Below, piece by piece: positions 1 to 64,000 of a DNA stretch of 64,000 bases. The stretch spans positions 149,047-213,046 of the forward strand of contig JALHPE010000002.1 of NCBI GenBank assembly GCA_022842645.1, in the 5' to 3' direction. This DNA is from Minisyncoccota bacterium. Its GTDB lineage: Bacteria > Patescibacteriota > Minisyncoccia > Phycocordibacterales > UBA2100. Position 1 is the first letter of the stretch, and the number at the start of each line of letters is the position of its first letter. The translations under genes were made by a program, and so were the position numbers. The notes under the pieces are model-generated. The model was given only the letters and a program-made list of their open reading frames with translations. It searched no databases and was not told where the DNA came from.

Positions 1-743
<743 letters not shown>

Positions 744-785
744 TCATATGCTCCGAGCGCAGCGGTGATATAAATATATAAACGT

Positions 786-1721
786 TTAGAGTGAAATTGT
801 CTCGCCGTAGGTGGCGGTATAGCGTTCTGCTAGATCGGTCTTTGAGAAGCGATGGGCTTGGGTGCCGGCCTTTTCCACACAATAGGCGGCTGTTGCGCTT
901 CCGAGCTGCGCGCACTTCTGTGGTGCCCAGCCAAGGGTCATGCCTTTTATGTAGCCGGCGCGGTAGGCGTCCCCTGCGCCAGTCGGATCAATCACTTCTT
1001 TTGCAAAAACCGGCTTCACAAGTGTCTCTCCTTCCCTTGTGATGACACGAGAGCCCTGAGCACCAAGCGTTACGATAAGAGTCTTGGCTACACGCAGTAT
1101 CTCTGGCTCCCTCCACCCCGTTGCTACTTTGATAAGTTCGAATTCGTAATCGTTGACGAAAACTACTTCGGCGTCGGTTATGCCATTACGTATATCGTCT
1201 GCTGTCAGAGCGGGTATCGATTGCCCGGGGTCAAACAGGAAGCGAGAACCATAGCCACGGTAGATATCCGGGAGGGCGCGGATATCGTCGATACATCCGG
1301 CGGAAATGAGGGCAATTGCATTCTCTCCCGGATTTACATCGCCATAGGGCACCGCCCCAGCACCCGGATGGAACGCGGCAATCTGGTTGTCCCCCTTATC
1401 GGTCACGATATAGGCAAACGAGGTCTTCTTTCCTTGATCAACATGAATACTCTTCGTAGAGATCCCTACCGACTCAAGGTATTTTTGGTACCGCTCAAAA
1501 TCATTCCCCACTGTTGCAAGAATAGTAGGCTTCTCGCCAAGAAGCGCGAGTGAATATGCCACGTTCGCCGCGGTGCCGCCGAAATGCTCGTCGTGATCAG
1601 GCACAAAAAAACTAACGTTGATGTTGTGCAGTTTCTCGGGTAAAAAATGATCCTTGAAAAACCCAGGAAGATCCATGATGTGGTCGTAGGCGATGGAGCC
1701 GGAGAGAAAAATGGAGGACAT
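786..1721 (-). CDS. PfkB-family carbohydrate/nucleoside kinase, probably adenosine kinase
   Basis: ORF 786..1745; likely start MSSIFLSGSIAYDHIM; PfkB motifs (GGTAANVA, DPTGAGDA). Adjacent to ahcY, consistent with adenosine salvage. Confidence 0.7.
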   Translation of the reverse strand: MSSIFLSGSIAYDHIMDLPGFFKDHFLPEKLHNINVSFFVPDHDEHFGGTAANVAYSLALLGEKPTILATVGNDFERYQKYLESVGISTKSIHVDQGKKTSFAYIVTDKGDNQIAAFHPGAGAVPYGDVNPGENAIALISAGCIDDIRALPDIYRGYGSRFLFDPGQSIPALTADDIRNGITDAEVVFVNDYEFELIKVATGWREPEILRVAKTLIVTLGAQGSRVITREGETLVKPVFAKEVIDPTGAGDAYRAGYIKGMTLGWAPQKCAQLGSATAAYCVEKAGTQAHRFSKTDLAERYTATYGETISL

Positions 1722-1825
1722 GGGAGAAAGTATAAGTTTCAGCACTTATTTTGCCTATTCTTGAAAACGTGTTATAGTAAAAAAAGTGCATGCGTATCAA
1801 CCGACTCAGCAAAAAGGATTAAACT

Positions 1826-2153
1826 GATGCTAAGCGAACTCGAACGAAAGCGTTTTCTGCGCATAGCTAATCGAATCGGGGCAAATCTTTCGAATTACGA
1901 AGAAGGAATGCGACAGATCAACGGCTCTGTGGCAGAACTACACCGACTCGTCGGCGATTACGCCGAGCGCCTCAGAAAAGTACCGGGAGCGGATACGCTC
2001 GCAATAGATCAGATCATTGCAGAGTCGGAGGCCGCTTTTCGTGTATTCGAAGATCCTAAAGTAATACCAGCACTTGATGCTGTACTTCTGACGTTTGGAG
2101 ATTCCGCGGAAACTCTTGCAAAAATGACCTCGGCAATTCCCACAGACGAGTAA
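1826..2153 (+). CDS. hypothetical protein
   Basis: Internal ATG (MLSELERKRFL...) of ORF 1647..2153; the upstream part overlaps the kinase gene. Confidence 0.4.
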
Positions 2154-2211
2154 ACTTGTCGTGTCGCTACTTGATTGTGGCGACACGATCTTTTTAATAC
2201 ACTCTCGATAT

Positions 2212-2835
2212 ATGGAAACGCACCATTTCTCAGACTCCCTTTCTTTCCTTGCAAAGTATCCGTGTTTTAAAGCCCTCATCAAAAAACACGGACATCCCGA
2301 TCTTTCCGATTACTTTCCCAAAACCGGTGGTGTATTTGGATCCATTGTACGATCCATCACCTATCAACAGATTTCCGGCAAAGCCGCTGGGGCGATTTAT
2401 GCGCGGTTCGCCAAACTCTTCCCCCGCAAAACACCAACTCCAGACAGGCTTTTGAAGCTTTCCGAAGCACAACTTCGTGCCTGTGGATTCTCTACTCAAA
2501 AAATAAAATACCTGCGCGATGCGGCGATTAAATTTTCTGACGGCACGATAAACCCCAAGCGTTTCCCAAAGATGACAAGCGAGGAAATTATCGAACATTT
2601 CGTGCAAATACACGGTGTTGGCGTTTGGACGGCACACATGGTGCTTATTTTCACCCTGCACCGCTTGGATATCCTACCAACGGGTGATCTTGCTATTCGC
2701 AAAGGGTTTCAAAAAGTGTATCGACTCAAGTCACTTCCCTCTCCTGCGGAAATGGAAAAACTTGCACGTCCCTGGCGCGCCCATGCCTCAGTCGCTTCTT
2801 GGTATTTGTGGCGGGTGGTGGATGAAAAAAAATAA
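2212..2835 (+). CDS. alkA: DNA-3-methyladenine glycosylase II (HhH-GPD family, AlkA-like)
   Basis: HhH-GPD signature HGVGVWTAHMVLIFTL...LPTGDLAIRKG; start at METHHF. Confidence 0.7.
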   Translation: METHHFSDSLSFLAKYPCFKALIKKHGHPDLSDYFPKTGGVFGSIVRSITYQQISGKAAGAIYARFAKLFPRKTPTPDRLLKLSEAQLRACGFSTQKIKYLRDAAIKFSDGTINPKRFPKMTSEEIIEHFVQIHGVGVWTAHMVLIFTLHRLDILPTGDLAIRKGFQKVYRLKSLPSPAEMEKLARPWRAHASVASWYLWRVVDEKK

Positions 2836-2857
2836 GAATGACTGTAAAGAGCGAATG

Positions 2858-3550
2858 TCAGATCTCTTTGTCTTTTAAAATGGATGATTCACTATCGCTT
2901 AATAAGCCGTCTTTCATCCAAATAACTCGATCTACATATTTTTTATCTTCTGGCTCATGGGTAATCATGAGGATGGTTTGTTCCAGTTCTTTGTTGAGTT
3001 TTTGAAACAGTTTTAACACAACTACAGAGGCTTCAGTGTCGAGATTCGCCGTCGCCTCGTCTGCAAAAAGCACCTCGGGGTCATTGATAAGCGCGCGAGC
3101 GATTGCGACACGTTGCTGCTCACCCCCTGAAAGTTCTTTCGGATAATGATCGAGACGGTGTCCGAGACCAACAAGACCGAGAAGTTTCGTGGCCTTGTCT
3201 TTATCCCACACTCCCCCATGAAGCACCGAGGCCGGAAAACCGACATTTTCCAAGGCGGTGAATTCCGCAATAAGCGCATATTCTTGAAACACATAGCCAA
3301 GTCGTTGTAAGCGAAATTGTGTTTTTTCTTCATCAGAAAGATGCAATACATCCGTGCCACCGATGCGGATAGAACCTGCCGTTGGCGTGTCAATAAGTCC
3401 GAGCTGATGAAGGAGCGTTGATTTACCGCAACCGCTTCGCCCCATCAGAGCAACAAACTCACCCTTTTTAATATCGAACGAGACGCCGCGCAGGGCAAAT
3501 GTTGGCACTGCCCCCGGATACGTTTTTTCCAAATTTTTTACTGAAATCAT
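2858..3550 (-). CDS. ABC transporter ATP-binding protein (MacB/LolD-like)
   Basis: Walker A GRSGCGKST, ABC signature LSGGEQQR, Walker B LFADE. Confidence 0.85.
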   Translation of the reverse strand: MISVKNLEKTYPGAVPTFALRGVSFDIKKGEFVALMGRSGCGKSTLLHQLGLIDTPTAGSIRIGGTDVLHLSDEEKTQFRLQRLGYVFQEYALIAEFTALENVGFPASVLHGGVWDKDKATKLLGLVGLGHRLDHYPKELSGGEQQRVAIARALINDPEVLFADEATANLDTEASVVVLKLFQKLNKELEQTILMITHEPEDKKYVDRVIWMKDGLLSDSESSILKDKEI

Positions 3551-3559
3551 ATGCGTGTC

Positions 3560-4780
3560 CTACCCCCAGATTGCCTGGAGGATTGATTCTTTGGTAACAA
3601 TACGCGACGGAACGAGGCCGCCAAGAAATCCCGCAATCATAAGAGCGAGCACGCTATACGAGATCTGGAACTGAGTAAGAACCAAGCTCGTGCCACCAAA
3701 TGGTAATTGGATTGGATGTACATTGAGATACGGCTGGACGATACCAAACACCAAAATCGAACCAACCGCGATACCGCACACCGCATAAAAGAGCGACTGG
3801 AGAATGTATGAGTACACGATGATTGAGGGCGTGATGCCGATTGCTCGCAAGATCCCTATCTGGCGTTTCTTATTTATGGCGTTCACATATACGAGCACAA
3901 ATATCGTCACTGTGGCAACAGCAATCGAAATAACACTCACGAAGATGCCGATCAGATTGAAGGCATTGAGCAGTGTCCCGATATCAGCAAGAAGTTCTAT
4001 ATAACTCTTAATCTCGAGTGTCGGGAAAAGTGATTGCAGTCTGTCGCGAAGCTCGTTGATTTCAATTTTTTCCTCATTCATTTTCAAGGAAATTGACGAT
4101 GCTGCATTGAACGTGCCGAGAATCGACTCGGCTTCTTGTGTACTCACAAACGCTTGTGAGTTTGCTGGACCAAGACCCGATTCGGATATCCCGACTACGG
4201 TGTATGTTCTTGTGCCGGATGAAAAGGTGACCAATACTTTGTCTCCAATAGTTACTCCTCCCAAATCTCGATCGCTCGGGCCGGATCCACCACCCGCAAG
4301 TCCCGAACCGAGAACAATCTCATCCTTTCTCAGGGGATTAAACATGCGCCCTTCTATGATCGTTTCTGCCGTCTTAAAAACGCCTGATTCTTCATCGATG
4401 TCTATACCGTTCACATTCGCGGAAACGTAGGTATATTTACCGTCTTTTTCTTTATCATAGGCAAACGAACCGTTCACACTGTATCTGCGCACCGTCGCCG
4501 TCACCCCCGGTATTGTTTCGATTTGTGCACGGACGATGTCCTGATTTTCGATAAAATCTTTCTTTGTTGGTTCCTCCTGTGGACGAACTTGTATATCGCC
4601 TGTTGCGGTAGTGCGTACGCCTTCAGTGATACTGCTCCCAAGGCCACCAAGAATGCCTGTAATGAATAATATGTTTAAGAAGGAGAAGGAAAGAATACAG
4701 ACAAGCAGTATGGCCGTGGATTTGTTGCCCTGGGTTATGGTTTTATAGGCTAAAAAGAAAGCCGAACGAAACGTTTTCAT
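3560..4780 (-). CDS. ABC transporter permease, FtsX/MacB family
   Basis: N-terminal TM, large periplasmic domain and C-terminal 3-TM FtsX-like region; forms an operon with the adjacent ATPase. Confidence 0.75.
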   Translation of the reverse strand: MKTFRSAFFLAYKTITQGNKSTAILLVCILSFSFLNILFITGILGGLGSSITEGVRTTATGDIQVRPQEEPTKKDFIENQDIVRAQIETIPGVTATVRRYSVNGSFAYDKEKDGKYTYVSANVNGIDIDEESGVFKTAETIIEGRMFNPLRKDEIVLGSGLAGGGSGPSDRDLGGVTIGDKVLVTFSSGTRTYTVVGISESGLGPANSQAFVSTQEAESILGTFNAASSISLKMNEEKIEINELRDRLQSLFPTLEIKSYIELLADIGTLLNAFNLIGIFVSVISIAVATVTIFVLVYVNAINKKRQIGILRAIGITPSIIVYSYILQSLFYAVCGIAVGSILVFGIVQPYLNVHPIQLPFGGTSLVLTQFQISYSVLALMIAGFLGGLVPSRIVTKESILQAIWG

Positions 4781-4783
4781 GAA

Positions 4784-6358
4784 TCATTTTTTTGCAAGAA
4801 TCACAAGCTCTCCCTCGCGGACGCCGCTCATAATCTCAACATTCCCACGCGCATCGTAAATTCCGGTTGTAATTTCTCGCTCTTCCTCGGTGCGACCAGA
4901 CAGTACGCTTACATATTTGAGACCATCGCGCGTCTGTATGGCCCCGGCAGGCACAAAGAGCACCCTTTCTTTTTGAGCGACCTGGATCCAGATGTTCGCA
5001 GTCATACCCGATCGTATGCGCTCATCTTTTTGGTCAAACACCACGGTCGCTTGATAGTAAATAGCACCACTAACATTTGTTTCAGCGGGATCAATATGCG
5101 AAACAGTTCCCTTCCAGTTAAGTTCGGGAAATGCCTCAAGGGAGATGCGCACGGATTGACCAACGCGCACGAGCGCAACATTATTTTCAGAAACGTTGAT
5201 GGTGATCTGGAACGTTGCATCAGGGATCATTGAGACGATGGTGTTATTCGCTGCAACATTTTCTCCCAGTTCAGCTGTAGTGTTTGTTATGGTTCCCTTG
5301 ACTGGCGCATAAATGGCATAGTCGTTTCGCTCCGCAATGACTTGCTCAAGCGATGCACGGGCTTGTGCAATCTGGCCTTCATACACCTGAATGTCCACCG
5401 GTCGTGGAGAGGAGGTTTTGGAGCGTAACTGATTTTGCGCAGTGACAAGTGATGATTCTGCAGATCGCAACGTCCCCTGATGAGCAGTTAAATTCGTAAG
5501 CGTTGTGTTTATCGTCGTTCGAGCGGTCGCAACATTGGTTTTGTACGTATCGATATTTGTCTGCGTCACTCCACCACCTACAACCGCGGCGTTTACTAAA
5601 AGCGAAAGGTCGTCAAGATAATTGGCAACCATATTGATATTTTGGATGGCTGTGTCTCCCTTCATCACTATCGAATCTAAAGTGGAGAGCGCAGCTATGT
5701 CGGTTTGCCAGGCAATAAGCATAGATTCAAGCGCAACTCGTTCATCCTCGACGTCGAGTTGAAGCTGAGAGTCCGGAACAAGAAAAAGCAGTTGGGGGTA
5801 ACTCTTGCGTGGGTTCAAGAACATAACATCCGTCTTTGTGCGCACTGCATCGTCGGCTTTTGAAAACGCATCGCGAATAGTTGCGGCGAGATTTTGTTCA
5901 GCGTTTTTGCGCGCGGCTTCTGCGGCGATCACGCTTGATTGCGTAATGGCGATATCTTCTTGCGTTGCCCCCACGATAAGTTGTTCCAGTTTTGCTTTCT
6001 GAATATCAAGCGCCGCGTCCATGCTTGCTATCTGAGATTCAATCTGACGCGCATCAAGCTGGGCTAATAGCTGCCCCTGCTCCACCGAGTCCCCGGCCGA
6101 GACGGGGATTGATTTTATTTTTCCTGCCGCCTTAAAAGCGAGACTAATATTTGACGGACTTTCAACCGCACCATTTGCAGAAACCTCTTGCGTCAGCGTG
6201 CCTTTCTCTACTGGTGCTGTGGTATACAAATCGGCGTAGAGTATTGGCTGGAGTATCAAAAAAACAATTACAAAAAGTGGTACGAAAGCGATGAATACGG
6301 TTGTCCATGTATGCGATTTAAGGTACGCAACCACACCGGTAAGTAGATTTGTGTTCAT
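4784..6358 (-). CDS. efflux periplasmic adaptor subunit (HlyD/MacA family)
   Basis: N-terminal TM (start MNTNLLTGVVAYL...), long coiled-coil region and a beta-barrel C-terminus; lies upstream of the permease and ATPase. Confidence 0.7.
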   Translation of the reverse strand: MNTNLLTGVVAYLKSHTWTTVFIAFVPLFVIVFLILQPILYADLYTTAPVEKGTLTQEVSANGAVESPSNISLAFKAAGKIKSIPVSAGDSVEQGQLLAQLDARQIESQIASMDAALDIQKAKLEQLIVGATQEDIAITQSSVIAAEAARKNAEQNLAATIRDAFSKADDAVRTKTDVMFLNPRKSYPQLLFLVPDSQLQLDVEDERVALESMLIAWQTDIAALSTLDSIVMKGDTAIQNINMVANYLDDLSLLVNAAVVGGGVTQTNIDTYKTNVATARTTINTTLTNLTAHQGTLRSAESSLVTAQNQLRSKTSSPRPVDIQVYEGQIAQARASLEQVIAERNDYAIYAPVKGTITNTTAELGENVAANNTIVSMIPDATFQITINVSENNVALVRVGQSVRISLEAFPELNWKGTVSHIDPAETNVSGAIYYQATVVFDQKDERIRSGMTANIWIQVAQKERVLFVPAGAIQTRDGLKYVSVLSGRTEEEREITTGIYDARGNVEIMSGVREGELVILAKK

Positions 6359-6486
6359 ATGCAGGCATAGTGTAATATGAATTATCTTTACAGTAAAGAT
6401 AATATGTGGACAACGCAAACCGGGGTAGACATCTCTACGGATAAAGATACTTTGAAGTCCTGCTAAAGTTGTGGAAAGATACACAT

Positions 6487-6948
6487 ATGTCAGATATATC
6501 AAACAAACGACGTGAGGTGATGGAAGGCATGAGATCGTCTAATGAGACCGCGCTTAAGTTTTTGCGCATTTCGGCGGAACGTTCGGGCCTCCACCCTACC
6601 GATATGCGATCATTAGAGTTTCTTGCAAATAAAGAGGTTGCAACGGCGGGTGAACTATCGGCGTTTCTTGGCCTTACTTCGGGCGCAACAACGGCGCTTA
6701 TAAATCGTCTTGAAAAGCTCGAGATGATTGTTCGGAACGCAGATACCCACGACAAACGCATTATTCATATCCGCACGAATCCTCACAAGGCACTCACTCC
6801 CATGCTTCTCATGGGGCGGTTTATTAAGAAATTAGAGAAGTTTTTAGAAAAATATTCGGAGTCCGAGCTTGATGTAATCGCACGATGGAATGCCGACGTC
6901 GATGCCGCGTTTAAGAAAAGCACTGAAGATCTACTCAAATCGAAATAA
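6487..6948 (+). CDS. MarR-family transcriptional regulator
   Basis: Winged-HTH MarR-like sequence (ATAGELSAFLGLTSGATTALINRLEKLEMIVR...DKRI); divergent from the efflux operon. Confidence 0.65.
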   Translation: MSDISNKRREVMEGMRSSNETALKFLRISAERSGLHPTDMRSLEFLANKEVATAGELSAFLGLTSGATTALINRLEKLEMIVRNADTHDKRIIHIRTNPHKALTPMLLMGRFIKKLEKFLEKYSESELDVIARWNADVDAAFKKSTEDLLKSK

Positions 6949-7019
6949 CTAACCATGCTGCACTCATATTGCCATCAAGGTGTTTCCCCTATTATCGCCC
7001 ACTCAATGGGAAGGCACTT

Positions 7020-7650
7020 CGCTTAGAGTCAAAAAATTGACCTGCGGAATTTTTTGAACAAATCATATACTTTGCGCGAACCTTTTTCGAGGGGCGAAGC
7101 CCCTGACTTCGCACGCGCCGCGTGCGTGGTGGCTTGAGACCGCCAAGTACGCTCCGATCGCGCTGACAAGCGCCTCGGCGTGCGCGAGGACGCGCGCTGC
7201 AACCCCAAACATTTCCTTTCAATTTTTTGCGGCTCCCCCCTGACCCCCCGCCGAAAAGCGAAAAACAGAGGAAAGGAAATGTTTGGGTTGCTTCGCCGTT
7301 TTGAAAACTCCACAAGGGGCAACAAAGGCAAAGCCAATGAAGCCCCTTGCTCCGTAATCAAAACGGCGATCGAGACGCTTCAATGCGGTCTGCGTAAGGC
7401 GCAGTCATATTTGTTTATGTGCCTTGCCCCACCCGCCCAGTGCGCGGCGCGAAACCCGCCGCTACGCGGCGGCTCCCTGTGGATAACTCGCCTTGCGGCG
7501 ACATATACGTTTCGTATAATAATCGTGCGAGGCGGTTCTTTGAAAATCAATTCAGTGTTAGCGGCTATTCAATCGAAGATTGAGATGAACGCGCAAGCGC
7601 GCATCTGACCCCTCCCAAACGCGGAGGACACATTGCCCCGGCCATGTACA
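7020..7650. ncRNA. GC-rich, hairpin-dense non-coding region; candidate structured RNA (retron msr/msd-like or other large ncRNA); strand unknown
   Basis: No credible ORF; the six-frame ORFs here are Arg/Pro-rich artefacts of GC-rich DNA. Many perfect stems: GGGGCGAAGCCCC (7092-7108), CGCACGCGCCGCGTGCG (7115-7131), 21-bp inverted repeat GCAACCCCAAACATTTCCTTTC/GAAAGGAAATGTTTGGGTTGC (7199-7220 with 7276-7296), nested CGCCGTTTTGA/TCAAAACGGCG (7298-7308 with 7367-7377), CCGCCGC-TAC-GCGGCGG. It lies directly upstream of the HTH-RT gene pair. Confidence 0.4.
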
Positions 7651-7811
7651 TGCATTCGCATCACTACGATGCAGGCATGAACGTAGTAGGCGCACACATT
7701 GTCGTTGAACGACGCAGTGATTTAGTCATGTTAGTCATCCAGGCGAAGCATGTCAGCAGTTATATAAACTGCAATATAAATTGCTAGAAGTTCAAGAGGC
7801 AGGGACTATCC

Positions 7812-7878
7812 AAAATCGCGGTTACCAAACTCCCGTTTTGGGTATTACCGGATGCCCCCGATCGAAATTGGTAACCGC
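7812..7878. repeat. 11-13 bp inverted repeat ATCGCGGTTACCAA / TTGGTAACCGCGA enclosing a 41-nt loop
   Basis: Perfect inverted repeat read from the sequence, about 215 bp upstream of the HTH gene. Confidence 0.5.
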
Positions 7879-8092
7879 GAGAGTAGGATATGTCCCACAA
7901 CTTTATTAGCAGTCCGTCTCGTTAGCTAATGGATGTGGCCTATGAAAGACATTCGTATCTCACCTGAATTGTGGCATCCGTATCACGAGCCGGTTATCGC
8001 CTTACATGAGGTTTCTCAAGCTCTTGTGGCTTATCCTCCGGATAATCCGCATCTTGTACGACCTTTGGCGGTAATCGGCTCGTAGTCTTCCC

Positions 8093-8413
8093 ATGTATTC
8101 ATTCCCAGAACTAATCAAAAAAATACGAGAAGCGGCCGGCATGACGCAGGCCGATTTTGCGCGGGCGCTCGGCGTATCCGCCGTGCTAATTGCAATGGTG
8201 GAAACTGGGCAAAAAGAGGTTTCTAAAAATTTGCTTCGCAAAATTGCCGAGCAGTTAGATGTGCATCCGTCCTCCATAACACCTTTCCTGTTCGCGGATG
8301 AGAAAAAAGATACCCTGTCGCCAGTCGAGAAAAAGTTTATTCAGTGGGGCGAGCAACTACAGGAGCATTTGATAAAAGACCGTGCAAAACTTCTCAAAAA
8401 CCATGCGGCGTAG
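8093..8413 (+). CDS. XRE-family helix-turn-helix protein (Cro/C1-type)
   Basis: HTH_3-like GMTQADFARALGVSAVLIAMVETGQKEVSKNLLRKIAEQLDV; its stop overlaps the RT start (ccATGcggcgTAG). Confidence 0.7.
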   Translation: MYSFPELIKKIREAAGMTQADFARALGVSAVLIAMVETGQKEVSKNLLRKIAEQLDVHPSSITPFLFADEKKDTLSPVEKKFIQWGEQLQEHLIKDRAKLLKNHAA

Positions 8414-9401
8414 GCGATACCCAAAAATCCATATACAGAGCAAGAACGAGCTGGCAAAGCATATAGACAGCGCACGTCTCCCATATGAGAAAGCCCTGTC
8501 GCTCATAAACGATGTGCAAACTAACTTTGATACTTACTGGAAAGACCACCCTACGCAGTCCAAACCAGATAAACGTAAATGGGTACGAAATGCCGCAGGC
8601 ACACCTCTCGCACGGCTTCTTGATTTGATAAACGCAAAAGTTCTCACCCCCGCCGATCTGCTATTGCCAAGTTTCATCTTTGGCGGGATTGGCGGTTTGA
8701 ACCATAAAGCTGCCGTATTACATCTGCTCGGCAATAAGCGAAAACGGATTTTACTCAAACTAGATATAACGAGGTTTTTTGAGCAGATACGCCACGAGCG
8801 GGTCTATCACTTTTTCCGCGATAAGTGCAAATGCAGTGATAAGGGCGCAAAGATACTTGCTGACCTTTGCTGTGTCCGCCACGGCCCGAAGGAAAAACCG
8901 GACGCATATAAAACGATTGCTCGCGGCTTCGCCACTTCGTCGCGCCTTGCTGTCTGGTGCAATGTAGACACCTTCCTGCGCCTTGAGCGGCTTGTGCAAA
9001 AAGAATTGCGAGGCAAAGACCCCCGCATCGCCGTTTATGTAGACGACATCGGCATTACCGCAAGTAGGGCGTCGAAGGAGGATATGTTGCGGCTATATGT
9101 AAAAATAAAAACACTTTTGGAACAGGACAAGAATCAACCACTACCTCTAAACGACGACAAGACAAAAGTGATCTTCCATAGTGGCGAAACTTATGACAAA
9201 GACGGAAATTATCTTGGTAAATGGGCGTTTGAACATTTGGGCTTGCAGATGAATCGCAACTCCGTAACTATCGGTTCAAAAACGAGGGGAAAACTGGATA
9301 GAGCAACAAGCGAATTAGAAAAAAGTGATAAGAAAGACCAAACAACCAAACGACGCAGAGGAGCGTTCTTGAATTACAAACGGTATATCGAGGCAGAATA
9401 A
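8403..9401 (+). CDS. reverse transcriptase, retron-type-like
   Basis: RT motifs LLKLDITRFF (motif A Asp), RGFATSSRLA (retron QGxxxSPxLA-like), YVDDIG (YxDD), SVTIG (retron VTG-like). About 333 aa, the size of retron RTs. Overlaps the HTH gene by 11 nt. Confidence 0.75.
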   Translation: MRRRRYPKIHIQSKNELAKHIDSARLPYEKALSLINDVQTNFDTYWKDHPTQSKPDKRKWVRNAAGTPLARLLDLINAKVLTPADLLLPSFIFGGIGGLNHKAAVLHLLGNKRKRILLKLDITRFFEQIRHERVYHFFRDKCKCSDKGAKILADLCCVRHGPKEKPDAYKTIARGFATSSRLAVWCNVDTFLRLERLVQKELRGKDPRIAVYVDDIGITASRASKEDMLRLYVKIKTLLEQDKNQPLPLNDDKTKVIFHSGETYDKDGNYLGKWAFEHLGLQMNRNSVTIGSKTRGKLDRATSELEKSDKKDQTTKRRRGAFLNYKRYIEAE

Positions 9402-9409
9402 TTGCGCGA

Positions 9410-9649
9410 TTATACCGTTATTCTCTCGTAAATCATTTTTGAACCCTCCGACTGTCTAGGGAAATTGCCTTTTTCATCTGTGAACGACAGTTCTTTAGCT
9501 GGATGATTTGCTTTTTTCGGGAAAAGCGACAAAATATTTTTGATATCTGTGAATGGTGGTACTTCCAACTTTTCTCCCGCAACTTCTGAGGTATGAGCAC
9601 CTGATGAGAGCGACCCTGTGTTTGGATTTTCCTTCACAAGATTTCCCAT
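9410..9649 (-). CDS. hypothetical small protein (79 aa), convergent with the RT
   Basis: ORF only; weak RBS. Confidence 0.25.
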   Translation of the reverse strand: MGNLVKENPNTGSLSSGAHTSEVAGEKLEVPPFTDIKNILSLFPKKANHPAKELSFTDEKGNFPRQSEGSKMIYERITV

Positions 9650-9841
9650 CGCCTCGGCAGCTATTTGCCGATAAGTACAAACTGCAATTAGGTGTTCGGC
9701 AGTAGTTCATTCGTGATATTTCTCAAGGTCTTCGATTAACTCTTCCGTGAGATTCCACAAAGTATCCCATTTTTGGGAACCTTCTGAATAATCGATTCGC
9801 GGCGCGGCCGCCTCGGCCTTTCGGCCGGAGAAGTATTACTT

Positions 9842-10018
9842 AGTGACTCTAGCGGGAATCGGCCAAGAGCTCGTTTTGATTCCGTCGAATCAAAACTCCT
9901 CTCGGCCCTGCTCGCGCGACCCGTTCTACTAAACGGGTGCCCGCGCTCCCTTTCGATTCCCGCTAGAGGTCTACAAAAATATAGTTGGCCGACACGATGT
10001 GTCGTCCTCGTTATTTTT
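9842..10018. repeat. tRNA-Glu 3'-end partial duplications: direct 19-bp copy GTGACTCTAGCGGGAATCG (9842-9860), inverted copy TTCGATTCCCGCTAGAG (9946-9962), and an intervening hairpin-rich ~158-bp segment
   Basis: Exact 19-mer shared with 10019-10037. The segment between contains the perfect hairpins GTTTTGATTC-CGTC-GAATCAAAAC and ACCCGTT-CTACTAA-AACGGGT. Confidence 0.6.
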
Positions 10019-10019
10019 G

Positions 10020-10091
10020 TGACTCTAGCGGGAATCGAACCCGCCTTCCATCCTTGAGAAGGATGTGTCCTAGCCGATAGACGATAGAGCC
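10020..10091 (-). tRNA. tRNA-Glu (anticodon CTC)
   Basis: Cloverleaf folds by hand: acceptor GGCTCTA/TAGAGTC, D-stem GTCT/GGAC, anticodon stem CATCC/GGATG with loop TTCTCAA, T-arm GCGGG-TTCGATT-CCCGC. Confidence 0.8.
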
Positions 10092-10193
10092 GTAAGGTAA
10101 CGCCACTCAAAAGTAGCAAACATTGACCATGTAGACAAGGTATTGCGTGCGCCTGAGACGGGTGCATACTGACTGCGGGAGAAAGGAGGAAAC

Positions 10194-10361
10194 ATGGAAG
10201 AAATCGTCAACACCCCCGCCCGAAGCTCGTTGTATGAAAAATACATCGAGGAGCTTCGATGCTTCATCTGCGCATACCGCGAAAAAGATCAGGCAGGACT
10301 CGTTCATTGGGCTTCTCAAATACGAATGAGTCGCTGGGCTTTGCGCACACTGCCCGGATGA
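10194..10361 (+). CDS. hypothetical small protein (55 aa)
   Basis: Strong SD GAAAGGAGGAAAC before the ATG; followed by a rho-independent terminator (10389-10415). Confidence 0.4.
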   Translation: MEEIVNTPARSSLYEKYIEELRCFICAYREKDQAGLVHWASQIRMSRWALRTLPG

Positions 10362-10388
10362 AGTTGAGCGAATTACAGAACATCTGTG

Positions 10389-10415
10389 GCGGCCGGGAAA
10401 CCTCGGCCGCTTTTT
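10389..10415 (+). terminator. rho-independent terminator
   Basis: GCGGCCGGG-AAA-CCTCGGCCGC followed by TTTTT. Confidence 0.6.
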
Positions 10416-10417
10416 CC

Positions 10418-11716
10418 TTATCGCATGCGCCAATCCTTATCCATACGCACGAGAAGTTCTCCGGCGCGTTCGGGTTCCGCCATAATTTCAAAGACTGTCT
10501 TTTCCATGCGTATTCCCTGCGAACCTTTGACTAATACCACCACCCCCTCTTTTAATTCTGGCTCGAGTTCCTTTCCTGCGCGAGCAGATTCGTAGTGTTC
10601 ATACGAGCGGATATGTGTTTCAGGCATTCCGTTATTCAAGGCCACTTCCCCTATCGCTTTAGCGCGAAAGCCAACAGTCACAAGAAGATCAGTGGTTTTA
10701 CGAGCTACCTCACCCGCTTCTGTGTGTGCAATTTTAGAGAAACGGCCAAGCTCCAGCATATCGCCTAAAACAGCAATTCGTTTCTTTACGCCTTTGATTT
10801 CTTTGAGAGTTTCCAGTGCGGAGAGGGTCGCCGCGGGAGAGGCGTTGTAGGTATCGTCGATGATAATCGAGCCACGAATTCCCTCGAGGAGGCGCATGCG
10901 CCCCGGAGGCGGAGCAAAATGCGCAAGTGCCTCTCCCGCAGTTTCGAGTGCAATACTCGCGGCCTCAGCAACCGCGAGCGCGCAAAGAGCAGAATAAACA
11001 CGCGGTTTACCGAGTGCACCTGGAATACTTACAGAAATACGCGCATTCGAGTGCTCGCAATAAAAATGCATGCCGATCGGCTTCTTTTCTTCATATTGAA
11101 TACCTGCATCTCTCGCTACAAACGCATTCTGTCCTTCAAAGCCAAAGGTGACTGCAGAATCGGCAAACTCAGCATGGATTTTCTTTGTGTATTCGTCGTC
11201 CCCGTTGATGATGAGGAGTCCGTCAGGGCGCATATGTTCTGCAAGACGTCGCTTCTCCTGCGCGAGAGCGTGAGGAGAATCAAAGTATTCCACATGTACC
11301 GGAATACTTGGAATCGAGGTAATAACCACAATATGCGGGCGGAGCCACCGAGCGATGCGATTGATATCGCCTGGTCTGTCCGCTCCCACCTCAACTACAA
11401 GCCATGCCGGATAGGGATCATTTCCTAGTGCAGTAATGAGTCCCTGCACGAGGTTCACGACCCAGCGCCACGGCGAACCCCATCCGCTCTCAAGCCCGAG
11501 AATGGTGAGTGGTACGCCAAACTCAGAGTTATAGCTTTTTTCGCTTTTGCGCACTGAAAGCCCAGCATGAGAGAGCACGGCAAAAATCGCGTCTTTTGAC
11601 GATGTCTTCCCGGCATTCCCCGTGACAGCGATAATCTTCGGATTGCGACGTTTCAATACAAGCTTTGCTTCCCAGGTGAGGATGGCGACAACAATTGCTC
11701 TTAACACGCGATACAT
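10418..11716 (-). CDS. murF: UDP-N-acetylmuramoyl-tripeptide--D-alanyl-D-alanine ligase (Mur ligase family)
   Basis: Mur ligase P-loop IIAVTGNAGKTSSK; placed downstream of ftsI in the dcw cluster; likely start MYRVLRAIVV (ATG at 11716). Confidence 0.7.
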   Translation of the reverse strand: MYRVLRAIVVAILTWEAKLVLKRRNPKIIAVTGNAGKTSSKDAIFAVLSHAGLSVRKSEKSYNSEFGVPLTILGLESGWGSPWRWVVNLVQGLITALGNDPYPAWLVVEVGADRPGDINRIARWLRPHIVVITSIPSIPVHVEYFDSPHALAQEKRRLAEHMRPDGLLIINGDDEYTKKIHAEFADSAVTFGFEGQNAFVARDAGIQYEEKKPIGMHFYCEHSNARISVSIPGALGKPRVYSALCALAVAEAASIALETAGEALAHFAPPPGRMRLLEGIRGSIIIDDTYNASPAATLSALETLKEIKGVKKRIAVLGDMLELGRFSKIAHTEAGEVARKTTDLLVTVGFRAKAIGEVALNNGMPETHIRSYEHYESARAGKELEPELKEGVVVLVKGSQGIRMEKTVFEIMAEPERAGELLVRMDKDWRMR

Positions 11717-11813
11717 AGGGTTGCTTACACATTGTACTTGAAATAGATATCTAGCACATACTTGCATCCTGTGTATTTCCCCTCTATATTCATAAGAGAA
11801 AGGAAGGTGTGCG

Positions 11814-12044
11814 ATGAAAATCAAAGATCTCCCGCTTGGTACAACTATCGTAACTATCGTTTACGTCGAAACTGAAAGCACGTTTATCGGCAAACTGGCA
11901 AACGCAAGCCTTATTGCCTTCGAGTTCAAATTGGGACTAAAAGTGAAAGTAGGCGACTGTGTCACAATCATCAAAAGAGAGGTGGATTACGTAGTATTGC
12001 CAATTACACTTTCCTTTTTGCCCAAGCGAGGAGCCTCTTCGTGA
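11814..12044 (+). CDS. hypothetical small protein (76 aa)
   Basis: ORF in the gap between murF and ftsI; ends inside a terminator hairpin. Confidence 0.35.
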   Translation: MKIKDLPLGTTIVTIVYVETESTFIGKLANASLIAFEFKLGLKVKVGDCVTIIKREVDYVVLPITLSFLPKRGASS

Positions 12045-12056
12045 GGCTCTTTTTTT
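12031..12056 (+). terminator. rho-independent terminator
   Basis: GAGCCTC-TTCGT-GAGGCTC followed by TTTTTTT. Confidence 0.6.
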
Positions 12057-12060
12057 GCAC

Positions 12061-13782
12061 TCACCGATCGGGGGGAATTTCGTAATAGTTGATCAAAAAC
12101 TTTGCAAGATCGCTAAACGGACGCGCGAGCGTGCGTGAGGCGTACTGCTCACCGCGCGGTTCGATCGCATAGAGAAGCACGATGAAGCGCGGTTCGTGCG
12201 CCGGGAAATAACCAAAAAATGAGTGGAGCCAGCGATCGGTGTAGTAGCCGCCTCCGCCCGGGATCGCAATCTGCGCCGTACCAGTTTTTGCAGCGATAGA
12301 ATGATGTTCCTGCTTGAGCACGCCTTCAAGAAGTGCCTTGTCGTACACAGTAACAAGCATGTTTGTCACTGTTTCTGCCGTTTCGGGCTTAAGCACACGC
12401 ACACCATCGGCAACAGGAATCCTTCGCTCAATACCCGCTTCGGTGCGAATCGCAGTTGCTACATGCGGTTCGGGCATGACACCATCATTTGCCAAAGCGG
12501 CGAGTGCGCGAATCATTGCAATCGGCGTGATTGCGATCGATTGACCAAATGATGCTGAAGCAAAATCCACATCCGCCGCGCCTTGGACGAAGAGTGAATC
12601 AATCGCGCCAGCGATTTCGCCTGGAAGATCAATACCTGTCTCTTCCCCGAGCCCAAAACGCTTCATGTAATCAGCAAAAGCTGCGTTCCCCATTTTGTCG
12701 ACTGCAAACGAGACGCCCGTGTTGAGAGATTGGGAAAGCACTTCTTGCATCGGCACCACACCACGAGCCTTGAAATCGAAATTGCACAGTTTGTAACCCG
12801 TCTTTGTGATACAGCCCCGATCTTCGTATGTAGTTTGTGGCGTAATTGCACCCGCATCGATCGCCGCCGCAATGGTGAGAGGCTTTACAATAGAACCCAT
12901 TTCATAACGCCGCTCAACAAGGGGGTTGGTGAAAATGCTGACATCCTCCACTAAATTAAAAGTGTTGGGGTCAAAACTTGGCGCGAGTGCAAGCGCAAAA
13001 ATTTCACCGCTTTTTGGATCCATCACAATCCCACCTGCTTGTCGTGGGCTGTACCCCTCCATGACTTTTGCGATCGTGTTTTCAAGCTCGCGTTGCGCAA
13101 TCGGCTCAAGTGACGTAATAATGCTTCCCTCCTGTTCAGAAGGGTCAGCAACAAGCGCGCCGAGATTAGAAAAAATCTCTGCAAATGGATTCACGTAAAG
13201 TCCACTCCCTTCGTGGCGAAGTACATCTTCCCAATACCGCTCGAGGCCATAGGCACCTTCTTTGCGCGCACCGCGATAACTTACAAAACCGATCGTGTGC
13301 GCGGCGAGTGTTTCCCCGGGGTAAAAGCGCCATTCATCACGAACGGTAAAAATGCCAGGGATGTCTGCCTTCCGTACTGCGAGCGCTTGCTCATTATTTA
13401 AACGAAACACAGTGTCTTCGTAAGGATCCTCTTTTTTTGCGGCACTGGCTCTAAAACGAGTCTCATCAACCGGTACGATTGCGGAGAGTCGTAGAAGGGC
13501 ATCATCGGGATTCTCAAGTGCTCGCGGATCCATTGCGACACGCCAGCCCTTCTGCATGAGTGCCGCTGCCACGCGCTCACCATCCTTCTTTTTAAAGAAA
13601 ATCTCACCGCGCGGCGCATCATCCGTCACCGCCTCCATATACTGCCCCTCTGCTTTTCGGGCATATTCATCTCCTTTTATGATCTGGAGCTGGTAGAGAC
13701 GCCCCACAAGCACGATGGCGACAAACACCATCCCGATTGAAAGTAAGCGCACGCGAAGTACAAGCCGTCCACGCATGGCCAC
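12061..13782 (-). CDS. ftsI: peptidoglycan D,D-transpeptidase FtsI / penicillin-binding protein 2-type
   Basis: Transpeptidase motifs SIVK (SxxK), SLN (SxN), KTGTA (KTG); N-terminal TM; dcw cluster position. Confidence 0.85.
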   Translation of the reverse strand: MAMRGRLVLRVRLLSIGMVFVAIVLVGRLYQLQIIKGDEYARKAEGQYMEAVTDDAPRGEIFFKKKDGERVAAALMQKGWRVAMDPRALENPDDALLRLSAIVPVDETRFRASAAKKEDPYEDTVFRLNNEQALAVRKADIPGIFTVRDEWRFYPGETLAAHTIGFVSYRGARKEGAYGLERYWEDVLRHEGSGLYVNPFAEIFSNLGALVADPSEQEGSIITSLEPIAQRELENTIAKVMEGYSPRQAGGIVMDPKSGEIFALALAPSFDPNTFNLVEDVSIFTNPLVERRYEMGSIVKPLTIAAAIDAGAITPQTTYEDRGCITKTGYKLCNFDFKARGVVPMQEVLSQSLNTGVSFAVDKMGNAAFADYMKRFGLGEETGIDLPGEIAGAIDSLFVQGAADVDFASASFGQSIAITPIAMIRALAALANDGVMPEPHVATAIRTEAGIERRIPVADGVRVLKPETAETVTNMLVTVYDKALLEGVLKQEHHSIAAKTGTAQIAIPGGGGYYTDRWLHSFFGYFPAHEPRFIVLLYAIEPRGEQYASRTLARPFSDLAKFLINYYEIPPDR

Positions 13783-13796
13783 AGTATACGCGAACC

Positions 13797-14129
13797 TTAC
13801 AGGTCGTTTCGAGATTCCGCAGCGCCGAGAGCGCCCGGCATACGTACAAAACTACGGTCGTCAACAGGCACAAGCCCGAGACTCACGGCACGATCTTCAC
13901 CAATACCCTTCGAAAGTTCAAAATATTCCTGCTCCAGAAGACCAAGCTCGCTGCGCAAACTCTCACTCTCTGCCACTGCTTCGCGATAAGCAATGACATT
14001 CATAATGGAAAAAGAAACAAACCCCACATAGGCAAATATACAAACACCGAGCGCAATACCAAGGAAATGCAGTGCGTGTTCCTCGCCTCGAAAAGCGTGT
14101 ACTCGTATGGAAAAATTAAGTGGTTGCAT
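13797..14129 (-). CDS. ftsL: cell division protein FtsL-like (septum formation initiator family)
   Basis: Small single-TM plus coiled-coil protein located between rsmH and ftsI. Confidence 0.55.
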   Translation of the reverse strand: MQPLNFSIRVHAFRGEEHALHFLGIALGVCIFAYVGFVSFSIMNVIAYREAVAESESLRSELGLLEQEYFELSKGIGEDRAVSLGLVPVDDRSFVRMPGALGAAESRNDL

Positions 14130-14134
14130 GGTGG

Positions 14135-15067
14135 TTAGTGTTTCTGAATAATCCGAAGTTTTGCACTTCGCGCACGAGGATTCATTCGCAGCTCTTCTCG
14201 AGACGGTTTCAAGGGTTTTTTCGGGGTGAGTACTCCTCCCTCTGCTTCAAATTCCCGAAAGAGTCTCTTCACTTCTCGATCCTCAACAGAGTGAAAGGTT
14301 ATGACTGCCAGTCGCCCTTCTTTACGCAGGAGCCCCCAGGCCGCACTGATACCCTCCTTCAGCGCCCCCATTTCGTCGTTAACTGCGATCCGAAGTGCCT
14401 GAAAGGTTTTCGTTGCCGGATGCATCCGCCGGCTGGCGGAGCCCTTGCGATACCATACTGGCACCGAAGAACGAATCACCTCAGCAAGTTCGCGAGCCGT
14501 TTCTATAGGCTTTTCACGTCTTGCCTCGACAATGCCGCGCGCGATGCGTCGCGCATGCGCTTCCTCTCCCCATCCGTCGAACACGTTTACTAACGATTCT
14601 TCTTCCCACGTGTTCACAATCTCGCGCGCGGTGAGTACGTTCTCTCCGGGCTCGCCATACGTCATAAGAAGTGGCTCGTCGGCGAGAAAAGAAAATCCCT
14701 TCCCTTCCGCGAGTTGAAATCCGCTCCAGCCAAGGTCGAATAGCGCCTTATCCAATGCGGATATTTCGGCATCCTGCACAATTGAGGCAAGATTTCGAAA
14801 ATTTCCATGACGAAGAATTACGCGAGGAGACACACCCTTGAGTGCCACCTCGGCTCGTGCGAGTGCCGCGTTATCTGCATCAATTCCAAGAAAGATTCCC
14901 TGCTTTCCCAGTCTTTCACACATAAGGCGAGCATGCCCAGCACCACCGAGAGTCGCATCGAGGACGGTATCCGTCTCACGAATCTCCAGCCCTGTCAGAA
15001 TCTCATTTGAAAGAACACTGATGTGACTCGCTTCCCGTTGAACCACATCGCGATGCCGAAACGGCAT
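14135..15067 (-). CDS. rsmH: 16S rRNA (cytosine1402-N4)-methyltransferase
   Basis: MraW family motifs (HISVL, DATLGGAGHA); start likely MPFRHRDVV. Confidence 0.85.
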   Translation of the reverse strand: MPFRHRDVVQREASHISVLSNEILTGLEIRETDTVLDATLGGAGHARLMCERLGKQGIFLGIDADNAALARAEVALKGVSPRVILRHGNFRNLASIVQDAEISALDKALFDLGWSGFQLAEGKGFSFLADEPLLMTYGEPGENVLTAREIVNTWEEESLVNVFDGWGEEAHARRIARGIVEARREKPIETARELAEVIRSSVPVWYRKGSASRRMHPATKTFQALRIAVNDEMGALKEGISAAWGLLRKEGRLAVITFHSVEDREVKRLFREFEAEGGVLTPKKPLKPSREELRMNPRARSAKLRIIQKH

Positions 15068-15139
15068 CGGGTAGCTAGAGGATGAAAGACGTCGCGTGCG
15101 CATGACGATGATATCCCCTAGCAACCCGGTGCCACTGCG

Positions 15140-15222
15140 TTTGTAGACTGTAGTCTGTAGATTGTAGTTGAATGCATACGATTCCCGTCTTTAACTACAA
15201 ACTACTTTCTACAAACTACACA
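15140..15222. repeat. REP-like imperfect palindrome of TGTAGTTTGTAG/CTACAAACTACA units (copy 1)
   Basis: Left arm TTTGTAGACTGTAGTCTGTAGATTGTAGTT, right arm AACTACAAACTACTTTCTACAAACTACA. The 27-mer ACTACAAACTACTTTCTACAAACTACA is identical to 63157-63183. Confidence 0.7.
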
Positions 15223-15226
15223 CTGC

Positions 15227-15661
15227 TCATAAAGCGCCCACTTCCCCCAGTTTCTCGGCCAAGGCATCTGCTTTCTTTTCGATTGCCGCCTTGTACTCGT
15301 TCCAGCGCTTTGCGTCCCACACCTCGACCCGGTCCGAGACTCCTGCAAAGATCAGAGTTTTTGAAAGACCCGCAAATGCTCTCTGATGTTCTGGAATAAG
15401 AACGCGTCCTGCAGAATCCACTTCAACTTCCGCTGCTCCTGAAAGGATGAAGCGATTGAAGCCGCGTGTGTCTGCCTGTGCGAAAGAAAGTTCTTGCAAT
15501 TTTGCTGCCACTTTCTCCCAGCTCGAACGTGAATAGACGAACAAACAATTATCCAAGCCTCGCGTCATGACCACCTTCCTCCCGAGACCCGTACGGAATT
15601 GCCTCGGGAGAGAGACGCGGCTTTTTTCATCAAGAGTATGTTCGTATTCTCCGATAAACAT
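15227..15661 (-). CDS. mraZ: transcriptional regulator MraZ
   Basis: MFIGEYEHTLDEKSRVSLP... with a duplicated MraZ domain; first gene of the dcw cluster. Confidence 0.85.
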   Translation of the reverse strand: MFIGEYEHTLDEKSRVSLPRQFRTGLGRKVVMTRGLDNCLFVYSRSSWEKVAAKLQELSFAQADTRGFNRFILSGAAEVEVDSAGRVLIPEHQRAFAGLSKTLIFAGVSDRVEVWDAKRWNEYKAAIEKKADALAEKLGEVGAL

Positions 15662-15893
15662 GGCTAAATTTTTTGGGAGGATGGAACGTGCGCGCAACCG
15701 CATTTCCCACTTTCTCCCACTAGATTAGAGTATATTCCACTATATCCCACGCTGCCTCACTTATCCACAAAAAATACCATTCAAAAGCGTCATGAAATAA
15801 TAAGAGGCGCCCGTCAAATGCATTACAACGACGAACGTTTAGGATTACTGCAGGAGCTCCGCACTGGGCGGAGTGACTGGTGAAGGAGGCACT

Positions 15894-16250
15894 ATGACGT
15901 ACGTCCAAAACCCTGGACCACGAGTATGGTTCTATACCGTGCCCTGGTTCGTATCCCTCATGATCTGCGCCGCACCTGCGGGCATGTCTGCACTTGCTTT
16001 ACTTGGTGTCACATTTTCTGATTGGGCATGGAGTGCTCATGTTCTGATAGGCATCGGCATTCTCTTGCTATGCGGCTTGTTTTCGTTGCACATCAGATAT
16101 CCATTTAAAGCGATTGGCTTTTTTATGGGCGCGGGCACGCTTTGGTATATCTGGCACATTCCAGAAATTGAACCCCTTGCATATGCGATGAGCACGCTCA
16201 TTTCATTCATGGGCGCGTTGGTGTGCCACGGCCTTGGGCAGGACGATTAG
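15894..16250 (+). CDS. hypothetical membrane protein
   Basis: Three predicted TM segments; followed by a strong terminator. Confidence 0.4.
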   Translation: MTYVQNPGPRVWFYTVPWFVSLMICAAPAGMSALALLGVTFSDWAWSAHVLIGIGILLLCGLFSLHIRYPFKAIGFFMGAGTLWYIWHIPEIEPLAYAMSTLISFMGALVCHGLGQDD

Positions 16251-16258
16251 TAGTAAAA

Positions 16259-16290
16259 GCGGCCGCCCTCCGGGCGGCCGCGTCTTTTTT
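16259..16290. terminator. bidirectional rho-independent terminator
   Basis: GCGGCCGCCC-TCCG-GGCGGCCGC followed by TTTTTT; A-rich on the other side. Confidence 0.65.
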
Positions 16291-16292
16291 GA

Positions 16293-16718
16293 TCAAAGAT
16301 CACTTTCTCCTGGACAAGCATTTCCTCCGTCTCTAGTCAGCGTAAAATTTCCCCCGTACAACTCCTCACCTTGCACACGCACGATAGTAAGCAGTATTGT
16401 TTCGCGCGCATCGATGTCTTTAGTGATTTCCTCGAATCGACGCAACGTCATGTTGTGTATAGGAACAGCATTGATACCAACAATCCTATCCCCAGCTCTA
16501 ATACCCTGTTTGTAGGGCGAGCTCCCGCAGAGCACAGAGATAATGATCACCTTCCCAATGAATATCTGCGCCGGGTCTACGTTTTCACAAGACTCCTTAT
16601 CGTTGCATACGAAATGCTCTTCGTAGCTGAATTGGAAGCCGAAGCTTGGTTTCGTGCTTTCTGCAGACGCCACTACTACCATCCCGAAAAGGAAGATCAG
16701 TGCGAAAAGTCGAGCCAT
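16293..16718 (-). CDS. secreted PDZ-domain protein
   Basis: Signal peptide MARLFALIFLFGMVVVASA; PDZ-like GIRAGDRIVGINAVPI. Confidence 0.55.
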   Translation of the reverse strand: MARLFALIFLFGMVVVASAESTKPSFGFQFSYEEHFVCNDKESCENVDPAQIFIGKVIIISVLCGSSPYKQGIRAGDRIVGINAVPIHNMTLRRFEEITKDIDARETILLTIVRVQGEELYGGNFTLTRDGGNACPGESDL

Positions 16719-16781
16719 GAGAACACCTCCTATTTTTACTCAACTACCCCCATCTAATCACCACGTATCGCTACGGGCAAG

Positions 16782-17312
16782 CTATATAACTTCTAAAGCC
16801 GGTGCCTCAGGAGACGACTCTTCAGTCGATGTCGGACTCTCTACTGGCGTCGATTCTTCAACTGATACGGGTTCAATTGGTTCCACTTCTTCCTGTGTCT
16901 CACTCGTCACATCAATGTCCTCGCTGGAAAGAGTATCTTGTGTCAGTTCTTGAGAGGCACCTTCTTCCGTCTGTTCAACGGACACAACCGCTTCGGACAC
17001 AGCACCACCAGAACCATCTCCACCACCCCCGCTCGAGGTTGGGTCTTCTGGGATCTCGGACCCTGCCTGATGTGGTGCCTCTTCTTCTTCGATAATCAAA
17101 TCTTCTGTCGTTGTACCGAGAACTGCAGCAAACATCATTTGCTCCGGAAGAACTGGCGGCGACCATTCACCTGCACGAAATACATTGCCAATGGAGCGTT
17201 CGATGTCACTAAAGTAGGAAATGGTTCCCCCTGCACCCCCTGCCATCATAGAAGACATGAAAACGAGTCCTAACACGAGCGCGGTTGATGTGCCGTAGGT
17301 GTCTTTATGCAT
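16782..17312 (-). CDS. possible nested or fused SipW-substrate protein (internal start MHKDTYGTSTALVLGLVF...)
   Basis: In-frame Met at 17310-17312, followed by a hydrophobic stretch and the AGGAGGT-ISYFSDIERSIGNVFRAG motif, then a low-complexity acidic tail; same frame as sipW with no intervening stop. Confidence 0.3.
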   Translation of the reverse strand: MHKDTYGTSTALVLGLVFMSSMMAGGAGGTISYFSDIERSIGNVFRAGEWSPPVLPEQMMFAAVLGTTTEDLIIEEEEAPHQAGSEIPEDPTSSGGGGDGSGGAVSEAVVSVEQTEEGASQELTQDTLSSEDIDVTSETQEEVEPIEPVSVEESTPVESPTSTEESSPEAPALEVI

Positions 17313-18008
17313 ACGAAATTGTGTGTGCCACCACTCCGCGTGCATGAACTGCGGCTTCATATACATTGGAATGAAAATCTCGTCCATCGCGCGTTCGCGT
17401 CCATAAAAGAGACGTAGAGGCGCACCCTCTTCATCCACTGAGCCTGCACCGCCTTTGGGCGTATCATCCTCGCCACGGCGTCTGCGCAGTGCCGCACGCG
17501 CTTCTTTTGCAATCGTGATTATCTCTTCAAGAATAATGAGTCCTGCTGGAAGTCCGATGAGAAGAGCAAAACCAAGCGGCTGGCGTGCAAAATCAAGCAC
17601 AAAGCCCGCGCCCGGCACATGTACCAATACTTTTCCTATCACTTCCCGCAGGGCCACAGAGTCTTGATCGATCTCCTCGTTCGCATCCCCCTTCGTGATG
17701 AAGATTCGTTCAGAGCCAGTGCCTTCCACAGCGACAATGCGGTGGGTGGTGGGAATCTCACTTGCGGTGTCGGGGCCAAAGGTGATTACGTCGCCAACGC
17801 TGTAAGAGAACGACGAGGAAGGCTTCACGATCACCAGTGAGCCCGTCGGAATCGCGGGCTCCATCGAACCCGATTTCACAATCTTAATCTCAATGTTCCC
17901 CGGAATCGGGAGCATCGAACCCACCAGAAGCCCCGCGACACCAAGGAGAGCCGCGATGAAAATAGTGGTGAAAAGTATGTTAATGAATTTGATCATATTA
18001 TCTTCCAA
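16782..18008 (-). CDS. sipW: signal peptidase I, archaeal/SipW type (S26B), with a ~240-aa in-frame C-terminal extension
   Basis: N-terminal TM, catalytic motifs KSGSMEP, THRIV and ITKGDAN, then a second TM. The extension contains ...ALVLGLVFMSSMMAGGAGGTISYFSDIERSIGNVFRAGEW (a SipW-cognate class signal motif) and an acidic S/T/E/P-rich tail. Confidence 0.8.
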   Translation of the reverse strand: MEDNMIKFINILFTTIFIAALLGVAGLLVGSMLPIPGNIEIKIVKSGSMEPAIPTGSLVIVKPSSSFSYSVGDVITFGPDTASEIPTTHRIVAVEGTGSERIFITKGDANEEIDQDSVALREVIGKVLVHVPGAGFVLDFARQPLGFALLIGLPAGLIILEEIITIAKEARAALRRRRGEDDTPKGGAGSVDEEGAPLRLFYGRERAMDEIFIPMYMKPQFMHAEWWHTQFRMHKDTYGTSTALVLGLVFMSSMMAGGAGGTISYFSDIERSIGNVFRAGEWSPPVLPEQMMFAAVLGTTTEDLIIEEEEAPHQAGSEIPEDPTSSGGGGDGSGGAVSEAVVSVEQTEEGASQELTQDTLSSEDIDVTSETQEEVEPIEPVSVEESTPVESPTSTEESSPEAPALEVI

Positions 18009-18993
18009 TCAAAAGCCGTATCTGGTTGATGATGTTGGTGGTCGAAGAGGTTGACGACGCGTTCCCTGTTATGACGGTTCCGCCGCCGCCCGCATAATTA
18101 CCGCCGGTATTCGAGCTTGAAGTTGTCGTTGAATTCACTACAGCATTGTTGTTCACGTTAATCGTGACGGGACCACCACAGCCTCCATTACACGCATATT
18201 CGCAGGTCGTCCCTTTCTTCACACAGGTGAATTTCTTGTTGTCTTTCACAGGGACAGCGCGGAATGAAATGTCGACTGAGAAGGAATCTGTTTGTGCTTC
18301 GTTACCCAAGACCGTCCCGTCACAAGTAATCGTCGCCGCGGGCACATTCACCACCAAATCTCCAGCGCACCACTCAATTCCGATGTAGCGTGTGCTTGAT
18401 GCGGTGAGCGGATTTCCTGTTTTCGAATCCGCAATCGCATAGGTCATCTGATTCAACACCTTTGTCGCCGCTTGTTTATTGGTCGACGTTCCGAAAAGTG
18501 GAATCTCCCCAACTTCAAAGATATTGTCTCCGTCGTCATACCAGCCGAAAAACTCTGTCCCATCAGCCAGTTCCCCCGAGTTCGCGCCGCCGGAATTGTC
18601 TGCAAGCAATTCCGGCTCATTTCTGCCGTTCTCTTTCTCCTTCAGTTTCTCAAAGTCCAAGCAGATCCACGCATCCTTATTCACGTGGAGTGAAATGGTC
18701 GCTTCGCCTCTGTCGCCTGGCTTCACGTCAGAAATGTTGAAGAATTTATCCGAGTGTGGATTGAGGTTTTTGAGATTCCACGTGGACGCGGGTTGGATGA
18801 CCCCATTCCACGAAGCCTTGCTGTCGATCTTCAGGTCAAACGCATTGCCCTTCTTACCTGTCGCAAAGGTGAATCCTGTCGCTTCTGTCCTAAACCCAAA
18901 CGCAAGCACCACCGCCGACATAACGAGGGCGGTGAATACTATGCGTGCTGAGAGTTTGAGACGAGACATATCGGTTTTCCAGCTAGAGTGCAC
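17998..18993 (-). CDS. TasA/camelysin-like secreted protein, paralog A (SipW-cognate signal class)
   Basis: Signal region ...AVVLAFGFRTEATGFTFATGKKGNAFDLKIDS; conserved FNISDVKPGDRGEATISLHVNKDAWIC and C-terminal WCAGD...TITCDGTVLGNEAQTDS...C module shared with paralogs B and C. Confidence 0.65.
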   Translation of the reverse strand: MHSSWKTDMSRLKLSARIVFTALVMSAVVLAFGFRTEATGFTFATGKKGNAFDLKIDSKASWNGVIQPASTWNLKNLNPHSDKFFNISDVKPGDRGEATISLHVNKDAWICLDFEKLKEKENGRNEPELLADNSGGANSGELADGTEFFGWYDDGDNIFEVGEIPLFGTSTNKQAATKVLNQMTYAIADSKTGNPLTASSTRYIGIEWCAGDLVVNVPAATITCDGTVLGNEAQTDSFSVDISFRAVPVKDNKKFTCVKKGTTCEYACNGGCGGPVTINVNNNAVVNSTTTSSSNTGGNYAGGGGTVITGNASSTSSTTNIINQIRLLIGR

Positions 18994-19021
18994 TCAGCCC
19001 TCTTGCATTCCTCGGTATCAC

Positions 19022-20386
19022 TTAGAGATCTACCACTTGATTCAAGCTCGCACACTGGAAGTTTGCGTTGTTGCGCTGTTGCACTGCGCTGAAGACGAGG
19101 CTGGAGGTAAGAATGTCCGTCTGCGCCACGTTGTAGGACGGACTCGTACCATCACAGGTAATCGAACCATCGCCATTCACTGTCTGTTCGCCGAAGCACC
19201 ATGCGCTTCCAAGATATGCGGTTGTTGTTGCCGTGAGCGGAAGACGCGTCATGCTAACGTTCTGAAAACCACCCGTGTAGAGCGAAGTCTCTCCACTTCC
19301 CGGCTCGTAGACCCCATCGCCGTCTGTATCCCCCCAGACAAAGAGTTTGATGAAATCTGAAAGCTCACCGTTTGGAATTCCGTCGAGGAGATCGTCCCCT
19401 GCTTCAATTTCTGGTTCGATCGGCGTATTTTCGTTATCGCTCACATTTTGCGTGAGCATACATGCGTATGCATCGTTGTCATACACGTGGAGCGAAATCA
19501 CGTTCGTGCCACGATCACCTGGCTTCACGTCGTTGAAGTTCCAGAACACATCGCCGTCGGCGAGATCTTTTTCACTCCAGAGTTTGCACTGACCGTTCGT
19601 GATGACCGTCTGACAATTGAGCTCTTGTACGCGGAAATCATCCACAAATGTACCCAGAGAGTTTGCAGTACCGAGGTCGGTAAAGCGTACGCGTGTGAGG
19701 TTTGTTGTTGCAGTCACCTGCACCGTTTCTTCCTGCCACGCAATCGGACCGCCGCCGCCCGCAACATTCCCTGTGTCATCAACAACCACACCACCCCACT
19801 GTATTTCGAGTCGATTGTCGGATGCAGGTGTGTTCGGACGTGGAGCAAACTTGTATTTAATAATGTAGTTCTTGCCCGGGACTGTCGGAATGTCTCTGTA
19901 GAACGAGACAGATGCTGGCTCCCCTTGCCCGCCATCGCTCGGACCTCCCCAATCAGTGTCGAGTTCTGCGTACTGGTCGCCCTCTGCCGCAGCGCCAACT
20001 ACATTCTCGTGATATTCCATCTTGGCGACGGCCGGACGATTTTGAGAACCGAACGTCGCCGGAATATCGCTACGCCACTCAACAGTCCACCCACCCGCAG
20101 GAGAATCGAAGATGTCCCACTGAGAACCGTTTGTCACTTCTGGATCTTCAAACCCTGCTCCCGAGATTGCTAAAAGATTCCCCGGCACTTCCACACACCC
20201 GTTCTGACACTCGTCTCCGTTATATGTCTGTCTGGTGTGGTCGATTTTCAGGTCGATCGCCCCTGCGGTGAACGTGTTTCCGGTCGAAGTTTCTGTATCG
20301 GAAAAGAACGCACTCGTGCCTGTCGCAACGGCACCTCCTGCCGAGACGATGAGGAGAAGCCCCAAAACTATTCTTGATATGTTCAT
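19022..20386 (-). CDS. TasA/camelysin-like secreted protein, paralog B, with an inserted beta-sandwich (carbohydrate-binding-like) domain
   Basis: AFFSDTETSTGNTFTAGAIDLKIDH signal motif; FNDVKPGDRGTNVISLHVYDNDAYAC; ~170-aa insertion ending ...TNLTRVRFTDLGTANSLGTFVDDFRV. Start chosen at ATG 20386 (the track uses an upstream GTG). Confidence 0.65.
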   Translation of the reverse strand: MNISRIVLGLLLIVSAGGAVATGTSAFFSDTETSTGNTFTAGAIDLKIDHTRQTYNGDECQNGCVEVPGNLLAISGAGFEDPEVTNGSQWDIFDSPAGGWTVEWRSDIPATFGSQNRPAVAKMEYHENVVGAAAEGDQYAELDTDWGGPSDGGQGEPASVSFYRDIPTVPGKNYIIKYKFAPRPNTPASDNRLEIQWGGVVVDDTGNVAGGGGPIAWQEETVQVTATTNLTRVRFTDLGTANSLGTFVDDFRVQELNCQTVITNGQCKLWSEKDLADGDVFWNFNDVKPGDRGTNVISLHVYDNDAYACMLTQNVSDNENTPIEPEIEAGDDLLDGIPNGELSDFIKLFVWGDTDGDGVYEPGSGETSLYTGGFQNVSMTRLPLTATTTAYLGSAWCFGEQTVNGDGSITCDGTSPSYNVAQTDILTSSLVFSAVQQRNNANFQCASLNQVVDL

Positions 20387-20402
20387 AATTGTTGTTTTTA
20401 AT

Positions 20403-20485
20403 GTCACGGATATTTCTTTGGTAAGAAATTCCGCAACCCCGCCTCAGCATCGACATGCTTCCGGCCTTGCGATGGGGCCCCGTCC
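20403..20485. promoter_or_regulatory. about 85-bp module, copy 1, with palindromic operator-like site GGATATTTCTTTGGTAAGAAATTCC (20408-20432) 25 nt upstream of the paralog B start
   Basis: Imperfect palindrome; the module is about 75% identical to 20585-20665. Confidence 0.5.
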
Positions 20486-20584
20486 CCATCTCACCCCCGA
20501 ATTTTTAATGTGGCGCTGAATCTTGTTCAGCTTGCCGAGCACCTCGTGAGATGCTCGACCTAGCTATCCAAGACCTTGCGGTGC

Positions 20585-20665
20585 GTCACGGATATTTCTT
20601 TGCTAAGAAATTCCGCGACCCCGCCTCGGAGCCAAGCTCCTCCGGCCTTGCGACGAGCCCCCGGC
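20585..20665. promoter_or_regulatory. about 85-bp module, copy 2, with palindrome GGATATTTCTTTGCTAAGAAATTCC (20590-20614)
   Basis: Direct duplicate of 20403-20485, 182 bp away. Confidence 0.5.
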
Positions 20666-20816
20666 TCGTCGCACCCGCCTGCCGGATTTTCAGCTCTTTG
20701 GAGCTGAAAATCCGGCGAAAGTACGGCTATACCCGAGCCTCATTCGTGCAATTTCGGGCGAAATTGCACGCAAGCTCGTTTTGACCCTATCTCCTCACAA
20801 CGCGCGTTGTGAGGAG
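20651..20816 (-). terminator. cluster of four consecutive perfect hairpins immediately downstream of the paralog C stop
   Basis: Perfect 26-nt palindrome CTCCTCACAACGCGCGTTGTGAGGAG (20791-20816); CGTGCAATTTCG/CGAAATTGCACG (20745-20770); CCGGATTTTCAGCTC-TTTG-GAGCTGAAAATCCGG (20682-20715); CGACGAGCC-CCC-GGCTCGTCG (20651-20671). Confidence 0.45.
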
Positions 20817-20840
20817 ATCCTGGGTCAGGCTAGAGAACTA

Positions 20841-21773
20841 CTAGCTCTGAGGATTGCAAGAGAAGTTCGGATTGTTTCGAGACTGCTCTACGTAGAATGT
20901 CAGGTCGGCATTCCATGAATCGGTTTGTGCTTCGTTGCCCATAGTCGCACCGTTACAAACGATTGGATTACCTGGAGTTGGAGTTCCAATATCGCCCGCA
21001 CACCATGCGAGACCAATGTAACTGGTTGAACCGCCCTCAATTGGGGTATCGCCACCCTCTGCAAGTGCCCACGTTGTGGCTGCGAGCGAGCTCGCAGAAA
21101 CGGGCCCACCAAGTGCTGTTTCGCCAAGTTCAAAGACGTTATCGCCGTCGTCTGTCCATGCGAAGAACTCAAGATTGGTGTCGAGATCTCCATTGTTAGG
21201 GGTTGCATCTTCCCCTACAAGACCTCCAGATTCATCTTCTGGCTCGGTAATGCTGTTATCAGCATCGCCAATGTTTGCAATCGATGCACACATCCATGCA
21301 TCATTGCTGCCGACGTGAATCGAGATGGTGTTTTCACCATTGTCGCCCGGCTTGATGTCATTGAAGTTAAAGAATTCATCCATGCCAAGTGTGTTTTCGC
21401 TCAGGTTACCCACTGGCCATGTGCCCGTACATGCCGAGCCTGCTGTTGGGAACTGCGCAGGATTTGCAAGATTGTATGCATCCCATTCAGTTTGCTCATT
21501 CATGTTTCCAGCTGCTACAGGAGAAGACGAAGCGTTCAGTGTCACACTCGTCTCTGGAATGTAGTGGTAGGTGGCACCAACGAGTGTGCAGACCATGCCG
21601 TTGTAATGAGCGACGCTATCGATCTGAAGATCAATATCGCCCGCTGTAAACGTATTTCCCGTCGACGTTTCCGTGTCGGAGAAGAATGCGCCCGTCGAGC
21701 TTACGACGACCGCGCCCACAAACACAATCATCGCAAGAGATGCGAGGATGCGTGTATTAAGAAGTGCTGTCAT
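20841..21773 (-). CDS. TasA/camelysin-like secreted protein, paralog C
   Basis: TM plus AFFSDTETSTGNTFTAGDIDLQIDS; FNDIKPGDNGENTISIHVGSNDAWMC; C-terminal WCAGD...IVCNGATMGNEAQTDS...C. Confidence 0.7.
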   Translation of the reverse strand: MTALLNTRILASLAMIVFVGAVVVSSTGAFFSDTETSTGNTFTAGDIDLQIDSVAHYNGMVCTLVGATYHYIPETSVTLNASSSPVAAGNMNEQTEWDAYNLANPAQFPTAGSACTGTWPVGNLSENTLGMDEFFNFNDIKPGDNGENTISIHVGSNDAWMCASIANIGDADNSITEPEDESGGLVGEDATPNNGDLDTNLEFFAWTDDGDNVFELGETALGGPVSASSLAATTWALAEGGDTPIEGGSTSYIGLAWCAGDIGTPTPGNPIVCNGATMGNEAQTDSWNADLTFYVEQSRNNPNFSCNPQS

Positions 21774-21892
21774 ATATTTGTAATTTCTATTACCTACTTT
21801 TCTAATAACTACTATCTAATTTCTATTTTTTAATGTGACTCCTTGTCGGGATCGACCGTCCGACTCCGCCAGCCGGCGGACGCTCACGACAA

Positions 21893-21942
21893 AGAGCCGC
21901 GTTTTTTTTATTGAATCAGAAAACAAACGCGGCTCGTCGCGA
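21893..21942. other. long hairpin CGAGCCGCGTTT...AAACGCGGCTCG (12-bp perfect stem) upstream of paralog C
   Basis: Read directly from the sequence. Confidence 0.4.
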
Positions 21943-21985
21943 TGAGCTTAGCTTGTAAACAAGTGATGGTGAGATACACCATGCG

Positions 21986-22169
21986 GGTGAACATGCCTTC
22001 ACGTTCCCCGCCGTGAGACACTTATAGAGTAATAGCACGCGTGAACACCTGTCAATTTTTTACACAACGTTTATTTCGGTGGAAAACTATGTGGACAACC
22101 TGTCAAAGGAGTGTGGATAGTCTAGGGGCGAAAAAAGTGTACAACGTGTGAACAAACCTGTGGAAAAGC
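21986..22169. promoter_or_regulatory. array of direct repeats GTG(A/G)ACA(A/C)(A)CCTGT(C/G)(A/G)A with about 50-bp periodicity
   Basis: GGGTGAACATGCC (21986-21998), GTGAACACCTGTCAA (22041-22055), GTGGACAACCTGTCAA (22091-22106), GTGTACAACGTG plus GTGAACAAACCTGTGGAA (22137-22165). Confidence 0.45.
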
Positions 22170-22285
22170 TCTTTATTATGATATTGACATAAGGTAAAAC
22201 ACCACGGGCTACTTGCGCACTTTTCTAAGAGGTATGCCGTGAAGGCAGTGCCTACATTCCGTGGGACACAGCAAAGGAGAGTGTC

Positions 22286-22372
22286 ATGGAAGTATTGGGA
22301 ATGGAATGGTATTTGTGGCTCGCCCTGGCGATTATAGTGTGGTTCATCTACCACGTCGTCAAACCTGGGTGA
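22286..22372 (+). CDS. 28-aa hydrophobic micro-protein MEVLGMEWYLWLALAIIVWFIYHVVKPG
   Basis: SD AAAGGAGA 7 nt upstream of the ATG; single predicted TM; followed by hairpin GCCGCCTCGAG-AGCTTGC-CTCGAGGCGG. Confidence 0.4.
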   Translation: MEVLGMEWYLWLALAIIVWFIYHVVKPG

Positions 22373-22505
22373 TGTCGCGCCGCCTCGAGAGCTTGCCTCG
22401 AGGCGGTTCTGCATTGAGCACATCATGCTCGACAAGAAAAAGGTACGGGTGTAGGGTTACTCACTGGCATGCGCGCATACCTGTAGCAAAGGGAGAAGAA
22501 AGACA

Positions 22506-22703
22506 ATGCCTCAGGAAAAGCAAAAGGAAACGGACCTATCGGGGCTTCCCCCGATACCGAATCAAAACGCGGGTGAAGAAATGGGAGAGGCAAGAATTGT
22601 TCCCACTCCTCGAAGAGTGGTTGATCTTTCGGGGTTCCCGGAAGACTGCGGGGGTCATAGCATCGGAAGCAAACCGCGCTTTACTCCTCCAAGCGAACAT
22701 TAG
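22506..22703 (+). CDS. hypothetical small protein (65 aa)
   Basis: SD-like GGGAGAAG upstream; terminator hairpin downstream (22741-22771). Confidence 0.3.
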   Translation: MPQEKQKETDLSGLPPIPNQNAGEEMGEARIVPTPRRVVDLSGFPEDCGGHSIGSKPRFTPPSEH

Positions 22704-22740
22704 AAAAACATCTAACTAATCATTCATCCGCGCGCTTGCT

Positions 22741-22771
22741 GACCCTCACTTCGGTGAGGGTCTTTGCTTTT
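22741..22771 (+). terminator. rho-independent terminator
   Basis: GACCCTCAC-TTCG-GTGAGGGTC followed by TTTGCTTTT. Confidence 0.6.
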
Positions 22772-22775
22772 CCAC

Positions 22776-23177
22776 TCACTTCCCTGCTACCTTGAAATTA
22801 ACGTAAAGATTCATGCCGTAGGTCCAGAGCCCAACAAACCCAGCAATAATGATACGACTGAGAATATAGCTAAAACCAAGCACATCCACCGCCAGATACA
22901 TAAGTCCCATCACCGTAAAAAGCCCCACCCCTGCAATTGCCAGAAAAATAACATACCCCGACTCCAGCGCACGTTCCGTCTCGGGAAACACATGCTCTCG
23001 GGATAGCCAGTAGTTTAAAGAAACGGCAATAGCAAACGCGATACCCGCGGAAAAAACATAGTAGACGCCAAGAACGTCCGTAAGGAAGAAAAGAAGTGCC
23101 AGATCGAGGGCGAATGTGGAAGTGCCCACTGCGGTGTATTTGAGAAAACGCTGAATGCCTTTGGGTGGTGAGAACAT
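22776..23177 (-). CDS. GtrA-family membrane protein
   Basis: Four TM segments; GtrA-like sequence (MFSPPKGIQRFLKYTAVGTSTFALDLALLFFL...). Confidence 0.55.
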   Translation of the reverse strand: MFSPPKGIQRFLKYTAVGTSTFALDLALLFFLTDVLGVYYVFSAGIAFAIAVSLNYWLSREHVFPETERALESGYVIFLAIAGVGLFTVMGLMYLAVDVLGFSYILSRIIIAGFVGLWTYGMNLYVNFKVAGK

Positions 23178-23246
23178 ACCGGGTGATTGTAGCAAAATGG
23201 TGGACTACTCGCCTTCCGTAAAATCTTCTGGTAAAGTACTCGGAAC

Positions 23247-23319
23247 GGGCCCTTAGCTCATCTGGTAGAGCACCTCATTTGCAATGAGGGGGTGGCAGGT
23301 TCGAGTCCTGTAGGGTCCA
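23247..23319 (+). tRNA. tRNA-Ala (anticodon TGC)
   Basis: GGGCCCTTAGCTCATCTGGTAGAGCACCTCATTTGCAATGAGG...GGTTCGAGTCCTGTAGGGTCCA; G3:U70 identity pair; followed by a terminator hairpin. Confidence 0.85.
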
Positions 23320-23330
23320 CAGCGCACTAA

Positions 23331-23355
23331 AATCCTCCCCTGCGGGAGGATTTTT
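23331..23355 (+). terminator. rho-independent terminator after tRNA-Ala
   Basis: AATCCTCCC-CTGC-GGGAGGATT followed by TTT. Confidence 0.6.
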
Positions 23356-23572
23356 GGCGCTGTGGAAAGCGGAGCGTTATGAGGCCAGTAGGCCGAATCG
23401 CGAGCTAGGGTCGTGGAATTTTTTGAGCGACGGCGAGAAAAATATCCCTGACCACATACTGGAGGGCGCAAACGATGTCGCATCAGCATATGCGACCGTG
23501 CGCCGGGGTCGCGAAAAAATTCGTCCGGCGGGACGAATTTTATTTGTGACCACAACCTGCAATCTTTTTCCC

Positions 23573-24541
23573 TCATCTCCGCGCGAGTCCGATGGCATGC
23601 GTAAGATACTCCCCTCTCGAGGCTCCTACACTCTCCAGCATTGCAGGAAATGCCGCCCCATCGTAAAGCCCCGGAAGAGCATTCACCTCCAGAAGATAGG
23701 GACCACGTTTCGTTACAATAAAATCCGAACGCGAAGAATGTGAAAGCCTCAGTGCTCGGTGCGCCGCACGTGCCATTTCGGCAAGCTCCGCCTTTTCATC
23801 ATGTCCGAAATCACTTGGCACAATAAATCGTGCCTCGCCAGAGTGATGATGATCAAAGTGGAGAAACGGCGACTCTTCCGGATACATCACCCGCGCAGGC
23901 GGCAACACATACAGCTCTTCTCCACGAAAATCGTCTATCACACCTACCGTTGCCTCCTCCCCCAAAAGGTATTCTTGCACCACAGCACTTCCAAATGCTT
24001 CAAGCATGTCGGCTATTCTCTCTCCAAGTTCAACAAATGTTGCCACCAAGACGACACCATGCGAAGCGCCTTCGCGCGCCGGCTTCACGATGTAAGGGGG
24101 GCCAAACTCTTGAAACACAAAACGGCTCATCTCTGCCGTGTTCAAACCTGATGAGAGTGTGAAGCCAACCGACAGAGGCATGCGAATCCCAGCTTTTTTG
24201 AGCTCAATACCTGCTTGAATTTTGTTGAGTGAAAGGCCGGAAGCGAGCGCATTTGAACCTGTGAACGGCACACCAAGAGTCTGTAAAATCCGCTGCACCG
24301 TGCCGTCTTCCCCCGGGCCGCCGTGTAAACCATTAATCACAACATCCACCTGCGCCAGCGCACGAGCAGGCTCAACTGGAATACCGCGTGCGTGCCAATA
24401 TCCTTTTCTATCAATGAAAATATCGCGGAGGTCGTACTCGCTTTCGGGAAGTGCATTCAAAATGCTCGTACCCGTTTTGAGCGAAAGGTCGTACTCACTT
24501 GACGGGCCACCACGAAGAACACCAACAATCGTTCGTGCCAT
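23573..24541 (-). CDS. ddl: D-alanine--D-alanine ligase
   Basis: Start MARTIVGVLRGGPSSEYDLSLKTG; ATP-grasp motifs; C-terminal LLEVNALPGL. Confidence 0.8.
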   Translation of the reverse strand: MARTIVGVLRGGPSSEYDLSLKTGTSILNALPESEYDLRDIFIDRKGYWHARGIPVEPARALAQVDVVINGLHGGPGEDGTVQRILQTLGVPFTGSNALASGLSLNKIQAGIELKKAGIRMPLSVGFTLSSGLNTAEMSRFVFQEFGPPYIVKPAREGASHGVVLVATFVELGERIADMLEAFGSAVVQEYLLGEEATVGVIDDFRGEELYVLPPARVMYPEESPFLHFDHHHSGEARFIVPSDFGHDEKAELAEMARAAHRALRLSHSSRSDFIVTKRGPYLLEVNALPGLYDGAAFPAMLESVGASRGEYLTHAIGLARR

Positions 24542-24548
24542 TCGCGCA

Positions 24549-25781
24549 TCATACCATCGCGCGCCGTTGTCGTTTGCGGTGATAGTTGATAGCGAAACGA
24601 TGCGCTTCACTATTCGCAAGAAGTATTTCCTTCTCTCGCTCGAGAATCGCTTTCTGATCCCCCACCAGCCGCGAAGGACGATGAAATTCATCTTTTACTA
24701 CACCCACCAAAGGGATGAGCACGCCCGCTTTCTCTAAGACGCGCTTTGCCGCATTCATCTGCGCGGTCGAACCATCCACGATGATGAGCCGCGGAAGGTG
24801 CCACTCAGGATGCATGAGGCGACGTTGAAGTATTTCACTCAGCGCACCCGGATCGTTGTTGGTAAATCCTTTCACCTTAAATTTTCGATACTCGCTCTTT
24901 TGCGCTTCGCCGTCTTCTACCACCACCATAACTCCTACCGTCTCCGTGCCCGCAGTGTGCGCAACGTCATATGCCTCGATGCGATTGCCGCTCGCACGCA
25001 CAGAGCCCCCGCTGGCAAAACGAGCATCATCTTTTATCAGTGCCACATCACGAATATGTGTGAGGGCTGCAACTTGGCGACGAAGTGCACTCGCGTCCTC
25101 AAACCGCTCACCCTTCGCCGCCTTCGCCATTGCACGCTCGAGCTCTTTCAGGAGAGTTTGTTTCTTGCCGGAAAAGAGAAGAACGATATGCTTCACACGC
25201 TCAGCATATTCTTTCTCACTCATCTCACCGGTACATACACCAGGACACAGTCCAATCTGCCGATTAAAGCACGGCTTTCCTTTTCCGGGAGTACATTTTG
25301 AATCACGATAGGGCAAAATTTTCCGCACCAATTTCATCGCCTCGCGCAGCGCTCCTCCTTGAGGAAATGGTCCAAACAAATGCTTAATTTTTCCCCCTTC
25401 CCACTTCGTGAAAAGTTCCCTGCCGCGCACGACGATAAGCACAGGAAATGCTTCGTCAGTTATCACGAGATAGTTGAAGCTCTTATTGTCTTTTTCGTCG
25501 GTATTAAAGGGCGGTTCAAGTTTCTTGATTTCGTTTGCTTCCAGAATCAGTGCTTCAAGGACGGAATCCGTCTCTTCCCAGGTGAGGGAATCCGCCTCAA
25601 GCACCATCCCCGCAATTGCGGGAGAACGCGCCTCCACCAAATCCTTTGAAAAATAGCTCCGCACACGATCGCGCAGTGACGTCGCCTTCCCCACATAAAG
25701 CACCCGCTTCCCTTTCTGAAAGCGGTAAATACCCGGACTATCTGGCAGATCGTAGGATGTGAGTGTTTCGCGTTCCATCAA
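24549..25781 (-). CDS. uvrC: excinuclease ABC subunit C (short form, 410 aa)
   Basis: N-terminal GIY-YIG (GIYRFQKGKRVLYVGKATSLRDR), UvrBC region, RNase H-like endonuclease domain; appears to lack the C-terminal HhH pair. Confidence 0.8.
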   Translation of the reverse strand: MMERETLTSYDLPDSPGIYRFQKGKRVLYVGKATSLRDRVRSYFSKDLVEARSPAIAGMVLEADSLTWEETDSVLEALILEANEIKKLEPPFNTDEKDNKSFNYLVITDEAFPVLIVVRGRELFTKWEGGKIKHLFGPFPQGGALREAMKLVRKILPYRDSKCTPGKGKPCFNRQIGLCPGVCTGEMSEKEYAERVKHIVLLFSGKKQTLLKELERAMAKAAKGERFEDASALRRQVAALTHIRDVALIKDDARFASGGSVRASGNRIEAYDVAHTAGTETVGVMVVVEDGEAQKSEYRKFKVKGFTNNDPGALSEILQRRLMHPEWHLPRLIIVDGSTAQMNAAKRVLEKAGVLIPLVGVVKDEFHRPSRLVGDQKAILEREKEILLANSEAHRFAINYHRKRQRRAMV

Positions 25782-25799
25782 AAGAGTGTGCCGCAGGTT

Positions 25800-26057
25800 T
25801 TACTCTGCGGCAAGTAATTCGGATTCAGGTTTTTCTTTGTTCCACGGGAAGGCTTCATAAAATTCCGCTACTACATACGGAGGCAGGTATCCATTCTCCT
25901 CGTAATTTCGGTAATCAAGGCGTGCGGCTTCAGCCCCCTCGGACATATTCTGTCTTCGATGGGAGACAATAAACACCTCGACAGGGGATTCCACTTTGAA
26001 GTGCCCAAGCAAACAGCGAACCATCCACTCGTAGGGCGTGAGGACACGATTATGCAT
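25800..26057 (-). CDS. hypothetical protein (85 aa)
   Basis: ORF fitting compactly between uvrA and uvrC. Confidence 0.3.
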   Translation of the reverse strand: MHNRVLTPYEWMVRCLLGHFKVESPVEVFIVSHRRQNMSEGAEAARLDYRNYEENGYLPPYVVAEFYEAFPWNKEKPESELLAAE

Positions 26058-26148
26058 GTGACACCTCGCTACTACTGGTGAGAGAACACACTAAAAATTA
26101 ACTATACTTCACGGAACGTGAAATAATTCTGCACACAACTGGGGAAAA

Positions 26149-28749
26149 CTATTTTTTCTTGAGTACCCGCTTCAAATAATGCCCGGTGTGAGAGCCTTTT
26201 GCGTTTGCCACCTGTTCGGGCGTTCCCTTTGCAACAATAGAGCCGCCTCGCGAGCCACCTTCTGGCCCCATGTCGATGAGATAGTCTGCGGATTTTAGAA
26301 CGTCGAGATTATGCTCAATTACTACAACCGAATTCCCACGATCGACAAGGCGCTGGAGAATCTCGATAAGCTTCGCCACATCATCGTAATGAAGCCCCAC
26401 CGTTGGTTCATCTAGGAGATACATCGTTTTGTTCTGGAGGGGACGATAGAGTTCTGAGGCGATTTTCACACGCTGCGCTTCGCCGCCCGAGAGCGTCGTC
26501 GCGCTCTGCCCGAGCTCAAGATAGCCAAGCCCCACATCAGAAAGTGTTTTGATGCGGTCAGAAATTGCGGGGATGTCTTCAAAGAACGCGAGCGCTTCTT
26601 CGACCGTCATCTTCAAAATATCGTGAATGCTTTTTTTCTTGTATTTCACTTCAAGCGTCTCCTTCATAAAACGCTTTCCATTGCAGACGTCGCACGTCAC
26701 ATAGACTGTCGGCAAAAAGTGCATTTCGACCGCAATGAGACCATTTCCTTCGCATGTCTCACATCGCCCGCCTTTTCTGTTGAATGAAAATCGCCCCGGC
26801 CCCCAACCACGCGCACGCGCCTCCTCGCTCATCGCAAAAAGATCGCGAATGTGCGTCCACGCACCGGTGTAGGTGGCTGGATTTGAACGGGGAGTTCGTC
26901 CGATTGGTGATTGATCGATGAGAATGGCGCGAGAGAGATACTCAGTGCCGGAGAATTCAGCGACGTTGTAGAGCTTTGCGGTGCGATAGCGTTTATCAAA
27001 CCGCGCCTGCATGTTGCGATGCAGAATTTCGTAGAGAAACGTGGATTTCCCCGAGCCTGAGACGCCAGAAATGACCACAAGCTTACCCAGGGGAATATCT
27101 ACATCCTGGTTTTTAATTGAAAATTTATTCGCGCCGCGAATTTTTAACTTGCCTTTATCTTGGCTACGACGCTCTTTCGGCACCTCGACGGACGCTTCCT
27201 CGCGAAGGTACGCGAGCGTACGCGAACCACTTTTGTTTGTCTTTGCCGTAAGCAAATCCTCAAGCCAGCCAGAAGCGACGATGTTTCCGCCGTGAATACC
27301 CGCGCCCGGACCAATATCCACAATGTAGTCCGATGCAAAAATAGTGTCTTCGTCGTGCTCAACAACAAGAACAGTGTTTCCCAAATCGCGCAGGCGCTGA
27401 AGGGTTTTTATGAGGCGTTCGTTATCACGCTGATGAAGCCCGATTGTCGGTTCATCTAACACATACAAGGCGCCCACGAGCCCACTTCCGAGCTGCGAGG
27501 CAAGACGAATACGCTGTGCTTCGCCGCCGGAGAGCGTGGAGGCTCTACGATCGAGCGTGAGGTATTCGATGCCCACGTTGAGCATAAACTGAATACGGCT
27601 TGTAATTTCTTTAATGACTGCCTTTGATATTTCTTTTTCTTTTTCGGAAAGACTCAGTCCATCAAAAAATTTCTTCGCGTCTTCGATAGACATGGAAACT
27701 ATTTCCACGATATTCTTTCGCCCCTCTTCCTTTCCCTCCTTGGTTTTAAGAAAGACATGAAGCGCTTCAGAACGAAGGCGGGCACCATTACATGCCTCAC
27801 AAGGCTCGTCGCCCCACACGTATTTCGTGCCGAGTCCATTACACGTAGGGCATGCGCCATACGGCGAGTTGAATGAAAAGAGACGTGGCTCCACTTCCGG
27901 AAATGAAAAGCCGTCGTATGGGCACATGAACTTCGCCGAGACAATGCGCTCTGCACCATTTGGCTCGACAATCTTGACCAACCCTTCCGACTCACTGAGC
28001 GCACGTTCAATCGCTTCCGAGACGCGTTCGTGCGCCGCTTTCGGATCATCGGCAAATTCGCTCACAAAAAGCTCGTCAACGACGATATCGATGGAGTGCT
28101 TGAAATGCTTTTTAAGCTCAATACGCTCGCGGAGCGAGTGCTCTTTTCCATCCACGACCGCCTTCTCGAACCCCTTGTTCAGCATGTCGTAGAGGAGTTG
28201 GTAATACTCGCCTTTTCGCCCCACCACAACGGGCGCAAGAATGCGCACTTTTGCTTTCGTCACGCCCGCGGTGAGCGCGTTCGGATTCGCTTTCTTTAAA
28301 TTCTTACTGGTGGTTTCCACAATTTTTACCACCGACTCAAGAATCTCTTCGTTTGAGAGTTTGCGCACTTCCCTGTCGCAGGTAGGACAATGCGGGTGCC
28401 CGATGCGCGAGTAAAGCACGCGCAGGTAGTCATAAATTTCTGTAATAGTTGCCACCGTCGAACGCGGATTGTTAGAGCGTGATTTTTGGTCAATAGAAAT
28501 TGCGGGAGAAAGTCCAGAAATTTCGTCCACATCCGGTTTTTGCATCTGCCGGAGGAATTGGCGCGCGTAGGCGGAGAGAGACTCCACATATTTGCGCTGA
28601 CCCTCGGCGAAAATGGTATCGAATGCCAGAGACGACTTTCCGCTTCCGGAAAGCCCCGTGAACACCACCATTTTATTGCGCGGCACTTCAACACTCACGT
28701 TTTTGAGGTTGTGAGTCCGCGCACCTTTGACAATGATTTTGTCTTCCAT
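26149..28749 (-). CDS. uvrA: excinuclease ABC subunit A
   Basis: Two ABC ATPase modules ([12 protein letters not shown]; [10 protein letters not shown]) and zinc-finger Cys pairs; start [17 protein letters not shown] (ATG 28749). Confidence 0.9.
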
Positions 28750-28788
28750 GTAAATCCGCCCCCTCGTTCGAGATAGGGGGTAGGTGCA

Positions 28789-28830
28789 AAGATTATACCA
28801 TAAACCCGGACGCTCTGCGCCCGGGTTTAT
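28789..28830 (-). promoter_or_regulatory. hairpin plus possible extended -10 (TGGTATAAT on the minus strand) about 40 nt upstream of uvrA
   Basis: Minus-strand sense reads ...AAACCCGGGCGCAGAGCGTCCGGGTTTATGGTATAATC. Confidence 0.3.
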
Positions 28831-29061
28831 TTTTTCTATTTCGTAGCAATACGAGCAATTTGTTGCACTGCCCGAATCTGTATAAGGGCGGGGCTCCACT
28901 GCGTGACTGTTGTCGCGATTGTAGTTGCAACAATGCGCACAGAAGTGTTTGCAAGAACTACCACAGAGGCAGACATCATCAATGTTTCTCTTCGTGTCAA
29001 CATCGGTTTTCTCCCTGTTGCTTCCGGAAGTCTAGTATGGCTAGAGAAACGGGTCAATATT

Positions 29062-29973
29062 TCAAAGCACCACCGCTTCCTCCTGCAGAACAACTTCGAA
29101 CTGATCTTTCACCGCTTTCTTTATCTTCTCCGCAAGTTCTCGCACCTCACTCGCCTTTGCTGAACCGGATTCATTTACCAGATAATTAGGATGCATCGTG
29201 CTTGAGAGTGCACCGCCGACGCGAGCACCTTTCATACCCGCTTTTTCAATAAGCCACCCTGCGGGCACCCGCCCGCCACGACTTTGCATTCCCTTCTCAG
29301 ATTCAAACTTGGCAACAACTGCGGCAGACGCGACCGGATTCATAAAATACGAACCTGCGGCTCGCACATTCTGAATATGGCGCTTCTCGCGCTCCGCTAT
29401 TGTTTCGTCGATGAGATGTTTCTGTGGTTCTCCGAGCGCCACACGTACACGAAGTATGAGAAGTTCCGGATGCTTTTTGAAATGACTCGTGCGGTACTCA
29501 AACGCACATTCAGTGTTCGAGAATTCATGTATCTCAAGTGTGTTCGTATCCAATACTTGCACCCACGTAACGAAATCTTTTATTTCAGAACCAAACGCTC
29601 CCGCATTCCCTCGCACAGCGCCTCCTAAGGAGCCGGGAATCCCCGAAAGTTTCTCGCACCCACCTAAACCTTCTCCAGCTGCCGCGCAAATAAGTGAAAG
29701 CAAATTACACCCCGCGTCTGCCTCAAGGGTTCTCTCAACAAAACTAAAAGCACTGCTCACAATATGAATTACAAGCCCGTTAAAGCCCTCGTCAGGAATA
29801 AGGAGATTACTTCCGCCCCCCATCACAAAGAATTTCTCGCCATGCTCACGCGCCCAAAGAATCGCCTCGCGAATCTCCTCTTCATTCTTGACCTCCACAA
29901 AATACTTCGCCGCCCCGCCGATCTGGAAGGTGGTGAGATTAGAAAGTGGCTTGTTTTCTATGATATTGAGCAT
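29062..29973 (-). CDS. murB: UDP-N-acetylenolpyruvoylglucosamine reductase
   Basis: FAD-binding N-terminus (LSNLTTFQIGGAAKYFVEV...VMGGGSNLLI); MurB C-terminal domain. Confidence 0.85.
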   Translation of the reverse strand: MLNIIENKPLSNLTTFQIGGAAKYFVEVKNEEEIREAILWAREHGEKFFVMGGGSNLLIPDEGFNGLVIHIVSSAFSFVERTLEADAGCNLLSLICAAAGEGLGGCEKLSGIPGSLGGAVRGNAGAFGSEIKDFVTWVQVLDTNTLEIHEFSNTECAFEYRTSHFKKHPELLILRVRVALGEPQKHLIDETIAEREKRHIQNVRAAGSYFMNPVASAAVVAKFESEKGMQSRGGRVPAGWLIEKAGMKGARVGGALSSTMHPNYLVNESGSAKASEVRELAEKIKKAVKDQFEVVLQEEAVVL

Positions 29974-29975
29974 AT

Positions 29976-31994
29976 TTATTTCTTCGCCTCCAATTTCCGC
30001 AATTCATCACGAATGAGCGCCGCGGTTTCAAAATCCAATCGATCTGATGCCTCGTGCATTTCCAGACGCTTCTGTTTGATGAGTTTTTTCACGTCTCCTC
30101 CGAACGCATTCTTGTCGAGTTCGGCGAGTTGACCGACTGCCTTTTCCCGAGCACGCTGAATGTCGCCGATGATGTCGTGGATTTTCTTCGCGACGGTTTT
30201 CGGTGTGATGTTGTGCTTCGTATTGTAGGCAATTTGTTTTTCACGACGGCGATTCGTTTCCCCAATCGCACGCTCCATAGAGCCGGTCATATTATCTGCG
30301 TACAAAATGACCCGACCGAGAACGTTGCGCGCCGCGCGACCGATTGTTTGAATGAGCGAGGTCTCAGAGCGCAGGAACCCTTCTTTATCAGCATCGAGGA
30401 TGGCGACGAGCTCCACCTCGGGAAGGTCGAGTCCTTCGCGCAGGAGATTCACACCCACAATGACATCAAAAAGACCCTTTCTAAAATCGGTGAGTGTCTC
30501 GATGCGCTCAATGGTCTTCACGTCCGAGTGAATATAGCGCGCGTTGATTTTTTTCTCTTTCAGGAATTCATTCAAATCCTCTGCCATTTTTTTGGTAAGG
30601 ACAGTCACCATCGAGCGCCCGCCGCGCTTCGTAACGATTTCCGCTTCGCGAATAAAATCGCGCACCTGTCCTTCGTAGTCGCCCTTTGCAACGATGGGAC
30701 GCAGAACGATTTCGGGATCAATGAGTCCTGTCGGGCGGATAATCATCTCGGTCATCTTTCCGCTTTTCTCTATCTCGTATTTTCCTGGTGTCGCCGAAGT
30801 ATAAATAGTCTGCCCTGTCTCTTTCAAAAATTCGTCGAATTTGAGTGGGCGATTATCAACCGCGCTCGGAAGGCGAAAACCGTGCTCGATGAGGGTGAGC
30901 TTGCGCGCCCGATCCCCCGCATACATGGCTCCAATCTGGGGCACCGTGACGTGTGATTCATCGATGATGGTGAGGAAATCCGCTGTACCGTCGGGTTTGT
31001 GCGGAAAATAGCTTAGCAGCGTGTAGGACGGCTCACCCGGCTTTCGGCGGTCGAAATGCCGTGAGTAGTTTTCAATACCATTACAGAATCCAAATTCCTT
31101 TATCATCGCCACATCTTGTCGGGTGCGGCGTTTGAGGCGTTCTGCTTCGAGAATCTTTTTATCTCTATCCAGCTCCTTGAGGCGTTCCTTCAACTCTGCC
31201 TCAATGTCTGCCACCGCCGCATCAACGACGTCTTTTGGCGTCACATACTGCTTTGCGGGAAATAGAAATATCTCAGGAAGTTCTGAAGAGATCGCACGCG
31301 TGATGTGATCCATCTCTTCTATCTTAGAAATAACGCCGCCTGTTAGATCAATGCGCAAAATCACCCGAAGCCCGGCGGGCATAATCTCGACATAGGAACC
31401 AAGCGCACGGAATGTGCCAGGCGAAAGGTCACCGGTAGTCCGCTCGAAGTACATCGAGATGAGCTTTCGTGTGAACGCAGCACGCGTCATCGGCTCACCC
31501 TTCACCAGTTTCAGTATGTACTTTTCGTATTCCCGCGGATTACCGAGGCCGTAAATGCAAGACACTGATGCCACAATGATCACGTCTTTGCGTGTGAGAA
31601 GCGCTTCGGTTGCTGCGTGGCGGAGACGTTCGATGTCTTCGTTGATCATTGCCTCTTTCTCGATGTAGGTGTCCGTCACCGGCATATAGGCTTCCGGTTG
31701 GTAGTAGTCGTAATAAGAAACGAAATAGTGAACGGCATGCTTCGGGAAAAATTCGCGATACTCGGCCGCAAGCTGTGCCGCGAGTGTTTTGTTGTGCGCA
31801 ATAACGAGTGTCGGCTTACCCCATGTTTCTATAACATTCGCAATGGTGTAGGTTTTACCCGATCCGGTGACTCCGAGAAGCGTTTGGTCTCGCTTCCCTG
31901 CGTGCAGCCCCTCAACAAGTGCAGAAATAGCCGCGGGCTGGTCGCCCGCAGGTTTATATCCACTTTCCAGATTAAAGAGTGATTGCGCTTTCAC
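29976..31994 (-). CDS. uvrB: excinuclease ABC subunit B
   Basis: Helicase motifs (GVTGSGKT); beta-hairpin region; C-terminal UVR domain (ALIRDELRKLE). Confidence 0.9.
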   Translation of the reverse strand: MKAQSLFNLESGYKPAGDQPAAISALVEGLHAGKRDQTLLGVTGSGKTYTIANVIETWGKPTLVIAHNKTLAAQLAAEYREFFPKHAVHYFVSYYDYYQPEAYMPVTDTYIEKEAMINEDIERLRHAATEALLTRKDVIIVASVSCIYGLGNPREYEKYILKLVKGEPMTRAAFTRKLISMYFERTTGDLSPGTFRALGSYVEIMPAGLRVILRIDLTGGVISKIEEMDHITRAISSELPEIFLFPAKQYVTPKDVVDAAVADIEAELKERLKELDRDKKILEAERLKRRTRQDVAMIKEFGFCNGIENYSRHFDRRKPGEPSYTLLSYFPHKPDGTADFLTIIDESHVTVPQIGAMYAGDRARKLTLIEHGFRLPSAVDNRPLKFDEFLKETGQTIYTSATPGKYEIEKSGKMTEMIIRPTGLIDPEIVLRPIVAKGDYEGQVRDFIREAEIVTKRGGRSMVTVLTKKMAEDLNEFLKEKKINARYIHSDVKTIERIETLTDFRKGLFDVIVGVNLLREGLDLPEVELVAILDADKEGFLRSETSLIQTIGRAARNVLGRVILYADNMTGSMERAIGETNRRREKQIAYNTKHNITPKTVAKKIHDIIGDIQRAREKAVGQLAELDKNAFGGDVKKLIKQKRLEMHEASDRLDFETAALIRDELRKLEAKK

Positions 31995-32253
31995 GATAGC
32001 AATGGTATTTCTTTTGTAGGCTTAGCGCAACGAGGGAGCGTGCTATGACTCGTCATAAAAAGCCTAAAAAACTAAAAGGAGATCGGGTAGATATAAGTAT
32101 TTTAAAAGCATCTGATTTCCCCAATGCACCTCCGCTCCTTGCACGCATGTATGCAGGAACGGTTGCGCATACGGTGAAAGCAAAACGCTACGCACAGGTA
32201 GCAGACGGCCATGACTAGATTTCGGCGACCCTATGTGGGTCGCCTCTTCTTTT

Positions 32254-33501
32254 CTACTCTAAAACCAATACGGCAACGTTCTTCTTGCCTCTCCTTACAA
32301 GCGCAAGACCACTTTCGAAATCAGATTCCTCAAGTACGCGTTCAAGATCCTGTACTACCGTGCTTCCGAGTGTTATTGCACCATCTTCGATGAATTGCCG
32401 TGCTTCGCGCTTCGAAGACGCAAGGCCAGATTCCACAAGCACATCAATGATTGATTTACCGAGCTTGATGCCCGTACTTGGTGCTTCTTCAGCAAGCAAC
32501 GCACGCGCTTCTTTTGACACTTCAGCAAGCGACCTCTCCCCAAAGAGCATCGCGGACACACTCGCCGCATTCTCTGCCGACTCACCACCATGCACGAGTG
32601 TGGTTACCGCACGTGCAAGCTCTTTCTGCGCCGTACGCGTGCCGGGAGAAGCGCGATGCGCGGTCATAATACTTTCTACTTCATGATACGGGAGGAGCGT
32701 GAGCTTCAAGAGTAACTCCTCGATCGCGTCGTCTTCAACGTTCAAAAAGAATTGGAAAAATTGATACGGAGACGTCTTTTTCGGATCAAGCCAGATGGCA
32801 CCTTGTTCGCTCTTTCCGAATTTCTTGCCAGTTGATTTGTTCACAATAAGCGGCCAGGTGAGGGCAAAAACTTCTTTCCCCTCTTTCCGTCGAATAAATT
32901 CGACGCCGGCAAGAATGTTTGACCACTGATCTGAACCGCCCACTTGTACATCGACCCCGTGTTCCTGATTCAAATGCAAAAAGTCGTAGCCCTGCAGAAG
33001 TGAGTAACTAAACTCGGTGAAAGAAATGGGAGACTCGGCATCAAGACGATTCTTCACGATGTCTTTTTTGATCATCGCATTTACGGTGAAGTGTTTGCCG
33101 ATGTCGCGGAGGAACGGCAGGAGTTTGAGTTTCGAGAGCCACTCCGCATTATTCACCTCGATAAAATCAGATGAGCCAAATACTTGGCGAATTTGTTTTG
33201 CAACGGCTTCGGTGTTGTGAGTGATAGTCTCTTCATCCAGCAAATTCCGTTCCTCACTCTTTCCTCCAGGATCGCCTATCATCCCCGTACCCCCTCCGGT
33301 GAGGATCACTACACGATGCCCATCTTCAAGAAAGCGACGAAGCACAAGGAGACCCACGAGATTGCCCACATGAAGAGAGTCTGCGCTTGGATCAATACCG
33401 AGATAGACGGTGCGCTTTTCGCCATCAGTAATCACCTCGAGTGTTTCCGAAGAATATTGATGGACGAGGCCGCGTTCACGAAGAATATGAGAAAGACTCA
33501 T
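32254..33501 (-). CDS. tyrS: tyrosine--tRNA ligase
   Basis: HIGH-type motif DSLHVGNLV; KFGKS (KMSKS variant); C-terminal S4-like domain. Confidence 0.85.
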   Translation of the reverse strand: MSLSHILRERGLVHQYSSETLEVITDGEKRTVYLGIDPSADSLHVGNLVGLLVLRRFLEDGHRVVILTGGGTGMIGDPGGKSEERNLLDEETITHNTEAVAKQIRQVFGSSDFIEVNNAEWLSKLKLLPFLRDIGKHFTVNAMIKKDIVKNRLDAESPISFTEFSYSLLQGYDFLHLNQEHGVDVQVGGSDQWSNILAGVEFIRRKEGKEVFALTWPLIVNKSTGKKFGKSEQGAIWLDPKKTSPYQFFQFFLNVEDDAIEELLLKLTLLPYHEVESIMTAHRASPGTRTAQKELARAVTTLVHGGESAENAASVSAMLFGERSLAEVSKEARALLAEEAPSTGIKLGKSIIDVLVESGLASSKREARQFIEDGAITLGSTVVQDLERVLEESDFESGLALVRRGKKNVAVLVLE

Positions 33502-33755
33502 GCGGCGAAATATACCACAAAAAGAGGCTGCGTTACCGCAGCCTGAGTTTCGGAACGAGGGATGTGCCAGTGGTGGCATTCGACTGACGTGAGTCCCCCG
33601 ATCCGTACTACCAAGAGTACCACGAGCATGAAAAAGGGCCGCACACCATTGCGGCCCAGGAGGGAGTCAGGAGTTATCCCGACGAGAGGAGGAAAGTAGT
33701 CGCCGAACCACTTTCCCAACTCCGTTTTCAAGAATAATTAATCGGTATCATGATG

Positions 33756-34145
33756 TCAAATACGTCGGCGCATGTCTTCGCGAAAACGAACTTCGTGTTC
33801 ATCCATCCCGAAATGGTGGGCGAACTCGTGCCAAATCGTCTCTGCAATCACTTGAGCAACAGGGATGCCGTCTTCTTCTGACGCTTGTTCAATCGACTTT
33901 TTATAGAGCGTAATAGTATCTGGCATCGTACCGCCGATTCCATAGTGTTCACCGCGTTCAGAAAGTGGAATGCCCTGGTAGTAGCCAAGAAGCGTCTCGT
34001 CCGATTCCAATCCCTCCCGTTTTCGCACTTCTTTTGAAGGCTCATCTTCAATGAGGAGTGCAACATTCTTGATTTTCCCTCGCACCCATTCCGGAAGCTT
34101 CGCGTAGCCTTCTGCAATCAAAGTCTCAAAATCGTCTTTTGGCAT
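33756..34145 (-). CDS. zincin-like metallopeptidase family protein (DUF1025-like)
   Basis: HEFAHHFG metal-binding motif in a C-terminal region with the expected family size. Confidence 0.5.
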   Translation of the reverse strand: MPKDDFETLIAEGYAKLPEWVRGKIKNVALLIEDEPSKEVRKREGLESDETLLGYYQGIPLSERGEHYGIGGTMPDTITLYKKSIEQASEEDGIPVAQVIAETIWHEFAHHFGMDEHEVRFREDMRRRI

Positions 34146-34197
34146 GCACACCACTCTACAAAACAAACCGCCCAGCGCAAAGACTGGGCGGTCAGGT

Positions 34198-34803
34198 TCA
34201 TGAGATATATCCATGCGCACGCATGAGGGGTGCGAATGTCTTTTCCCGATATTCTCGCTTATGCGCATAATACACTGTGGCTTTCTCGGCGGTGATGATG
34301 TGTGGAGAAAGTCGGAGTGCAGTGATAAGCATGTAATATACCGCACGCGCAGTCCTGCCATTTGCACTCTTGAAAGGCTCGAGGGAAATGATGAAATCGT
34401 GCTGATCCCATACCCAGGCACGTTGTCGCTCTTCATCCCACCTCATGACGCGCACAATGTCCCTCTGCACCCCAAACCACCACATAAGCAACAATGTCCT
34501 CACATACCGCGCATCAGGCAAGTATTCAGCTTCCGCCGCGCGCGTTCCCCGACGATACTGGGCGCGTTCGCGATGTCCGCAGAGGTCCATGTTTATGATG
34601 AGCGGATGCGTGAGTGCACCTGTCGTGCAACTCAGAATATCCCGCAATATGCGACAGTGTAGATTAAATTGCTCGTCGTGTTTTTGTGGATCAAATCCAC
34701 TGATGAGCGCACTCTCCCGAGCCGCTTCTTCCGCGATGCTTTTCCAATCCATGCCTGATTCTCCTTCTAGTTTCTGGAACAGATCTGCATCCACTCTAGC
34801 CAA
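34198..34803 (-). CDS. Fic/Doc-family-like protein with non-canonical motif
   Basis: EPFKSANGRTAR aligns to the Fic motif HPFx(D/E)GNGRxxR but with the catalytic His replaced. Confidence 0.35.
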   Translation of the reverse strand: MARVDADLFQKLEGESGMDWKSIAEEAARESALISGFDPQKHDEQFNLHCRILRDILSCTTGALTHPLIINMDLCGHRERAQYRRGTRAAEAEYLPDARYVRTLLLMWWFGVQRDIVRVMRWDEERQRAWVWDQHDFIISLEPFKSANGRTARAVYYMLITALRLSPHIITAEKATVYYAHKREYREKTFAPLMRAHGYIS

Positions 34804-34820
34804 GAGAAACTATTCGTCAA

Positions 34821-35372
34821 CTAATGATTTGAACTAACCAATTCTGCAAAACGCTTTCGTACTTTTTCAAGCTTTGGCTCGATAACCAGTTGGCAGTAGG
34901 GCGCAGAAGTGTTTGAGGTGTAATAATTTTTGTGATAATCCTCTGCTGGAAAAAAGTCCCCGGGCGCTGACGCAAGTGGAACTACCTGCGTCACCACACG
35001 CGTGCCGTCATGGAGCGATTCGTTTACGCTTTCAATTATGCGTTCCGCAGAACGCTTCTCATCGTCGGTCTCATAAAAAATCACGGAGCGATACTGTTCG
35101 CCCACATCATTACCTTGTCTATGTGGCGTCGTGGGATCATGTGAACCGAAAAAGACCGTGAGGAGGTCATCATACGAAATCCGCGCCGGATCGTACGTAA
35201 CCCGAACAACTTCTGCATGCCCCGTATCTCCCCTACTGACCTCTTCGTAATTCGGGCTCATCACGAATCCGCCAGCGTAACCCGGCTCCACATGTACGAC
35301 ACCTTTCAACATCTTGAAGACTGCCTCAGTACACCAAAAACATCCCCCACCGAAAATTGCAGTGCGCATCAT
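34821..35372 (-). CDS. msrA: peptide-methionine (S)-S-oxide reductase
   Basis: GGGCFWCTE active-site motif. Confidence 0.9.
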   Translation of the reverse strand: MMRTAIFGGGCFWCTEAVFKMLKGVVHVEPGYAGGFVMSPNYEEVSRGDTGHAEVVRVTYDPARISYDDLLTVFFGSHDPTTPHRQGNDVGEQYRSVIFYETDDEKRSAERIIESVNESLHDGTRVVTQVVPLASAPGDFFPAEDYHKNYYTSNTSAPYCQLVIEPKLEKVRKRFAELVSSNH

Positions 35373-36253
35373 GTCTTCAGTGTAGAGACTTTATACATGG
35401 CATACAAGAGGACGAAAGCTGCGAGGTACTGACTCCAAGCGAGTACCGTACCATAAAGAACATAATCGACACCAACGGCAATGGTGGGATACGCAAGCTC
35501 CATAATCGTCGCAACAGCAACCGGAGTTGTTTGCAATCCTTTGTAGTAAATAAACAGTGCCACCATACCGGTTGAGAATGCGATGAGTGTGAGAATTGCG
35601 TATTGTGTATCAGACACCGTCAAAAGCGAGGGGGCGGCATCAAGCGCGAAAAGAAAGATGAGCGCAATGGGTACTGTAATAAGAAATCGAAGGCCGGTAA
35701 TAAAAAGTGGTGAGTGATTCAGAAGTGTGAGACGAGAGAGTGCTGTGGAACCACCCCAACATGCGGCGGCGGCGAGTGCAAGAAGCGCCGCTGTCACGTG
35801 TGCGCCATCACTCGCAAGATTAACAACGCCGAATGGGAACGTAACAAAATATCCTGCCACAAGTGCAAGAGCTGCCCAACCAAGATACGAACGCGACACC
35901 CTCTCACCCAGTACGAGCCAGGCCACTAAGACGGCAAAAAGCGGCTGAAGTTTTTGGAGGAGAATAACAACGGAAAATGATATGAAATTAACCTGAAGGA
36001 GTGCCGTAGTGAAAAAGAGTGTACCGAGCACACCAGAAAACAATGCGACAATACCAAGTGCACCCCACTCTTTTCTTGTAAGCACTTCTTTCTTCCACGT
36101 GCGAAAAAGAAAAGGCGCGAGGATAATGAGCCCAATCACGTGTTCAAGAAGTACGATTGTGATTGGTGGGAGCGAGTAGAGCGAGCGGCGCAGGACGCCA
36201 TCCAAACCCCACAAAATGGCCGCAATAAGAATGAGAATCGCGCCGTACTGCAT
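35369..36253 (-). CDS. EamA/DMT-family transporter
   Basis: Ten predicted TM segments with two EamA-like halves. Confidence 0.6.
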   Translation of the reverse strand: MQYGAILILIAAILWGLDGVLRRSLYSLPPITIVLLEHVIGLIILAPFLFRTWKKEVLTRKEWGALGIVALFSGVLGTLFFTTALLQVNFISFSVVILLQKLQPLFAVLVAWLVLGERVSRSYLGWAALALVAGYFVTFPFGVVNLASDGAHVTAALLALAAAACWGGSTALSRLTLLNHSPLFITGLRFLITVPIALIFLFALDAAPSLLTVSDTQYAILTLIAFSTGMVALFIYYKGLQTTPVAVATIMELAYPTIAVGVDYVLYGTVLAWSQYLAAFVLLYAMYKVSTLKT

Positions 36254-36255
36254 GA

Positions 36256-37713
36256 TTAATTCTTTGGGCGCAAGAGTGGAAACAGTTGTGATTCATGTGC
36301 AGAACGATTCTCAAGGAAGGCAAAGAGACGCTCCGAAACACCGAATCCAAAAGCCGGTGGCATGCCATATTCCATTGCTTGGACATATTCTTCATCGAGG
36401 CGCTGCGCCTCATCGTCCCCTCCATCGCGCATTTTCTGTTGTTCTTCAAAACGCGCACGCTGATCCTGTGGATCATTGAGTTCGCTAAAACCCTTCCCCA
36501 TTTCGGAGCCGGCAAGCAGTACCTGGAAACGTTCGACCACGTCGGGGTTAGTGCTTGAGCGCTTTGCAAGCGGCTCAAGATACACGGGAACTCCCACGAG
36601 GAATGCAGGCCCCGCGATATTCTTGCGAATGCGTTTCCAAAGGTTATCAATCGCACGCGCTTTGTTCGGATCTTTCCCTAGTTCGACTTTTGCATTACGC
36701 GCTGCTTGAATCGCCTCTTCTTCAGTACATGTTACCGGGTTCACACCATACTCCTTTTCAATTGCCTCACAGAAATCTACAAGCGGCCATTCCTCGGCAA
36801 AATCAACAGTATGGTCACCAATTTGAAATGTATATTTTCCATACACAGCGTTCACGAGGTGGCGATAGAGATCTTTCGTAAATTCCATCCCCTTCTTCAT
36901 GTCGCTAAAAGCTTCGTAAAATTCAAGTGCTGTATAGTCTTGCAAATGCTCACGTGACTGCCCTTCGTTCCTAAAAATGCGTCCTATTTCAAACACTTTC
37001 GGAAAACCAGCAACAAGAAGACGCTTTTGCCAAAGTTCGAGCGAAATACGAAGATACACCTCGATATCGAGTGCATTGTGTTTGGTGATGAAAGGGCGCG
37101 CATCAGCGCCTCCCGGTGATGTTTCGAGTACTGGTGTCTCGACCTCGAGAAACCCACGTCCATGCAAAAATTCTCGCGCCGCACTCCAAAAGCGCGCACG
37201 ACGTTCAAACATGGCGCGCAAATCTTCATCAAGAAGTAGAGAGAGATATCGTTGACGAAGGATTGTTTCCTCGTCTTTGAGCCCAAACCACTGATCCGGA
37301 ATCGGTGCGAGTGATTTTGCAAGCATTTTCCAGGAAGTAGCTTTCAGCGAGTTGTGGCCACGATTGGTTTTGTAGGCGACTCCCGCCACCTGAATGAAAT
37401 CACCGACGTCTGTCGCGTTGGAGAAAAGGTGAAAAAGAGCTTCGTCGAACTCATCTTTTTGAAAAACCACCTGCACCTTGCCCGAGCCATCAAAAAGATC
37501 CACAAAGACAATCCCACCCTGACCACGTTTTGACATCACGCGCCCGGCGAGAGTTTTACTATTTCCTGAAGAAAGGAGATCTTCGAATTGCTCGAGAAAC
37601 ACCGACGCATCCGTGTCGCGCTCGGTTTGCGCCGGATATGCCTCCATCCCCGCAAGGCGCAGGAGTTCCATTTTTTTTAGACGATCTGCTCGAATTTCAT
37701 CGCCACTCGACAT
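36256..37713 (-). CDS. lysS: lysine--tRNA ligase (class II)
   Basis: OB-fold N-domain; class II motifs (FRNEGQSREH...EF; GFGVSERL). Confidence 0.85.
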   Translation of the reverse strand: MSSGDEIRADRLKKMELLRLAGMEAYPAQTERDTDASVFLEQFEDLLSSGNSKTLAGRVMSKRGQGGIVFVDLFDGSGKVQVVFQKDEFDEALFHLFSNATDVGDFIQVAGVAYKTNRGHNSLKATSWKMLAKSLAPIPDQWFGLKDEETILRQRYLSLLLDEDLRAMFERRARFWSAAREFLHGRGFLEVETPVLETSPGGADARPFITKHNALDIEVYLRISLELWQKRLLVAGFPKVFEIGRIFRNEGQSREHLQDYTALEFYEAFSDMKKGMEFTKDLYRHLVNAVYGKYTFQIGDHTVDFAEEWPLVDFCEAIEKEYGVNPVTCTEEEAIQAARNAKVELGKDPNKARAIDNLWKRIRKNIAGPAFLVGVPVYLEPLAKRSSTNPDVVERFQVLLAGSEMGKGFSELNDPQDQRARFEEQQKMRDGGDDEAQRLDEEYVQAMEYGMPPAFGFGVSERLFAFLENRSAHESQLFPLLRPKN

Positions 37714-37768
37714 CCCGCGATTCTACCATGAGAGAAGGCCCCGTGCGTTTTCGCACGAGGCCTCGCGT

Positions 37769-37932
37769 TATCGGCTGGATGCAATAAGTGCGATCCCAGC
37801 GCCAACAAAGAGCATGATAATGCCCGCTGCGCCAAGCACCATATCTCCAGACGATCCAATCTCACGAAATTCTATGAGGAGCACTGTGCCTCCCAGAATC
37901 CCGCCGAGACCGACAAGCGAACCAACGTTCAT
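37769..37932 (-). CDS. hypothetical small membrane protein (54 aa, 2 TM)
   Basis: MNVGSLVGLGGILGGTVLLIEF...; below the ORF-track size cutoff; found by manual translation. Confidence 0.3.
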
Positions 37933-37987
37933 AGAAACCTCCTTTTCGCTGGTTGAAAAGCATTATACTACAAAAAACTACGTAATG

Positions 37988-38401
37988 TCAATTCGTGACG
38001 CAATTGGCATACGTGGCGCCCCCTCCTTCAACGAGAGACGCCTGCTCCCCCCCCCCCCGAAACTCAATGGTTTGCGTATTGTTGAGGTAACGAATACCAG
38101 AATCAGACTCTGCTTGTCGGAGTGTAATCTGTCTCCCATCTGAAAGTGTGAGGCCGAGAATATCGCGTGTAAAAACAGCCGTCATAGTCTTCGCTTCAGC
38201 GCAGGCAAATTCTACGAGATTCTCCTCACCGATGGATGCCCCTTGGCGTTCGGTTGGAGCGGGTGGTTTTTCCTCGTGCGCGGTCTCGATCGGTTGTGAA
38301 ACCGTTACGGGCTGAGCGAGAGGCACAGAATCTTCCCGCATGAAGAAGAAGGCTGAGAGAGCGATTAAGGCGAGTATGGTGATGGAAACCGCCACCTTCA
38401 T
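37988..38401 (-). CDS. MliC-like (C-type lysozyme inhibitor family) secreted/lipoprotein-like protein containing a G12 homopolymer
   Basis: Signal/TM N-terminus; ESDSGIRY ... FRGGGEQASLVEGGG...C resembles the MliC SxSGAxY...C pattern. The RGGGE codons are encoded by a 12-G run (plus-strand C12 at 38047-38058). Confidence 0.45.
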   Translation of the reverse strand: MKVAVSITILALIALSAFFFMREDSVPLAQPVTVSQPIETAHEEKPPAPTERQGASIGEENLVEFACAEAKTMTAVFTRDILGLTLSDGRQITLRQAESDSGIRYLNNTQTIEFRGGGEQASLVEGGGATYANCVTN

Positions 38402-39519
38402 TACTCCATGCTAGCACGCCTCTCGGATACCAACATACGCACCGAAACCCACGTGGTGATCGGAACCGCGAGCACCAGCCCGATTGAGCCGACGAGGATA
38501 CGTACTATTTCCGTCGCAAATATTTCGCGATTAATGGTGAGTCCCAGATTCAAATCACCTGTTTGATAAAAGAGAAGAAGAAGCGGAAGTGCCGCGCCGG
38601 CATAGGCGATGGCAAGCGTATTCACCAAAGCACCCACGTGCTCGCGACCAATACGAAGCGCACGACGATAGATTTCCGCTCGAGAAAGGTGCTCTCCTGC
38701 GCTCGCAAGTTCTTCCACTGCCACTGCTTGCCCGATAGCACCGTCGTAGAGGACACCGAGGAGGCCAATCAAAATCCCTCCAAGAAGAAGCCCTGCAAGA
38801 TCGATCGCTCCGCGTGCGTTCAGGTTCAAATAGGTCACCTCATCCCCACTCCAACCCTCCAGGTGCGTCCATTCAATAGAAAGCCACGCGAGAATACCAG
38901 TGATGCCGATGGTAATAATCATTCCGAGCACAGCTGCGCTTGTTGTCTTAGTAAAACCGTGTGTCACGTAAGAGCCAAGCGTCACAATGACCGCGGCAAC
39001 CGCAATTGAAACCAGGACCGGCGAATACCCCGCAAGAATTCCTGGCAGGAGAAATGCGCCGATGAAAAAGAAACTGCCGAAAAGCGCAAGGAGTCCGCGC
39101 GCACCTTGCTTACCACCAAAAATAAGTGTCACAAAAATAAAAAGCGCCGCAAGTATAAAGAGCGGCGTGGTTCTTTCACGCTCCACCACAGAGTAGTAAT
39201 CAGTACCATCAAGATCGCTCAAAGTATGGTTTACGTAGAGTACGTCGCCTTCGTCGAGCACGAAGTAATCATTTTCAATGGTAACTATTTCACCTTTTTC
39301 CGGCTCTTCAAGAATTTCGACACGAATGGTCTGATAGGTACCCGTCACATTCGTTCCTGGCACCTGCTTTGTTTCTTGCGCAACCACCTCGACGACCCGA
39401 GCTTTCATGATGTAGACCGTGTCGCGCACCAATTCCTGTGCAAAAAGTGACGCGGGAAGTGCAAAGAAAAGAAGTGCAAGAAAGAGTCGCATGTGATTAG
39501 TATACGCGCTCAGGCACAT
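38401..39519 (-). CDS. YibE/F-family membrane protein
   Basis: N-terminal signal plus soluble domain, then about eight TM segments. Confidence 0.5.
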   Translation of the reverse strand: MCLSAYTNHMRLFLALLFFALPASLFAQELVRDTVYIMKARVVEVVAQETKQVPGTNVTGTYQTIRVEILEEPEKGEIVTIENDYFVLDEGDVLYVNHTLSDLDGTDYYSVVERERTTPLFILAALFIFVTLIFGGKQGARGLLALFGSFFFIGAFLLPGILAGYSPVLVSIAVAAVIVTLGSYVTHGFTKTTSAAVLGMIITIGITGILAWLSIEWTHLEGWSGDEVTYLNLNARGAIDLAGLLLGGILIGLLGVLYDGAIGQAVAVEELASAGEHLSRAEIYRRALRIGREHVGALVNTLAIAYAGAALPLLLLFYQTGDLNLGLTINREIFATEIVRILVGSIGLVLAVPITTWVSVRMLVSERRASME

Positions 39520-39908
39520 TTATTGCAGAGCCCGAAGAATTCAAGTGCATGCTCGGAAATAGTCTTAAACCCGCGTGAGTTTTTGAGCACCTTTTTTTCA
39601 AGAGGTTCTACGTCGCACGCTTCAAGCTCTTCAACAACCCCACAGTCGGTGCACACGAGATGGTGATGATGCCCCCCAGAGAGTTCGTAACGCATCACGC
39701 CATCCTTAAAGCGTACTTCATGCGCAAGCTCTGCTGCGTGGAGGCTCTGGAGCGTGCGATAGACCGTCACCAGATCGACGTCGGCTACACGCGCGCGAAC
39801 CTCTTCTGCAGTTAAAGGTCCGGTGCAACTTTGCAAAATTTTCATGATGGACAGACGCTTTGGTGTGGCACGCAGACCCTTGGAACGAAGGAGGTGACTC
39901 AATGGCAT
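39510..39908 (-). CDS. Fur-family metal-responsive regulator (Zur/Fur-like)
   Basis: TPKRLSIMKIL...; HHHH and CTDCG...C metal sites. Confidence 0.7.
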   Translation of the reverse strand: MPLSHLLRSKGLRATPKRLSIMKILQSCTGPLTAEEVRARVADVDLVTVYRTLQSLHAAELAHEVRFKDGVMRYELSGGHHHHLVCTDCGVVEELEACDVEPLEKKVLKNSRGFKTISEHALEFFGLCNKCA

Positions 39909-39944
39909 GCATACACGGTACTTTAAATGCAACCGTTCTGCAAA

Positions 39945-40529
39945 CTATGCGTGCACGAACGTGCAGACCGTGTGCCCGCCGAAAAGATAGATGCGCCGGG
40001 AACTCTGCATGCGAAGCCCTGCACTCTCTGCGAAACACTCTACCTCCGGAAGCGTGTAGTAGCGTTCAAAGTGATATGGCTCGGGACAGCCGTCGAAATT
40101 CTTGAAAAGCTGGAGCGCGTGATTGCGAGGCATGATATCGATGATGTGCGCCACACCTCCCCGCCGAAGCACGCGCGCTATTTCAGAAAAAACTTTCAGT
40201 GGTTCTTTATAGTGATGGAGTGACATAGATGTGAGAACCATGTCAAATGTCGCATCTGGATATGGCAACTGCACTGCATCTGCCTGCACGAACGTTGCTA
40301 AAGGACAACGCTTCTTCGCTCGCTCGAGAATGGAGGGCAGGATATCAACGCCATGCAGGAAGAGAGCTGGAAAATAATCGGATACGCACTTTAGAAAAGC
40401 TCCCTCTCCGCACGACAGATCAAGAAGTGTGCCCTCGTTTTTCAGATCGTAGATAGAGAAAAAACGTGCGCGCATTCGCGAAGCGAACCATGCTTTAAAC
40501 GACGCACGAGCCGAATGTACCCATTGCAT
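39945..40529 (-). CDS. class I SAM-dependent methyltransferase
   Basis: LLDLSCGEGAF (motif I); DMVLTSMSLHH. Confidence 0.65.
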   Translation of the reverse strand: MQWVHSARASFKAWFASRMRARFFSIYDLKNEGTLLDLSCGEGAFLKCVSDYFPALFLHGVDILPSILERAKKRCPLATFVQADAVQLPYPDATFDMVLTSMSLHHYKEPLKVFSEIARVLRRGGVAHIIDIMPRNHALQLFKNFDGCPEPYHFERYYTLPEVECFAESAGLRMQSSRRIYLFGGHTVCTFVHA

Positions 40530-40605
40530 CCTCGCATCCTACCTGACCCACATATAGATGCAAATGAGTTGCATGTAATTCATTTTCATGTTACGCTCCC
40601 CCTAC

Positions 40606-41331
40606 ATGAAAATCGCATTCTTAGGAAAAGGCGGGAGCGGGAAATCAACCCTCGCAACGGCGTGCGTACGGCATTTGCATACATCAGGACGGCGTGTGCT
40701 TGCCATTGATGCCGACCACAATATGGATCTCATATTGAACTTGGGAGCTGATTCCCTCCCCCACTATTTAGGTGATGACCCCGCGGCAATCAAACGACAT
40801 GCGAATGTGCCGGAGGATGTAAGCAGCTATACAAAGGCGGCAGAAATCGCACGTGCAAATGATGTCGTTTTTCGCCTTTCTCCGCCGGATGCTTACACTG
40901 CACATTTTGCGCATGAAGTAGCGCCACGTCTGCATCTCATGGCGGCGGGGCCGCACACCGACATCGTGAGAAGCGGCGAACACTGCTCACATTCGCTTGC
41001 GGCACCCTTAAAAGTGCACCTGCCGCTTTTACAACTTGCTGAGGATGAAGCGGTCGTCATTGACGAGCGTGCAGGGACCGACCCTGTCGCCACCGGCATA
41101 CTGAAAGGCGTTCATATCGCGATCATCGTCGCAGAGCCGACGGTGCATAGCGCACGCGTTGCGAGGCAGATTGCAGAGGAGCTCTCCCGCGCGGGCGTGC
41201 GACACGAATTCGTTGCAAACAAGGTACGCAACGAATTGCCAATACTGCCACGCTCCCCACTTGCCGTCGTGCGCTTCGGCGCAGAGCCGGAGGCGAGCGA
41301 AGCGATTGAGAAGATACTTGAGGCTCTGTAG
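40606..41331 (+). CDS. P-loop ATPase, CooC/MinD/ParA-like
   Basis: MKIAFLGKGGSGKSTLA deviant Walker A. Confidence 0.6.
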   Translation: MKIAFLGKGGSGKSTLATACVRHLHTSGRRVLAIDADHNMDLILNLGADSLPHYLGDDPAAIKRHANVPEDVSSYTKAAEIARANDVVFRLSPPDAYTAHFAHEVAPRLHLMAAGPHTDIVRSGEHCSHSLAAPLKVHLPLLQLAEDEAVVIDERAGTDPVATGILKGVHIAIIVAEPTVHSARVARQIAEELSRAGVRHEFVANKVRNELPILPRSPLAVVRFGAEPEASEAIEKILEAL

Positions 41332-41409
41332 TCGGCATGCGACGGGTGATCGATACCCCGTCGCATGCCGGTTATTGGTGACCGGCGCTTGTTCTTTACG
41401 GAGAGTGCA

Positions 41410-41814
41410 ATGTCACTTCCTTCTATTCCTCTTGTTGCGCGTCAACTTGGTGTGTTGATCAAAAGCGCGAGCTCAGACGAGCTCGAGCGCGTCATCGTTG
41501 GTGCGATGCGCAGGGATCTTCCGCTCGCGGTCGACTATCTCGAACGTCACGCACGAGAAACGCGCGCAACCGGGAAATCAACCTTCGGCAACGAAGACCC
41601 TAACTCAACTCTCGGGAAGCAGCTTACTCGCATCTGTGCAGGCACGGTTCTACGCGAACTTGCGGAAAAGCATTTCTGCGGTGGACTCAGACTTTCATTC
41701 CTGAATTGCTGTGGACCGGTTTTGAGCCCTCAAGGTGAGAAGCCGGACAAAGACGCGCTCATCAAGCGTCAGATCTCTATGCAGGACGGAACCATCGCGC
41801 ACGCCGATTGCTAA
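41410..41814 (+). CDS. hypothetical protein
   Basis: ORF only; start ambiguous (41365 or 41410). Confidence 0.35.
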   Translation: MSLPSIPLVARQLGVLIKSASSDELERVIVGAMRRDLPLAVDYLERHARETRATGKSTFGNEDPNSTLGKQLTRICAGTVLRELAEKHFCGGLRLSFLNCCGPVLSPQGEKPDKDALIKRQISMQDGTIAHADC

Positions 41815-41858
41815 ACGTGCAGAAAAAAATGAACGGAGCCTCGCGGAAACGCGGGGCT

Positions 41859-42077
41859 CTATTTTTTCAGGCTTTTCCCGCTTTCGTAGCGCGCGTAGGC
41901 GAACGTATGCAGGAAACTCGTCATTTTCCCATACAATCTCTTCGCAAAAAGGCGAAGCATGCCGAGTCCTGCGCCGCCGACAACAAGCGCGGTCGCCGCC
42001 ATCTGTTGCAGAAATGGTCCACAGGGCCCAAACGCGCCACAGACGGGAACCTGGGTCACGCCACAAAACATGCACAT
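41859..42077 (-). CDS. hypothetical small Cys-rich membrane protein (72 aa)
   Basis: MCMFCGVTQVPVCGAFGPCGPF followed by a TM segment. Confidence 0.3.
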   Translation of the reverse strand: MCMFCGVTQVPVCGAFGPCGPFLQQMAATALVVGGAGLGMLRLFAKRLYGKMTSFLHTFAYARYESGKSLKK

Positions 42078-42150
42078 GTACTTATTCTACCCGACGCCAT
42101 AGAGCACACGCTCCCCACCTGTGAATTGCAAATGATTTGCATTTATAAAA

Positions 42151-42972
42151 ATGTGCGGTACGCTGGGGTGCATGTCTATTACACTCATGTCGTTCCTTGC
42201 CGCGCTTGCGGTCATGCTTATTTCATTATCAGGTGTCCTCTTTGCCTCGGGATTTCTGCGCACATGGATGCATCGCAATCTTCCCTACCTCGCTACATTT
42301 GCGGGCGGTGTTTTTCTTATCGTCATTTTCCATCTTCTTGAGGAATCGCTTCACGAAGGCTCGGTTGCGCTCGCGGCGGGTTCGGTACTTTTTGGTGCGG
42401 CTCTTATTGAAGCCTTACATCACCTCCTCCCTTCCGGGCACCATCACCACTCAATCGAGCACGGACACGAGCACTCTCCCATCGATGGCCGCCGCGTCCT
42501 CGCGAGCGATGCGGTGCATAACGTGGGCGATGGCGTTTTAATTGTCGCCTCGTTCTCCGCGGGGCCAGTAACAGGCATCGCTGCAACAATCGGAATTTTA
42601 GTCCATGAATTTGTGCAGGAAATCTCTGAGTTCTTTGTGCTTCGTGGCGCCGGCTACTCGGTGCGTGATGCACTTCTGCGCAATCTTCTTGCCTCATCGA
42701 CCATTCTCATAGGCGTAGCACTTGCAGCCTTCCTCTCCTCATCAGAAGAAATCGCAGTCTTGTTTGCCGGAGTTGCCGCAGGCGGTTTCCTCGCCGTCAT
42801 TCTCCGCGACCTTATTCCACACACGGCGGACGCTATTCGCGCGCACGGCGGCGCCCTCATGCACGTCCTTGCACTCGTTCTCGGCGTGAGCCTGATGCTT
42901 GGAGTGCAGGCGCTCAGTCCACATACACACGAACACGCCGATGAAGAACATACAACAGAACACCTCGGTTAA
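42151..42972 (+). CDS. ZIP-family metal transporter (ZupT-like)
   Basis: HNVGDGVLIVASF and HEFVQEISEF ZIP motifs; His-rich loop GHHHHSIEHGHEHS. Confidence 0.8.
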   Translation: MCGTLGCMSITLMSFLAALAVMLISLSGVLFASGFLRTWMHRNLPYLATFAGGVFLIVIFHLLEESLHEGSVALAAGSVLFGAALIEALHHLLPSGHHHHSIEHGHEHSPIDGRRVLASDAVHNVGDGVLIVASFSAGPVTGIAATIGILVHEFVQEISEFFVLRGAGYSVRDALLRNLLASSTILIGVALAAFLSSSEEIAVLFAGVAAGGFLAVILRDLIPHTADAIRAHGGALMHVLALVLGVSLMLGVQALSPHTHEHADEEHTTEHLG

Positions 42973-43008
42973 GCCGAGGTGTTCTTGTTTTTGGAACCGA
43001 AGAAACAC

Positions 43009-43263
43009 TTAGGAAAGGTGCTTTGAGACGAGTTTCGTCATCTCAAACATTGAGACCGTACCCTTTCCGCCAAACACTTTCTTGAGCTTGTCATCGCCGT
43101 TGATGTTGCGCTTGTTCTTCGCGTCCTGAAGGTCATGCTTCTTAATATAGACCCAGAGAGCCTTCACAACCTCAGAGCGAGGCATAGGACCCTTCCCCAC
43201 AACCGCCTCGAGTTCATCCGAGAGAGTCATTGGTTTCATAAATGCTGAATTGCTCTTTGCCAT
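43009..43263 (-). CDS. SWIB/MDM2 domain protein
   Basis: DELEAVVGKGPMPRSEVVKALWVYIKKHDLQD...MFEMTKLVSKHL. Confidence 0.7.
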   Translation of the reverse strand: MAKSNSAFMKPMTLSDELEAVVGKGPMPRSEVVKALWVYIKKHDLQDAKNKRNINGDDKLKKVFGGKGTVSMFEMTKLVSKHLS

Positions 43264-43336
43264 AGAAATGTGATTTTAGAGCTTAATAATCGTCATGCGT
43301 CTGACCCCTACACTAAATACGAGTGCGTCCCTCTCG

Positions 43337-43756
43337 TCAATCGACTTTTCCCTCACCCTGTGTAGAGCTATTTTCAGGTTCAAACTGGAGGCAGACCGAA
43401 TTTATGCAGTGACGCTTACCTGTGGGAGTCGGTCCGTCGTTAAAAACATGCCCTAAATGCGACTCACACTGCGCGCACACGACCTCAGTGCGGTGCATGC
43501 CGTGGGAATCGTCCTCGATAAACTCAACGGCTCCAGGCAAGGCCTCATCGAAGGATGGCCATCCCGTGCCAGAATCAAATTTCTTCGAGGATTCAAATAA
43601 CTGATTACCACACGCAGCACATCGGAACATACCAGAGCGCTTCTCCCCCAAAAGAGAGCCGCTAAAAGGCGCTTCTGTCCCCTTTTCACGCAAGACGGCA
43701 TACGCCTCAGGGGTAAGCCTCTGTTTAAATACATCATCCTCTTTCGTATCGCTCAT
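43337..43756 (-). CDS. msrB: peptide-methionine (R)-S-oxide reductase
   Basis: CxxC pairs (CAACGNQL ... CAQCESHLGHVFNDGP) and RHCINS. Confidence 0.85.
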   Translation of the reverse strand: MSDTKEDDVFKQRLTPEAYAVLREKGTEAPFSGSLLGEKRSGMFRCAACGNQLFESSKKFDSGTGWPSFDEALPGAVEFIEDDSHGMHRTEVVCAQCESHLGHVFNDGPTPTGKRHCINSVCLQFEPENSSTQGEGKVD

Positions 43757-43858
43757 AACACAACTATACACCTTGAGAATATTGACGCATGCAGGAGAAA
43801 GAGTATAAGAGAACGAGAGTGTAAATGTTCTTGCGCTCTTCAGAAAGAGGTACTGCAC

Positions 43859-44164
43859 ATGAAAAAAATGTTGCTTGCGGGAGTGTGTGCGCTCTCTCCC
43901 CTAATCCTCGTTCTTTCCAACTTCAACTCAAAACCATTCGTATCCGGGCATGAGGCTTACGCGCACTACATGCCAGAAGGATACGGTGTGAAATCGTGGT
44001 CGTGTACGGTAGATGTACCAGCATTTGGTGACTACACATACTACGTGCGCGATGCCTACATGCGCTGCTCATTGCAGTATGCGGCAAAACGAAACTGTCC
44101 AGCATGGATGCCCCACCAATGGTGTCCCGCAAACGTGCGAATGTTGGCCGAGGCACCGCGTTAA
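43859..44164 (+). CDS. hypothetical secreted Cys-containing protein
   Basis: Signal peptide MKKMLLAGVCALSPLILVLS. Confidence 0.35.
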   Translation: MKKMLLAGVCALSPLILVLSNFNSKPFVSGHEAYAHYMPEGYGVKSWSCTVDVPAFGDYTYYVRDAYMRCSLQYAAKRNCPAWMPHQWCPANVRMLAEAPR

Positions 44165-44283
44165 AACTACAACCGACCCCGCTCTGTATGGCGGGGTCGC
44201 ACTTTTACAAGATAACTCACACACAAACCTTGACTTGATGTCCATTCATGAGAAAGTCTTGGAAGAAGTGGAGGAACCGACCC

Positions 44284-44616
44284 ATGCTTACAAAAGCCCT
44301 GTTTATGAGCATGACATGTGTCATGCTCGCGAATGGCACTGCGTGCGCACAAACATGCGCACGAGACAGACCGCTTGATGTAAAACTTTTTGTCACTGCC
44401 GAATGCCTTCAATGTGATGAGGCGCGTCGTTTTTTGTATAGCCAAGGCATTCCCTTCCGAGAATTCGATGCACGATATCCTGAAATCGCACGAAGACTCC
44501 TCGACGGACCGGCGCAAGGCGCTGTTCCTGCCATATATATCTGTGGTGAGTGGTTCGTGGGGTTTGGTGCGATCACTAAGCATCAGATTCTGAATCTCTT
44601 CCCACAACCCACCTGA
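44284..44616 (+). CDS. secreted glutaredoxin/NrdH-like thioredoxin-fold protein
   Basis: Signal peptide; VKLFVTAECLQCDEARRFLYSQGIPFREFDA...VPAIYICGEWFVGF. Confidence 0.5.
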   Translation: MLTKALFMSMTCVMLANGTACAQTCARDRPLDVKLFVTAECLQCDEARRFLYSQGIPFREFDARYPEIARRLLDGPAQGAVPAIYICGEWFVGFGAITKHQILNLFPQPT

Positions 44617-44762
44617 AGACCGCCTTATACAAGGCGGTCTTTACTTTTATGGGGATAACTGTACCCCTTTACAAACAGAGTGAGGGGTGTACGGTTTAGG
44701 TAGTGGTTCCTTCCGTGTGATTCGGGGTTGACTAAGTAGTTTTGATAGAAAAGGAGACACAC

Positions 44763-44969
44763 ATGCTAGAGCTGTTAATGACGGTATGCCTTCTTAGCGA
44801 TCCGAGTCGCTGCAAAGACGTACCTCTCACGTATTCGGCTGAACACTTGACGCCAATGCAATGCATGATGGGTGCACAGCCGGAAATCGCCAAGTGGATT
44901 GACAGTCACCCCAAGTGGACGCTCAAGCGCTGGACCTGTCAAAAAGCAGGAACCTTCGCAAAGATCTAG
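44763..44969 (+). CDS. hypothetical small Cys-containing protein
   Basis: SD AAGGAGA before the ATG at 44763. Confidence 0.35.
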   Translation: MLELLMTVCLLSDPSRCKDVPLTYSAEHLTPMQCMMGAQPEIAKWIDSHPKWTLKRWTCQKAGTFAKI

Positions 44970-45054
44970 GAGGCTCCCGTGGAGGAGACGCAAAAAGGAA
45001 TACGATAAGGGCCGAGACGTGAACCAACGCTCCCGGCCCTTTCGACGTTTAACC

Positions 45055-46290
45055 TTAGAGTACGAACTCGCCGTCTTTGTAGATAACTTTTGTTGAGCCG
45101 TTTTTGAGATGCGCGGTTACGGTGCGGCGGGTGGTTGAGATGATGTCGGTGTGCACCGAGGAATCATTGAAGCCGAGCTTCTCTGCCTGCTTTTTAGTGA
45201 ATGTTTTGAGATTCCCGCTATAGGTGTCTTTGTAGCTCGTGCCGACAGCGAGGTGAGTATTGCCATACGGACCTCCCATGTTTTCGTCGAAAAGCGTCTC
45301 CGCCATAAATTTAGTGATGCGCGAATGGCGACGGTCGGTAAGTGAATACTCACCCATCTTGTCGGCGTCTTTTGTCGCAATCATTTGCTTCAAGAGCTTT
45401 TCGTTGGTCTTTGCAGTCGCTTTAATCACTTTACCGTCCTTCCACCACAGTTGAATACCCGTAATCTTTGCGCCATAGCGATAGAGAGGCTGGTTAAAGC
45501 GAATCCAGCCATTCGTGCCACGCCAATCGGGTGATGTGAAGATCTCAAAGCTTGGAATGTTGCGGCCTGAGCCCGCAAGCCACTGACGTTTTTCTCCGAG
45601 TGTAATCCAAAGATCGGCATCCGCCCCTTTCACATGGAGCTTGTCGATCTGTGACGAAAGCTTATTTAAGCGCGAACGATATTTCTCAATATCCGCGTAA
45701 ACCTTCTTCCACTCACCAATCGGATCCTTTTTATCGAGGAAACATGCTTTCACAATCTCATTCCAGTATTCTTTCTCAGAGAGACCTGCTTCTTTAGCCA
45801 TGGCGGGCGTGCCATAGAGTGCTATCGTCCAGAAAAATTTGCCCTGCATTTCTTTTTCGTTCTGCCAGTCACGTGATTGCTTCCACGCAACGCCGCGGCG
45901 CATTATTTTTTTAGGATCAATACCTTCAAGTTCTTTTTTGTTTGCCTCAGAAATAATATGCACGACGTGGTCCATCTCGTCGACGAGTCCACGAACATAT
46001 TTTTTAGGAAACCAATCGAGCTGGTCGTCGCTCGCGTATGTGTAAAAATAGCGCGCCAAACTTTCTTTTGGGTCGCTTGAATCAGGTGCGTACTGCGCAA
46101 TCACGTGTCCACCCGCATTAATGACCGCATTGCGCACAGCAATAAAAAGCGGTTTACAGCTCTCTGAGCCGGTAATTTGCACCACTTCCCCTTTCTTAAT
46201 GCCCTTCCCCCCGCCGAGGGCAAAGTTAACGAGAACATCGGCGTACTTTTCGAGTATCTGTTTCGAGGGCGTGTATGGTTTTTGAGACAT
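45055..46290 (-). CDS. aminopeptidase, M29 family (AmpS/PepS-like)
   Basis: C-terminal TLFDENMGGPYGNTHLAVGTSYKD aligns to the M29 DTLFDENAASHIAFG region; 411 aa. Confidence 0.6.
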   Translation of the reverse strand: MSQKPYTPSKQILEKYADVLVNFALGGGKGIKKGEVVQITGSESCKPLFIAVRNAVINAGGHVIAQYAPDSSDPKESLARYFYTYASDDQLDWFPKKYVRGLVDEMDHVVHIISEANKKELEGIDPKKIMRRGVAWKQSRDWQNEKEMQGKFFWTIALYGTPAMAKEAGLSEKEYWNEIVKACFLDKKDPIGEWKKVYADIEKYRSRLNKLSSQIDKLHVKGADADLWITLGEKRQWLAGSGRNIPSFEIFTSPDWRGTNGWIRFNQPLYRYGAKITGIQLWWKDGKVIKATAKTNEKLLKQMIATKDADKMGEYSLTDRRHSRITKFMAETLFDENMGGPYGNTHLAVGTSYKDTYSGNLKTFTKKQAEKLGFNDSSVHTDIISTTRRTVTAHLKNGSTKVIYKDGEFVL

Positions 46291-46322
46291 TCGGAGAGGA
46301 TACTCGCTCCAGTGCGCGCTGT

Positions 46323-47390
46323 CTAGGAATGTGTGCGGTGCGAGATGTCTGTGTAGATTGAAAGGAACGCAAATAAAAGACTTAGTGTAAGGGGGCCGAG
46401 GAAAAGACCGACGGGACCAAAGAGTGCAAGACCACCGAGGACGGAAAGAAGTACGAGGAGTGGGTGAAGATTCACACCCCTACCAATAAGCTGGGGGCCG
46501 AGGAAGTTATCGATAAGACCAACAGCGAGGAAGCCCCAGATGGTGAGACCGAGCGCGGCTGGGGCGTTTCCTGTAAAGAACATAAACAGTACGGTGGGAA
46601 TAAAAACAAGTCCAGTGCCAATGCCCGGGATTAAAGCACCAAGTGCGGCAACGGTGCCCCACAAGAAGCTATTGGGTACACCAAAGATGGTGAAGCCGAT
46701 GCCGGTGAGAATGCCCTGGAGGAGTGCGATTGTGAGGTTTCCCTTGATGACAGAATTTACCGCCAGCTCAAGTTTCTCAAAAATCTGCTCGTCGTAAGTA
46801 TCGCGCAAGGGCGAGAGTTCAATAATTTTATTCTTGAGCTTCGCACCATCACGGAGGAGATAATAAAGCGCGATAAAGAAGAGGAAGAATTTTAGAAAAA
46901 CCCCGGCAATACCAGTTGCGGCAGAGCCCACATGCTGAATCACCCACTGGAGGGCTTTTTGAGCATAATCGGAAAGGTTGGAAGAAAGATCATTAGAAAA
47001 GCCCCGGGCGGATGGTACATATGGCACAATCGTATTCTCAAGCGCGAGCGCAGAATCCTGTACGAGCGTGCGAGCATCACCTCCCTTGAAACCACTATAG
47101 AGATCGCGCGCCTCAATGCCAATTTGCGTTCCCACTACCGCGAGCGGCACGAGAATGCACACGACGGTGATAAGAACGGTGAGAAGCGCCGAGAGCGACG
47201 GCCACAGCGGGAGTTTTGAGAGAATACGGCGATAGAGTGGCTGAAGCACAGCGGCAAAAACGGCAGCAAGAAAAAGAGGTGCAAGAAACGGCTCGAAAAT
47301 GAAATAGGTCAACACTGCGGCGCCCGCAAGAAGGGTGACCAGAAAATATGTTCCCGCAATTCGGGTGTGCATGGTAGGAGTATAATTCAC
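46323..47390 (-). CDS. AI-2E family transporter (PerM/UPF0118)
   Basis: Eight TM topology. Confidence 0.6.
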   Translation of the reverse strand: MNYTPTMHTRIAGTYFLVTLLAGAAVLTYFIFEPFLAPLFLAAVFAAVLQPLYRRILSKLPLWPSLSALLTVLITVVCILVPLAVVGTQIGIEARDLYSGFKGGDARTLVQDSALALENTIVPYVPSARGFSNDLSSNLSDYAQKALQWVIQHVGSAATGIAGVFLKFFLFFIALYYLLRDGAKLKNKIIELSPLRDTYDEQIFEKLELAVNSVIKGNLTIALLQGILTGIGFTIFGVPNSFLWGTVAALGALIPGIGTGLVFIPTVLFMFFTGNAPAALGLTIWGFLAVGLIDNFLGPQLIGRGVNLHPLLVLLSVLGGLALFGPVGLFLGPLTLSLLFAFLSIYTDISHRTHS

Positions 47391-47476
47391 CCATAAGAAC
47401 TTGACAAAATGTCATTTACAGTGTATAAAGGATCGAGCAGAAAGATCTCTGCGGTTTGAACAAAGGAAATGCAAAG

Positions 47477-47908
47477 ATGAAAACATTCATGATGCTCATC
47501 GGCTTGTTTCTTGCTCTTCCGACCTCGACTGAGGCAGCAGACGTGAGACAAGTTGGGATCATCTGCAACAGCGAAGAAGCAGCCGGGTACTTCATGCTCG
47601 AGAAAAATCTCGGGGCTCACTCCGACAACAGCACCGTCGTGAAGGAAATATCGATTCCAAGGCACTGGTGCATTCTCGGCTTCGTCCGCTCATCACGATC
47701 GAACGCGAGCGTGGAACACTTCGAAGACGCCGCCGCGTTTTTTGGCATTATGCACTTGGTCGGCGGCACGTTTACCGCAACCCTGTCGCATAGTCCGCTT
47801 AAGATGTGGGCGGCTATGTTTCAAAGTGAGCAACTCTTCAACGTAGGGTTGCGACGCTTCAAGCGAGAGAACGGGAAACCAGGCTACTACCTCGTGCTCC
47901 GCAACTAA
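47477..47908 (+). CDS. hypothetical secreted protein
   Basis: Signal peptide MKTFMMLIGLFLALPTSTEA. Confidence 0.4.
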   Translation: MKTFMMLIGLFLALPTSTEAADVRQVGIICNSEEAAGYFMLEKNLGAHSDNSTVVKEISIPRHWCILGFVRSSRSNASVEHFEDAAAFFGIMHLVGGTFTATLSHSPLKMWAAMFQSEQLFNVGLRRFKRENGKPGYYLVLRN

Positions 47909-47953
47909 AAACAAGCGAATAAACTCAAGGACTCTCCTGACCGGGAGTCCTTT

Positions 47954-49132
47954 CTACTTCAACACATCCCACATTTTAGGATCCTGTCCGCCATCGATCT
48001 TGAAGATTGCGACGCCGCGGATGCCGAGACGTTTTGCGAGCGCAACTTTGTCGGCAATTGCTTTCGAGTCTTGCCACGTCACCATGCGATAGGAGAGATT
48101 GGTGTTTTGTGCAGTTGAGAGTGCAGAAGCCGCTGAAGCAACGAGATTGAAGGGCCACGCGCTTTGTGGGCGTGGAAGTGAGAGCGTGCTCCCTTCTGGG
48201 AAATACGTGAAGCCGAGTTCCCCGCCCGCATTTCTCCCCGGCGTAATATTGTGTTTGGCGGCAAGATCAATCCCATACTGCGGATTAAATGTCCACAGAA
48301 GGTCGTAGGTGTGTTCGTTATTTGCGTAGGTCGTAACGTTCCATTCGTAACCATACGTAGGGATGCCAAGGACAATTTTGTTTTTCGGAATGGTTTTCAT
48401 TGCTTCACGAATCGCTTTTTCAACCCACACAGTGTCCGCAACGGGACCATAGGGCTCAGTGATTTCCGCCTCGCGTTTTTGATCGATCGTCTGCTGGTCG
48501 TACGTCATAAAGCGCACCCGGTCGCAATATTTGTTTATTTCCACAAAGTCGTTCGCGTATTTACCTGCGTCTTTTGACGGAGTCGTACCGTAGTATCTGT
48601 CACTAAGCGGTGTGCGACTTTCAATGGTACACATCACCCACTTGTCCCCCATGGCTTTATAGAGCTCTTTCAAAAAGAGGGAGAAATAGGGGCGCGTCTT
48701 TTCATATTTCCCTTCGTAGTCAATATCAATGCCGTCGAAATCGTTTGCTTTGGCCTCATCGACTATCATCGCGATGTGGCGCGCGCGGAGTGTTGGATCC
48801 GAAAGAACATTGTGAATTGCATCGGCATTCGACCACATAACGGTTGGCACGTAACGCACGTTTTTCTTTTTCGCTTCAGCACGGAGTGTCGTCCAGGGCT
48901 CAACAGAAATTGCCGCGGCATCCCAAAGGCGACCATCTTCCTGCACGGTGTAGCCGAAAGGATTTATTTCTTTGAACGTATCGAGGTGCGCGAGCGTCTC
49001 TTGCGTGCCCGTGGCTGCTCGCCAATACGGAATCCAGCCCGAAATTTCAAACGGTGCTGACCAGACCGCAGCAGAAGTCGCGCTTGGCGCGAACAGACAA
49101 AAAACCACCAATGTGAGAATCCCCTTTTTCAT
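47954..49132 (-). CDS. secreted glycoside hydrolase family 18 (chitinase-like)
   Basis: Signal peptide; catalytic DGIDIDYE (DxxDxDxE). Confidence 0.75.
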   Translation of the reverse strand: MKKGILTLVVFCLFAPSATSAAVWSAPFEISGWIPYWRAATGTQETLAHLDTFKEINPFGYTVQEDGRLWDAAAISVEPWTTLRAEAKKKNVRYVPTVMWSNADAIHNVLSDPTLRARHIAMIVDEAKANDFDGIDIDYEGKYEKTRPYFSLFLKELYKAMGDKWVMCTIESRTPLSDRYYGTTPSKDAGKYANDFVEINKYCDRVRFMTYDQQTIDQKREAEITEPYGPVADTVWVEKAIREAMKTIPKNKIVLGIPTYGYEWNVTTYANNEHTYDLLWTFNPQYGIDLAAKHNITPGRNAGGELGFTYFPEGSTLSLPRPQSAWPFNLVASAASALSTAQNTNLSYRMVTWQDSKAIADKVALAKRLGIRGVAIFKIDGGQDPKMWDVLK

Positions 49133-49168
49133 AGCTACATACTAACAGACGCTCTTATGCTCGAAACC

Positions 49169-49711
49169 TTACTCTAAAAGTGCTGTCCCACCAAAAAGCG
49201 TGAATATCGCAAGAAGGCCGCTCACAAGCGCAACTTCCGCCTCACGTGCGCGCGCCTGAAAGATTCCCATCGAGACGAGCGTGAGCATTTCACCATTTTC
49301 AGCTGGTACATACACATCAATTTTCCCGTTCGTGCCGAAACCACCACATCCCTCGACACGCACAAGCTCAGTGCCATCGGTGAGAGTTATTGTAAAAAAA
49401 GTACCTCCTATATCTGTGTGCCACAGATACTCTTTTTCATACAGGATGAGCTGTGCTTCACGTGCGAGAAATGTGCGATGCATGGCACCCACAACGTGCC
49501 CCCATTCATCGCGCACCTCACCAAGAGAAAGCCTCCAGGAGCTATAGATAAACGTACGCGTGGCACCCCCCGCTTCGCCCTCGCCTTTAAAGTAGCCAAA
49601 ACGGCGGAGCGTTCGGAAAGCGCCGATGCACCCGCCGTAGGCATTGACGATCTCCCACGTGCGTGAAAATAAGCTCTTTTTAGCGATTGAGAGTGTTTCG
49701 CCCGCCTCCAT
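49169..49711 (-). CDS. hypothetical protein with C-terminal TM
   Basis: ORF only. Confidence 0.35.
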   Translation of the reverse strand: MEAGETLSIAKKSLFSRTWEIVNAYGGCIGAFRTLRRFGYFKGEGEAGGATRTFIYSSWRLSLGEVRDEWGHVVGAMHRTFLAREAQLILYEKEYLWHTDIGGTFFTITLTDGTELVRVEGCGGFGTNGKIDVYVPAENGEMLTLVSMGIFQARAREAEVALVSGLLAIFTLFGGTALLE

Positions 49712-49751
49712 GCGCGCATCCTACCGCGCTCATCCCACGCCTCCAACTAGA

Positions 49752-50279
49752 CTAGCCTCGAGGAGTGTAGCGTCGTAGTTCGGTTCGACGGACACGGAAA
49801 TCGGGTAGCATTTTCTCTACAAGCGTCCAAAAGCGACGGCTGTGATTGTGTTCTTTAAGATGACACAGTTCATGTACGATAACGTAATCAGCAAGTTCGC
49901 GCGGAAGAAACAGAAGTGTGTAGGAAAAATTGAGATTCCCCTTTCGCGAGCAGCTGCCCCACAGTCGCCGCGTGTTTTTTATTGCCACACGATTGTACGA
50001 AAACCCATACACCTGATTCCAATACGCAAGGCGCTCCTGCACAAACGCACGCGCTTCTTCTTTGTGCCGCACATATCCCCGACGGCCAGAAACGGGAAGA
50101 ACGCGCATCTCTCGCATACGCGCAACGCTTCGTGCGAGCCACAGGTGTTTTGAGGCGACAAATCGCTCAATCTCGCCGAGAAGCATGGTCCGCGGTGCCG
50201 TTACCACCACAACACCCCCCGGCCGCACCGTTAAGCGCATATGCCTTGCATGAGACGAACGCTTCAAGGTGTATTCCAC
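49752..50279 (-). CDS. M48/YgjP-family metal-dependent hydrolase (DUF45)
   Basis: YVIVHELCHLKEHNHSRRFW. Confidence 0.7.
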   Translation of the reverse strand: MEYTLKRSSHARHMRLTVRPGGVVVVTAPRTMLLGEIERFVASKHLWLARSVARMREMRVLPVSGRRGYVRHKEEARAFVQERLAYWNQVYGFSYNRVAIKNTRRLWGSCSRKGNLNFSYTLLFLPRELADYVIVHELCHLKEHNHSRRFWTLVEKMLPDFRVRRTELRRYTPRG

Positions 50280-50284
50280 ACAAA

Positions 50285-50989
50285 CTACTTCAAAACCACT
50301 CCTTCAATCACTATCGGCTGGACCGGACGATCAGATGCGCCTGTTTGGGTATTTTCAATTTTAGCTACCACCTCCATGCCTGAAATTACTTTGCCAAACA
50401 CCGTGTGTTTAGGGTCGAGGAAATTATTGTTTGCAACGTTAATGAAAAACTGGCTGCCATTTGTGTTGGGTCCTGCGTTTGCCATTGAGATCGTGCCTAC
50501 ATCATTTCTATTATTTACATGGATTTCATCAGCGAATTGATACCCGGGGCCCCCTGTCCCCCAACGAGCCATCATCGAATCGTCTTTGGTCAAGGGATCT
50601 CCCCCTTGAATCATGAATCCTTTAATTACGCGATGGAATTTTGTACCGTTGTAAAAACCATCTCCCGCGAGCTTCACGAAATTAGCGACCGTGTTGGGCG
50701 CATCAGAAGAAAATTCGATGGTGATGTCTCCTTGGTTTGTGGTGAGTGTTGCCTGCATGATTTTTTTGTTTGAATTTGTAGTAGTGCTGTTAGCAAAAAC
50801 GGGGGCGGCCACTGCGGCCGTTTGTGCCTGATTCGTGCGTGCGTCGTAGTTCTCTAAAAAACTCGCTGCCATTTCTCGCGCCTCATCGCTCGTTGCCATT
50901 TTCTCACCCGCGCTTCCCTGCCCACTATACCAGAAGCCGATTCCCACAAGCATCACGAAAACAAGTACTCCAAAAACTATTTTGTGCAT
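50285..50989 (-). CDS. secreted peptidyl-prolyl cis-trans isomerase, cyclophilin type
   Basis: FHRVIKGFMIQGGDP; signal/TM N-terminus. Confidence 0.85.
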   Translation of the reverse strand: MHKIVFGVLVFVMLVGIGFWYSGQGSAGEKMATSDEAREMAASFLENYDARTNQAQTAAVAAPVFANSTTTNSNKKIMQATLTTNQGDITIEFSSDAPNTVANFVKLAGDGFYNGTKFHRVIKGFMIQGGDPLTKDDSMMARWGTGGPGYQFADEIHVNNRNDVGTISMANAGPNTNGSQFFINVANNNFLDPKHTVFGKVISGMEVVAKIENTQTGASDRPVQPIVIEGVVLK

Positions 50990-50991
50990 GG

Positions 50992-51369
50992 TTAAACTCG
51001 TAAGTGCTTTTTAATGGCGCTTACAATATCCGCCATACTGGAATCCCCTTTTACCATGTAATGGAATGCTCCTTTTTCCATCGCACTCTGAAGTGTCTCG
51101 AGATCGCTTAAATTTGAAAGTATGAGAACGGTGACGTTTTTTCCCCACTCATCTGCACGAAGTTTCTCAATCATCTCAAGACCTGTCATAACAGGCATCT
51201 TCAAGTCCGTTACCACGATATCGGGATGATTATCAAGTGCTTGCGTGAGGCCATCTTGTCCATCTGTTGCACTGAGGACGGTAAATCCTTCTTTAGTAAG
51301 CGTGTCGGTGAGCGCAAGCGCAACTGCTGGCTCATCCTCAACCACAAGCACTGTTTTTGTGTCAGTCAT
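50992..51369 (-). CDS. single-domain response regulator (receiver only)
   Basis: VLVVEDEP...DLKMP receiver motifs. Confidence 0.8.
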   Translation of the reverse strand: MTDTKTVLVVEDEPAVALALTDTLTKEGFTVLSATDGQDGLTQALDNHPDIVVTDLKMPVMTGLEMIEKLRADEWGKNVTVLILSNLSDLETLQSAMEKGAFHYMVKGDSSMADIVSAIKKHLRV

Positions 51370-51396
51370 AACGCTAGTATACGCCGCGTAGGCAAA

Positions 51397-52641
51397 TCAT
51401 GCAGCTTTTTCCCCACTCCTCCACACGACCGGCATCGAGACGAAAAATGTGGTTCCTTTTCCTTCTTCAGATTCAAAGGTGATACTGCCCCCCGCACGCG
51501 CGAGTACAATTTTGATCACATAGAGCCCGAGCCCCGTGCCATCCGGCACGAGTTTCTGCGCATTGCTTGCGCGGTAGAGGCGCTCAAACACCTTTTCGCG
51601 CTCACTTGCAGGAATGCCAATGCCACTGTCTTTAACCGTGAGGTAGATGGTGTCATTCGGTACGCTGACAAGGGAAAGTGTGTAGTCGACTGTTCCGCCT
51701 TCACGCGAATATTTAATAGCGTTGGAGAGCAGGTTCTGCAACATCATGCGCACAAGCTTCTCATCGGCGTGCATCGTGGGAAACGAAGAATCAGACACGA
51801 GATTCACCGTCACTTTTCTTTGTGCTGCCGCATGCTCCTGCTCGCGAAACACGTCGCGAACCAGAGTATCAATATTAAAATCCGAAAGCGTCATCGCAAG
51901 CGTACCGAGCTCGATGCGCGACATATTCAAAAGGTCGTTCACCATTTCCACCATCTGCTGCGCAGAACTTTTGATGTTTTTGATATATTCTTCCTGTTTT
52001 TTTGTGAGCGGTTCCGCACCCTCTGCGACAAGTATTTCTGAGAGCCATTTAATGGAGGTGAGTGGCGTCTTAAGCTGATGCGAGGCAAGTGAAACGAATT
52101 CTGACTTTGCGCGATCCACCTCCATCTCTTTCGTCACATCGTGGGCAACGCCACGCACTGAGCGCGTGATGCGATTCACGACCGCCGACTTTCCTTCAAT
52201 ATTGAGATTGCGGACTTCGCCACGATTCGAAACAGTACGCACCGTAAAACTAAAGACTCCTGGCTGCGTCGTCGCTCTCTGCCATGCGCCTTTAAAGCGC
52301 TCACGATCACCCTCGTGAATATACGGCTCAAGAGAGTCGATTGTCGGGATGTTTCTTCGTGGCACAAGCCCGAAAAGCGCATACATCTCATCCGACCAGT
52401 ACGAGCGCGTTGGATCTTCAAAATCCCAAAGAAAGCTCCCCACCTTTCCAATTACCTCAGCTTCATGCAAACGCTCTTCAGCTCGCTTCCGAGCATCCAC
52501 CAGAAGATCCATACCCTTCCCTGCACGCGCGCGCGCAGTAATGGCGAGATAGATAGCAACCACCGCAATACTCACGAGCAACACCCCCACAAACATAATG
52601 AGTGATGAACTCCAGAACGTAGGGTTTGCAAGAATATCCAT
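51397..52641 (-). CDS. sensor histidine kinase (TM + PAS + HisKA + HATPase_c)
   Basis: H-box LASHQLKTPLTSI; N, G1, G2 boxes (NLLSNAIKYS, DSGIGI, GTGLGL). Confidence 0.85.
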   Translation of the reverse strand: MDILANPTFWSSSLIMFVGVLLVSIAVVAIYLAITARARAGKGMDLLVDARKRAEERLHEAEVIGKVGSFLWDFEDPTRSYWSDEMYALFGLVPRRNIPTIDSLEPYIHEGDRERFKGAWQRATTQPGVFSFTVRTVSNRGEVRNLNIEGKSAVVNRITRSVRGVAHDVTKEMEVDRAKSEFVSLASHQLKTPLTSIKWLSEILVAEGAEPLTKKQEEYIKNIKSSAQQMVEMVNDLLNMSRIELGTLAMTLSDFNIDTLVRDVFREQEHAAAQRKVTVNLVSDSSFPTMHADEKLVRMMLQNLLSNAIKYSREGGTVDYTLSLVSVPNDTIYLTVKDSGIGIPASEREKVFERLYRASNAQKLVPDGTGLGLYVIKIVLARAGGSITFESEEGKGTTFFVSMPVVWRSGEKAA

Positions 52642-52743
52642 ATCTGTATTGTATCAACAGGAATGAGGCTTGCCTTCTCTTCGCATCTCTACTACAGTCG
52701 CGGCAGGCCTATGATGTTTCGTAGGCAGACAAGGGAGCTCACG

Positions 52744-53208
52744 ATGACATGGACTGATGAACGAGTAGCGCGTTTAAAAAAGCTTTGGGCAGATGGCTGT
52801 TCTGCTTTGCAGATCGCCTCAGACCTAGGAGGGGTGACACGGCATGCGGTCATTGGCAAAGTGCATAGACTCGGCCTCTCAGGACGAGCTGTGGTATCTC
52901 GAATGAAACCGGGTAGGGCGGCTCAGCAAAAGAGGCCTCAACCCCGGCAAGTCGAACCTCCCTCAGTGCCTCAAAAGGCACCAAGTAAGTCCGCTGAGTT
53001 TGAAGAACTGGTGATACCCATATCTAACAGAAAGACATTGGACACCATTGAAGAACACCACTGCCACTGGCCTATAGGCGATCCGGGTTCGCGTGATTTC
53101 CACTTCTGTGGAAAAACGAAGATACATGGATCCTACTGTGAATTTCATGCACGGAGGGCATTTCAACCTGGCTCAGCGCGCCCTATACGGAACCGAGAGC
53201 TTGCATAG
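52744..53208 (+). CDS. gcrA: GcrA-family cell-cycle regulator-like protein
   Basis: MTWTDERVARLKKLWADGCSALQIASDLGGVTRHAVIGKVHRLGLSGRA plus C-terminal CHWPIGDP...FCG...YC module. Confidence 0.7.
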   Translation: MTWTDERVARLKKLWADGCSALQIASDLGGVTRHAVIGKVHRLGLSGRAVVSRMKPGRAAQQKRPQPRQVEPPSVPQKAPSKSAEFEELVIPISNRKTLDTIEEHHCHWPIGDPGSRDFHFCGKTKIHGSYCEFHARRAFQPGSARPIRNRELA

Positions 53209-53261
53209 ACAAGACGAGACGGCCGAATATTCGGCCGTCTTTTTGTACACAAAAGCAACGT

Positions 53262-54227
53262 CTACAGAGTGTCCTCACGCAACATTTTCAAGATTGATGT
53301 TACATTTTTCATCTTCGCATCATCAATGACTGAGATCGCGAACGTGTTTTTATTTTTTGTCTCTAATTTTTTCAATGTTTCTTTTACCGCTTCCTCACTC
53401 AGCATGTCCGCCTTTGAGAGGCATATGTATTCCTGTTTTTTGAGCAGTTCGGGATTAAATGCAGCAAGTTCCGTGCGAACGATGTCGTAATCACGCAGGA
53501 CGTCATCACTCTCAGCAGAAATGAGATGAAAAATAACACGCGTACGTTCAATATGGCGTAAAAATTTGTCGCCCAAGCCCTTTCCTTCAGAAGCTCCTTC
53601 GATGAGCCCCGGCACATCCGCAAGGATGAGGCCGTAGTAGGCTCCAAGATGCGGCTCGAGGGTCGTAAAGCTGTAATTTCCCACTTTCGAGTGCGCACCA
53701 GTGAGTGCATTCAAGAGGGACGACTTGCCGGCGTTCGGAAGTCCGATGAGTCCCACGTCCGCAATCATTTTTAGTTCGAGCCGGAAGGTAAAACTCTCAC
53801 CCTCTTTGCCTTCTTCAAATTCCTTCGGTGAAGTGTTTGTAGAGGCGCGGAAATGGTAATTTCCTCTACCGCGATAGCCACCGTGGGCAACGGTTATCTG
53901 TTCGCCCTCCTTTGTAATTTCATGTGTTTCCCCAGTGTCTTGATTGGTGATTACGGTGCCCACCGGCACCTTCAAAACCAAATCTTCGCCACGCTCACCG
54001 TCGCGCAGGCGCGTGGAACCAACGCCGCCATCGGCCGCTTTAAATTCTTTATTGAAACGAAACTGGAGGAGTGCCGAAATATCATTTATTCCTTCCAGAA
54101 TAATGTCGCCGCCAGGTCCACCGTTTGCCCCTGTGGGGCCAAGATTCCCTTTCGTGCGCGCAAAACCAACAATCCCCGAACCGCCGTCACCGCCGGAAAG
54201 ACGCACTGTTACGTCATCAACTAACAT
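53262..54227 (-). CDS. obg: GTPase Obg (short form without C-terminal extension)
   Basis: Gly-rich Obg fold domain; G1 GLPNAGKSS, G3 DVPG. Confidence 0.85.
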   Translation of the reverse strand: MLVDDVTVRLSGGDGGSGIVGFARTKGNLGPTGANGGPGGDIILEGINDISALLQFRFNKEFKAADGGVGSTRLRDGERGEDLVLKVPVGTVITNQDTGETHEITKEGEQITVAHGGYRGRGNYHFRASTNTSPKEFEEGKEGESFTFRLELKMIADVGLIGLPNAGKSSLLNALTGAHSKVGNYSFTTLEPHLGAYYGLILADVPGLIEGASEGKGLGDKFLRHIERTRVIFHLISAESDDVLRDYDIVRTELAAFNPELLKKQEYICLSKADMLSEEAVKETLKKLETKNKNTFAISVIDDAKMKNVTSILKMLREDTL

Positions 54228-54246
54228 GGAATGATACTAGCACGTC

Positions 54247-54654
54247 CTACTCGCGTGACACTTCTTCAACTTTCATAAGACCCTGCAAAAAATAGACGCT
54301 CCACTGATCTGAAGAAATCTCTTCGATTGGCACGAAAATACCGCCTACCGTTATTTTTTCACCCACACGAAGCCCGAGCTCGGCGCCGGCTTCAATGGCC
54401 TGAGCGAGATCCAGCGCGTAAAATTCACCACCCATCTTGATACTCGGTATACAATCGCGCGTTGTAGTGCCATCTAAGCGCTGTAAGCAGGCATAGGTGC
54501 CTTCCATAATGGCAAGCCCTTTCGGAGCCTCTACCTCGGGAGTTGGGATGCCTTGCTGCTCAACGTGCCACAAATAGCCGCCAAGACCTGCGATACATAC
54601 AATAAGTACGCCAAAGACGACAAAGAGTATCCGCTCGAACTGAAAGATTGACAT
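54247..54654 (-). CDS. hypothetical membrane-anchored protein
   Basis: ORF with N-terminal TM. Confidence 0.35.
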   Translation of the reverse strand: MSIFQFERILFVVFGVLIVCIAGLGGYLWHVEQQGIPTPEVEAPKGLAIMEGTYACLQRLDGTTTRDCIPSIKMGGEFYALDLAQAIEAGAELGLRVGEKITVGGIFVPIEEISSDQWSVYFLQGLMKVEEVSRE

Positions 54655-54687
54655 AGCGCAAAAAGAGACGATGCCGACAGGTGTATA

Positions 54688-54984
54688 TTACCGCGCCCCG
54701 CGCATCTGCTCAACTTGTTTTTGAACCTCCTTCTGAATACGCCCCTCGAATATACGCCACAAGAGTGGAAGCTTTGCGTCAAGAACAAAATCGTTTTCGG
54801 TGATTTCGAGCGTGCCGGTGATCTCCTTACCTTGCACCAAAACAGCGAAGGAGAGCGTGTCGCCCTGCCACTCTTCTTTTTTTATCTCTACCTGCCCTGC
54901 CAGAGCGGGACGAGCTTCTTCGATAGCATCTTTAATCTTCTGCTTTGCTTCACTTTTGAGCTTCTTGTGTGGTACTTGAATATG
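54688..54984 (-). CDS. PHA-granule-region-like (PHA_gran_rgn / DUF) small protein
   Basis: MHIQVPHKKLKSEAKQKIKDAIEE...WQGDTLSFAV...LEITENDFVLDAKLP pattern. Confidence 0.4.
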   Translation of the reverse strand, partial: HIQVPHKKLKSEAKQKIKDAIEEARPALAGQVEIKKEEWQGDTLSFAVLVQGKEITGTLEITENDFVLDAKLPLLWRIFEGRIQKEVQKQVEQMRGAR

Positions 54985-55108
54985 CATTCGGATGATTATA
55001 CCGAAGCTCACCCCTTGAGGGAAGCTTGGGGGCAACTGGCTCAAATGGCGCCATATGAGCCAGTTGCCCGAGACATGCTAGGATGCGCCTGTGACCGACT
55101 ACCCCATG

Positions 55109-55783
55109 CGCATCAATAAGTATCTCGCGCACAAGAATCTCTGTACGCGCCGCGAGGCGGACACGCTCATTTCCGCAGGAAAAGTGCTTATAAATGGTTC
55201 TCCGGCAAAGCTCGGCGACAAGGTTAATGAGAAAGACGACGTGCAGGTGCGCTTTCGTGTAAAGAACTATCGCTACTACGCCTACCACAAAACTCGTGGC
55301 GTCATCACCCACTCTGCACAAGAAGGAGAAAAAGAAATTGCCGATGTTTCTCCCGTGAAAGGAGTCTTCCCTGTTGGTCGGCTCGACAAAGATTCGAGCG
55401 GACTCATTATCCTCACCGACGACGGGAGAATTACCGACAAACTTCTGAACCCTGAATATGTTCACGAAAAAGAATACATCGTCACCACGAAAGAACCATT
55501 AAAGTCGAATTTTAAAGAGCGCATGGAGCGCGGTGTTGATATTGAGGGGTACAAAACTAAAGAATGTAGGGTGGAAATGCTTGGTGAGAAACGCTTTTCC
55601 GTCGTGCTTACTGAGGGCAAGAAGCACCAAATCCGCCGCATGTGCGCAGCGCTCGGGTATGTTGTCGCATCACTTGAGCGCGTGCGCATCATGAACATCC
55701 ACATCTCGGGACTGAAAGCTGGAAGCCACCGCCCAATTACGGGCTCGGAACTCTCTGCGTTTCTTAAATCTCTCGGCTTCTAA
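55109..55783 (+). CDS. pseudouridine synthase, RsuA/RluB family
   Basis: S4 domain MRINKYLAHKNLCTRREADTLI; catalytic VGRLDKDSSGLIILTDDG. Confidence 0.85.
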   Translation, partial: RINKYLAHKNLCTRREADTLISAGKVLINGSPAKLGDKVNEKDDVQVRFRVKNYRYYAYHKTRGVITHSAQEGEKEIADVSPVKGVFPVGRLDKDSSGLIILTDDGRITDKLLNPEYVHEKEYIVTTKEPLKSNFKERMERGVDIEGYKTKECRVEMLGEKRFSVVLTEGKKHQIRRMCAALGYVVASLERVRIMNIHISGLKAGSHRPITGSELSAFLKSLGF

Positions 55784-57244
55784 TCACTTCGCCAAATCGA
55801 GCGTTTCGTCGATGCGGATCTGCTTCACAAATTCGGGAACGTGCGAGACGAGTATCATCGCCCCCTCGAACTGATCAAGTGCTTTTGCGATAACGGGCAA
55901 GTGCCGAAAATTCATGTGATTTGTTGGTTCATCGAGAATAAGAAGCCCGGGGCGTAGGAGCACGAGTCTCGCAAGCGCGACAAGCCCCTTCTGCCCTTCC
56001 GAAAGATGCCCAATCTTCGCGTGGATCATTTCCGGTGAGATGAGAAAGCCTGCTGCCGTTGCTCGCAATTTCTCTTCAATCTCAAGCTTCATCACCTTCG
56101 CTAGTTCTTGGTACACCGTTGCTTCAAAATCAAGGTTGGAGAAATCTTGGCGGTAATACCCGACGCGGATGCCGCGCAGTATTTTTGCTCCTTCCGCACT
56201 TCCGCCCGCAATTGATTCGAGGAGCGTTGATTTTCCAATACCATTAGGACCCGTGAGGAGAAGGTGCGTATTTTTCTTGAGCTCAATGTTTTTTGTATGC
56301 GTCTTCGGCTTGTGATCTTTCAAGGTTGTGTACGAGGTAATCATGAGGATGGGACCGGAGAGATCTTCTTGTGCGGGAATAAGAAATGGCTTGATGGTTT
56401 TATCTTCCTTGCGCACATCCACAACATCCTCTTCTGCCTCTTCAATCTTGGTGCGCATTTTTTTCGCAACAAGACGCATCTTGCCTCCTTTTTGTGCAAA
56501 GAAGTTCATCTTCTCTTTGCTTGCGGCAATGGTTTTCTCCAGCTGTGCGTTTTTCATGTTTTCCTTCTCCACGCGCGCCGAGATATCACGAAGCACATTC
56601 GAGTAGTTCCCCACATACTGCTCCACCTTGTGCGTATGCACATCGAGATAGAGAACACCCTGCGTGAAAGAATTTAGGAATTCTGCATCGTGCGAAATGA
56701 CGATGACAGTCTTTTGGTAGTCGATGAGGAATTGTGTGAGATGTTTGATGCCCTCTTTGTCGAGATTGTTCGTCGGTTCGTCGAGGAGAAGAAGGTCGGG
56801 AATCTGAATAAGCGCAGAGGCAAGAAGAAGCCGCGCCTGCTGGCCGCCGGAAAACGACTTTATGATGCGCTCATGCATTTTTGCATGACCCTTCAAATTA
56901 ACGACCTCAAGAGCTTCATCGATGCGCGGATCAATGTCGTACACTTTTTCAGGAAACATTTTTTGGAAAAATTCGCGTACCGTGAGATCCATTTCGGCGC
57001 GTGGGATCACTTGTCGCGCCGTGGCTATCGAGAGCTTACCCTGTCTATGTATCTTCCCGCTCTCAGGGACTATCTCCCCCGTCATTAATTTGAATATGGT
57101 GCTTTTCCCTGCGCCGTTCTGGCCCATGAGTGTAATTTTTGAGCCGCGACGTATGGAAAAACTTGCCTCTAGGAGGATGGGTTTGCGTGGTCCGAATTCG
57201 TGTGAGACGTCTTCGAAGCGTAGTATAGTTTCGTCTTTTGACAT
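55784..57244 (-). CDS. ABC-F family ATPase (tandem ABC domains)
   Basis: Two Walker A sites (GQNGAGKST; GPNGIGKST) and two signature motifs (SGGQQARL; SEGQKGLV). Confidence 0.85.
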   Translation of the reverse strand: MSKDETILRFEDVSHEFGPRKPILLEASFSIRRGSKITLMGQNGAGKSTIFKLMTGEIVPESGKIHRQGKLSIATARQVIPRAEMDLTVREFFQKMFPEKVYDIDPRIDEALEVVNLKGHAKMHERIIKSFSGGQQARLLLASALIQIPDLLLLDEPTNNLDKEGIKHLTQFLIDYQKTVIVISHDAEFLNSFTQGVLYLDVHTHKVEQYVGNYSNVLRDISARVEKENMKNAQLEKTIAASKEKMNFFAQKGGKMRLVAKKMRTKIEEAEEDVVDVRKEDKTIKPFLIPAQEDLSGPILMITSYTTLKDHKPKTHTKNIELKKNTHLLLTGPNGIGKSTLLESIAGGSAEGAKILRGIRVGYYRQDFSNLDFEATVYQELAKVMKLEIEEKLRATAAGFLISPEMIHAKIGHLSEGQKGLVALARLVLLRPGLLILDEPTNHMNFRHLPVIAKALDQFEGAMILVSHVPEFVKQIRIDETLDLAK

Positions 57245-57297
57245 TGTGGCACCTTACCATGCATCGCGTAGTACTGGGAGATACGCAAAAACTTTTA

Positions 57298-57546
57298 TCA
57301 AAGCACCTGGCTTCTGACAAGTGTTATTTTCTGAGACCGTGATAGTTTTTTAATTGCCGCTTCGCGCTTCGATGCACTGCTTCGGTTTCGTTTTCGTTCG
57401 AGATACATGATTGTTCCCGCACGTTTTGCACGCGTATATTTTGCTCCTTTCCCGCGTTTATGTTCATCGAGTCGGCGCACTACATCGGTCGTTATACCGC
57501 AGTAGAGCGAGCCATCGTTGCATTTGAGAAGATAGACGAAATACAT
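57298..57546 (-). CDS. GIY-YIG nuclease family protein (UPF0213-like)
   Basis: MYFVYLLKCNDGSLYCGITTDVVRRLDEH. Confidence 0.7.
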   Translation of the reverse strand: MYFVYLLKCNDGSLYCGITTDVVRRLDEHKRGKGAKYTRAKRAGTIMYLERKRNRSSASKREAAIKKLSRSQKITLVRSQVL

Positions 57547-57774
57547 ACTGCGCCTGTATCAATAGATTACTACTTTTGCTGAACCTGTATATGAACTACT
57601 GGGGAAGAATGATGCGGAGCATCTTTCTTCCGGTTTTTCCAGTCACGCATATTCGCCTGGTGACGAATTGCGCGACCCCATCTCGGCGCCGTCGCGCCTG
57701 CGATCTTGCGAAGTTGCTCAGCAACTTCTCACCTTCCTCCACGGGAAAACAAGATGTTTTCCCGACCCCTTTCT

Positions 57775-57841
57775 CGTTCGAATCCAGGTCGGAGTGTGCG
57801 CAGGCACACTCCTTCCGGCAATAAAACGCCATGCTCTTTTA
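57775..57841. repeat. inverted partial copy of the tRNA-Gln T-arm/acceptor (CGTTCGAATCCAGGTCGGA) plus hairpins downstream of tRNA-Gln
   Basis: GGAGTGTG-CGCAGGC-CACACTCC hairpin; CCGGCAATAAAA...TTTTATTGCCGG perfect 12-bp stem overlapping the tRNA 3' end. Confidence 0.5.
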
Positions 57842-57912
57842 TTGCCGGACCTGGATTCGAACCAGGATAGAGAGCTTCAAAGGCTCCAGTCCTACCATTA
57901 GACGATCCGGCA
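57842..57912 (-). tRNA. tRNA-Gln (anticodon TTG)
   Basis: TGCCGGA acceptor, D-arm GTCT-AATGGTA-GGAC, anticodon stem GGAGC/GCTCT with loop CTTTGAA, T-arm CCTGG-TTCGAAT-CCAGG. Confidence 0.75.
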
Positions 57913-57933
57913 GCTAATCCGCCTTATAGTGCC

Positions 57934-58986
57934 CTACTTCTCACTCGACTTCAAATTACTCTGCGTACTATCAATAATCGCCATCTCGAGCGGGAGGTGC
58001 GGCACGGCTGCGTAGGTCATGGTCGCGTATGCCTCAAGAATTGTACGGAGCATATCGGAATTGACGCTCGGAAGTTTTGCAAGCCCTTGAGCGAACACAA
58101 CATCCTCAGCGGAAAGCTCTTTCGCAAACGAATCGGCTAATTCTGGCGCATAGCGCATGAGGAGTGCCACGCGAAGGCGATGAATGAGAAGCCGTGCTAA
58201 GACGCGCATGTCGAGATTATCGTGCACAGCACTCTCTAGAGCTGCAAGCGCAGCTGCAGTATCTCCGTGCGCAATTGAGCCAAGAATTTGGCGCACCACT
58301 TCGCTTTTTGGGGCACCCGTCACTTTGAGAGCCTCCTCCACGCTCACTTTCTTATCCGATGAAATGGTGAGGATCTTCTGCAAAATAGAGAGTGCGTCAC
58401 GAAACGAGCCGTCTGCTAGCATAGCTACCAATTCTGCAGAACCACGCTCCATGCTAAAGCCCTCCTTCTGTGCGATATCGGTCACAATTTCTGCGAGCAT
58501 TTCGCGTGTAGGCTGCTTGAAGGTATACACTTCACAACGCGATTGAATAGTGTCGGGCACTTTCTCACGCTCGGTTGTTGCGAGAATAAAAAGGGCGTGC
58601 GCAGGTGGCTCTTCGAGTGTCTTCAAAAACGCATTCCACGCCTCTTTGGTGAGCATATGCGCCTCGTCAACGATGTAGCACTTATAGGGGCTCTCAAACG
58701 GTATGGCGTAGACTCCCTCACGAAGTTCGCGCATTTCGTTAATGCCACGATTGGAAGCAGCATCAATTTCATACAAATCTTTTTCACTCACCCCAAGCTC
58801 ACGCGCAAAGATGCGCGCCACAGTCGTCTTCCCCGTCCCTCGCCCGCCATGAAAAAGATAGGCATGTCCGATCTTTTTATTCTTAATTGCTGCTTTGAGA
58901 GTCTCCGTCACCTGCTCTTGGCCGCGCACACTTCCCCATTCTTGAGGGCGATAGGCACGATAGAGCGTTTGGTGTATCGTTTTCAT
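57934..58986 (-). CDS. dnaX: DNA polymerase III subunit gamma/tau (short, 350 aa)
   Basis: AAA+ Walker A GGRGTGKTT; sensor and box motifs. Confidence 0.85.
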   Translation of the reverse strand: MKTIHQTLYRAYRPQEWGSVRGQEQVTETLKAAIKNKKIGHAYLFHGGRGTGKTTVARIFARELGVSEKDLYEIDAASNRGINEMRELREGVYAIPFESPYKCYIVDEAHMLTKEAWNAFLKTLEEPPAHALFILATTEREKVPDTIQSRCEVYTFKQPTREMLAEIVTDIAQKEGFSMERGSAELVAMLADGSFRDALSILQKILTISSDKKVSVEEALKVTGAPKSEVVRQILGSIAHGDTAAALAALESAVHDNLDMRVLARLLIHRLRVALLMRYAPELADSFAKELSAEDVVFAQGLAKLPSVNSDMLRTILEAYATMTYAAVPHLPLEMAIIDSTQSNLKSSEK

Positions 58987-59069
58987 GCGAGCAGTATACC
59001 CCCACATGTATGCGAAAAATAGGTGCGAGAGTACAAGAAGCGGCGTGCCTTGTCGACACGCCGCTACCA

Positions 59070-59585
59070 TCAGAATCCAAGCTGCTTCCTCAACTCAGGA
59101 TCGTTTTTCATCATACGACGAAGGAGGTTTCTGTCCCTGTGCATACAGCGCGCGACAAAACACACGGTGAGCTGCTTCCCTGGGTAGAGTACGCGAAGCC
59201 ACTTTACACGATTCACAATACGATGGCGATGCAACGCAGTTGTCTTCACAACGCATAAACCTTCGCAGATTGACGCCTCGTGACGTTTCAACCAATTACG
59301 TACAGTATTCTCACTCGCTTTCGAGAGTACTGCCACTCTACGTAGAGTAACGAGTACATCGCGTTCCGCGAGAAGCCGCATACTATCAACGTATGCACCA
59401 TCAAGCGGCTTGCGTCGTACCACACCAAGCTCCTGAGCAAGTCCAGTAACTCGCGTAACATAGTTACGTGCAGTTTCAATGGTGACTCCCACCTCTAAAG
59501 CAAGATGATCAATGGTCACCTCTGTGCCTTTACCGCGAAGTGAATGACTTGCTCTTCGCAGTGCAGCGATCGAGACTTTTTCCAT
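59070..59585 (-). CDS. hypothetical protein, possibly DNA-binding
   Basis: ORF; two HTH-like segments. Confidence 0.3.
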   Translation of the reverse strand: MEKVSIAALRRASHSLRGKGTEVTIDHLALEVGVTIETARNYVTRVTGLAQELGVVRRKPLDGAYVDSMRLLAERDVLVTLRRVAVLSKASENTVRNWLKRHEASICEGLCVVKTTALHRHRIVNRVKWLRVLYPGKQLTVCFVARCMHRDRNLLRRMMKNDPELRKQLGF

Positions 59586-59624
59586 ACACACAACCTTTCA
59601 TTTCAGGGTTTTTCTCAAAGAACA

Positions 59625-60608
59625 TTAATCGATTGAGGTAAGAATTTCAAGCGCCATTCGTGCATTAGAAGCCTCCATCATTTTCGCACGCAACTCCTTC
59701 GCATGATCCCAACCCGAAAGATACGCCTTAAAATGCTTTTTCATAGTGGCAAAATTTGAGGTCTCTCCCAACAGTTCGTCAAAAAGACGGATGTGCTCTG
59801 CCAAAGCTTCGATCCGCTCTTGCGGTGAGGGTGGTGCTGCACGATCGGCATAGAGCCATGGGTTGCCATAAATCGCACGGCCGAGCATAACACCGTCGCA
59901 GCCAGTCGCTTCGGCTTTTGTGCGCGCGTCAGTAAGATCTATGACATCACCGTTACCAGTGAGGCGTGTTTCCGGACTCACGCGATCACGAATCGCAAGT
60001 GCGCGCGGAACGGCATCCCAATGCGCCGGCACAAGGGACATTTCTTTGCGCGTGCGCAAATGGAGTGTCAGATTCGCTATTTTTTCTGCCAACAGTTCTG
60101 GAAGCCAAGCATCCATTTCATCGACGTTGTACCCCATGCGCGTCTTCACAGATATTGGGAGGTGCGGCGCACCACGTCGTGCGGCACGAATAAGCTCTCG
60201 CGCGAGTTTTGGTGTTTTAATAAGTGCCGCGCCGCAACCGCTCTTCTCAACAGCTTTGTCGGGGCAGCCCATATTGATATCAATGCCATCAAAACCAAGA
60301 TCAGCCACGATCGATGCAGCTTTTTCCATGCGCTCAGGGATGGCGGAAAAAAGTTGCGCAACAATCGGCCGCTCCTCTGGCACAAACATGAGTTTCGTCC
60401 GCAGTACTTTCTGGCCATGTTCTGGGGCAAGCACGAGTCCATCCGCAGAAGTAAATTCCGTGAAAAAGACATGGGGTTTACCAAAACGCACAATAAGCCG
60501 CCGGAACGCAGCGTCTGTCACATCCTCCATTGGTGCTTGTATGAAAAACGGACGTGGCAATTGTCCCCAAAATCCGAGCATGGTTAGTACCATATCACCC
60601 TTGCGCAT
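59625..60608 (-). CDS. dus: tRNA-dihydrouridine synthase
   Basis: FMN-binding Dus motifs (APMEDVTD; IDINMGCP). Confidence 0.85.
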   Translation of the reverse strand: MRKGDMVLTMLGFWGQLPRPFFIQAPMEDVTDAAFRRLIVRFGKPHVFFTEFTSADGLVLAPEHGQKVLRTKLMFVPEERPIVAQLFSAIPERMEKAASIVADLGFDGIDINMGCPDKAVEKSGCGAALIKTPKLARELIRAARRGAPHLPISVKTRMGYNVDEMDAWLPELLAEKIANLTLHLRTRKEMSLVPAHWDAVPRALAIRDRVSPETRLTGNGDVIDLTDARTKAEATGCDGVMLGRAIYGNPWLYADRAAPPSPQERIEALAEHIRLFDELLGETSNFATMKKHFKAYLSGWDHAKELRAKMMEASNARMALEILTSID

Positions 60609-60682
60609 GTACGCGAACTGTTGCAGGATGAGGCAAGAGAAACGAAGCGGTCACGAAAACCGCCTAACCCGAGGAGACTGCA

Positions 60683-60904
60683 ATGTGCGGATTCGACGAA
60701 CTGGAAGAACACCTTAAACCTCCCCAAGACAATAGAAGACCGCTTCAAGATGTGGCCGGGGAAGAGATGATTTTCTTCCAAGAGGATGATCACAAACCAC
60801 ACCAGGAGTGGTCATGGTCGTCCTTCGGAGCAGCGGCCTATGATGTGCTTGAAATTGTGCTTATGCCGTTTCGAGCACTGATGCGGCTGATGCCACGAGC
60901 CTAG
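60683..60904 (+). CDS. hypothetical small protein
   Basis: ORF only. Confidence 0.25.
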   Translation: MCGFDELEEHLKPPQDNRRPLQDVAGEEMIFFQEDDHKPHQEWSWSSFGAAAYDVLEIVLMPFRALMRLMPRA

Positions 60905-60922
60905 AAACGTAAAAAGCGGCGA

Positions 60923-61846
60923 CTACAAATCGCCGCTTTCGTTTTGCACACTTTCACTTTGATTTTCAAATGTGTAGTACACCTTATTACCAAAACGGAG
61001 ATCGAGAGACACAAGTTCACCCTGTCTTCCCTCTAACGCTTCGCTCTGGAGTGCGTTTTTTAGATTACGCACGGCAGCTGTATCTGCGCCTTCAAACGAG
61101 AAAACGGCGGTAAATCCTGGTTCGAGGGTCACCGAAAAGTCTTTATCATTTTCTATCGTAATTTCGCGAGGTGGGAATCCTTCGGCGGTGAGAATCTCAA
61201 GAAATGTGCGCATGGGGTCAAACCGACCTTGCAAAAATCTCTGGCCAATCGGTGGTGTATCGGGGAAGAGTCCTCCACGAAAAAGGTACCCCGAAAGAAC
61301 ATCATTCCCTTCCGCAAAGATAAAGCCCTCGTCATCCATAAAGAAGCACGAGCCCCGACCGCACCAGAGCGCAAAAGATTCGCGTTCGCGCACTGTGATG
61401 TTAAGGGCTTGCGCCATGAGAGATGTGCGTGAGATCTGGACAAACTCAACGCGCGGAAATTGTTGATACAGGATTGCTTCAATATGCTCTTGGGGGTACA
61501 AAAAAATGTTTCGTTTCGAAAAAAGCGAGAACCACTCTTCTGAAAGGATGGTGTCAGTTAATGAACGAATATCGCTCTCTGGTGTTCGCTCTGCGCCCGC
61601 AATAGAAATATCAGAAACTTGAAAGCGCTCGGCGCGCGAGGCATATGCAAGCCCAAGCACGAGGAGGGAGAGTACTAGTACAACCACAAGAAGTGCGATG
61701 AGACGTTGTTTGCGTCTTCGTGCTTTGAGCCGCGGCTGTTTGGGCGCGGAAAAGAGCGGGGCCATGCGCGTTTGCGCACGCACACGGCTTAACGCGGGTT
61801 TCGCGCTTTTCCGAATATCAAGAACGTTGCGTGTGTAAGATGACAT
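60923..61846 (-). CDS. ftsQ: cell division protein FtsQ/DivIB-like (POTRA)
   Basis: Basic N-terminus, single TM, POTRA-like FQVSDISIAG...; FtsQ-type C-domain. Confidence 0.65.
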   Translation of the reverse strand: MSSYTRNVLDIRKSAKPALSRVRAQTRMAPLFSAPKQPRLKARRRKQRLIALLVVVLVLSLLVLGLAYASRAERFQVSDISIAGAERTPESDIRSLTDTILSEEWFSLFSKRNIFLYPQEHIEAILYQQFPRVEFVQISRTSLMAQALNITVRERESFALWCGRGSCFFMDDEGFIFAEGNDVLSGYLFRGGLFPDTPPIGQRFLQGRFDPMRTFLEILTAEGFPPREITIENDKDFSVTLEPGFTAVFSFEGADTAAVRNLKNALQSEALEGRQGELVSLDLRFGNKVYYTFENQSESVQNESGDL

Positions 61847-63098
61847 CTTTCCCTATATAGCCCCTCAGGACTTCCGGCACTGCAATAGAGCCGTCGGCCT
61901 CTTGATTGTTTTCAACGATGTGCGCGAGAATGCGCGGAAGTGCGAGTGCTGTGTTGTTGAGTGAGTGTACGAATTTCACGGTGCCATCCTCATCTCGATA
62001 TCGAATGTTGAGGCGGCGCGTCTGAAAATCGTGAAAATAGGATGAAGAATGCGTCTCACGATACCGCTTCTCTGATGGCATCCATGCCTCAATGTCGTAT
62101 TTCTTCACCTGCCCTAGACCAATGTCGCCCCCACAATTCACAACGACGTGATATGGAAGCTTCAACTCCTGCAAAAGTTTCTCAGAATTTTCGGTGAGCT
62201 CTTCATGGTGCTTAACACTCTCATCGTGACGCGCTTCACAGAGAATCACTTGTTCGTACTTCACAAACTCATGCACGCGGAAAATTCCTTTTTCATCCTT
62301 ACCATGCGAACCTGCTTCGCGACGGAAACAGGGACTAAACGCAAAATATTTTAGCGGCAAATCTTTTTTCTCCAGAATCTCATCCATAAAGTAGCCCATC
62401 ATGGCAACCTCTGCTGTGCCTGCGAGATAATCCCCGTCCTGCGTCTTGTAAAGATCGTCCTCGCTCTGTGGTAAATAGCCGGTGCCTACAAACGGTTCGC
62501 GACGCACAAGCGACGGCACGATAATAGGCTCAAAGCCTTCGCGATTCATAAAACGATCCTGCACGAAACGCTCAAGCGCCCAGACGAGGCGTACGCCATC
62601 GTTTTTCAAGAAGTAGCCGCGGAAGCCGGCAACCTTTGCACCACGCTCTGTGTCTACCATATCGTGCATCGCCAAAAGCTCGGCCGCGCTCTTAGGTTCA
62701 AATGAAAATGTCGGGATTTCACCCCACGTTTTTACCTCCTGATTGTCTGCATCGGATTCTCCTTCTGGCACTGAAAAATCGGGTACGTTTGGAACGCGCA
62801 CCATTAATGCGCGCCACTCCTGCATGATAGTTTCTAGTTCACCTTCTGCTGTCTGCATTACCTGCTTCACTTCGGCCATGCTTGCGATGAGCTTTTGTTT
62901 TTCCGCAGGATCACTGATCGAAACAATTTTCTGCGAAGCAGCGTTTTGCTCAGCACGCTTGTCATCAATGATTTTCTGAAGTTCTTTGCGCTTGTCGTCG
63001 AGGGAAATCAGGCGCTCGACATCCACCTCGATGTGTTTCTTTTTCGCGCCGGCAATGACAATGTCCTTATTCTCGCGGATGAATTTTATATCAAGCAT
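61818..63098 (-). CDS. serS: serine--tRNA ligase
   Basis: Coiled-coil N-domain; class II motifs (FRREAGS; GYFMDE). Confidence 0.9.
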   Translation of the reverse strand: MLDIKFIRENKDIVIAGAKKKHIEVDVERLISLDDKRKELQKIIDDKRAEQNAASQKIVSISDPAEKQKLIASMAEVKQVMQTAEGELETIMQEWRALMVRVPNVPDFSVPEGESDADNQEVKTWGEIPTFSFEPKSAAELLAMHDMVDTERGAKVAGFRGYFLKNDGVRLVWALERFVQDRFMNREGFEPIIVPSLVRREPFVGTGYLPQSEDDLYKTQDGDYLAGTAEVAMMGYFMDEILEKKDLPLKYFAFSPCFRREAGSHGKDEKGIFRVHEFVKYEQVILCEARHDESVKHHEELTENSEKLLQELKLPYHVVVNCGGDIGLGQVKKYDIEAWMPSEKRYRETHSSSYFHDFQTRRLNIRYRDEDGTVKFVHSLNNTALALPRILAHIVENNQEADGSIAVPEVLRGYIGKDVILHTQRS

Positions 63099-63107
63099 GG
63101 AAATAGT

Positions 63108-63183
63108 GTGTAGAGGGTAGTTTGTAGTGTGTAGTAATACAAAAACCCGACTTATTACTACAAACTACTTTCTACAAACTACA
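63108..63183. repeat. REP-like imperfect palindrome, copy 2 (same family as 15140-15222)
   Basis: GTAGTTTGTAGTGTGTAGTAAT ... ATTACTACAAACTACTTTCTACAAACTACA. Confidence 0.7.
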
Positions 63184-63203
63184 GACCGTGCAATCATAGC
63201 ACT

Positions 63204-64000
63204 ATGTCGAAAGAGCTCAAACAGCTCTCTGTTCTTAAATTTCCTCCCCTCCTCCACGAAATACCTGATGCACCAAAACGGTTATATGTGCGGGGGGAGC
63301 TGCCGAGTTTTGAAAAGAAATGGCTCGCGGTCGTGGGTGCACGCGCCCTTACGCCATACGGCAAACAAGCGTGTGAACATCTTGTTAAAGGACTTCGAGG
63401 CTACCCTATTGTAATCGTCTCTGGCCTCGCTTACGGTGCGGATGCGTGTGCGCATAAAGCTGCGCTTGAGGCAGGGCTCCCCACTGTTGCCGTCCCTGGC
63501 TCCGGACTTGATTGGAACGTGATGTATCCTCGCGCAAACGTCTCACTCGCACGAGAAATCATTGCCGAAGGCGGCGCGCACCTCTCTGAATTCGAGCCAG
63601 ATCAAAAAGCCGCTGATTACACGTTTCCCCAAAGAAACAGGATTATGGCGGGCATGTCACATGCGACACTCGTCATTGAGGCAAAAGAGCGCTCGGGCTC
63701 GCTCATTACCGCGCGTCTCGCCACTGAATACAACCGAGAACTTCTCGTCGTACCTGGCTCAATATTTAGCGAAACATCGCGCGGCACACATCAATTCTTA
63801 AAGCTCGGCGCAACGCCCGTAACCGAACCTGCAGACATTCTCCGTACGCTCAACCTCGATGCGGGACTTACGAAGTCCCACATACGTGACGATCTTTCAG
63901 AACATGAGCGCCGTGTCGTTGAAATTCTTGCCACGCCCTGTTCGCGCGACGAGCTCCTCGCAGGGCTTGAGATTCCTATTTCTGAAGCCAGCATTCTTCT
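63204..64000 (+). CDS. dprA: DNA processing protein DprA (Smf); 3' end runs off the window
   Basis: Rossmann-like DprA motifs VVSGLAYGADA, VPGSGLD, IMAGMSHATLVIEA. Confidence 0.85.
   Translation, partial: MSKELKQLSVLKFPPLLHEIPDAPKRLYVRGELPSFEKKWLAVVGARALTPYGKQACEHLVKGLRGYPIVIVSGLAYGADACAHKAALEAGLPTVAVPGSGLDWNVMYPRANVSLAREIIAEGGAHLSEFEPDQKAADYTFPQRNRIMAGMSHATLVIEAKERSGSLITARLATEYNRELLVVPGSIFSETSRGTHQFLKLGATPVTEPADILRTLNLDAGLTKSHIRDDLSEHERRVVEILATPCSRDELLAGLEIPISEASIL

Follow-up and report, generated by a model that had tools for sequence, protein, structure and literature searches.

SipW, its substrates and related donor-strand systems

In Bacillus subtilis, SipW (~190 aa, with a short tail), a signal peptidase I of the ER/archaeal type, has its catalytic domain between two transmembrane (TM) segments and carries Ser and His boxes. 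It is dedicated to substrates that bear TIGR04088-type signals, with which it shares the tapA-sipW-tasA operon. The accessory protein TapA (YqxM) has an unusually long signal of 43 residues that is cleaved by SipW, and the mature N-termini of TapA and TasA are AFHDI and AFNDI, respectively (PMC10151520). The donor strand of TasA comprises residues 28-38, immediately past the SipW cleavage site (PMC9674648), and the aromatic P2' residue of this site (GTWA|AFND, the bar marking cleavage) is associated with SipW dependence (PMC10269814). A disulfide-bearing Ig fold and a negatively charged, disordered C-terminus characterise TapA, while tapA(1-57) alone suffices for biofilm formation (PMC10151520, PMC9674648). 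The stop codon of tapA overlaps the start of sipW, and both TapA and SipW are low-abundance proteins (PMC10151520, PMC9674648). In Bacillus cereus, the SipW-processed protein CapP (BC1280), with a structured N-terminal and a disordered C-terminal domain, starts and regulates TasA/CalY filament assembly (PMC13082335). In the archaeal AbpA/AbpB bundling pili, the minor component AbpB has been proposed to provide the first complementing strand (PMC9245690). Here we describe, from an uncultured, ultra-small patescibacterium, a SipW-type peptidase whose appended module is probably a TapA-like 'starter strand' that primes the assembly of TasA-like surface fibres encoded next door.

A SipW-type peptidase continues in frame into a substrate-like module

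In the window, the 64,000-nucleotide stretch of DNA analysed here, an open reading frame (ORF) on the minus strand, where all features below lie, encodes 408 aa (16782..18008) from a TTG at 18008 to the stop codon at 16784-16782. An ATG at 17996 is the likely start and gives the 404-aa protein P0001; residues are numbered here in the 408-aa ORF unless stated otherwise. This ATG sits 1 nt past the TAA that ends the upstream gene (TAATATG), suggesting translational coupling between the two. The database label of these proteins is 'signal peptidase I' and nothing further. Residues 10-165 (17514..17981) matched TIGR02228 (archaeal/SipW-type signal peptidase I) with 98 bits, above the cutoff of 51.85, and were modelled by AF2 with pLDDT 80-94. 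This domain contains the Ser box KSGSMEP (17856-17876), the His box TTHRIV (17733-17750) and the motif KGDANEE (17673-17693), and the catalytic Ser48 and the His as well as GDANE showed no variation in 93 relatives. The Bacillus SipW equivalog NF046067 gave 97.5 bits, below its cutoff of 190; by these profile scores, the peptidase is of the same broad type as Bacillus SipW and outside the Bacillus orthologue group.

Hydropathy and AF2 place TM segments on both sides of the peptidase domain, TM1 at residues 8-33 (17910..17987; inside to outside; AF2 helix 2-28, pLDDT ~80) and TM2 at residues 145-166 (17511..17576; outside to inside). Up to this point the protein resembles B. subtilis SipW, from which it differs by another 240 residues, a third TM segment among them. 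TM2 is followed by a predicted cytoplasmic linker (residues 167-239, 17292..17510; hydropathy, charge and AF2), in which the conserved motif LRLFYGRERAMDEIFIPMY (17361-17417) is predicted by AF2 to form a beta-hairpin, and then by the third hydrophobic segment (residues 240-262). The second and third hydrophobic segments are separated by a stretch with 13 K/R, compared with 2 K/R and 35 D/E in residues 263-408. Based on this charge distribution, the third segment is expected to run from inside to outside, which would bring the SipW-cognate motif to the side of the catalytic domain. An earlier note on this DNA had described a SipW ORF running in frame into a substrate-like module, and the 408-aa ORF with its third hydrophobic segment and cognate motif confirmed this description; the string quoted there, MHKDTYGTSTALVLGLVFMSSMMAGGAGGTISYFSDIERSIGNVFRAGEW, matched the ORF exactly, with its Met codon at 17310-17312.

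The module opens with an internal signal-peptide-like segment (residues 240-264, 17217..17291), composed of the hydrophobic stretch ALVLGLVFMSSMMAGG and the Gly-rich AGGTIS, a design that it shares with the signals of the neighbouring genes, IVLGLLLIVSAGGAVATGTSA|FF and ILASLAMIVFVGAVVVSSTGA|FF. A SipW cleavage site is predicted after S264, between nt 17217 and 17216. The donor-strand-like motif YFSDIERSIGNVFRAGEW (residues 265-282, 17163..17216), preceded by GGTIS, would then form the N-terminus of the released product. The arrangement …MMAGGAGGTIS|YFSDIERSIGNVFRAG follows the SipW-cognate layout of a hydrophobic stretch, small residues at -3/-1 and [FY]F.D.E.S.GN.F.AG. Residues 255-282 scored 16.5 bits against TIGR04088, under the cutoff of 19 (E 0.007), and the fused relative P0100 scored 25 bits. 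Across 93 sequences, N271 was invariant, and T258, Y261, F262, D264, E266, S268 and A275 were at least 90% conserved (404-aa numbering).

The rest of the protein is a predicted disordered, acidic extracellular tail of 126 residues (residues 283-408, 16785..17162), as judged from composition, an AF2 pLDDT <50 and the aligned tails of relatives. The acidic composition ascribed to it earlier was borne out: the tail is rich in E/S/T/V/P/G, with the 35 D/E of residues 263-408, and it ends in ...ALEVI. Within it, FAAVLGTT (17109-17132) is a degenerate copy of the mini-motif GEVLGE of the family. A PF12389 scan of the fusion protein gave no match, the motif being followed by the disordered tail and no jelly-roll body. 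In the AF2 model of the full fusion, built with 93 homologues, the motif appeared as a low-confidence helix (pLDDT ~56), and this monomer model gave no sign of docking of the motif onto the peptidase.

The fusion belongs to an operon of TasA-like genes

Judged by sequence, the conserved Patescibacteria operon is A-B-C-sipW-D, in which A, B and C are TasA-like proteins and D is the name that we give to the accessory substrate encoded by the next gene after sipW in split relatives. Gene A (20841..21773) encodes a putative SipW-cognate substrate, STGA|FFSDTETSTGNTFTAGDIDLQID, and TasA/camelysin-like subunit; it scored 25.5 bits against TIGR04088, above the cutoff, and 21.9 bits against PF12389 over its N-terminal part only. 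The product of gene B (19022..20407) is likewise a putative SipW-cognate substrate, GTSA|FFSDTETSTGNTFTAGAIDLKID, with a choice-of-anchor-C-like insert (TIGR04088, 27 bits, above the cutoff; TIGR04362, 36.5 bits, below the cutoff). Gene C (17998..18993) would encode a TasA-like subunit that has an N-terminal TM segment and no FFSD.E.S.GN strand (…ATGFTFATGKKGNAFDLKIDS). The assignment of A, B and C as fibre-forming proteins is based on the N-terminal motif and sub-threshold PF12389 matches, not on fold models, and sequence searches of the PDB with A and C returned chance matches only, with no TasA or TapA. Upstream of sipW, a tblastn match to C was found at 78 of the 80 species-representative loci, a count that may include A- or B-type paralogues, and the donor-less form of C at 49 of 80 by a heuristic that misclassifies some.

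Free-standing counterparts of the module and recurrence of the fusion

Profile searches with the module identified free-standing proteins that carry it at residues ~5-90, and the SipW-cognate motif, internal in the fusion (residues 240-282), is N-terminal in these split orthologues. Free-standing D proteins consist, in order, of a cytoplasmic motif, a TM segment, the SipW-cognate motif, an Ig-like domain and an acidic tail. Their opening motif (M...Y.R.R.MDDIFVP) is the same as that in the fusion linker, and we therefore assigned LRLFYGRERAMDEIFIPMY to the substrate module. The part of the module profile that covers the TM segment and the motif also found the N-terminal signals of above-threshold PF12389 (TasA/camelysin) proteins, in 10 of 10 tested.

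Among 80 species-representative Patescibacteria genomes, the fused form was present in 35 and the split form, in which the module is a gene of its own immediately downstream of sipW, in 37, counts that come from an HMM-based classification of the 80 loci, a regular expression having missed divergent motifs (15 'none found'). In the split pairs sipW is short, and in several of them its stop codon overlaps the start of D (ATGA, TAATG). The earlier note had held that a stop codon between peptidase and module in orthologues would mean two separate genes. Split orthologues do exist, as natural gene pairs coupled in translation, which leave the fusion unrefuted and support the identity of the module as a substrate. 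In a neighbor-joining tree of the SipW domain, which is indicative only, fused and split forms were intermixed, suggesting that the fusion is recurrent. The predicted cleavage site was preserved in both forms: T occupies P3 in 27 of 30 fused proteins and in 33 of 37 split ones, S, A or G occupies P1 in 27 and 34 of them, respectively, and P2' is F or Y in all 30 and all 37, in agreement with TasA.

Many relatives have an Ig-like domain with two invariant Cys, which is missing from the copy in the window, and some D relatives have LTD (lamin-tail) domains and long tails. Pfam and NCBIfam scans of the D proteins recognised only the N-terminal motif and the LTD domains, the Ig-like domain falling in no family. 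AF2 modelled the Ig-like domain of a split D with pLDDT >90, and fold matches of this model were generic Ig-like. The motif beside it was of low confidence and unstructured in the model, as would be expected of a strand that needs a partner.

A proposed starter strand and alternatives to its release

These observations show that the protein is a genuine and recurrent fusion of a SipW-type peptidase and D. They support a model, which we hold with moderate confidence, in which it is cleaved at S264|Y265 and releases a strand that nucleates TasA-like subunits. Fused and split forms keep T at P3, S/A at P1 and F/Y at P2' to the same degree, which suggests the position of the cleavage. After membrane insertion, the SipW domain of the same or of a neighbouring molecule would cut ...GGTIS|YFSDIE... 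and free a 144-residue polypeptide, whose new N-terminus YFSDIERSIGNVF would be the equivalent of the TasA/TapA donor strand. The freed strand would enter the open groove of the first TasA-like subunit (A or B), as TapA does in B. subtilis, and nucleate donor-strand-exchange polymerisation, leaving one fibre end with the acidic tail, or with the Ig-like/LTD domains of relatives. Through the fusion, peptidase and initiator would be set at 1:1 and initiation would take place at the peptidase. A point against this model is that the third TM segment, still attached to the enzyme after the cut, might compete with other substrates.

The conserved, structured cytoplasmic motif before the TM segment does not sit easily with this model either, as it is unusual for a disposable signal peptide; as modelled, it could point to a lasting role of the N-terminal part that would fit a non-cleaved anchor. 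In such a reading, which we regard as rather improbable, the module remains uncut and is held in the membrane for good by the third TM segment, the donor-like strand never parts from the peptidase, and the fusion protein is a membrane assembly platform or anchor. Its strand would fill the groove of the membrane-proximal TasA-like subunit, either lastingly as an anchor or, chaperone-like, until displaced by the strand of the next subunit. TapA is chaperone-like and colocalises with the membrane according to Roske et al. (PMC10151520), and fusion to the enzyme would bring cleavage and polymerisation together. However, T-x-[S/A]|[Y/F]-F is as strict in the fusions as in free-standing D and in substrates A and B, a strictness needless for an anchor; a strand that begins right at the membrane would not reach far; and both TapA and TasA use the free N-terminus that SipW creates (PMC9674648, PMC10151520). 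A pseudosubstrate or autoinhibitory role, in which the signal-like segment on its tether sits in the active site of SipW and controls the entry of A and B with no part in the fibre, is suggested by the tether and the substrate-like motif, but it is very unlikely given that about half of the species encode the same module as a secreted-type protein of its own and that Ig-like/LTD domains and long tails would be superfluous for a mere inhibitor.

Two further alternatives concern the fusion itself, and both had been raised in the earlier note beside the genuine enzyme-substrate fusion that our results favour. Internal translation initiation at Met233 (17312), by which the one mRNA would also yield the module as a protein of its own, has an ATG upstream of the hydrophobic segment in its favour; it is highly improbable because this Met (of MHKD) is not conserved, being replaced by L, F or I in relatives, and moreover no Shine-Dalgarno-like (GGAGG-type) sequence was found upstream of it and the product would be without the conserved cytoplasmic motif that opens free-standing D proteins. 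An assembly or sequencing frameshift that joined two genes, imaginable in that separate sipW and D pairs are known in other lineages, can for all practical purposes be excluded, because the in-frame architecture recurs on 12 contigs with an identical 404-aa protein (three were examined, and each came from a sequencing run of its own), in 113 of 120 relatives among the matches listed, which have the third TM segment and motif in the same frame, and in the 35 fused species representatives, with the frame maintained through the conserved linker in relatives at 40-78% identity.

Comparison with TapA and other fibre systems

The proposed starter strand resembles TapA in several respects. Its predicted mature N-terminus, YFSDI, compares with AFHDI and AFNDI, a likeness that depends on the predicted cleavage site, and the module has a long SipW-type signal and an acidic disordered tail. 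Full-length D relatives share an Ig-like core with two invariant Cys; the copy in the window does not have the disulfide-bearing Ig-fold core of TapA and is, in this domain-less state, comparable to the functional TapA(1-57). In split pairs, D is translationally coupled to sipW, as is TapA. By contrast, tapA lies upstream of sipW, whereas D is found downstream of it or, in about half of the species, covalently joined to the peptidase; a conserved cytoplasmic motif is present in D and not known in TapA; and the organism is a Patescibacterium, whereas that of TapA is a Firmicute. A search of all PDB sequences, including the TapA structures 6QAY and 6HQC, with the D-family profile gave chance matches only. 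Since no homology to the bodies of TapA or TasA was detected and fold matches were generic Ig-like, the analogy with TapA is architectural only.

The combination of signal peptide and donor-strand motif is also found in TasA/camelysin (PF12389) and the archaeal AbpA/AbpB pili. The module differs from TasA/camelysin in having no jelly-roll, consisting instead of strand and tail or, in relatives, an unrelated Ig-like/LTD domain, and it resembles AbpB as a proposed minor component that supplies the first strand (PMC9245690). By description, it would be, like CapP, a SipW-processed accessory factor with a disordered C-terminal part, but CapP is not fused to SipW.

We further considered a polar assembly line, a tentative extension that is possible but on balance doubtful, in which D is a strand-only tip initiator, A and B are the polymerising subunits, and C is a donor-less terminator and membrane anchor. 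Owing to its fusion to SipW, one D would be supplied with each peptidase molecule, and it would sit at the fibre tip with its acidic tail or adhesin-like Ig/LTD domains. SipW would free the donor strands of A and B, in each case with the following subunit still tethered to the membrane, so that the fibre would grow from its base, until C, with an acceptor body, a TM segment and no donor strand, stopped growth and anchored the fibre in the membrane. In chaperone-usher and sortase pili, dedicated initiator and terminator subunits are told apart by whether they have a donor strand. The strand-only D and strand-less C of this operon would be analogous to them, although the protein families and machinery are unrelated. 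If true, the assembly line would be a signal-peptidase-driven counterpart of this tip and terminator logic in episymbiotic Patescibacteria.

We found no type I signal peptidase naturally fused to its own substrate in the literature searched. Together, the fused and split forms add a fifth, TapA-like component to a TasA-like operon that is widespread in Patescibacteria, and as a 'Rosetta-stone' gene fusion they lend genetic support to the idea, put forward for B. subtilis, that initiator and SipW form a physical unit. Because Patescibacteria have to attach to other cells, dedicated surface fibres with an initiator of their own are plausible as a host-contact structure. With a predicted product of 144 residues and a strand of 18, this small system may also be a model for how donor-strand-exchange fibres start in bacteria without a chaperone-usher machine.

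Downstream of the fusion lies a small PDZ gene (16293-16718), and a PDZ coupling with the adjoining tail end, ...LEVI, was considered and rejected: the PDZ gene was found in the same species only, and we therefore do not count it as part of the conserved system. Past this gene, a strong terminator-like hairpin (16259..16281, minus strand), in which a T run comes after 10 G-C pairs, is the probable end of the transcription unit.

Evidence for an in-frame fusion of SipW and a substrate-like module

The fusion ORF (16782-18008, minus strand) encodes 408 aa from a TTG codon, and translation likely starts at the ATG at 17996, one base past the TAA stop of the upstream gene, yielding a 404-aa protein (P0001; residue numbers refer to the 408-aa form unless stated). 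An archaeal/SipW-type signal peptidase I domain spans residues 10-165 (TIGR02228, 98 bits versus a cutoff of 51.85); its Ser box (KSGSMEP), His box (TTHRIV) and KGDANEE show no variation among 93 relatives. Hydropathy revealed three membrane segments (residues 8-33, 145-166 and 240-262), with 13 K/R between the second and third, and 2 K/R plus 35 D/E beyond the third. From hydropathy and charge distribution, the N-terminus is predicted to lie inside, the catalytic domain outside and the linker inside, with the third segment running outward, so that the motif GGTIS-YFSDIERSIGNVFRAGEW would share its membrane side with the active site. This motif scored 16.5 bits (E 0.007) on the SipW-cognate signal model TIGR04088, below the cutoff of 19.

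The earlier note had offered three readings of this ORF, and both the string it quoted and the position it gave for the MHKD Met codon were found to be exact. Its first reading, a genuine enzyme-substrate fusion, is supported by a P0001-identical protein on 12 contigs, three of which were examined and come from three different sequencing runs. Furthermore, 113 of the best 120 relatives from a 5.8-billion-protein collection (36-78% overall identity) have, at the same position, a third hydrophobic segment and then T-[ILV]-[SA]-Y-F-x-D-x-E-x-S-x-x-N-x-F-x-A-G. In the 93-sequence alignment (404-aa numbering), N271 is invariant, and T258, Y261, F262, D264, E266, S268 and A275 are conserved in at least 90%. 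Conserved internal initiation at the MHKD Met appears unlikely, because this residue is replaced by L, F or I in relatives and no Shine-Dalgarno-like sequence was found upstream of it. An assembly frameshift is contradicted by the 12 contigs and the in-frame relatives.

We also scanned one genome per species and classed the best 80 loci by HMMs, obtaining 35 fused, 37 split, 6 undetected (divergent split copies by eye) and 2 running off the contig. A stop between peptidase and module, which had been proposed as the mark of two separate genes, is lacking in the 35 fused loci, and separate genes do occur in the 37 split ones. The named genomes are all Patescibacteria (Kaiserbacteria, Paceibacterota, Zambryskibacteria, Nomurabacteria and others). 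A quick NJ tree built from SipW domains, indicative only, mixes fused and split forms within several clades, which points to repeated fusion or fission.

The appended module is a free-standing protein elsewhere

A module profile of 88 positions, spanning the cytoplasmic motif, the third TM segment and the signal motif, was searched against 1.84 billion representative proteins. Three kinds of protein matched: fusions, in which the module lies around residues 190-275; a large number of free-standing proteins with the whole module at the N-terminus (about residues 5-90); and proteins sharing the TM-plus-motif half only (residues 2-43), ten of ten tested of which score above the PF12389 (TasA/camelysin) threshold. 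Free-standing forms of the module (D proteins) open with M...Y.R.R.MDDIFVP. Since they begin in this way, we assign the conserved cytoplasmic 'linker' motif, Y.R.R.MD[DE]IFVP (17361-17417, minus strand; LRLFYGRERAMDEIFIPMY in the window; also in free-standing D proteins P0128-P0230), which precedes the signal-like TM segment, to the substrate module rather than to SipW. Wherever DNA was fetched, the free-standing D gene lies directly 3' of a short sipW (178-246 aa), with stop and start either overlapping (ATGA in L006, TAATG in L007) or no more than a few bases apart. In some split lineages the SipW tail ends in ...VDGIRPW or MDGIRP, akin to the cytoplasmic motif (P0104, P0109, P0113, P0115 and P0118); this resemblance could reflect an enzyme-substrate tether.

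In the AF2 model of D, the N-terminal cytoplasmic motif forms a hairpin (pLDDT 75-89), the TM segment is helical, the signal motif has no structure and low confidence, and the tail is disordered. Across the window and the free-standing D proteins, AF2 gives this cytoplasmic motif as a beta-hairpin at pLDDT 70-89. Most D proteins continue into a GEVLGE motif and a Pro/Glu/Thr-rich acidic tail, and some add a lamin-tail domain (PF00932). Between motif or domain and tail, most fused and split D proteins conserve the element (F.A...)GEVLG[EA][ST], which matched no known sorting signal or family; the window has a degenerate copy (FAAVLGTT, 17109-17132, minus strand). The window's D belongs to an 'AG.W' subgroup that has lost the Ig-like domain, passing from motif through degenerate VLG to tail; the domain-less form also exists split (P0124, P0126, L038).

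Predicted cleavage and comparison with TapA

We consider it probable that SipW cleaves the module between S264 and Y265 and that the product initiates a fibre. Aligned on the F.D core, this predicted site is homologous to the experimentally known site of TasA. Threonine occupies P3 in 27 of 30 fused and 33 of 37 split forms, P1 holds S, A or G in 27/30 and 34/37, respectively, and P2' is always F or Y. The site is therefore no less strictly conserved in fused than in free-standing forms, and the latter resemble ordinary pre-proteins. An aromatic P2' is linked to the SipW dependence of TasA (PMC10269814), and the hydrophobic (about 16 residues) and Gly-rich regions mirror those of the neighbours A and B. 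Against cleavage, AF2 of the fusion gave no docking signal, the structured and conserved cytoplasmic motif upstream of the site hints at a lasting role for that part, and the 'signal peptide', once cut, would stay attached to the enzyme. We regard a module that stays uncleaved as an anchor or platform as less likely.

In B. subtilis, SipW cuts TasA at GTWA↓AFND and residues 28-38 at the new N-terminus become the donor strand into the next subunit (PMC9674648). According to Roske et al. (PMC10151520), SipW removes a 43-residue signal from TapA, whose mature form begins with AFHDI, 'nearly identical' to AFNDI of TasA. The Ig fold of TapA contains a C92-C188 disulfide, its C-terminus is flexible and negatively charged, it is no more abundant than SipW, and the tapA stop codon overlaps the start of sipW; biofilms still form with a construct from which TapA residues 44-57 alone are secreted. 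D agrees on each architectural point, with a predicted mature N-terminus YFSDI, and the domain-less D of the window corresponds to the minimal functional TapA. A search of PDB sequences with a D-family profile detected no sequence homology of D to TapA or TasA, and we thus suggest that D works like TapA rather than being a family member. We found no description of a SipW-substrate fusion in the literature searched, the sole relevant statement found being that PF12389 proteins are present in Patescibacteria (PMC9245690). In its architecture, the fusion is new: a fused and minimised variant of systems of the TapA-SipW-TasA type, in Patescibacteria. It is specific, conserved, unannotated and directly testable.

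Operon organization and neighbouring genes

The order A (TasA-like), B (with a choice-of-anchor-C-like part), C, sipW, D is common to the window and the relatives' loci L005, L008 and L009. Genes A (20841-21773) and B (19022-20407), both on the minus strand, score 25.5 and 27 bits on TIGR04088. The choice-of-anchor-C-like region of B (TIGR04362, below cutoff) lies just past the donor strand in the window and C-terminally in L005 (5588-6991) and L008, which looks like a domain-order permutation between orthologues.

Gene C (17998-18993, minus strand; counterparts L005:7046-7999, L008:3909-4853 and L009:852-1847) is TasA-like, with an N-terminal TM segment and no signal motif. In all four loci this segment runs directly into ...TG.TFATG..[FI]DLKIDS, keeping the part after the donor strand without the FFSD.E.S.GN strand itself; in three of the four, the protein closes with a conserved stretch rich in Ser, Thr and Gly, ...GGGTVITGNA...NIINQIRLLIGR. 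Nearly all loci have a tblastn match to C upstream of sipW, and a donor-less C was scored in 49 of 80 by a rough heuristic that misclassifies some loci. The operon thus includes both D, a strand that lacks a body, and C, a body that lacks a strand, which suggests that D may be a dedicated initiator and the product of C a dedicated terminator or anchor subunit.

Directly after the fusion gene lie a gene for a small secreted PDZ-domain protein (141 aa; 16293-16718, minus strand), found in same-species contigs only, and, past it, a strong terminator-like hairpin (16259-16281, minus strand). The end of the fusion tail, ...ALEVI, resembles a hydrophobic C-terminal PDZ ligand. The fibre operon is directly upstream of a cell-division/cell-wall cluster of mraZ, rsmH, a small gene, a PBP transpeptidase gene and murE (12061-15703, minus strand), and the mraZ adjacency is retained in relatives down to about 42% fusion-protein identity (also L005, L010, L011 and L014). 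Near murE, a gene with a reverse-transcriptase domain (PF00078 RVT_1; 8382-9401, plus strand, equivalent to L001:10102-10721) may encode a group II intron or retron-type RT.

Follow-up and report, generated by a model that had tools for sequence, protein, structure and literature searches.

The closest known kinds of element to the one described here are the REP/REPIN elements and the in-frame palindromic elements of the Rickettsia type. Substrates of the IS200/IS605 and REP systems share a strand-specific fold with an extrahelical base, and REP elements stabilise upstream mRNA, as in the malE-malF case of E. coli. Patescibacteria have very small genomes with little non-coding DNA, which makes it unexpected to find a structured element in several spacers of 64 kb, as well as in frame in rseP, tsaD, fmt and dus. 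Here we show that two modules lying between two TasA-like genes of a Patescibacteria genome are copies of a previously undescribed dispersed family of structured repeats, one that conserves pairing rather than sequence and is insertional in origin. Searches of the literature, including by nucleotide and peptide strings, did not turn up a description of an equivalent element. On balance, and with some reserve, we favour a reading in which this dispersed, insertional, one-strand-folding family would act locally, most likely, as an RNA-level barrier at 3′ ends.

The TasA-like locus and its structured spacer

The window, meaning the whole 64-kb stretch of DNA analysed, carries housekeeping genes including mraZ, rsmH, uvrC and ddl. 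Its minus strand holds an apparent operon that runs from paralogue C across a 454-nt spacer to paralogue B, a third paralogue, a SipW-like signal peptidase and a PDZ protein. Homologues of protein C go by the names Nomurabacteria, Paceibacterota, "TasA family" or SipW-dependent peptide, and C is the probable major TasA-like subunit. The genes of the operon are as follows:

20841..21773, minus strand: paralogue C, a TasA/camelysin-like protein (310 aa) whose signal peptide is of SipW type (open reading frame, N-terminal match to Pfam Peptidase_M73, names of homologues)
20841-20843, minus strand: stop codon of paralogue C (open reading frame)
19022..20386, minus strand: paralogue B, a 454-aa TasA/camelysin-like protein with its ATG at 20386 (the N-terminus aligns with that of C and with the orthologue at locus L011)
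17998-18993, minus strand: third TasA-like paralogue of the operon
16782-18008, minus strand: SipW-like signal peptidase gene
16293-16718, minus strand: PDZ protein gene

A MarR-family gene is also present in the window at 6469-6948, unlinked to this locus. With the operon on the minus strand, the mRNA presents in succession the C stop codon, a series of hairpins, module 2, module 1 and the start of B. The minus strand of the spacer folds at -235 kcal/mol (z = -11.8 against shuffled sequence) and the plus strand at -206 kcal/mol (z = -11.2), the minus (mRNA) strand being the more stable by about 29 kcal/mol. The main features of the spacer, in mRNA order, are:

20782..20827, minus strand: scaffold hairpin 1, with an outer stem TGACCC/GGGTCA common to orthologues and, within its loop, a lineage-specific 30-nt perfect palindrome at 20789-20818
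20734..20778, minus strand: scaffold hairpin 2, with an outer stem CGAGCU/GGCUCG and a nested perfect 12-bp hairpin at 20745-20770
20681..20716, minus strand: perfect 16-bp hairpin, at a positionally conserved site between TAGCCGTA and GCGGGCTG
20649-20673: perfect stem of 11 bp, belonging to module 2
20585..20675, minus strand: module 2, a full three-hairpin copy (69.6 bits with covariance model R1, 102.6 bits with R2; fold), composed of H3 (UGCGA...UCGCA), P2 (GCC/GGC, with a nested hairpin) and P3 (GUCGCGGAAUUUCUU-AGCA-AAGAAAU[A]UCCGUGAC)
20521..20574, minus strand: long unique hairpin between the modules, beginning CCGCAAGG (from the fold)
20494..20531, minus strand: ancestral scaffold, a hairpin GCTGAACAAGATTCAGC followed by GCCACATTAAAAATTCGGGGG, kept in L011, which reads GCTGTATCAAAACAGCGCCACATTAAAAGATCGGGGG
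20403..20495, minus strand: module 1, a full three-hairpin copy (67.4 bits with R1, 102.9 bits with R2; fold)

The preliminary description of this spacer had drawn attention to four perfect stems, and all are present, at 20649-20673, 20681-20716, 20745-20770 and 20789-20818; they are the longest four of the 22 perfect hairpins with a stem of at least 9 bp in the whole window. The 26-nt perfect palindrome reported among them is contained in the 30-nt palindrome of scaffold hairpin 1. Comparison with related spacers reveals that such features are set into an older scaffold which, after TasA paralogues, runs from the stop codon through TCTCTAGCC, a variable hairpin, CGGGCTG-loop-CAGC, CATTAMAA..TCGGGGG and AATTA to the next ATG. 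At the orthologous loci L011 and L015, scaffold hairpin 1 takes the form TTTGACCC-loop-GGGTCAAA, without the nested palindrome, and the position of scaffold hairpin 2 is held by GAGCC-loop-GGCTC; two of the perfect stems of the window are lineage-specific palindromes nested in the loops of these ancestral hairpins. The hairpin at 20681-20716 has a counterpart in L015 with an unchanged stem base and compensatory changes at the tip, and L014, L011 and L070 carry unrelated hairpins at its position. Indeed, all related spacers examined (L011, L014, two in L015 and two in L070) have a hairpin of unrelated sequence at one and the same scaffold position after the stop. The stretch 20521-20584 was considered as a decayed third module and rejected, neither covariance model giving a significant minus-strand match there.

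The two modules, initially put at about 75% identity, agree in 73 of 93 columns (78%) when aligned at full length (20403-20495 against 20585-20675); the true units extend about 10 nt further than first drawn and take in the whole third hairpin. Within them, direct repeat blocks reach 95% (20403-20445/20585-20627) and 87% (20460-20482/20641-20663). From the end of module 1 (20403) to the ATG of B (20386) the distance is 16 nt, not 25 nt as first given. The near-palindrome GGATATTTCTTTG(G/C)TAAGAAATTCC said to open each module is indeed present in both: with up to 3 mismatches allowed, this 25-mer still has exactly two occurrences in 64 kb, against a chance expectation of none (100 shuffles). 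It is, however, no true palindrome, as its arms are unequal and one of them has an extra base, a T on the plus strand and a bulged A on the minus strand. The differences between the modules are confined to two hairpins and are compensatory (AGCAT...ATGCT versus GGAGC...GCTCC, and GATGGGG...CCCCATC versus GACGAGCC...GGCTCGTC), which spoke for a structured element of one strand rather than a dyad bound by protein. Module 1 is as near to a copy from another genome, at locus L015 (77% identity), as it is to module 2 (78%), and these three copies occupy three different points of the older spacer scaffold. The pair is therefore not a recent local duplication, and the different scaffold positions of modules 1 and 2 indicate independent insertions. 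The suggestion of a tandemly duplicated small structured RNA holds in one part, that of a single-stranded structure on the sense strand, whereas the local tandem duplication gives way to a dispersed family; among the earlier proposals this is the reading nearest to our findings.

A dispersed family that folds on one strand

When GTDB representative genomes, among which the source genome apparently does not figure, were scanned with GGAATTTCTTNNNNAAGAAATAT, 45 loci came up. Most match by chance or within coding sequence in unrelated phyla, a conserved gene segment of Lactobacillales included; the only related loci among them were L026, L027 and L052, Patescibacteria that share far more than the pattern. 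In metagenomes, a first pattern (a 30-mer including GTGAC) gave no match and a second gave 4 loci. Of the two covariance models, R1 was built on the core of the element and R2 solely from long, window-type copies. R1 yielded a third full copy and a weaker tandem pair in the window, the L015 copy, second copies in L063 and L066, and copies in four rseP orthologues. R2 scores the three full window copies at 102-104 bits, cross-detects minimal-type copies at 17.6-31.9 bits (E 4e-5 to 0.054) and also found a copy of intermediate type, with 22-nt arms, between TasA paralogues in L070. Outside the window, about 15 further copies lie in other Patescibacteria contigs (L015, L026, L027, L052, L061-L068 and L070), and no copy was found in a scan of viral contigs or by blastn against phages. 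Searches with Rfam 15 at gathering score returned only tRNAs in the window, and permissive searches gave no relevant match, whether in 20300-20900 (E up to 10) or in L019, L026, L027 and L052 (E up to 1); none of the known Rfam 15 RNA families (among them hammerhead, twister, pistol, hatchet, HDV-like and riboswitches) matches the element.

Within 64 kb, the window itself holds three full and two weaker copies at three intergenic loci. Apart from modules 1 and 2, these are:

57642..57733, minus strand: third full copy, downstream of tRNA-Gln and upstream of a GIY-YIG gene (32.2 bits with R1, 104.1 bits with R2)
23345..23452, plus strand: probable diverged copy, downstream of tRNA-Ala and without P2 (R2 26.3 bits, E ~5e-4; R1 21 bits)
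23461..23550, plus strand: probable diverged copy, in tandem with the preceding one (R2 18.7 bits, E ~0.02; fold)

Three perfect hairpins precede the copy after tRNA-Gln, whose P3 and P2 stems have been rewritten by compensatory changes with the bulged A and an ACCA loop kept; in the copy at 23461..23550 P3 is fully covaried (GGGGUCGCGAAAAAAUUCGUCC-GGCG-GGACGAAUUUU[A]UUUGUGAC). Hairpin stacks accompany the modules at all three window loci (C-B, tRNA-Gln and tRNA-Ala), and all five copies are co-oriented with the gene upstream. The window also contains perfect zero-loop palindromes and inverted copies of tRNA 3′ ends. It encodes a retron-type reverse transcriptase as well, unlinked to the copies of the element.

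The element has a minimal form of about 57 nt, while its form in this window takes up about 92 nt. The minimal 57-nt core is CCUUGCGAGGCUGACUGAGCCGAGCACGAGGAAUUUCUUAGCAAAGAAAUAUCCGUG, and each copy is flanked by inverted repeats of its own; these arms, of 10-28 bp, are copy-specific and unrelated between loci, so that the conserved part is the central one. Three parts make up the fold: the conserved hairpin P3, which has AGCA or ACCA as its loop and a bulged A; P2, a short helix whose tip can bear a nested variable hairpin; and a third part that differs between genomes, being H3, a local 5′ hairpin, in this one and a closing stem made of the copy-specific flanking repeats in others. The bulged A is kept in 17 of 17 aligned copies, although the apparent invariance of P3 is inflated, most of the approximately 20 copies in the sample having been found from an exact 23-24-mer.

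Across the 17 aligned copies, the paired fraction of cells is 88%, compared with 36-57% in controls with slid partners. Changes on both sides were seen in 8 of 17 pairs (in P3 alone, 5 of 11), and none of 500 shuffles reached the observed covariation score. The distal pairs of P3 vary from CUU/AAG to CCU/AGG, UUC/GAA, UUU/AAA and CGUC/GGCG, and P2 alternates among GCC/GGC, GGC/GCC and AUC/GAU. The fold is also specific to one strand. In the minimum-free-energy structures of 19 copies, G·U pairs numbered 37 on the element strand and 5 on its complement, a bias by which RNA and single-stranded DNA are not distinguishable, since G·T pairs are also tolerated in the latter; the element strand had the lower minimum free energy in 17 of these copies. 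In the C-B spacer this is the sense strand of the mRNA. Across loci, the favoured strand is sense to the neighbouring gene in some cases and antisense in others, alongside strong covariation and the G·U bias.

Two resemblances to known catalytic RNAs were discarded. A hammerhead-like reading of CUGACGAG fails because the string occurs in one copy only and no GAAA follows a stem II, and a reading of P3 as domain V of a group II intron fails, as judged from sequence, on the lack of an AGC triad and of a GNRA loop and on a bulge of 1 nt instead of 2.

Insertion sites, orientation and a candidate role at 3′ ends

The C-B spacers most closely related to the one studied here, those of L011/L012 (protein C 80% identical) and L014 (72%), have no module. 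These operons manage without it, so the module is not required for operon function, and their empty spacers speak against the locus-specific operator initially envisaged. (An apparent difference in spacer length between L011 and L012 was traced to gene calling alone; their DNA is identical.) L015 likewise has no module between C and B and instead carries one copy a spacer further on, at the third scaffold position, and in L070 a module lies in the spacer between paralogues 2 and 3.

In other genomes, five copies are in-frame insertions in coding sequences, namely the genes for Dus, RseP, a ComEC-like protein, TsaD and Fmt. In each of them the gene is antisense to the element strand, and in each the copy is read in the frame that encodes (C/S)TDISLLRNSS.S.QS.SQG, a hydrophilic peptide located in variable linkers. 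The rseP insertion is common to syntenic orthologues at 65-71% protein identity and missing from others; in the syntenic relative L072 both the rseP and the fmt sites are empty, with no copy in 21 kb. Taking out the arms together with the core restores the protein sequence of the empty rseP site, from which it follows that the arms belong to the insertion; the same result rules out that the arms arose by inverted copying of the target. Between filled and empty rseP sites, a 3-nt repeat (TCG) at one junction is the most that could represent a target-site duplication, and the surroundings of the copies yielded no mobilising enzyme. The arms of rseP orthologues share only 28-89% identity but still pair, and P2 and P3 show compensatory changes. 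These observations and the G·U bias speak for selection on the fold at rseP, as the neutral decay of a dead insertion would not produce such a pattern. The structural constraint in rseP lies on the strand antisense to the mRNA.

The orientation of the copies depends on where they lie. All five copies inside coding sequences are antisense to the host gene, as are both copies between grpE, dnaK and dnaJ in L063, whereas the seven that lie downstream of genes or between TasA paralogues (after SOD, EF-P, tRNA-Gln, tRNA-Ala, C, the L015 paralogue and the L070 paralogue) are all sense. In this small sample, the tally agrees with a polar element that does harm within a transcription unit when it lies in sense. 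The orientation within genes could instead reflect the availability of open frames (one of three in sense, two of three in antisense) and of a tolerated peptide. Either way, the antisense copies in coding sequences and in the grpE-dnaK-dnaJ operon imply that a function of the sense RNA cannot be general.

The preliminary description had taken the hairpins after C for a terminator or attenuator stack. A variable hairpin does stand at a conserved position after the stop codon of each paralogue, which suggests a role at the 3′ end of the RNA. However, a terminator scan of 16500-22500 listed no site on either strand of the spacer (20387-20840), the stems are not followed by a T run or U-tract, and no sigma-70-like promoter was predicted on the minus strand of the spacer, so that canonical termination and a promoter borne by the module are unsupported. 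A plausible view, by analogy with REP elements and intercistronic stabiliser hairpins, is that the hairpin stack forms or protects the 3′ end of the C transcript. Copies of the element would have entered the C-B spacer by insertion, and their stems would then have been kept paired over evolutionary time. Lying on the sense strand of the mRNA, the modules would join an existing stable hairpin stack directly after C, and the two together would constitute a 3′-end barrier through termination, processing or protection from 3′-exonucleases. With such a barrier, transcript levels of B, A and the downstream SipW-like peptidase gene would be uncoupled from those of C. For the element at large, its membership of one family, its structure, its one-strand fold and its distribution by insertion are shown, whereas its RNA-level role, the protein that would recognise it and the way in which it would spread are inferred.

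If the element is a 3′-end signal at the RNA level, it would show how transcripts can end or be protected in these organisms without canonical terminators, and how the ratio of subunits may be set in a TasA-like fibre operon. If it is a mobile element, it would be of a new type, with a conserved centre and variable arms, and would also account for the spurious peptides inserted into proteins, and for the broken assemblies, of this candidate phyla radiation (CPR) group. In practice, the R1 and R2 covariance models can be used to annotate the element, and to avoid both its misreading as an operator and the calling of open reading frames across it.

Rival readings and comparison with known systems

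Several other explanations deserve to be weighed against the favoured one. The modules might be selfish hairpin elements of single-stranded DNA, REP/REPIN-like or derived from IS200/IS605, non-autonomous and mobilised by a RAYT-type Y1 (HUH) enzyme, in which case they would have no host function at C-B and the stacks would be accumulated insertions and footprints. We regard this as possible but, on the whole, unlikely. The strand-specific fold with its conserved extrahelical base is what IS200/IS605 and REP substrates would lead one to expect, the copies are dispersed and their presence differs between relatives, and the in-frame insertions recall those of Rickettsia palindromic elements. REP/RAYT-type systems do exist in this group of bacteria, as evidenced by the related Paceibacteria contig L071, where a Y1_Tnp gene is flanked, and interrupted in frame, by different hairpin repeats of its own; moreover, the zero-loop palindromes and inverted tRNA 3′ ends of the window point to DNA-level processes that generate palindromes. 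Yet six-frame translation of the 64-kb window and of the copy-bearing loci contains no Y1 transposase motif (PNHxH, HUH), the GTAG/CGTC tag of the REP superfamilies flanks neither P3 nor the whole element in the aligned copies, and a conserved centre with copy-specific arms is the reverse of a MITE or REPIN. Nor do the filled and empty rseP sites offer a clear target-site duplication, and compensatory evolution copy by copy at an orthologous site would be unexpected for dead selfish copies. That the family is a new class of functional RNA, or a retroelement, appears improbable; the element strand would then be an RNA with an activity or partner of its own (such as a small ribozyme, an RNA that binds a protein or a SINE-like template copied by a host reverse transcriptase), and the copies would be its genes or cDNA insertions. 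Functional RNAs typically show covariation, unpaired nucleotides that are conserved and a G·U bias, the element has no match in Rfam 15, reverse transcription is at hand in the retron-type enzyme of the window and in a diversity-generating retroelement (DGR) in L066, and for the in-gene copies the structured strand is that of the would-be RNA template. Against these points, neither a promoter nor a poly(A)-like tail nor a target-site duplication came to light, the copies have no reverse transcriptase linked to them, CUGANGA, a string that recalls the hammerhead, is confined to one copy, and the known ribozyme families of Rfam give no match.

The model with which the locus was originally described, a dimeric repressor and its dedicated operator controlling B, with the four hairpins as an intrinsic terminator/attenuator stack, can now be considered highly improbable. 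In its favour are the proximity of module 1 to the B start codon (16 nt), the extreme structure of the spacer and the presence of the MarR-family gene, though this is unlinked to the locus. The hairpin, however, is asymmetric, with its bulge in 17 of 17 copies, compensatory changes (8 of 17 pairs) replace its sequence in other copies, the constraint is strand-specific, and copies reside in unrelated coding sequences and after tRNA genes; the module-free orthologous loci L011/L012 and L014, together with a spacer minus strand that has neither a sigma-70-like promoter nor a hairpin with a U-tract, tell against it as well. A bolder proposal than any of these, which we hold as speculative and rather unlikely, is that of a new bacterial structured nucleic-acid element whose fold is selected locus by locus, even antisense inside essential genes. 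It comes in two versions: either a polar 3′-end or termination signal specific to Patescibacteria, which dispenses with a U-tract and is tolerated inside transcription units only in antisense, or the RNA or single-stranded DNA form of a new retro- or HUH-type mobile element, whose insertion or later evolution would give rise to the copy-specific closing stems and whose footprints would be the perfect palindromes nearby. The best reading overall is that of a new REP/RPE-like family of structured elements of insertional origin.

Of the known systems, dimeric-repressor operators share with the modules an inverted repeat of about 25 bp near a start codon, and differ in that the element is bulged, asymmetric, strand-specific and conserved in pairing rather than sequence, besides being found in genes and after tRNA genes. 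Intercistronic stabiliser or terminator hairpins (papBA, puf, malEFG-REP) offer a parallel to the C-B stack as a whole: there, too, stable hairpins directly follow the gene of a probable major structural subunit, at a conserved position and with variable sequence. Unlike them, the C-B hairpins have no U-tracts and include perfect zero-loop palindromes that resemble DNA-level events.

Rickettsia palindromic elements (RPE) and in-frame MITEs (Coxiella, Neisseria Correia) are likewise small and palindromic, both intergenic and adding peptides to housekeeping genes. They belong to another phylum and are unrelated in sequence, so that the resemblance is one of behaviour only. The present element has no conserved terminal inverted repeats, and those common to all copies of a MITE are accordingly not seen; no target-site duplication is apparent, all five in-gene copies share one orientation and one reading frame, and the stems covary at an orthologous site.

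REP, BIME and REPIN sequences with their RAYT transposases are again short structured repeats that fold on one strand, are often clustered and are long-lived in genomes, mostly at the 3′ ends of genes and between cistrons. The element matches them in its multiple dispersed copies, five of them at three intergenic loci in 64 kb, and in its one-strand fold, and the related contig L071 has a RAYT-like gene flanked by hairpins of its own. It departs from them in having no GTAG/CGTC tag, in its three-helix architecture with a conserved centre and variable flanking arms, in copies in frame inside genes, and in that no RAYT gene lies in the window or near any copy. What sets the family apart from both the REP/REPIN and the Rickettsia-type elements is the combination of a three-helix core whose unpaired nucleotides are conserved, closing stems specific to each copy, and covariation at an orthologous site.

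Palindromes, short repeats and the start-codon motif

The ends of short-read Logan contigs from the same organism (L001-L010) were compared with window positions 20707-21923. Nine of the ten listed contigs bearing gene C, a TasA/camelysin-like gene, end inside one of two perfect palindromes, 20681-20716 or 20789-20818, in the spacer that separates C from its paralogue B; these palindromes break de Bruijn graph assemblies. Further short sequences of the window are as follows.

20395-20404, 20502-20511 and ~21836, minus strand: recurrent motif (C)ACATTAAAAA
53217-53240: perfect zero-loop palindrome of 24 nt, AGACGGCCGAATATTCGGCCGTCT, intergenic
15194-15223 and 63157-63186: 30-nt intergenic direct repeat ACTACAAACTACTTTCTACAAACTACA(C/G)AC, two sites 97% identical

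One site of the recurrent motif precedes the start codon of C, another that of B, and one lies in the middle of the spacer. The motif is kept in the orthologous operon of the relative L011, and in genes that lack a clear Shine-Dalgarno sequence it may serve as a signal for translation initiation or for processing. The palindrome at 53217-53240 is of the same kind as that at 20789-20818 in the C-B spacer, and the direct repeat has one site in the mraZ/rsmH intergenic region and one in the gap separating serS from a dprA-like gene. A second family of small palindromic repeats, with the core TGGCTCAAATGGCGCC, occurs once in the window (55030-55069); in relatives it makes up a block of three hairpins within the C-B spacer (L011, 2125-2205; L015, 1395-1480).

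Reverse transcriptases and copied tRNA 3' ends

Two reverse transcriptase loci, one in the window and one in the relative L066, and several features associated with tRNA genes are listed here.

8093-8413, plus strand: HTH gene overlapping the reverse transcriptase gene; best match, PADLOC retron type VI model HTH_VI
8382-9401, plus strand: reverse transcriptase gene (339 aa); best match, PADLOC retron type VI model RT_VI
L066, 7736-9117: diversity-generating retroelement (DGR; bAvd and reverse transcriptase), just upstream of the RRF-RseP genes
9840-10040, minus strand: tRNA-Glu, whose 3' end (CGATTCCCGCTAGAGTCAC) recurs twice downstream, first inverted and then direct
57775-57842, minus strand: tRNA-Gln, whose 3' end recurs downstream as an inverted copy that a hairpin interrupts
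57298-57546, minus strand: stand-alone GIY-YIG nuclease-domain gene (82 aa), directly downstream of the copy of the ~90-nt three-hairpin element that follows tRNA-Gln

The retron-type pair at 8093-9401 adjoins tRNA-Glu; no ncRNA was found for it. The 3'-end copies at both tRNA genes look like small-scale direct-inverted-direct duplications or integration remnants. In L066 the element is present in both rseP and fmt. Since the other element carriers lack a DGR, a link between DGR and element is not evident.

Palindrome-like insertions in RseP and a RAYT-type locus

Other palindrome-like peptide insertions (e.g., SPSPLLVQEGEGAGFPSPEQGEGGRR) occur in other lineages in the RseP linker after FGENYE (homologues P0129, P0219 and P0230; alignment A3, columns 75-115), which suggests that this linker is a hot spot for hairpin-element insertions.

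L071, 16929-17680: Y1_Tnp (RAYT/IS200-like) gene with GTCAAGGTYSRACCTTGAC hairpins on both flanks

This gene lies directly downstream of a TasA-like operon on a related Paceibacteria contig. The same hairpin also interrupts the gene itself, in frame; gene and hairpins form a REP/RAYT-type arrangement.

Follow-up and report, generated by a model that had tools for sequence, protein, structure and literature searches.

The stretch of DNA analyzed here (64,000 nucleotides, termed the window) is similar to Candidatus Saccharibacteria (TM7) genomes and carries a row of minus-strand genes headed by a TasA/camelysin-like gene, which extends to position 16782 and includes paralogs of this gene and an ORF with a weak match to a SipW-like peptidase (Table 1). 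The 310-aa TasA-like protein matched Peptidase_M73 with an E value of 1.7e-4, which is slightly short of the Pfam cut-off, and its homologs carry the labels "TasA family protein" or "SipW-like signal peptide" in some source records. TasA homologs are known in Patescibacteria (bioRxiv 10.1101/2022.04.22.489182). The neighboring genes of the window are chromosomal housekeeping genes, namely ddl, uvrABC, murB, and mraZ-mraW-ftsI. A gap of 433 nt (20408-20840) separates the first and second TasA-like genes, of which the portion 20679-20770 is 84% identical to the closest relative, L001. This gap could contain a terminator or an internal promoter, and no DnaA-box cluster was found within it. Ahead of the first TasA-like gene lies an intergenic region of 730 bp (21774-22505), which holds the array described below together with a micro-ORF. 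A perfect 10-bp hairpin was observed 3' of the micro-ORF (22380-22406, plus strand), and a 65-codon ORF (22506-22703, plus strand) lies beyond both; neither the micro-ORF nor the 65-codon ORF is kept in L001. More distant parts of the window contain a reverse-transcriptase ORF (8382-9401, plus strand; RVT_1, E = 1.5e-9) near a tRNA-Glu (10019-10091), which could be part of a diversity-generating retroelement, a retron, or a group II intron. They also contain a histidine kinase of PAS-HisKA-HATPase composition (51400-52641, minus strand), which adjoins a homolog of the GcrA family of cell-cycle regulators (52663-53208, plus strand; PF07750, E = 8.8e-46).

Table 1. Coordinates of the features at the TasA-like locus of the window. 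Boxes are numbered from the predicted promoter outward, and sequences of the 9-mers are those of the minus strand.
Feature	Position	Strand	Remarks
SipW-like peptidase ORF	16782-18008	-	408 aa; weak Peptidase_S26 match
TasA/camelysin-like gene	20841-21773, ATG 21773	-	310-aa secreted protein; first gene of the putatively regulated operon
Predicted 5' leader of the TasA-like mRNA	21774-22021	-	~245 nt; starts near GTGTC 22021-22017
Leader core	21839-21949	-	Long hairpin 21882-21947, invariant CTCTTTGTCGTGAGCG, SD-like AAGGAG 21844-21839
Copy 1 of the preliminary description	21987-22003	+	Not a binding-site copy; small leader hairpin, sense GTGAA-GGCATG-TTCAC
Predicted -10	22026-22034	-	TACTCT (22031-22026, 18-bp spacer) or TATTAC (22034-22029)
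Predicted -35, TTGACA	22055-22050	-	Sigma-70-type, TasA-like operon; 22 bp downstream of box I
Box I, TTTTCCACC	22078-22086	-	12 bp from box II, 22 bp upstream of -35; identical in L001
Box II, TTGTCCACA	22090-22098	-	Identical in L001; also in the arrays of L021 and L022
Degenerate in-phase 9-mer, CCTTTGACA	22101-22109	-	11 bp from boxes III and II; contains CCTGTCAA of the preliminary description; GTTTTGACA in L001 and L005, GCATTGACA in L003
Box III, CTATCCACA	22112-22120	-	ATGTCCACA in L001 and L005
Box IV, TTGTACACT	22136-22144	-	Weak box; GTGTCCACA in L001, TTGTGCACA in L005
Box V, TTGTTCACA	22147-22155	-	Homologous site TTATCCACG in L001, ATGTTCACA in L005
Box VI, TTTTCCACA	22159-22167	-	1 mismatch to TTATCCACA, at variable position 3; TTCTCCACA in L005, not kept in L001 and L003
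Micro-ORF	22286-22372	+	28 codons, hydrophobic; strong AAGGAG ribosome-binding site

A preliminary description of this region had pointed to four to five copies of a ~15-nt direct repeat with a period of ~50 bp. When both strands of the 64-kb window were scanned for its composite form, GTGRACA-N0-2-CCTGT, three matches were obtained at 22041, 22091, and 22148, all on the plus strand, with start-to-start distances of 50 and 57 bp. The same pattern occurred with a mean of 0.038 and a maximum of 1 in 500 dinucleotide-preserving shuffles, which indicates that the composite repeat is real and beyond chance. The shorter core GTGRAHA occurs in 7 copies on one strand within 200 bp (21987-22166), as compared with a density of at most 2 elsewhere in the window and at most 3 in 300 shuffles. 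A general repeat search of the window returned two-copy families only. Three good copies stand, whereas the copy at 21987 (GTGAACATGCCTTCA) lacks CCTGT and a candidate at 22013 is unlike the others. The former constitutes one half of a small hairpin in the predicted leader; its sequence is not kept in L001, L003, and L005, which have a small hairpin at the equal position (e.g., CGTG...CACG). For the copy at 22041, the GTGAACA falls in the promoter spacer, and the following TGTCAA, like CCTGTCAA, is the -35 TTGACA viewed on the opposite strand. The GTGAACA of these two copies was not conserved even in L001. Moreover, the composite is missing in all relatives except for one copy in L005, so that the idea of a conserved ~15-nt unit with a ~50-bp period had to be abandoned. 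Each composite copy is made up of two adjacent 9-mers and a GG spacer (minus strand, xxxxxxACA-GG-TTGTyCAC), and the 50-bp repeat is thus a by-product of paired 9-mers. The proposal of a protein-site array near the TasA-like operon was borne out, and the array is conserved in relatives, although with the 9-mer as its unit and a phasing of 11-12 bp, both of which are kept where the composite is not.

The conserved unit is TT[G/T/A]T[C/T]CACA on the minus strand, i.e., on the strand of the TasA-like gene, which is the DnaA-box consensus. Six or seven such 9-mers are located head-to-tail between 22078 and 22167 in steps of 11-12 bp (2-3-bp gaps) or multiples thereof. They were scored against the DnaA-box consensus TTATCCACA, which may differ from the host's own origin boxes. 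When at most one mismatch to TTATCCACA was allowed, 3 boxes were found within 78 bp on one strand, while 17 matches were found over the 64 kb on both strands. With position 3 set free and at most one mismatch, 5 boxes were found in 120 bp, for which 300 shuffles gave at most 3. Apart from this array upstream of the TasA-like gene, no 120-bp segment of the window contains three or more boxes. Position 3 was G, T, or A about equally in a frequency table of 11 loci, which was built from sites picked for their likeness to the consensus, and owing to this variability fewer boxes qualify when the stricter criterion used for B. subtilis is applied (TTATNCACA, at most one mismatch). Box II is likely to be a high-affinity anchor. 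The sequence adjoining box I is GAAATAAACGTTGTG, which is followed by the promoter.

Relatives of the locus, denoted L001 to L027, were collected by several routes. L001, which comes from an uncultured Saccharibacteria genome, was obtained via Ddl (82% identical) and is independent of the array. L003, L004, and L005 were obtained by a metagenome scan for which boxes I and II served as the probe, and the conservation of both boxes in these three loci is therefore by construction; a fourth metagenome match, L002, was an AT-rich chance match and was dropped. L016 and L019-L027 were obtained via TasA-like proteins that are 51-80% identical to that of the window. Exact-protein matches of the TasA-like protein lie on ~1.2-kb contigs, which end ~130-155 bp upstream of the gene and are short of the array.

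About 10 of the 11 Saccharibacteria lineages collected carry arrays of equal orientation and spacing ahead of their first TasA-like gene. L001, L005, L020, L021, and L027 each contain a single cluster that reaches three boxes per 120 bp, which lies before the first TasA-like gene in sense orientation, while L022 and L023 possess looser arrays and L003 and L004 a pair of boxes. The array carriers L020-L023 and L027 were found via TasA-like proteins of 58-72% identity. Perfect TTATCCACA boxes are present in L027, and TTATCCACG in L001. The box-to-box distances in the 11 loci were 11 bp (ten times), 12 bp (eight times), and 22-24 bp (nine times), which amounts to one site per helical turn. The array sites are non-random, and their position, orientation, and spacing are kept across Saccharibacteria. 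The locus whose TasA-like protein is 80% identical, L016, keeps the leader and has no same-orientation array; in its region 780-960, box-like sites are limited to TGTGGATTT and GTGGTGAAAAA, which both point the opposite way. The upstream neighbor genes vary by lineage, and the array follows directly after the terminator of the preceding gene in L001, L003, L020, L021, and L027. These varying neighbors, together with the absence of the micro-ORF side from L001, indicate that the array is part of the TasA-like transcription unit rather than of the micro-ORF, to which it had also been linked. Outside Saccharibacteria, the region ahead of a TasA-like gene in L024 (Nomurabacteria CP060227.1, ~2750-2850) holds three TTAT[A/G][C/T]AC-like sites in 12-bp phase, plus TTATCCCCA as an inverted pair. 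They may represent a divergent operator of this kind.

A sigma-70-type promoter of the TasA-like operon was predicted immediately downstream of the array. Its -35 is conserved as TTGAC[A/G/C/T] or TTGCA[C/T] in 9 lineages, and the distance from the last box to the -35 was 0-60 bp across the loci. A conserved GTGTC pentamer (22021-22017 on the minus strand; GACAC on the plus strand) lies 28 nt downstream of the -35 in the window, L001, L003, L005, L016, L020, and L021, and 26 nt downstream of it in L022 and L023; it reads ATGTC in L016 and L023 and GGGAC in L020. The pentamer, located at the predicted start site, may be no more than start-site context, and GACAC is also the WhiA-type motif. Transcription is predicted to start near 22020 on the minus strand. 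A promoter scan of L003 and L005, in which the homologous -10 is TATTAT, identified the orthologous site as the only promoter-like site of the region, with 10 of 12 matches. In the window, the minus-strand promoter was missing from the results of the same scan, since its -10 matches only at 3 of 6 positions, so that the promoter call depends on conservation and on the relatives. Such a weak -10 is as expected of an activator-dependent promoter.

The predicted transcript would begin with a structured leader, whose sequence is conserved at least as well as the flanking coding DNA. A consensus fold of six leaders comprised 39 pairs, 12 of which showed compensatory changes, and 88.7% of cells pair. 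The observed values exceeded those of all 500 shuffles, and pairing in slid controls amounted to only 39-52%. The support for this fold comes mostly from the long hairpin. Invariant G-U pairs on the minus strand indicate that the RNA has the same direction as the TasA-like gene. Two alternative partners are possible for the invariant CTCTTTGTCGTGAGCG, namely the 5' side of the hairpin and the downstream SD-like CGACAAGGAG (21844-21839), and the SD-like AAGGAG can pair with the invariant CTCTTTGTCG. These competing pairings hint at a switch. A covariance model of the core (R1) scored 100.9 bits in the window and matched L001, L003, L005, L016, L019, and L021, while no match was obtained in L004, L020, L022-L024, L026, and L027. 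This limited occurrence suggests that the leader is confined to one Saccharibacteria subclade, on which the model was built, plus L019, and the array is conserved more widely. A search of the whole window against Rfam at the gathering threshold gave three tRNAs only, and a permissive search (E up to 10) of 21700-22560 gave chance microRNA-type matches only (E of at least 0.2).

A dense cluster of DnaA boxes with a 60-bp AT-rich stretch close by (21775-21835) might also be taken for a chromosomal oriC, and iterons of the plasmid or phage type had been suggested for the repeat. The GC skew is, however, negative without a sign change, and the cumulative skew declines steadily over 1-64 kb, including 22 kb. 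The flanking genes share the same strand in the window, L020, L021, and L027; neither the window nor the loci contain a dnaA gene, and no DnaN or Rep was found among the scanned ORFs. A six-frame search of the window and all loci likewise found no DnaA domain IV signature. Moreover, the AT-rich stretch is located 240 bp off the boxes in the transcribed 5' UTR and is not conserved, and the covarying RNA helices lie between the boxes and the gene. The skew, the strand bias, and the gene content thus led to the rejection of an origin, and there is neither an unwinding element nor DnaA-trios beside the boxes. Iterons were rejected as well, because the unit is a 9-mer and not an iteron-type repeat of 17-22 bp, no rep gene was found, and the context is of chromosomal housekeeping type, neither plasmid nor phage. 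An origin or iteron function of this region is hardly conceivable.

These observations led us to a reading in which 22078-22167 comprises six or seven DnaA boxes and the array controls the adjacent promoter of the TasA-like fiber operon, to which we assign a probability of roughly 0.6. At least four 9-mers near TTATCCACA are gathered within ~100-150 bp beyond chance, as in a DnaA-box cluster. As is the case for non-oriC DnaA clusters, they are conserved at the orthologous place, with L016 as the exception, and a promoter predicted from the sequence lies beside them. From these features we infer the identity of DnaA as the binder, the promoter with its start site, and the direction of regulation. 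The motif is constant across lineages at 58-80% protein identity, for which a universal factor is the easier explanation. DnaA, probably in its ATP form, would bind the best boxes (II, III, and VI), and would then spread cooperatively across the weaker in-phase boxes toward the promoter. Assembly of DnaA on 22078-22167 could alter the recruitment of RNA polymerase at the promoter (22055-22026), which would transcribe leftwards, through the structured leader, into the TasA-like fiber operon. Transcription of the fiber operon would thereby follow the DnaA and replication status of the cell. We slightly favor activation over repression, since all boxes precede the -35, and since the window combines a poorly matching -10 with a spacer of 18 bp.

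The binder had previously been sought among response regulators and MraZ. OmpR/PhoB-type regulators recognize directly repeated hexamers of the T[C/T]CACA kind at 11-bp phase, and Pho-box-type sites, for example TT(A/T/C)ACA of B. subtilis PhoP, have an 11-bp period. Pho-box-type repeats are arranged head-to-tail, one helical turn apart, and upstream of or overlapping the -35, as in the present array. The same operator architecture could thus be occupied by an OmpR/PhoB-type response regulator, or a lineage-specific factor, acting on T[C/T]CACA direct repeats. The head-to-tail repeats of 11-12 bp suit tandem-dimer winged-helix response regulators, and a histidine kinase is indeed encoded at 51400-52641, as the preliminary description had stated when it placed such regulators ~29 kb away. 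Among the scanned ORFs of the window, none was found to combine a receiver with a DNA-binding domain; those near 50 kb were the kinase, GcrA, and a cyclophilin, with no DNA-binding response regulator. Furthermore, unlike in Pho-box-type repeats, the unit of the TasA array comprises all nine positions of the DnaA box, and this entire 9-mer is conserved, including T1, T2, and T4, with perfect TTATCCACA copies in L027. We consider another binder of this type unlikely, although the spacing would be compatible with it, and the 9-mer agrees with the DnaA box and not with any response-regulator box.

MraZ binds runs of GTGG-type direct repeats, and it is encoded 6 kb away from the array (15230-15703), which might represent a second MraZ operator. 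An operator-like stretch was observed at 15704-15770 on the minus strand, which reads GTGGATAA GTGAGGCAGC GTGGGATATA GTGGAATATA ... GTGGGAGAAA GTGGGAAATG, and MraZ probably starts at the ATG near 15660 (MFIGEYE), not at the ORF start 15703. The E. coli MraZ operator upstream of mraZ is said to consist of TGGGN repeats, a description that reportedly goes back to Eraso et al. 2014. Both the mraZ operator of the window and the TasA array have short GTGG-containing direct repeats ahead of a promoter; the former contains GTGGATAA and GTGGAATA, and the first of its boxes matches TTATCCACA perfectly when the opposite strand is read. Its six GTGG[G/A] boxes, however, follow one another at intervals of exactly 10 bp, and CCAC is followed by T or G, whereas the TasA array proceeds in steps of 11-12 bp, with T before CCAC and A after it. 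Over 5-7 boxes, the two phasings diverge by 5-10 bp. With this strict 10-bp phase, its GTGGG-type boxes, and the other flanking bases of the mraZ operator, a second operator for MraZ at the TasA-like gene is very improbable.

The arrangement proposed for DnaA resembles known ones. In B. subtilis, stable binding of DnaA occurs at non-oriC clusters of four or more DnaA boxes (Ishikawa et al. 2007, PMC2533591), and the influence of DnaA is positive on sda but negative on ywlC and yydA (PMC2533591). The TasA array has in common with these clusters (sda, ywlC, yydA, gcp-ydiF, and others) at least four TTATCCACA-like 9-mers in ~50-100 bp, an intergenic and non-origin location, an adjoining promoter, and conservation among related species. 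It differs from them in that the host is a Saccharibacterium and the putative target a TasA-like secreted-fiber operon. It also differs in its single orientation, in the regular 11-12-bp step, and in having G or T at position 3 as often as A. For E. coli oriC, low-affinity DnaA sites have been described as 9-mers 2 bp apart, which are filled from high-affinity anchors (PMC6070618). Same-orientation 9-mers, here with 2-3-bp spacers, and a mixture of near-consensus and degenerate sites are common to both, an arrangement along which a DnaA oligomer could readily extend from anchor boxes. Unlike E. coli oriC, the present region has no unwinding element, skew flip, or nearby dnaA, and its array abuts a promoter. 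The gidA promoter of P. aeruginosa is described as DnaA-controlled, with DnaA boxes ahead of it in the origin region oriCII (PMC13438810). The two cases share boxes that precede a promoter and DnaA as a transcription factor, proposed as such here, while the TasA array lies outside an origin.

DnaA may also bind here mainly to be titrated or inactivated for the control of initiation, with transcription control being secondary or absent. E. coli datA and the DnaA-box clusters of B. subtilis are examples of such a role. The box density of the TasA array is like that of the stable non-oriC DnaA clusters (PMC2533591), as such a role would have it. On the other side, the array travels with the TasA-like promoter among different neighborhoods, in a fixed orientation and 0-60 bp from the -35. 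Such fixed placement at a moving promoter is expected of promoter control, and not of a position-dependent sink. Titration as the main role is thus improbable; the two roles are compatible and do not exclude each other.

Saccharibacteria are obligate epibionts with very few transcription factors, and we know of almost nothing on gene regulation in these and other candidate-phyla-radiation bacteria. A literature search found no paper connecting DnaA boxes with TasA-like genes in Saccharibacteria. A DnaA-box cluster at a promoter is in itself a well-known kind of element, and the analysis also exposes an unclassified structured leader RNA. It is tentatively proposed, as a combined and rather doubtful picture, that DnaA directly controls the TasA-like fiber operon in Saccharibacteria, to which one subclade adds a second layer of control by an Rfam-unmatched structured leader of ~190 nt with competing pairings around the SD-like AAGGAG. 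A conserved and readily recognized operator before a surface-fiber operon provides a concrete hypothesis for cultivable strains. If DnaA control of this promoter is true, the fibers, which likely serve attachment or form a matrix, would be produced in step with the replication status via DnaA.

Follow-up and report, generated by a model that had tools for sequence, protein, structure and literature searches.

A 12-G tract of differing assembly length in the MliC-like gene of a patescibacterium, a candidate slipped-strand site

The MliC-like gene of a Kaiserbacteria-like member of Patescibacteria (CPR) contains an uninterrupted run of 12 G, and this run is, at the level of assembly consensus, the sole variable site of an otherwise clonal population. 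The explanation that we favor, with moderate confidence, is that the run, incidental and of recent birth, is hypermutable by slipped-strand mispairing and toggles the gene. When incidental and selected origins are taken together, real length heterogeneity with ON/OFF consequences is the most likely reading of the data, and we consider it probable. The sequence examined here is a 64-kb stretch (64,000 nucleotides, referred to as the window) of the 221,730-bp contig on which the gene lies.

Results

A G12 tract in the 3′-proximal part of the gene

The gene and the tract are located in the window as follows.

37988..38401, minus strand: MliC/PliC-family gene, 137 aa (Pfam PF09864, AlphaFold2 model, Foldseek)
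38047..38058, minus strand (12 C on the plus strand): G12 homopolymer, flanked on the plus strand by T at 38046 and G at 38059

Across the tract, the coding strand reads TTT CGG GGG GGG GGG GAG and encodes F-R-G-G-G-E (residues 114–119). The run is made up of the last two bases of the R115 codon (CGG), the complete codons of G116, G117, and G118, and the first base of the E119 codon, and it lies 84% along the gene. A first-pass annotation of this DNA had described a 12-nt G/C tract encoding RGGGE within an MliC-like gene at 38047–38058, which the sequence and the PF09864 match described below confirm.

No other G/C run in the 64-kb window exceeds 6, which is the length of the next-longest run. 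Based on composition (50.3% G+C), approximately 0.007 C or G runs of at least 12 would be expected per window. Codon usage in the window points in the same direction: GGG accounts for 20% of Gly codons and CGG for 10% of Arg codons, which, with independent codon choice, gives a probability of about 0.001 that RGGGE is encoded as a 12-G run. Among the 49 long ORFs of the window, GGGGGG is used for only one of 123 Gly–Gly dipeptides; G runs are avoided elsewhere in the window, and the G12 tract is not a chance feature of it. With 12 G inside an ORF, the tract also exceeds the length at which slippage becomes frequent, which is about 8 G/C or more.

Predicted fold and membrane anchoring of the MliC-like protein

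The protein matches the Pfam MliC family (PF09864) over residues 65–129 with a score of 29.5 bits (E = 7.4e-7; curated cut-off, 22). Its 75 homologues are mostly from Patescibacteria, and most of them have a precomputed PF09864 match. The few named ones, from Candidatus Kaiserbacteria, Patescibacteria, or Minisyncoccia, bear the label “MliC family protein” or the label “membrane-bound inhibitor of C-type lysozyme.”

A structural model was generated with AlphaFold2 (AF2), using a 30-sequence alignment as input. The model begins with a hydrophobic helix:

38339..38395, minus strand: N-terminal hydrophobic helix, residues 3–21 (sequence and AF2 model)

The helix is followed by a Pro/Glu-rich linker of low confidence (about residues 22–57) and by an eight-stranded β-barrel domain (residues 62–136) with pLDDT >90. 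When the model was compared with the PDB using Foldseek, the best 11 matches were all PliC, MliC, or PhiA, with a probability of 1.00 and a target TM-score of up to 0.74. The eight-stranded antiparallel β-barrel fold of the MliC/PliC family is, as modeled, present in the window protein.

Because no cysteine precedes C67 in the sequence, the MliC-like protein has no lipobox and is not a lipoprotein. The window protein shows neither the lipoprotein targeting of MliC nor the targeting of PliC as a cleaved periplasmic protein. Its N-terminal helix is probably a signal anchor or signal peptide, which holds the protein in the membrane with the barrel outside. Of the earlier description of the protein as secreted or lipoprotein-like, the second part has to be dropped.

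Both C67 and C134 are invariant in the 30 aligned sequences, and the Cys pair that the family has near the ends of the domain is present. A profile alignment places C134 on the C-terminal Cys of Escherichia coli YdhA; by analogy with the family disulfide, Cys134 would pair with Cys67.

The tract and the lysozyme-contacting motifs

Two motifs characterize the MliC family, namely SxSGAxY, which contains Ser89 of Pseudomonas aeruginosa MliC, and YxxxTKG, which contains K103 of the same protein (PMC6033465). S89 and K103 contact lysozyme, and in gonococcal SliC the motif Ser and the motif Lys are both needed for inhibition (PMC6033465). The first motif has a counterpart in the window protein:

38087..38107, minus strand: S99-D-S-G-I-R-Y105, counterpart of SxSGAxY (profile alignment to 2F09)

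Set against SASGARY of E. coli YdhA/MliC (2F09), this segment has Ile in place of Ala, and the family consensus, S-G-S-G-I-R-Y, aligns on the same SASGARY in the profile alignment. At the second motif, the family consensus I-E-F-R-G-K-G aligns on YVFWSKG of the E. coli protein. Here the window protein reads I-E-F-R-G-G-G and departs from YxxxTKG, the Lys position being taken by G117, whose codon is the middle GGG of the tract. As judged from the alignment, the middle GGG replaces the lysozyme-contacting Lys of the TKG motif. This position reads GKG in the wider family and is occupied by R, Q, K, or E in the nearest clade.

In the AF2 model, residues 115–119 form the turn between β6 (residues 112–117) and β7 (residues 120–125). 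The part of the domain that lies 3′ of the tract comprises the last two strands:

37994..38044, minus strand: codons 120–136, β7 and β8 (strands 120–125 and 128–136), with the invariant residues E125 and C134

The invariant residues encoded 3′ of the tract, L123, E125, T130, and C134, are intact in the G12 allele. When the window protein is compared with the proteins of 24 related loci (L011–L034), the domain core, TAVFxRDIxGLTLSDGRQ, is nearly invariant and the linker is hypervariable.

The window protein resembles the MliC/PliC inhibitors of c-type lysozyme (PMC2267010; PMC6033465; PDB 3F6Z, 3OE3, and 2F09) in its Pfam domain, its Cys pair, its SxSGxxY-like motif, and the eight-stranded barrel, which is predicted here. 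Unlike these inhibitors, it has a TM or signal-anchor N terminus and a Pro-rich linker instead of a lipobox or a cleaved form, it has Gly in place of the TKG Lys in the window allele (K, R, Q, or E in the nearest clade), and its gene occupies a fixed place, with a YibE/F gene on one side and lysS on the other and with Fur or Znu genes alongside.

Origin of the tract

All 28 orthologous loci examined lack the tract, and no G run longer than 6 occurs at the site in any of them. Among 23 homologous loci of GTDB genomes and JGI metagenomes in which the site could be located, G runs there do not exceed 4, with CGC GGG AAR GGN GAN as the typical sequence; five distant loci were contributed by GTDB representative genomes. 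A search for G/C runs of at least 8 in 83 kb across the 24 related loci found none.

The closest relative (P0002/L035), whose MliC-like gene is 66% identical to that of the window at the protein level and 67% at the nucleotide level, reads CGG GGG CGG GGG GAG at the site, that is, G5-C-G6. The contig in question (from run SRR28154522) represents a second, related species that co-occurs in the same run series. In another clade (P0004), the site reads AGG GGG CAG GGG GAC. A single C-to-G change, leading from Arg to Gly at a variable loop position, turns the sequence of the closest relative into a 12-G run.

Because the G12 allele has the length of all orthologues, with no indel in the 30-sequence alignment, and because the nearest relative has G5-C-G6, the tract was born by substitution and not by expansion. 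On these comparisons, 12 is the ancestral, in-frame length, and the birth of the tract is recent and lineage-specific. The locus would then show the birth of a hypermutable tract, from G5-C-G6 to G12, and provide a natural example of the onset of a contingency locus or of rapid pseudogenization. When the left flank plus G7 was searched in JGI metagenome contigs, no match was obtained, and the window clone appears to be absent from that collection.

Tract length among assemblies

No gene record matched the window protein or P0001 exactly. Length variants were reached through neighboring genes and through proteins that cluster with the window protein at 90% identity. The cluster contains four further sequences, all from Logan single-run assemblies. 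The tract comprises 12 G in the window, 14 G in two contigs, and 16 G in one contig. The 14-G version encodes a protein of 141 aa (P0076; locus L001) and is found in two contigs, one of which is from SRR28154528, and the 16-G version encodes a protein of 125 aa (P0079; locus L002) and is from SRR28154529. These contigs match the window base for base over 6.4 kb, the tract excepted. Comparison of the window with Logan loci of eight runs, over 1.4 to 6.4 kb each, gave 0 mismatches, which leaves the tract indel as the sole difference.

Length heterogeneity, which the first-pass annotation had proposed to count in raw reads or across strains, is seen between assemblies (12, 14, 14, and 16 G) at a noisy site; these lengths are assembly choices and not read counts. 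All lengths seen are even, and 13 and 15 are absent among the four tract-spanning assemblies. Since stepwise slippage would predict 13 and 15, the even-only lengths count against biological slippage.

Judging by the 11 to 12 contigs obtained per neighboring gene, at least 12 of the 13 runs SRR28154518–30 contain the organism. Only three contigs span the tract, and most others stop at it or just short of it, from both sides. One contig (L004) ends in TTTC followed by 19 G; another (L007) starts with 27 C followed by AGGCGTC, which corresponds to an opposite-strand poly-G tail beginning 3 nt before the tract. Two contigs (L008 and L009) begin 1 nt past the tract, and two more (L040 and L041) change to TruSeq adapter sequence before they reach it, 18 and 57 nt upstream. 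Contigs L004, L007, L040, and L041 are Logan contigs of SRR28154524, SRR28154525, and SRR28154530. Two of the truncated protein ends that derive from adapter, …IGRAHV and …DRKSVV, are now found among the cluster members in the protein collection.

Contig ends in poly-G or adapter are typical of dark-cycle poly-G calls and of a polymerase that falters on a G-rich template, and coverage across the tract is evidently poor. Because most assemblies break at the tract in poly-G tails or adapter, the length calls are not read-level proof, and the lengths of 14 and 16 may reflect stutter or choices made during assembly. The earlier caveat that the homopolymer might be error-prone in the assembly was well founded in view of these contig ends. 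As a practical consequence, the site breaks short-read assemblies, and the frame of the MliC-like gene is unreliable in any assembly of this organism.

Consequences of length changes for the reading frame

The effect of tract length on the product was assessed by frame simulation. Lengths of 9, 12, 15, and 18 (3n) yield the full protein with a difference of one or two Gly at most (ON in silico), and lengths that are not multiples of 3 break the frame, which answers the question, raised in the first-pass annotation, of what alternative lengths do to the frame. The out-of-frame classes end at the following stop codons.

38028..38030, minus strand: TGA stop used at 3n+1 lengths; product of 123–125 aa at 10, 13, and 16 G (122–126 aa for the class), ending AGVSR
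37978..37980, minus strand: TAG stop used at 3n+2 lengths; product of 140–142 aa at 11, 14, and 17 G (139–142 aa for the class), ending SRRLSLKEGAPRMPIASRIDIT

In the 3n+1 class, translation stops after five foreign residues, and in the 3n+2 class 22 foreign residues are added. The prediction that gain or loss of one G truncates the protein is correct for the gain (124 aa) and incorrect for the loss, which gives a product of 140 aa with a foreign C terminus. Both out-of-frame classes lack β7, β8, E125, and C134, and for this reason the frameshifts, despite their 3′-proximal position, would not be harmless. Out-of-frame products should be unable to form the barrel, and the corresponding alleles are expected to be null alleles. 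A functional alternative C terminus was considered and rejected: nothing in the foreign sequences suggests function, and 22 open codons are unsurprising by chance, occurring in roughly one in three random sequences by our own estimate.

Gene neighborhood and predicted downstream promoter

The genes around the MliC-like gene are encoded on the same strand.

39510..39908, minus strand: FUR-family regulator gene, which overlaps the YibE/F gene at the start of the latter
38401..39519, minus strand: YibE/F-family membrane protein gene, whose stop overlaps the start of the MliC-like gene (ATGA)
37962..37991, minus strand: predicted sigma-70 promoter, TTGACA-18-TATAAT, 12/12 (consensus match only)
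37768..37932, minus strand: small hydrophobic ORF of 54 aa, between the MliC-like gene and lysS
36256..37713, minus strand: lysyl-tRNA synthetase gene (lysS), the conserved downstream neighbor

The YibE/F gene is the conserved upstream partner of the MliC-like gene, and the order YibE/F–MliC–LysRS is kept in the 24 related loci wherever the contig reaches far enough. This order is conserved across Kaiserbacteria-like and Paceibacteria loci. The 54-aa ORF is also called in the P0004 clade. Identities to the window in the related loci are 42 to 62% for the MliC-like protein and 66 to 93% for the flanking YibE/F protein and LysRS, and on these identities the MliC-like protein evolves much faster than its neighbors.

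In the window, the YibE/F–MliC pair follows the Fur-family regulator; in another locus (L036), it follows a ZnuA/ABC/ABC-3 metal transporter. The neighborhood suggests that the MliC-domain protein is linked to metal homeostasis, instead of or besides lysozyme defense. The wider chromosomal surroundings are core, with uvrA/B/C, mur genes, aminoacyl-tRNA synthetases, msrA/B, and a ZIP transporter. As the neighbors are core housekeeping genes, we rejected the idea that the locus lies on a mobile element or island.

The −35 box of the predicted promoter overlaps the TGA stop of the MliC-like gene, and this promoter likely serves the 54-aa ORF and lysS separately. Because a consensus promoter follows the gene, the effect of a frameshift should stay confined to the MliC-like protein, and a polar effect on lysS is unlikely.

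Discussion

A proposed incidental slipped-strand site

The explanation that we favor starts from one point substitution in the codons of the β6–β7 turn, which would have produced the G12 run. A G run of this length is prone to slipped-strand mispairing at replication, and such mispairing would lead to several tract lengths coexisting in the population. Lengths of 3n would give the complete eight-strand barrel, and 3n+1 and 3n+2 would be OFF, which would make the locus, mechanistically, a stochastic ON/OFF site. The tract itself would be the by-product of one substitution, possibly the first step of gene loss or pseudogenization. We regard an incidental by-product as most likely because the tract is found in one clone, because no other such tract was seen in the window or in 83 kb of related loci, and because the position at which it replaces the Lys was already variable. 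Should the gene be decaying, the process would have only just begun, as every invariant residue encoded past the tract is still in place.

If the heterogeneity is biological, ON/OFF switching by simple sequence repeats (SSRs) also operates in uncultivated, reduced-genome Patescibacteria, and the switched product is a conserved, uncharacterized MliC-like surface protein.

Possible technical variation

It is also conceivable, although we judge it rather unlikely, that the variation is technical only. The tract would then be fixed, probably at 12 G, and the other lengths, as well as the breaks, would come from PCR or cluster-amplification stutter, polymerase stalling, two-color poly-G calls, or de Bruijn simplification at k = 31. 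Illumina two-color chemistry is prone to dark-cycle poly-G tails, and G-rich templates to stalling and stutter. As in such long-G artifacts, the contigs end at the tract in poly-G (19 G in one case and a 27-nt tail in another) or in adapter, and coverage evidently collapses; only three contigs span the tract, and the assembly breaks there in most other runs. The deposited assembly has the in-frame length shared with the orthologues, and the lengths of 13 and 15 that stepwise slippage predicts were never observed.

These artifacts explain the breaks, but they do not easily explain three consensus lengths in tract-spanning contigs. Among four assemblies, the deviations from 12 are expansions, of +2 and +4, whereas stutter normally leaves the true allele most abundant and is biased to contraction. 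Moreover, it would be unusual, whatever the bacterium, for a G12 run to be perfectly stable in vivo.

Possible selection for switching

The first-pass annotation had proposed a phase-variable contingency locus. Of this proposal, the variable length and the breaking of the frame are borne out; the 28 orthologues without the tract and the lack of any other such tract in the window speak against the rest. An evolved contingency locus, in which selection keeps the tract for stochastic ON/OFF expression of the surface MliC-like protein, is in our view unlikely. The benefit could be escape from recognition by phage, host, or predator, traded against protection from muramidase. Several observations fit selection: the sequence and the predicted structure place the tract in an extracytoplasmic protein, this protein is far more diverged (42–62%) than YibE/F and LysRS (66–93%), the tract goes far beyond what codon usage predicts, split G5/G6 runs already exist at the site in close relatives, and apparent OFF alleles dominate some runs while the ON frame persists with all invariant residues. 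They are offset by the restriction of the tract to one clone, with all 28 orthologous loci lacking it, by the absence of any other long G/C tract in the 64 kb of the window or in 83 kb of relatives, and by a 3′-proximal position where a 5′-proximal one is usual. In addition, a single C-to-G change creates the tract, for which selection is not required, the ON allele is already devoid of the motif Lys, and the searched literature holds no precedent in Patescibacteria.

Poly-G/C phase variation of surface-related genes is well described in Campylobacter, Helicobacter, Neisseria, Haemophilus, and Bordetella (PMC8355987, PMC5084427, and PMC1891110). The window locus is like these contingency loci in having an intragenic G/C homopolymer of at least 8 that shifts the frame of an extracytoplasmic target, and, at the level of assemblies, in that tract length is the sole difference between otherwise identical genomes. 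The pathogens, however, have many such loci per species, which are usually 5′, are conserved across strains, and have been shown experimentally to switch, whereas the window has one 3′-proximal tract in one clone of an environmental free-living or episymbiotic lineage, with variation at the assembly level.

In Helicobacter canadensis, 3′-located homopolymers switch the C-terminal sequence (PMC2823697). As in that species, slippage this close to the 3′ end would exchange or remove the C terminus and would not abolish translation early; unlike there, the alternative C termini in the window (AGVSR and the 22-aa tail) show no sign of function. Slippage more probably inactivates the protein than converts one functional form into another. 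Closer in another respect is the 7C tract of Mycobacterium tuberculosis glpK, where homopolymer frameshifts cause phase variation (10.1101/717272; PMC10334774). Both are isolated homopolymers in a core-genome gene of an organism without a dedicated phase-variable repertoire. The glpK frameshifts are reversible, and that case, in contrast to the present one, rests on thousands of isolates and on experiments; the window tract is the longer of the two (12 versus 7).

In the literature searched, no paper linked Patescibacteria or CPR with SSR phase variation, and none dealt with phase-variable MliC genes. The mechanism would be the classical poly-G slipped-strand switch, and what is new would at most be the phylum and the gene. 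It is doubtful, in our estimation, that the locus is the first contingency locus in Patescibacteria (CPR), with a poly-G switch placed where a membrane-anchored MliC-like protein has its lysozyme-contacting loop. If this were true, display of a muramidase inhibitor or surface antigen would be stochastic in subpopulations of ultra-small, probably host-attached cells, some showing it and others not, and the frequencies of the alleles would change from one sample of a community to the next.

Possible rescue during decoding, and the question of an assembly artifact

RNA polymerase slippage on a run of 12 to 16 nt could mix transcript lengths and blur the ON/OFF distinction, a possibility that we consider improbable. 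It can coexist with the other explanations, in that OFF alleles would yield some full-length protein and ON alleles some truncated protein. Long homopolymers do provoke transcriptional slippage, which is best documented for A/T runs of at least 9. The observation that speaks for such rescue here is the length of the tract, and slippage on G/C runs is less well documented than slippage on A/T runs.

That the tract is an assembly artifact absent from the organism is effectively refuted, and its existence is a near certainty: poly-G artifacts do occur in these datasets, but unique, in-frame coding sequence flanks the tract on both sides, in three independent single-run assemblies as well as in the deposited one, contigs approaching from either side meet at the same position, the G12 version has the length of the orthologues, and the nearest relative is one base away.

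Other features of the window

A reverse-transcriptase ORF of 339 aa (8382–9401, plus strand; RVT_1, E = 1.5e-9) lies near tRNA-Glu (10019–10091). Neither a template/variable repeat pair nor an Rfam group II intron or retron RNA was found near it, and no Rfam family other than tRNAs was matched in the 64-kb window. A DGR-like link between this reverse transcriptase and the MliC locus was rejected, given the distance of 29 kb and the lack of a template/variable repeat pair.

Two intergenic elements (15142–15224 and 63104–63183) consist of an array of TGTAGNN heptamers, a short spacer, and an inverted array, and share the core ACTACAAACTACTTTCTACAAACTACA. One of them lies upstream of the mraW gene and the other beside serS, and they could be, to judge from their layout, a repeated palindromic element or an array of binding sites. 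Between the cell-division/mur cluster and ddl, at 16782–21773 on the minus strand, there are four consecutive ORFs of 310 to 461 aa without a Pfam match at E ≤ 1e-5, three of which encode GGGG peptide runs.
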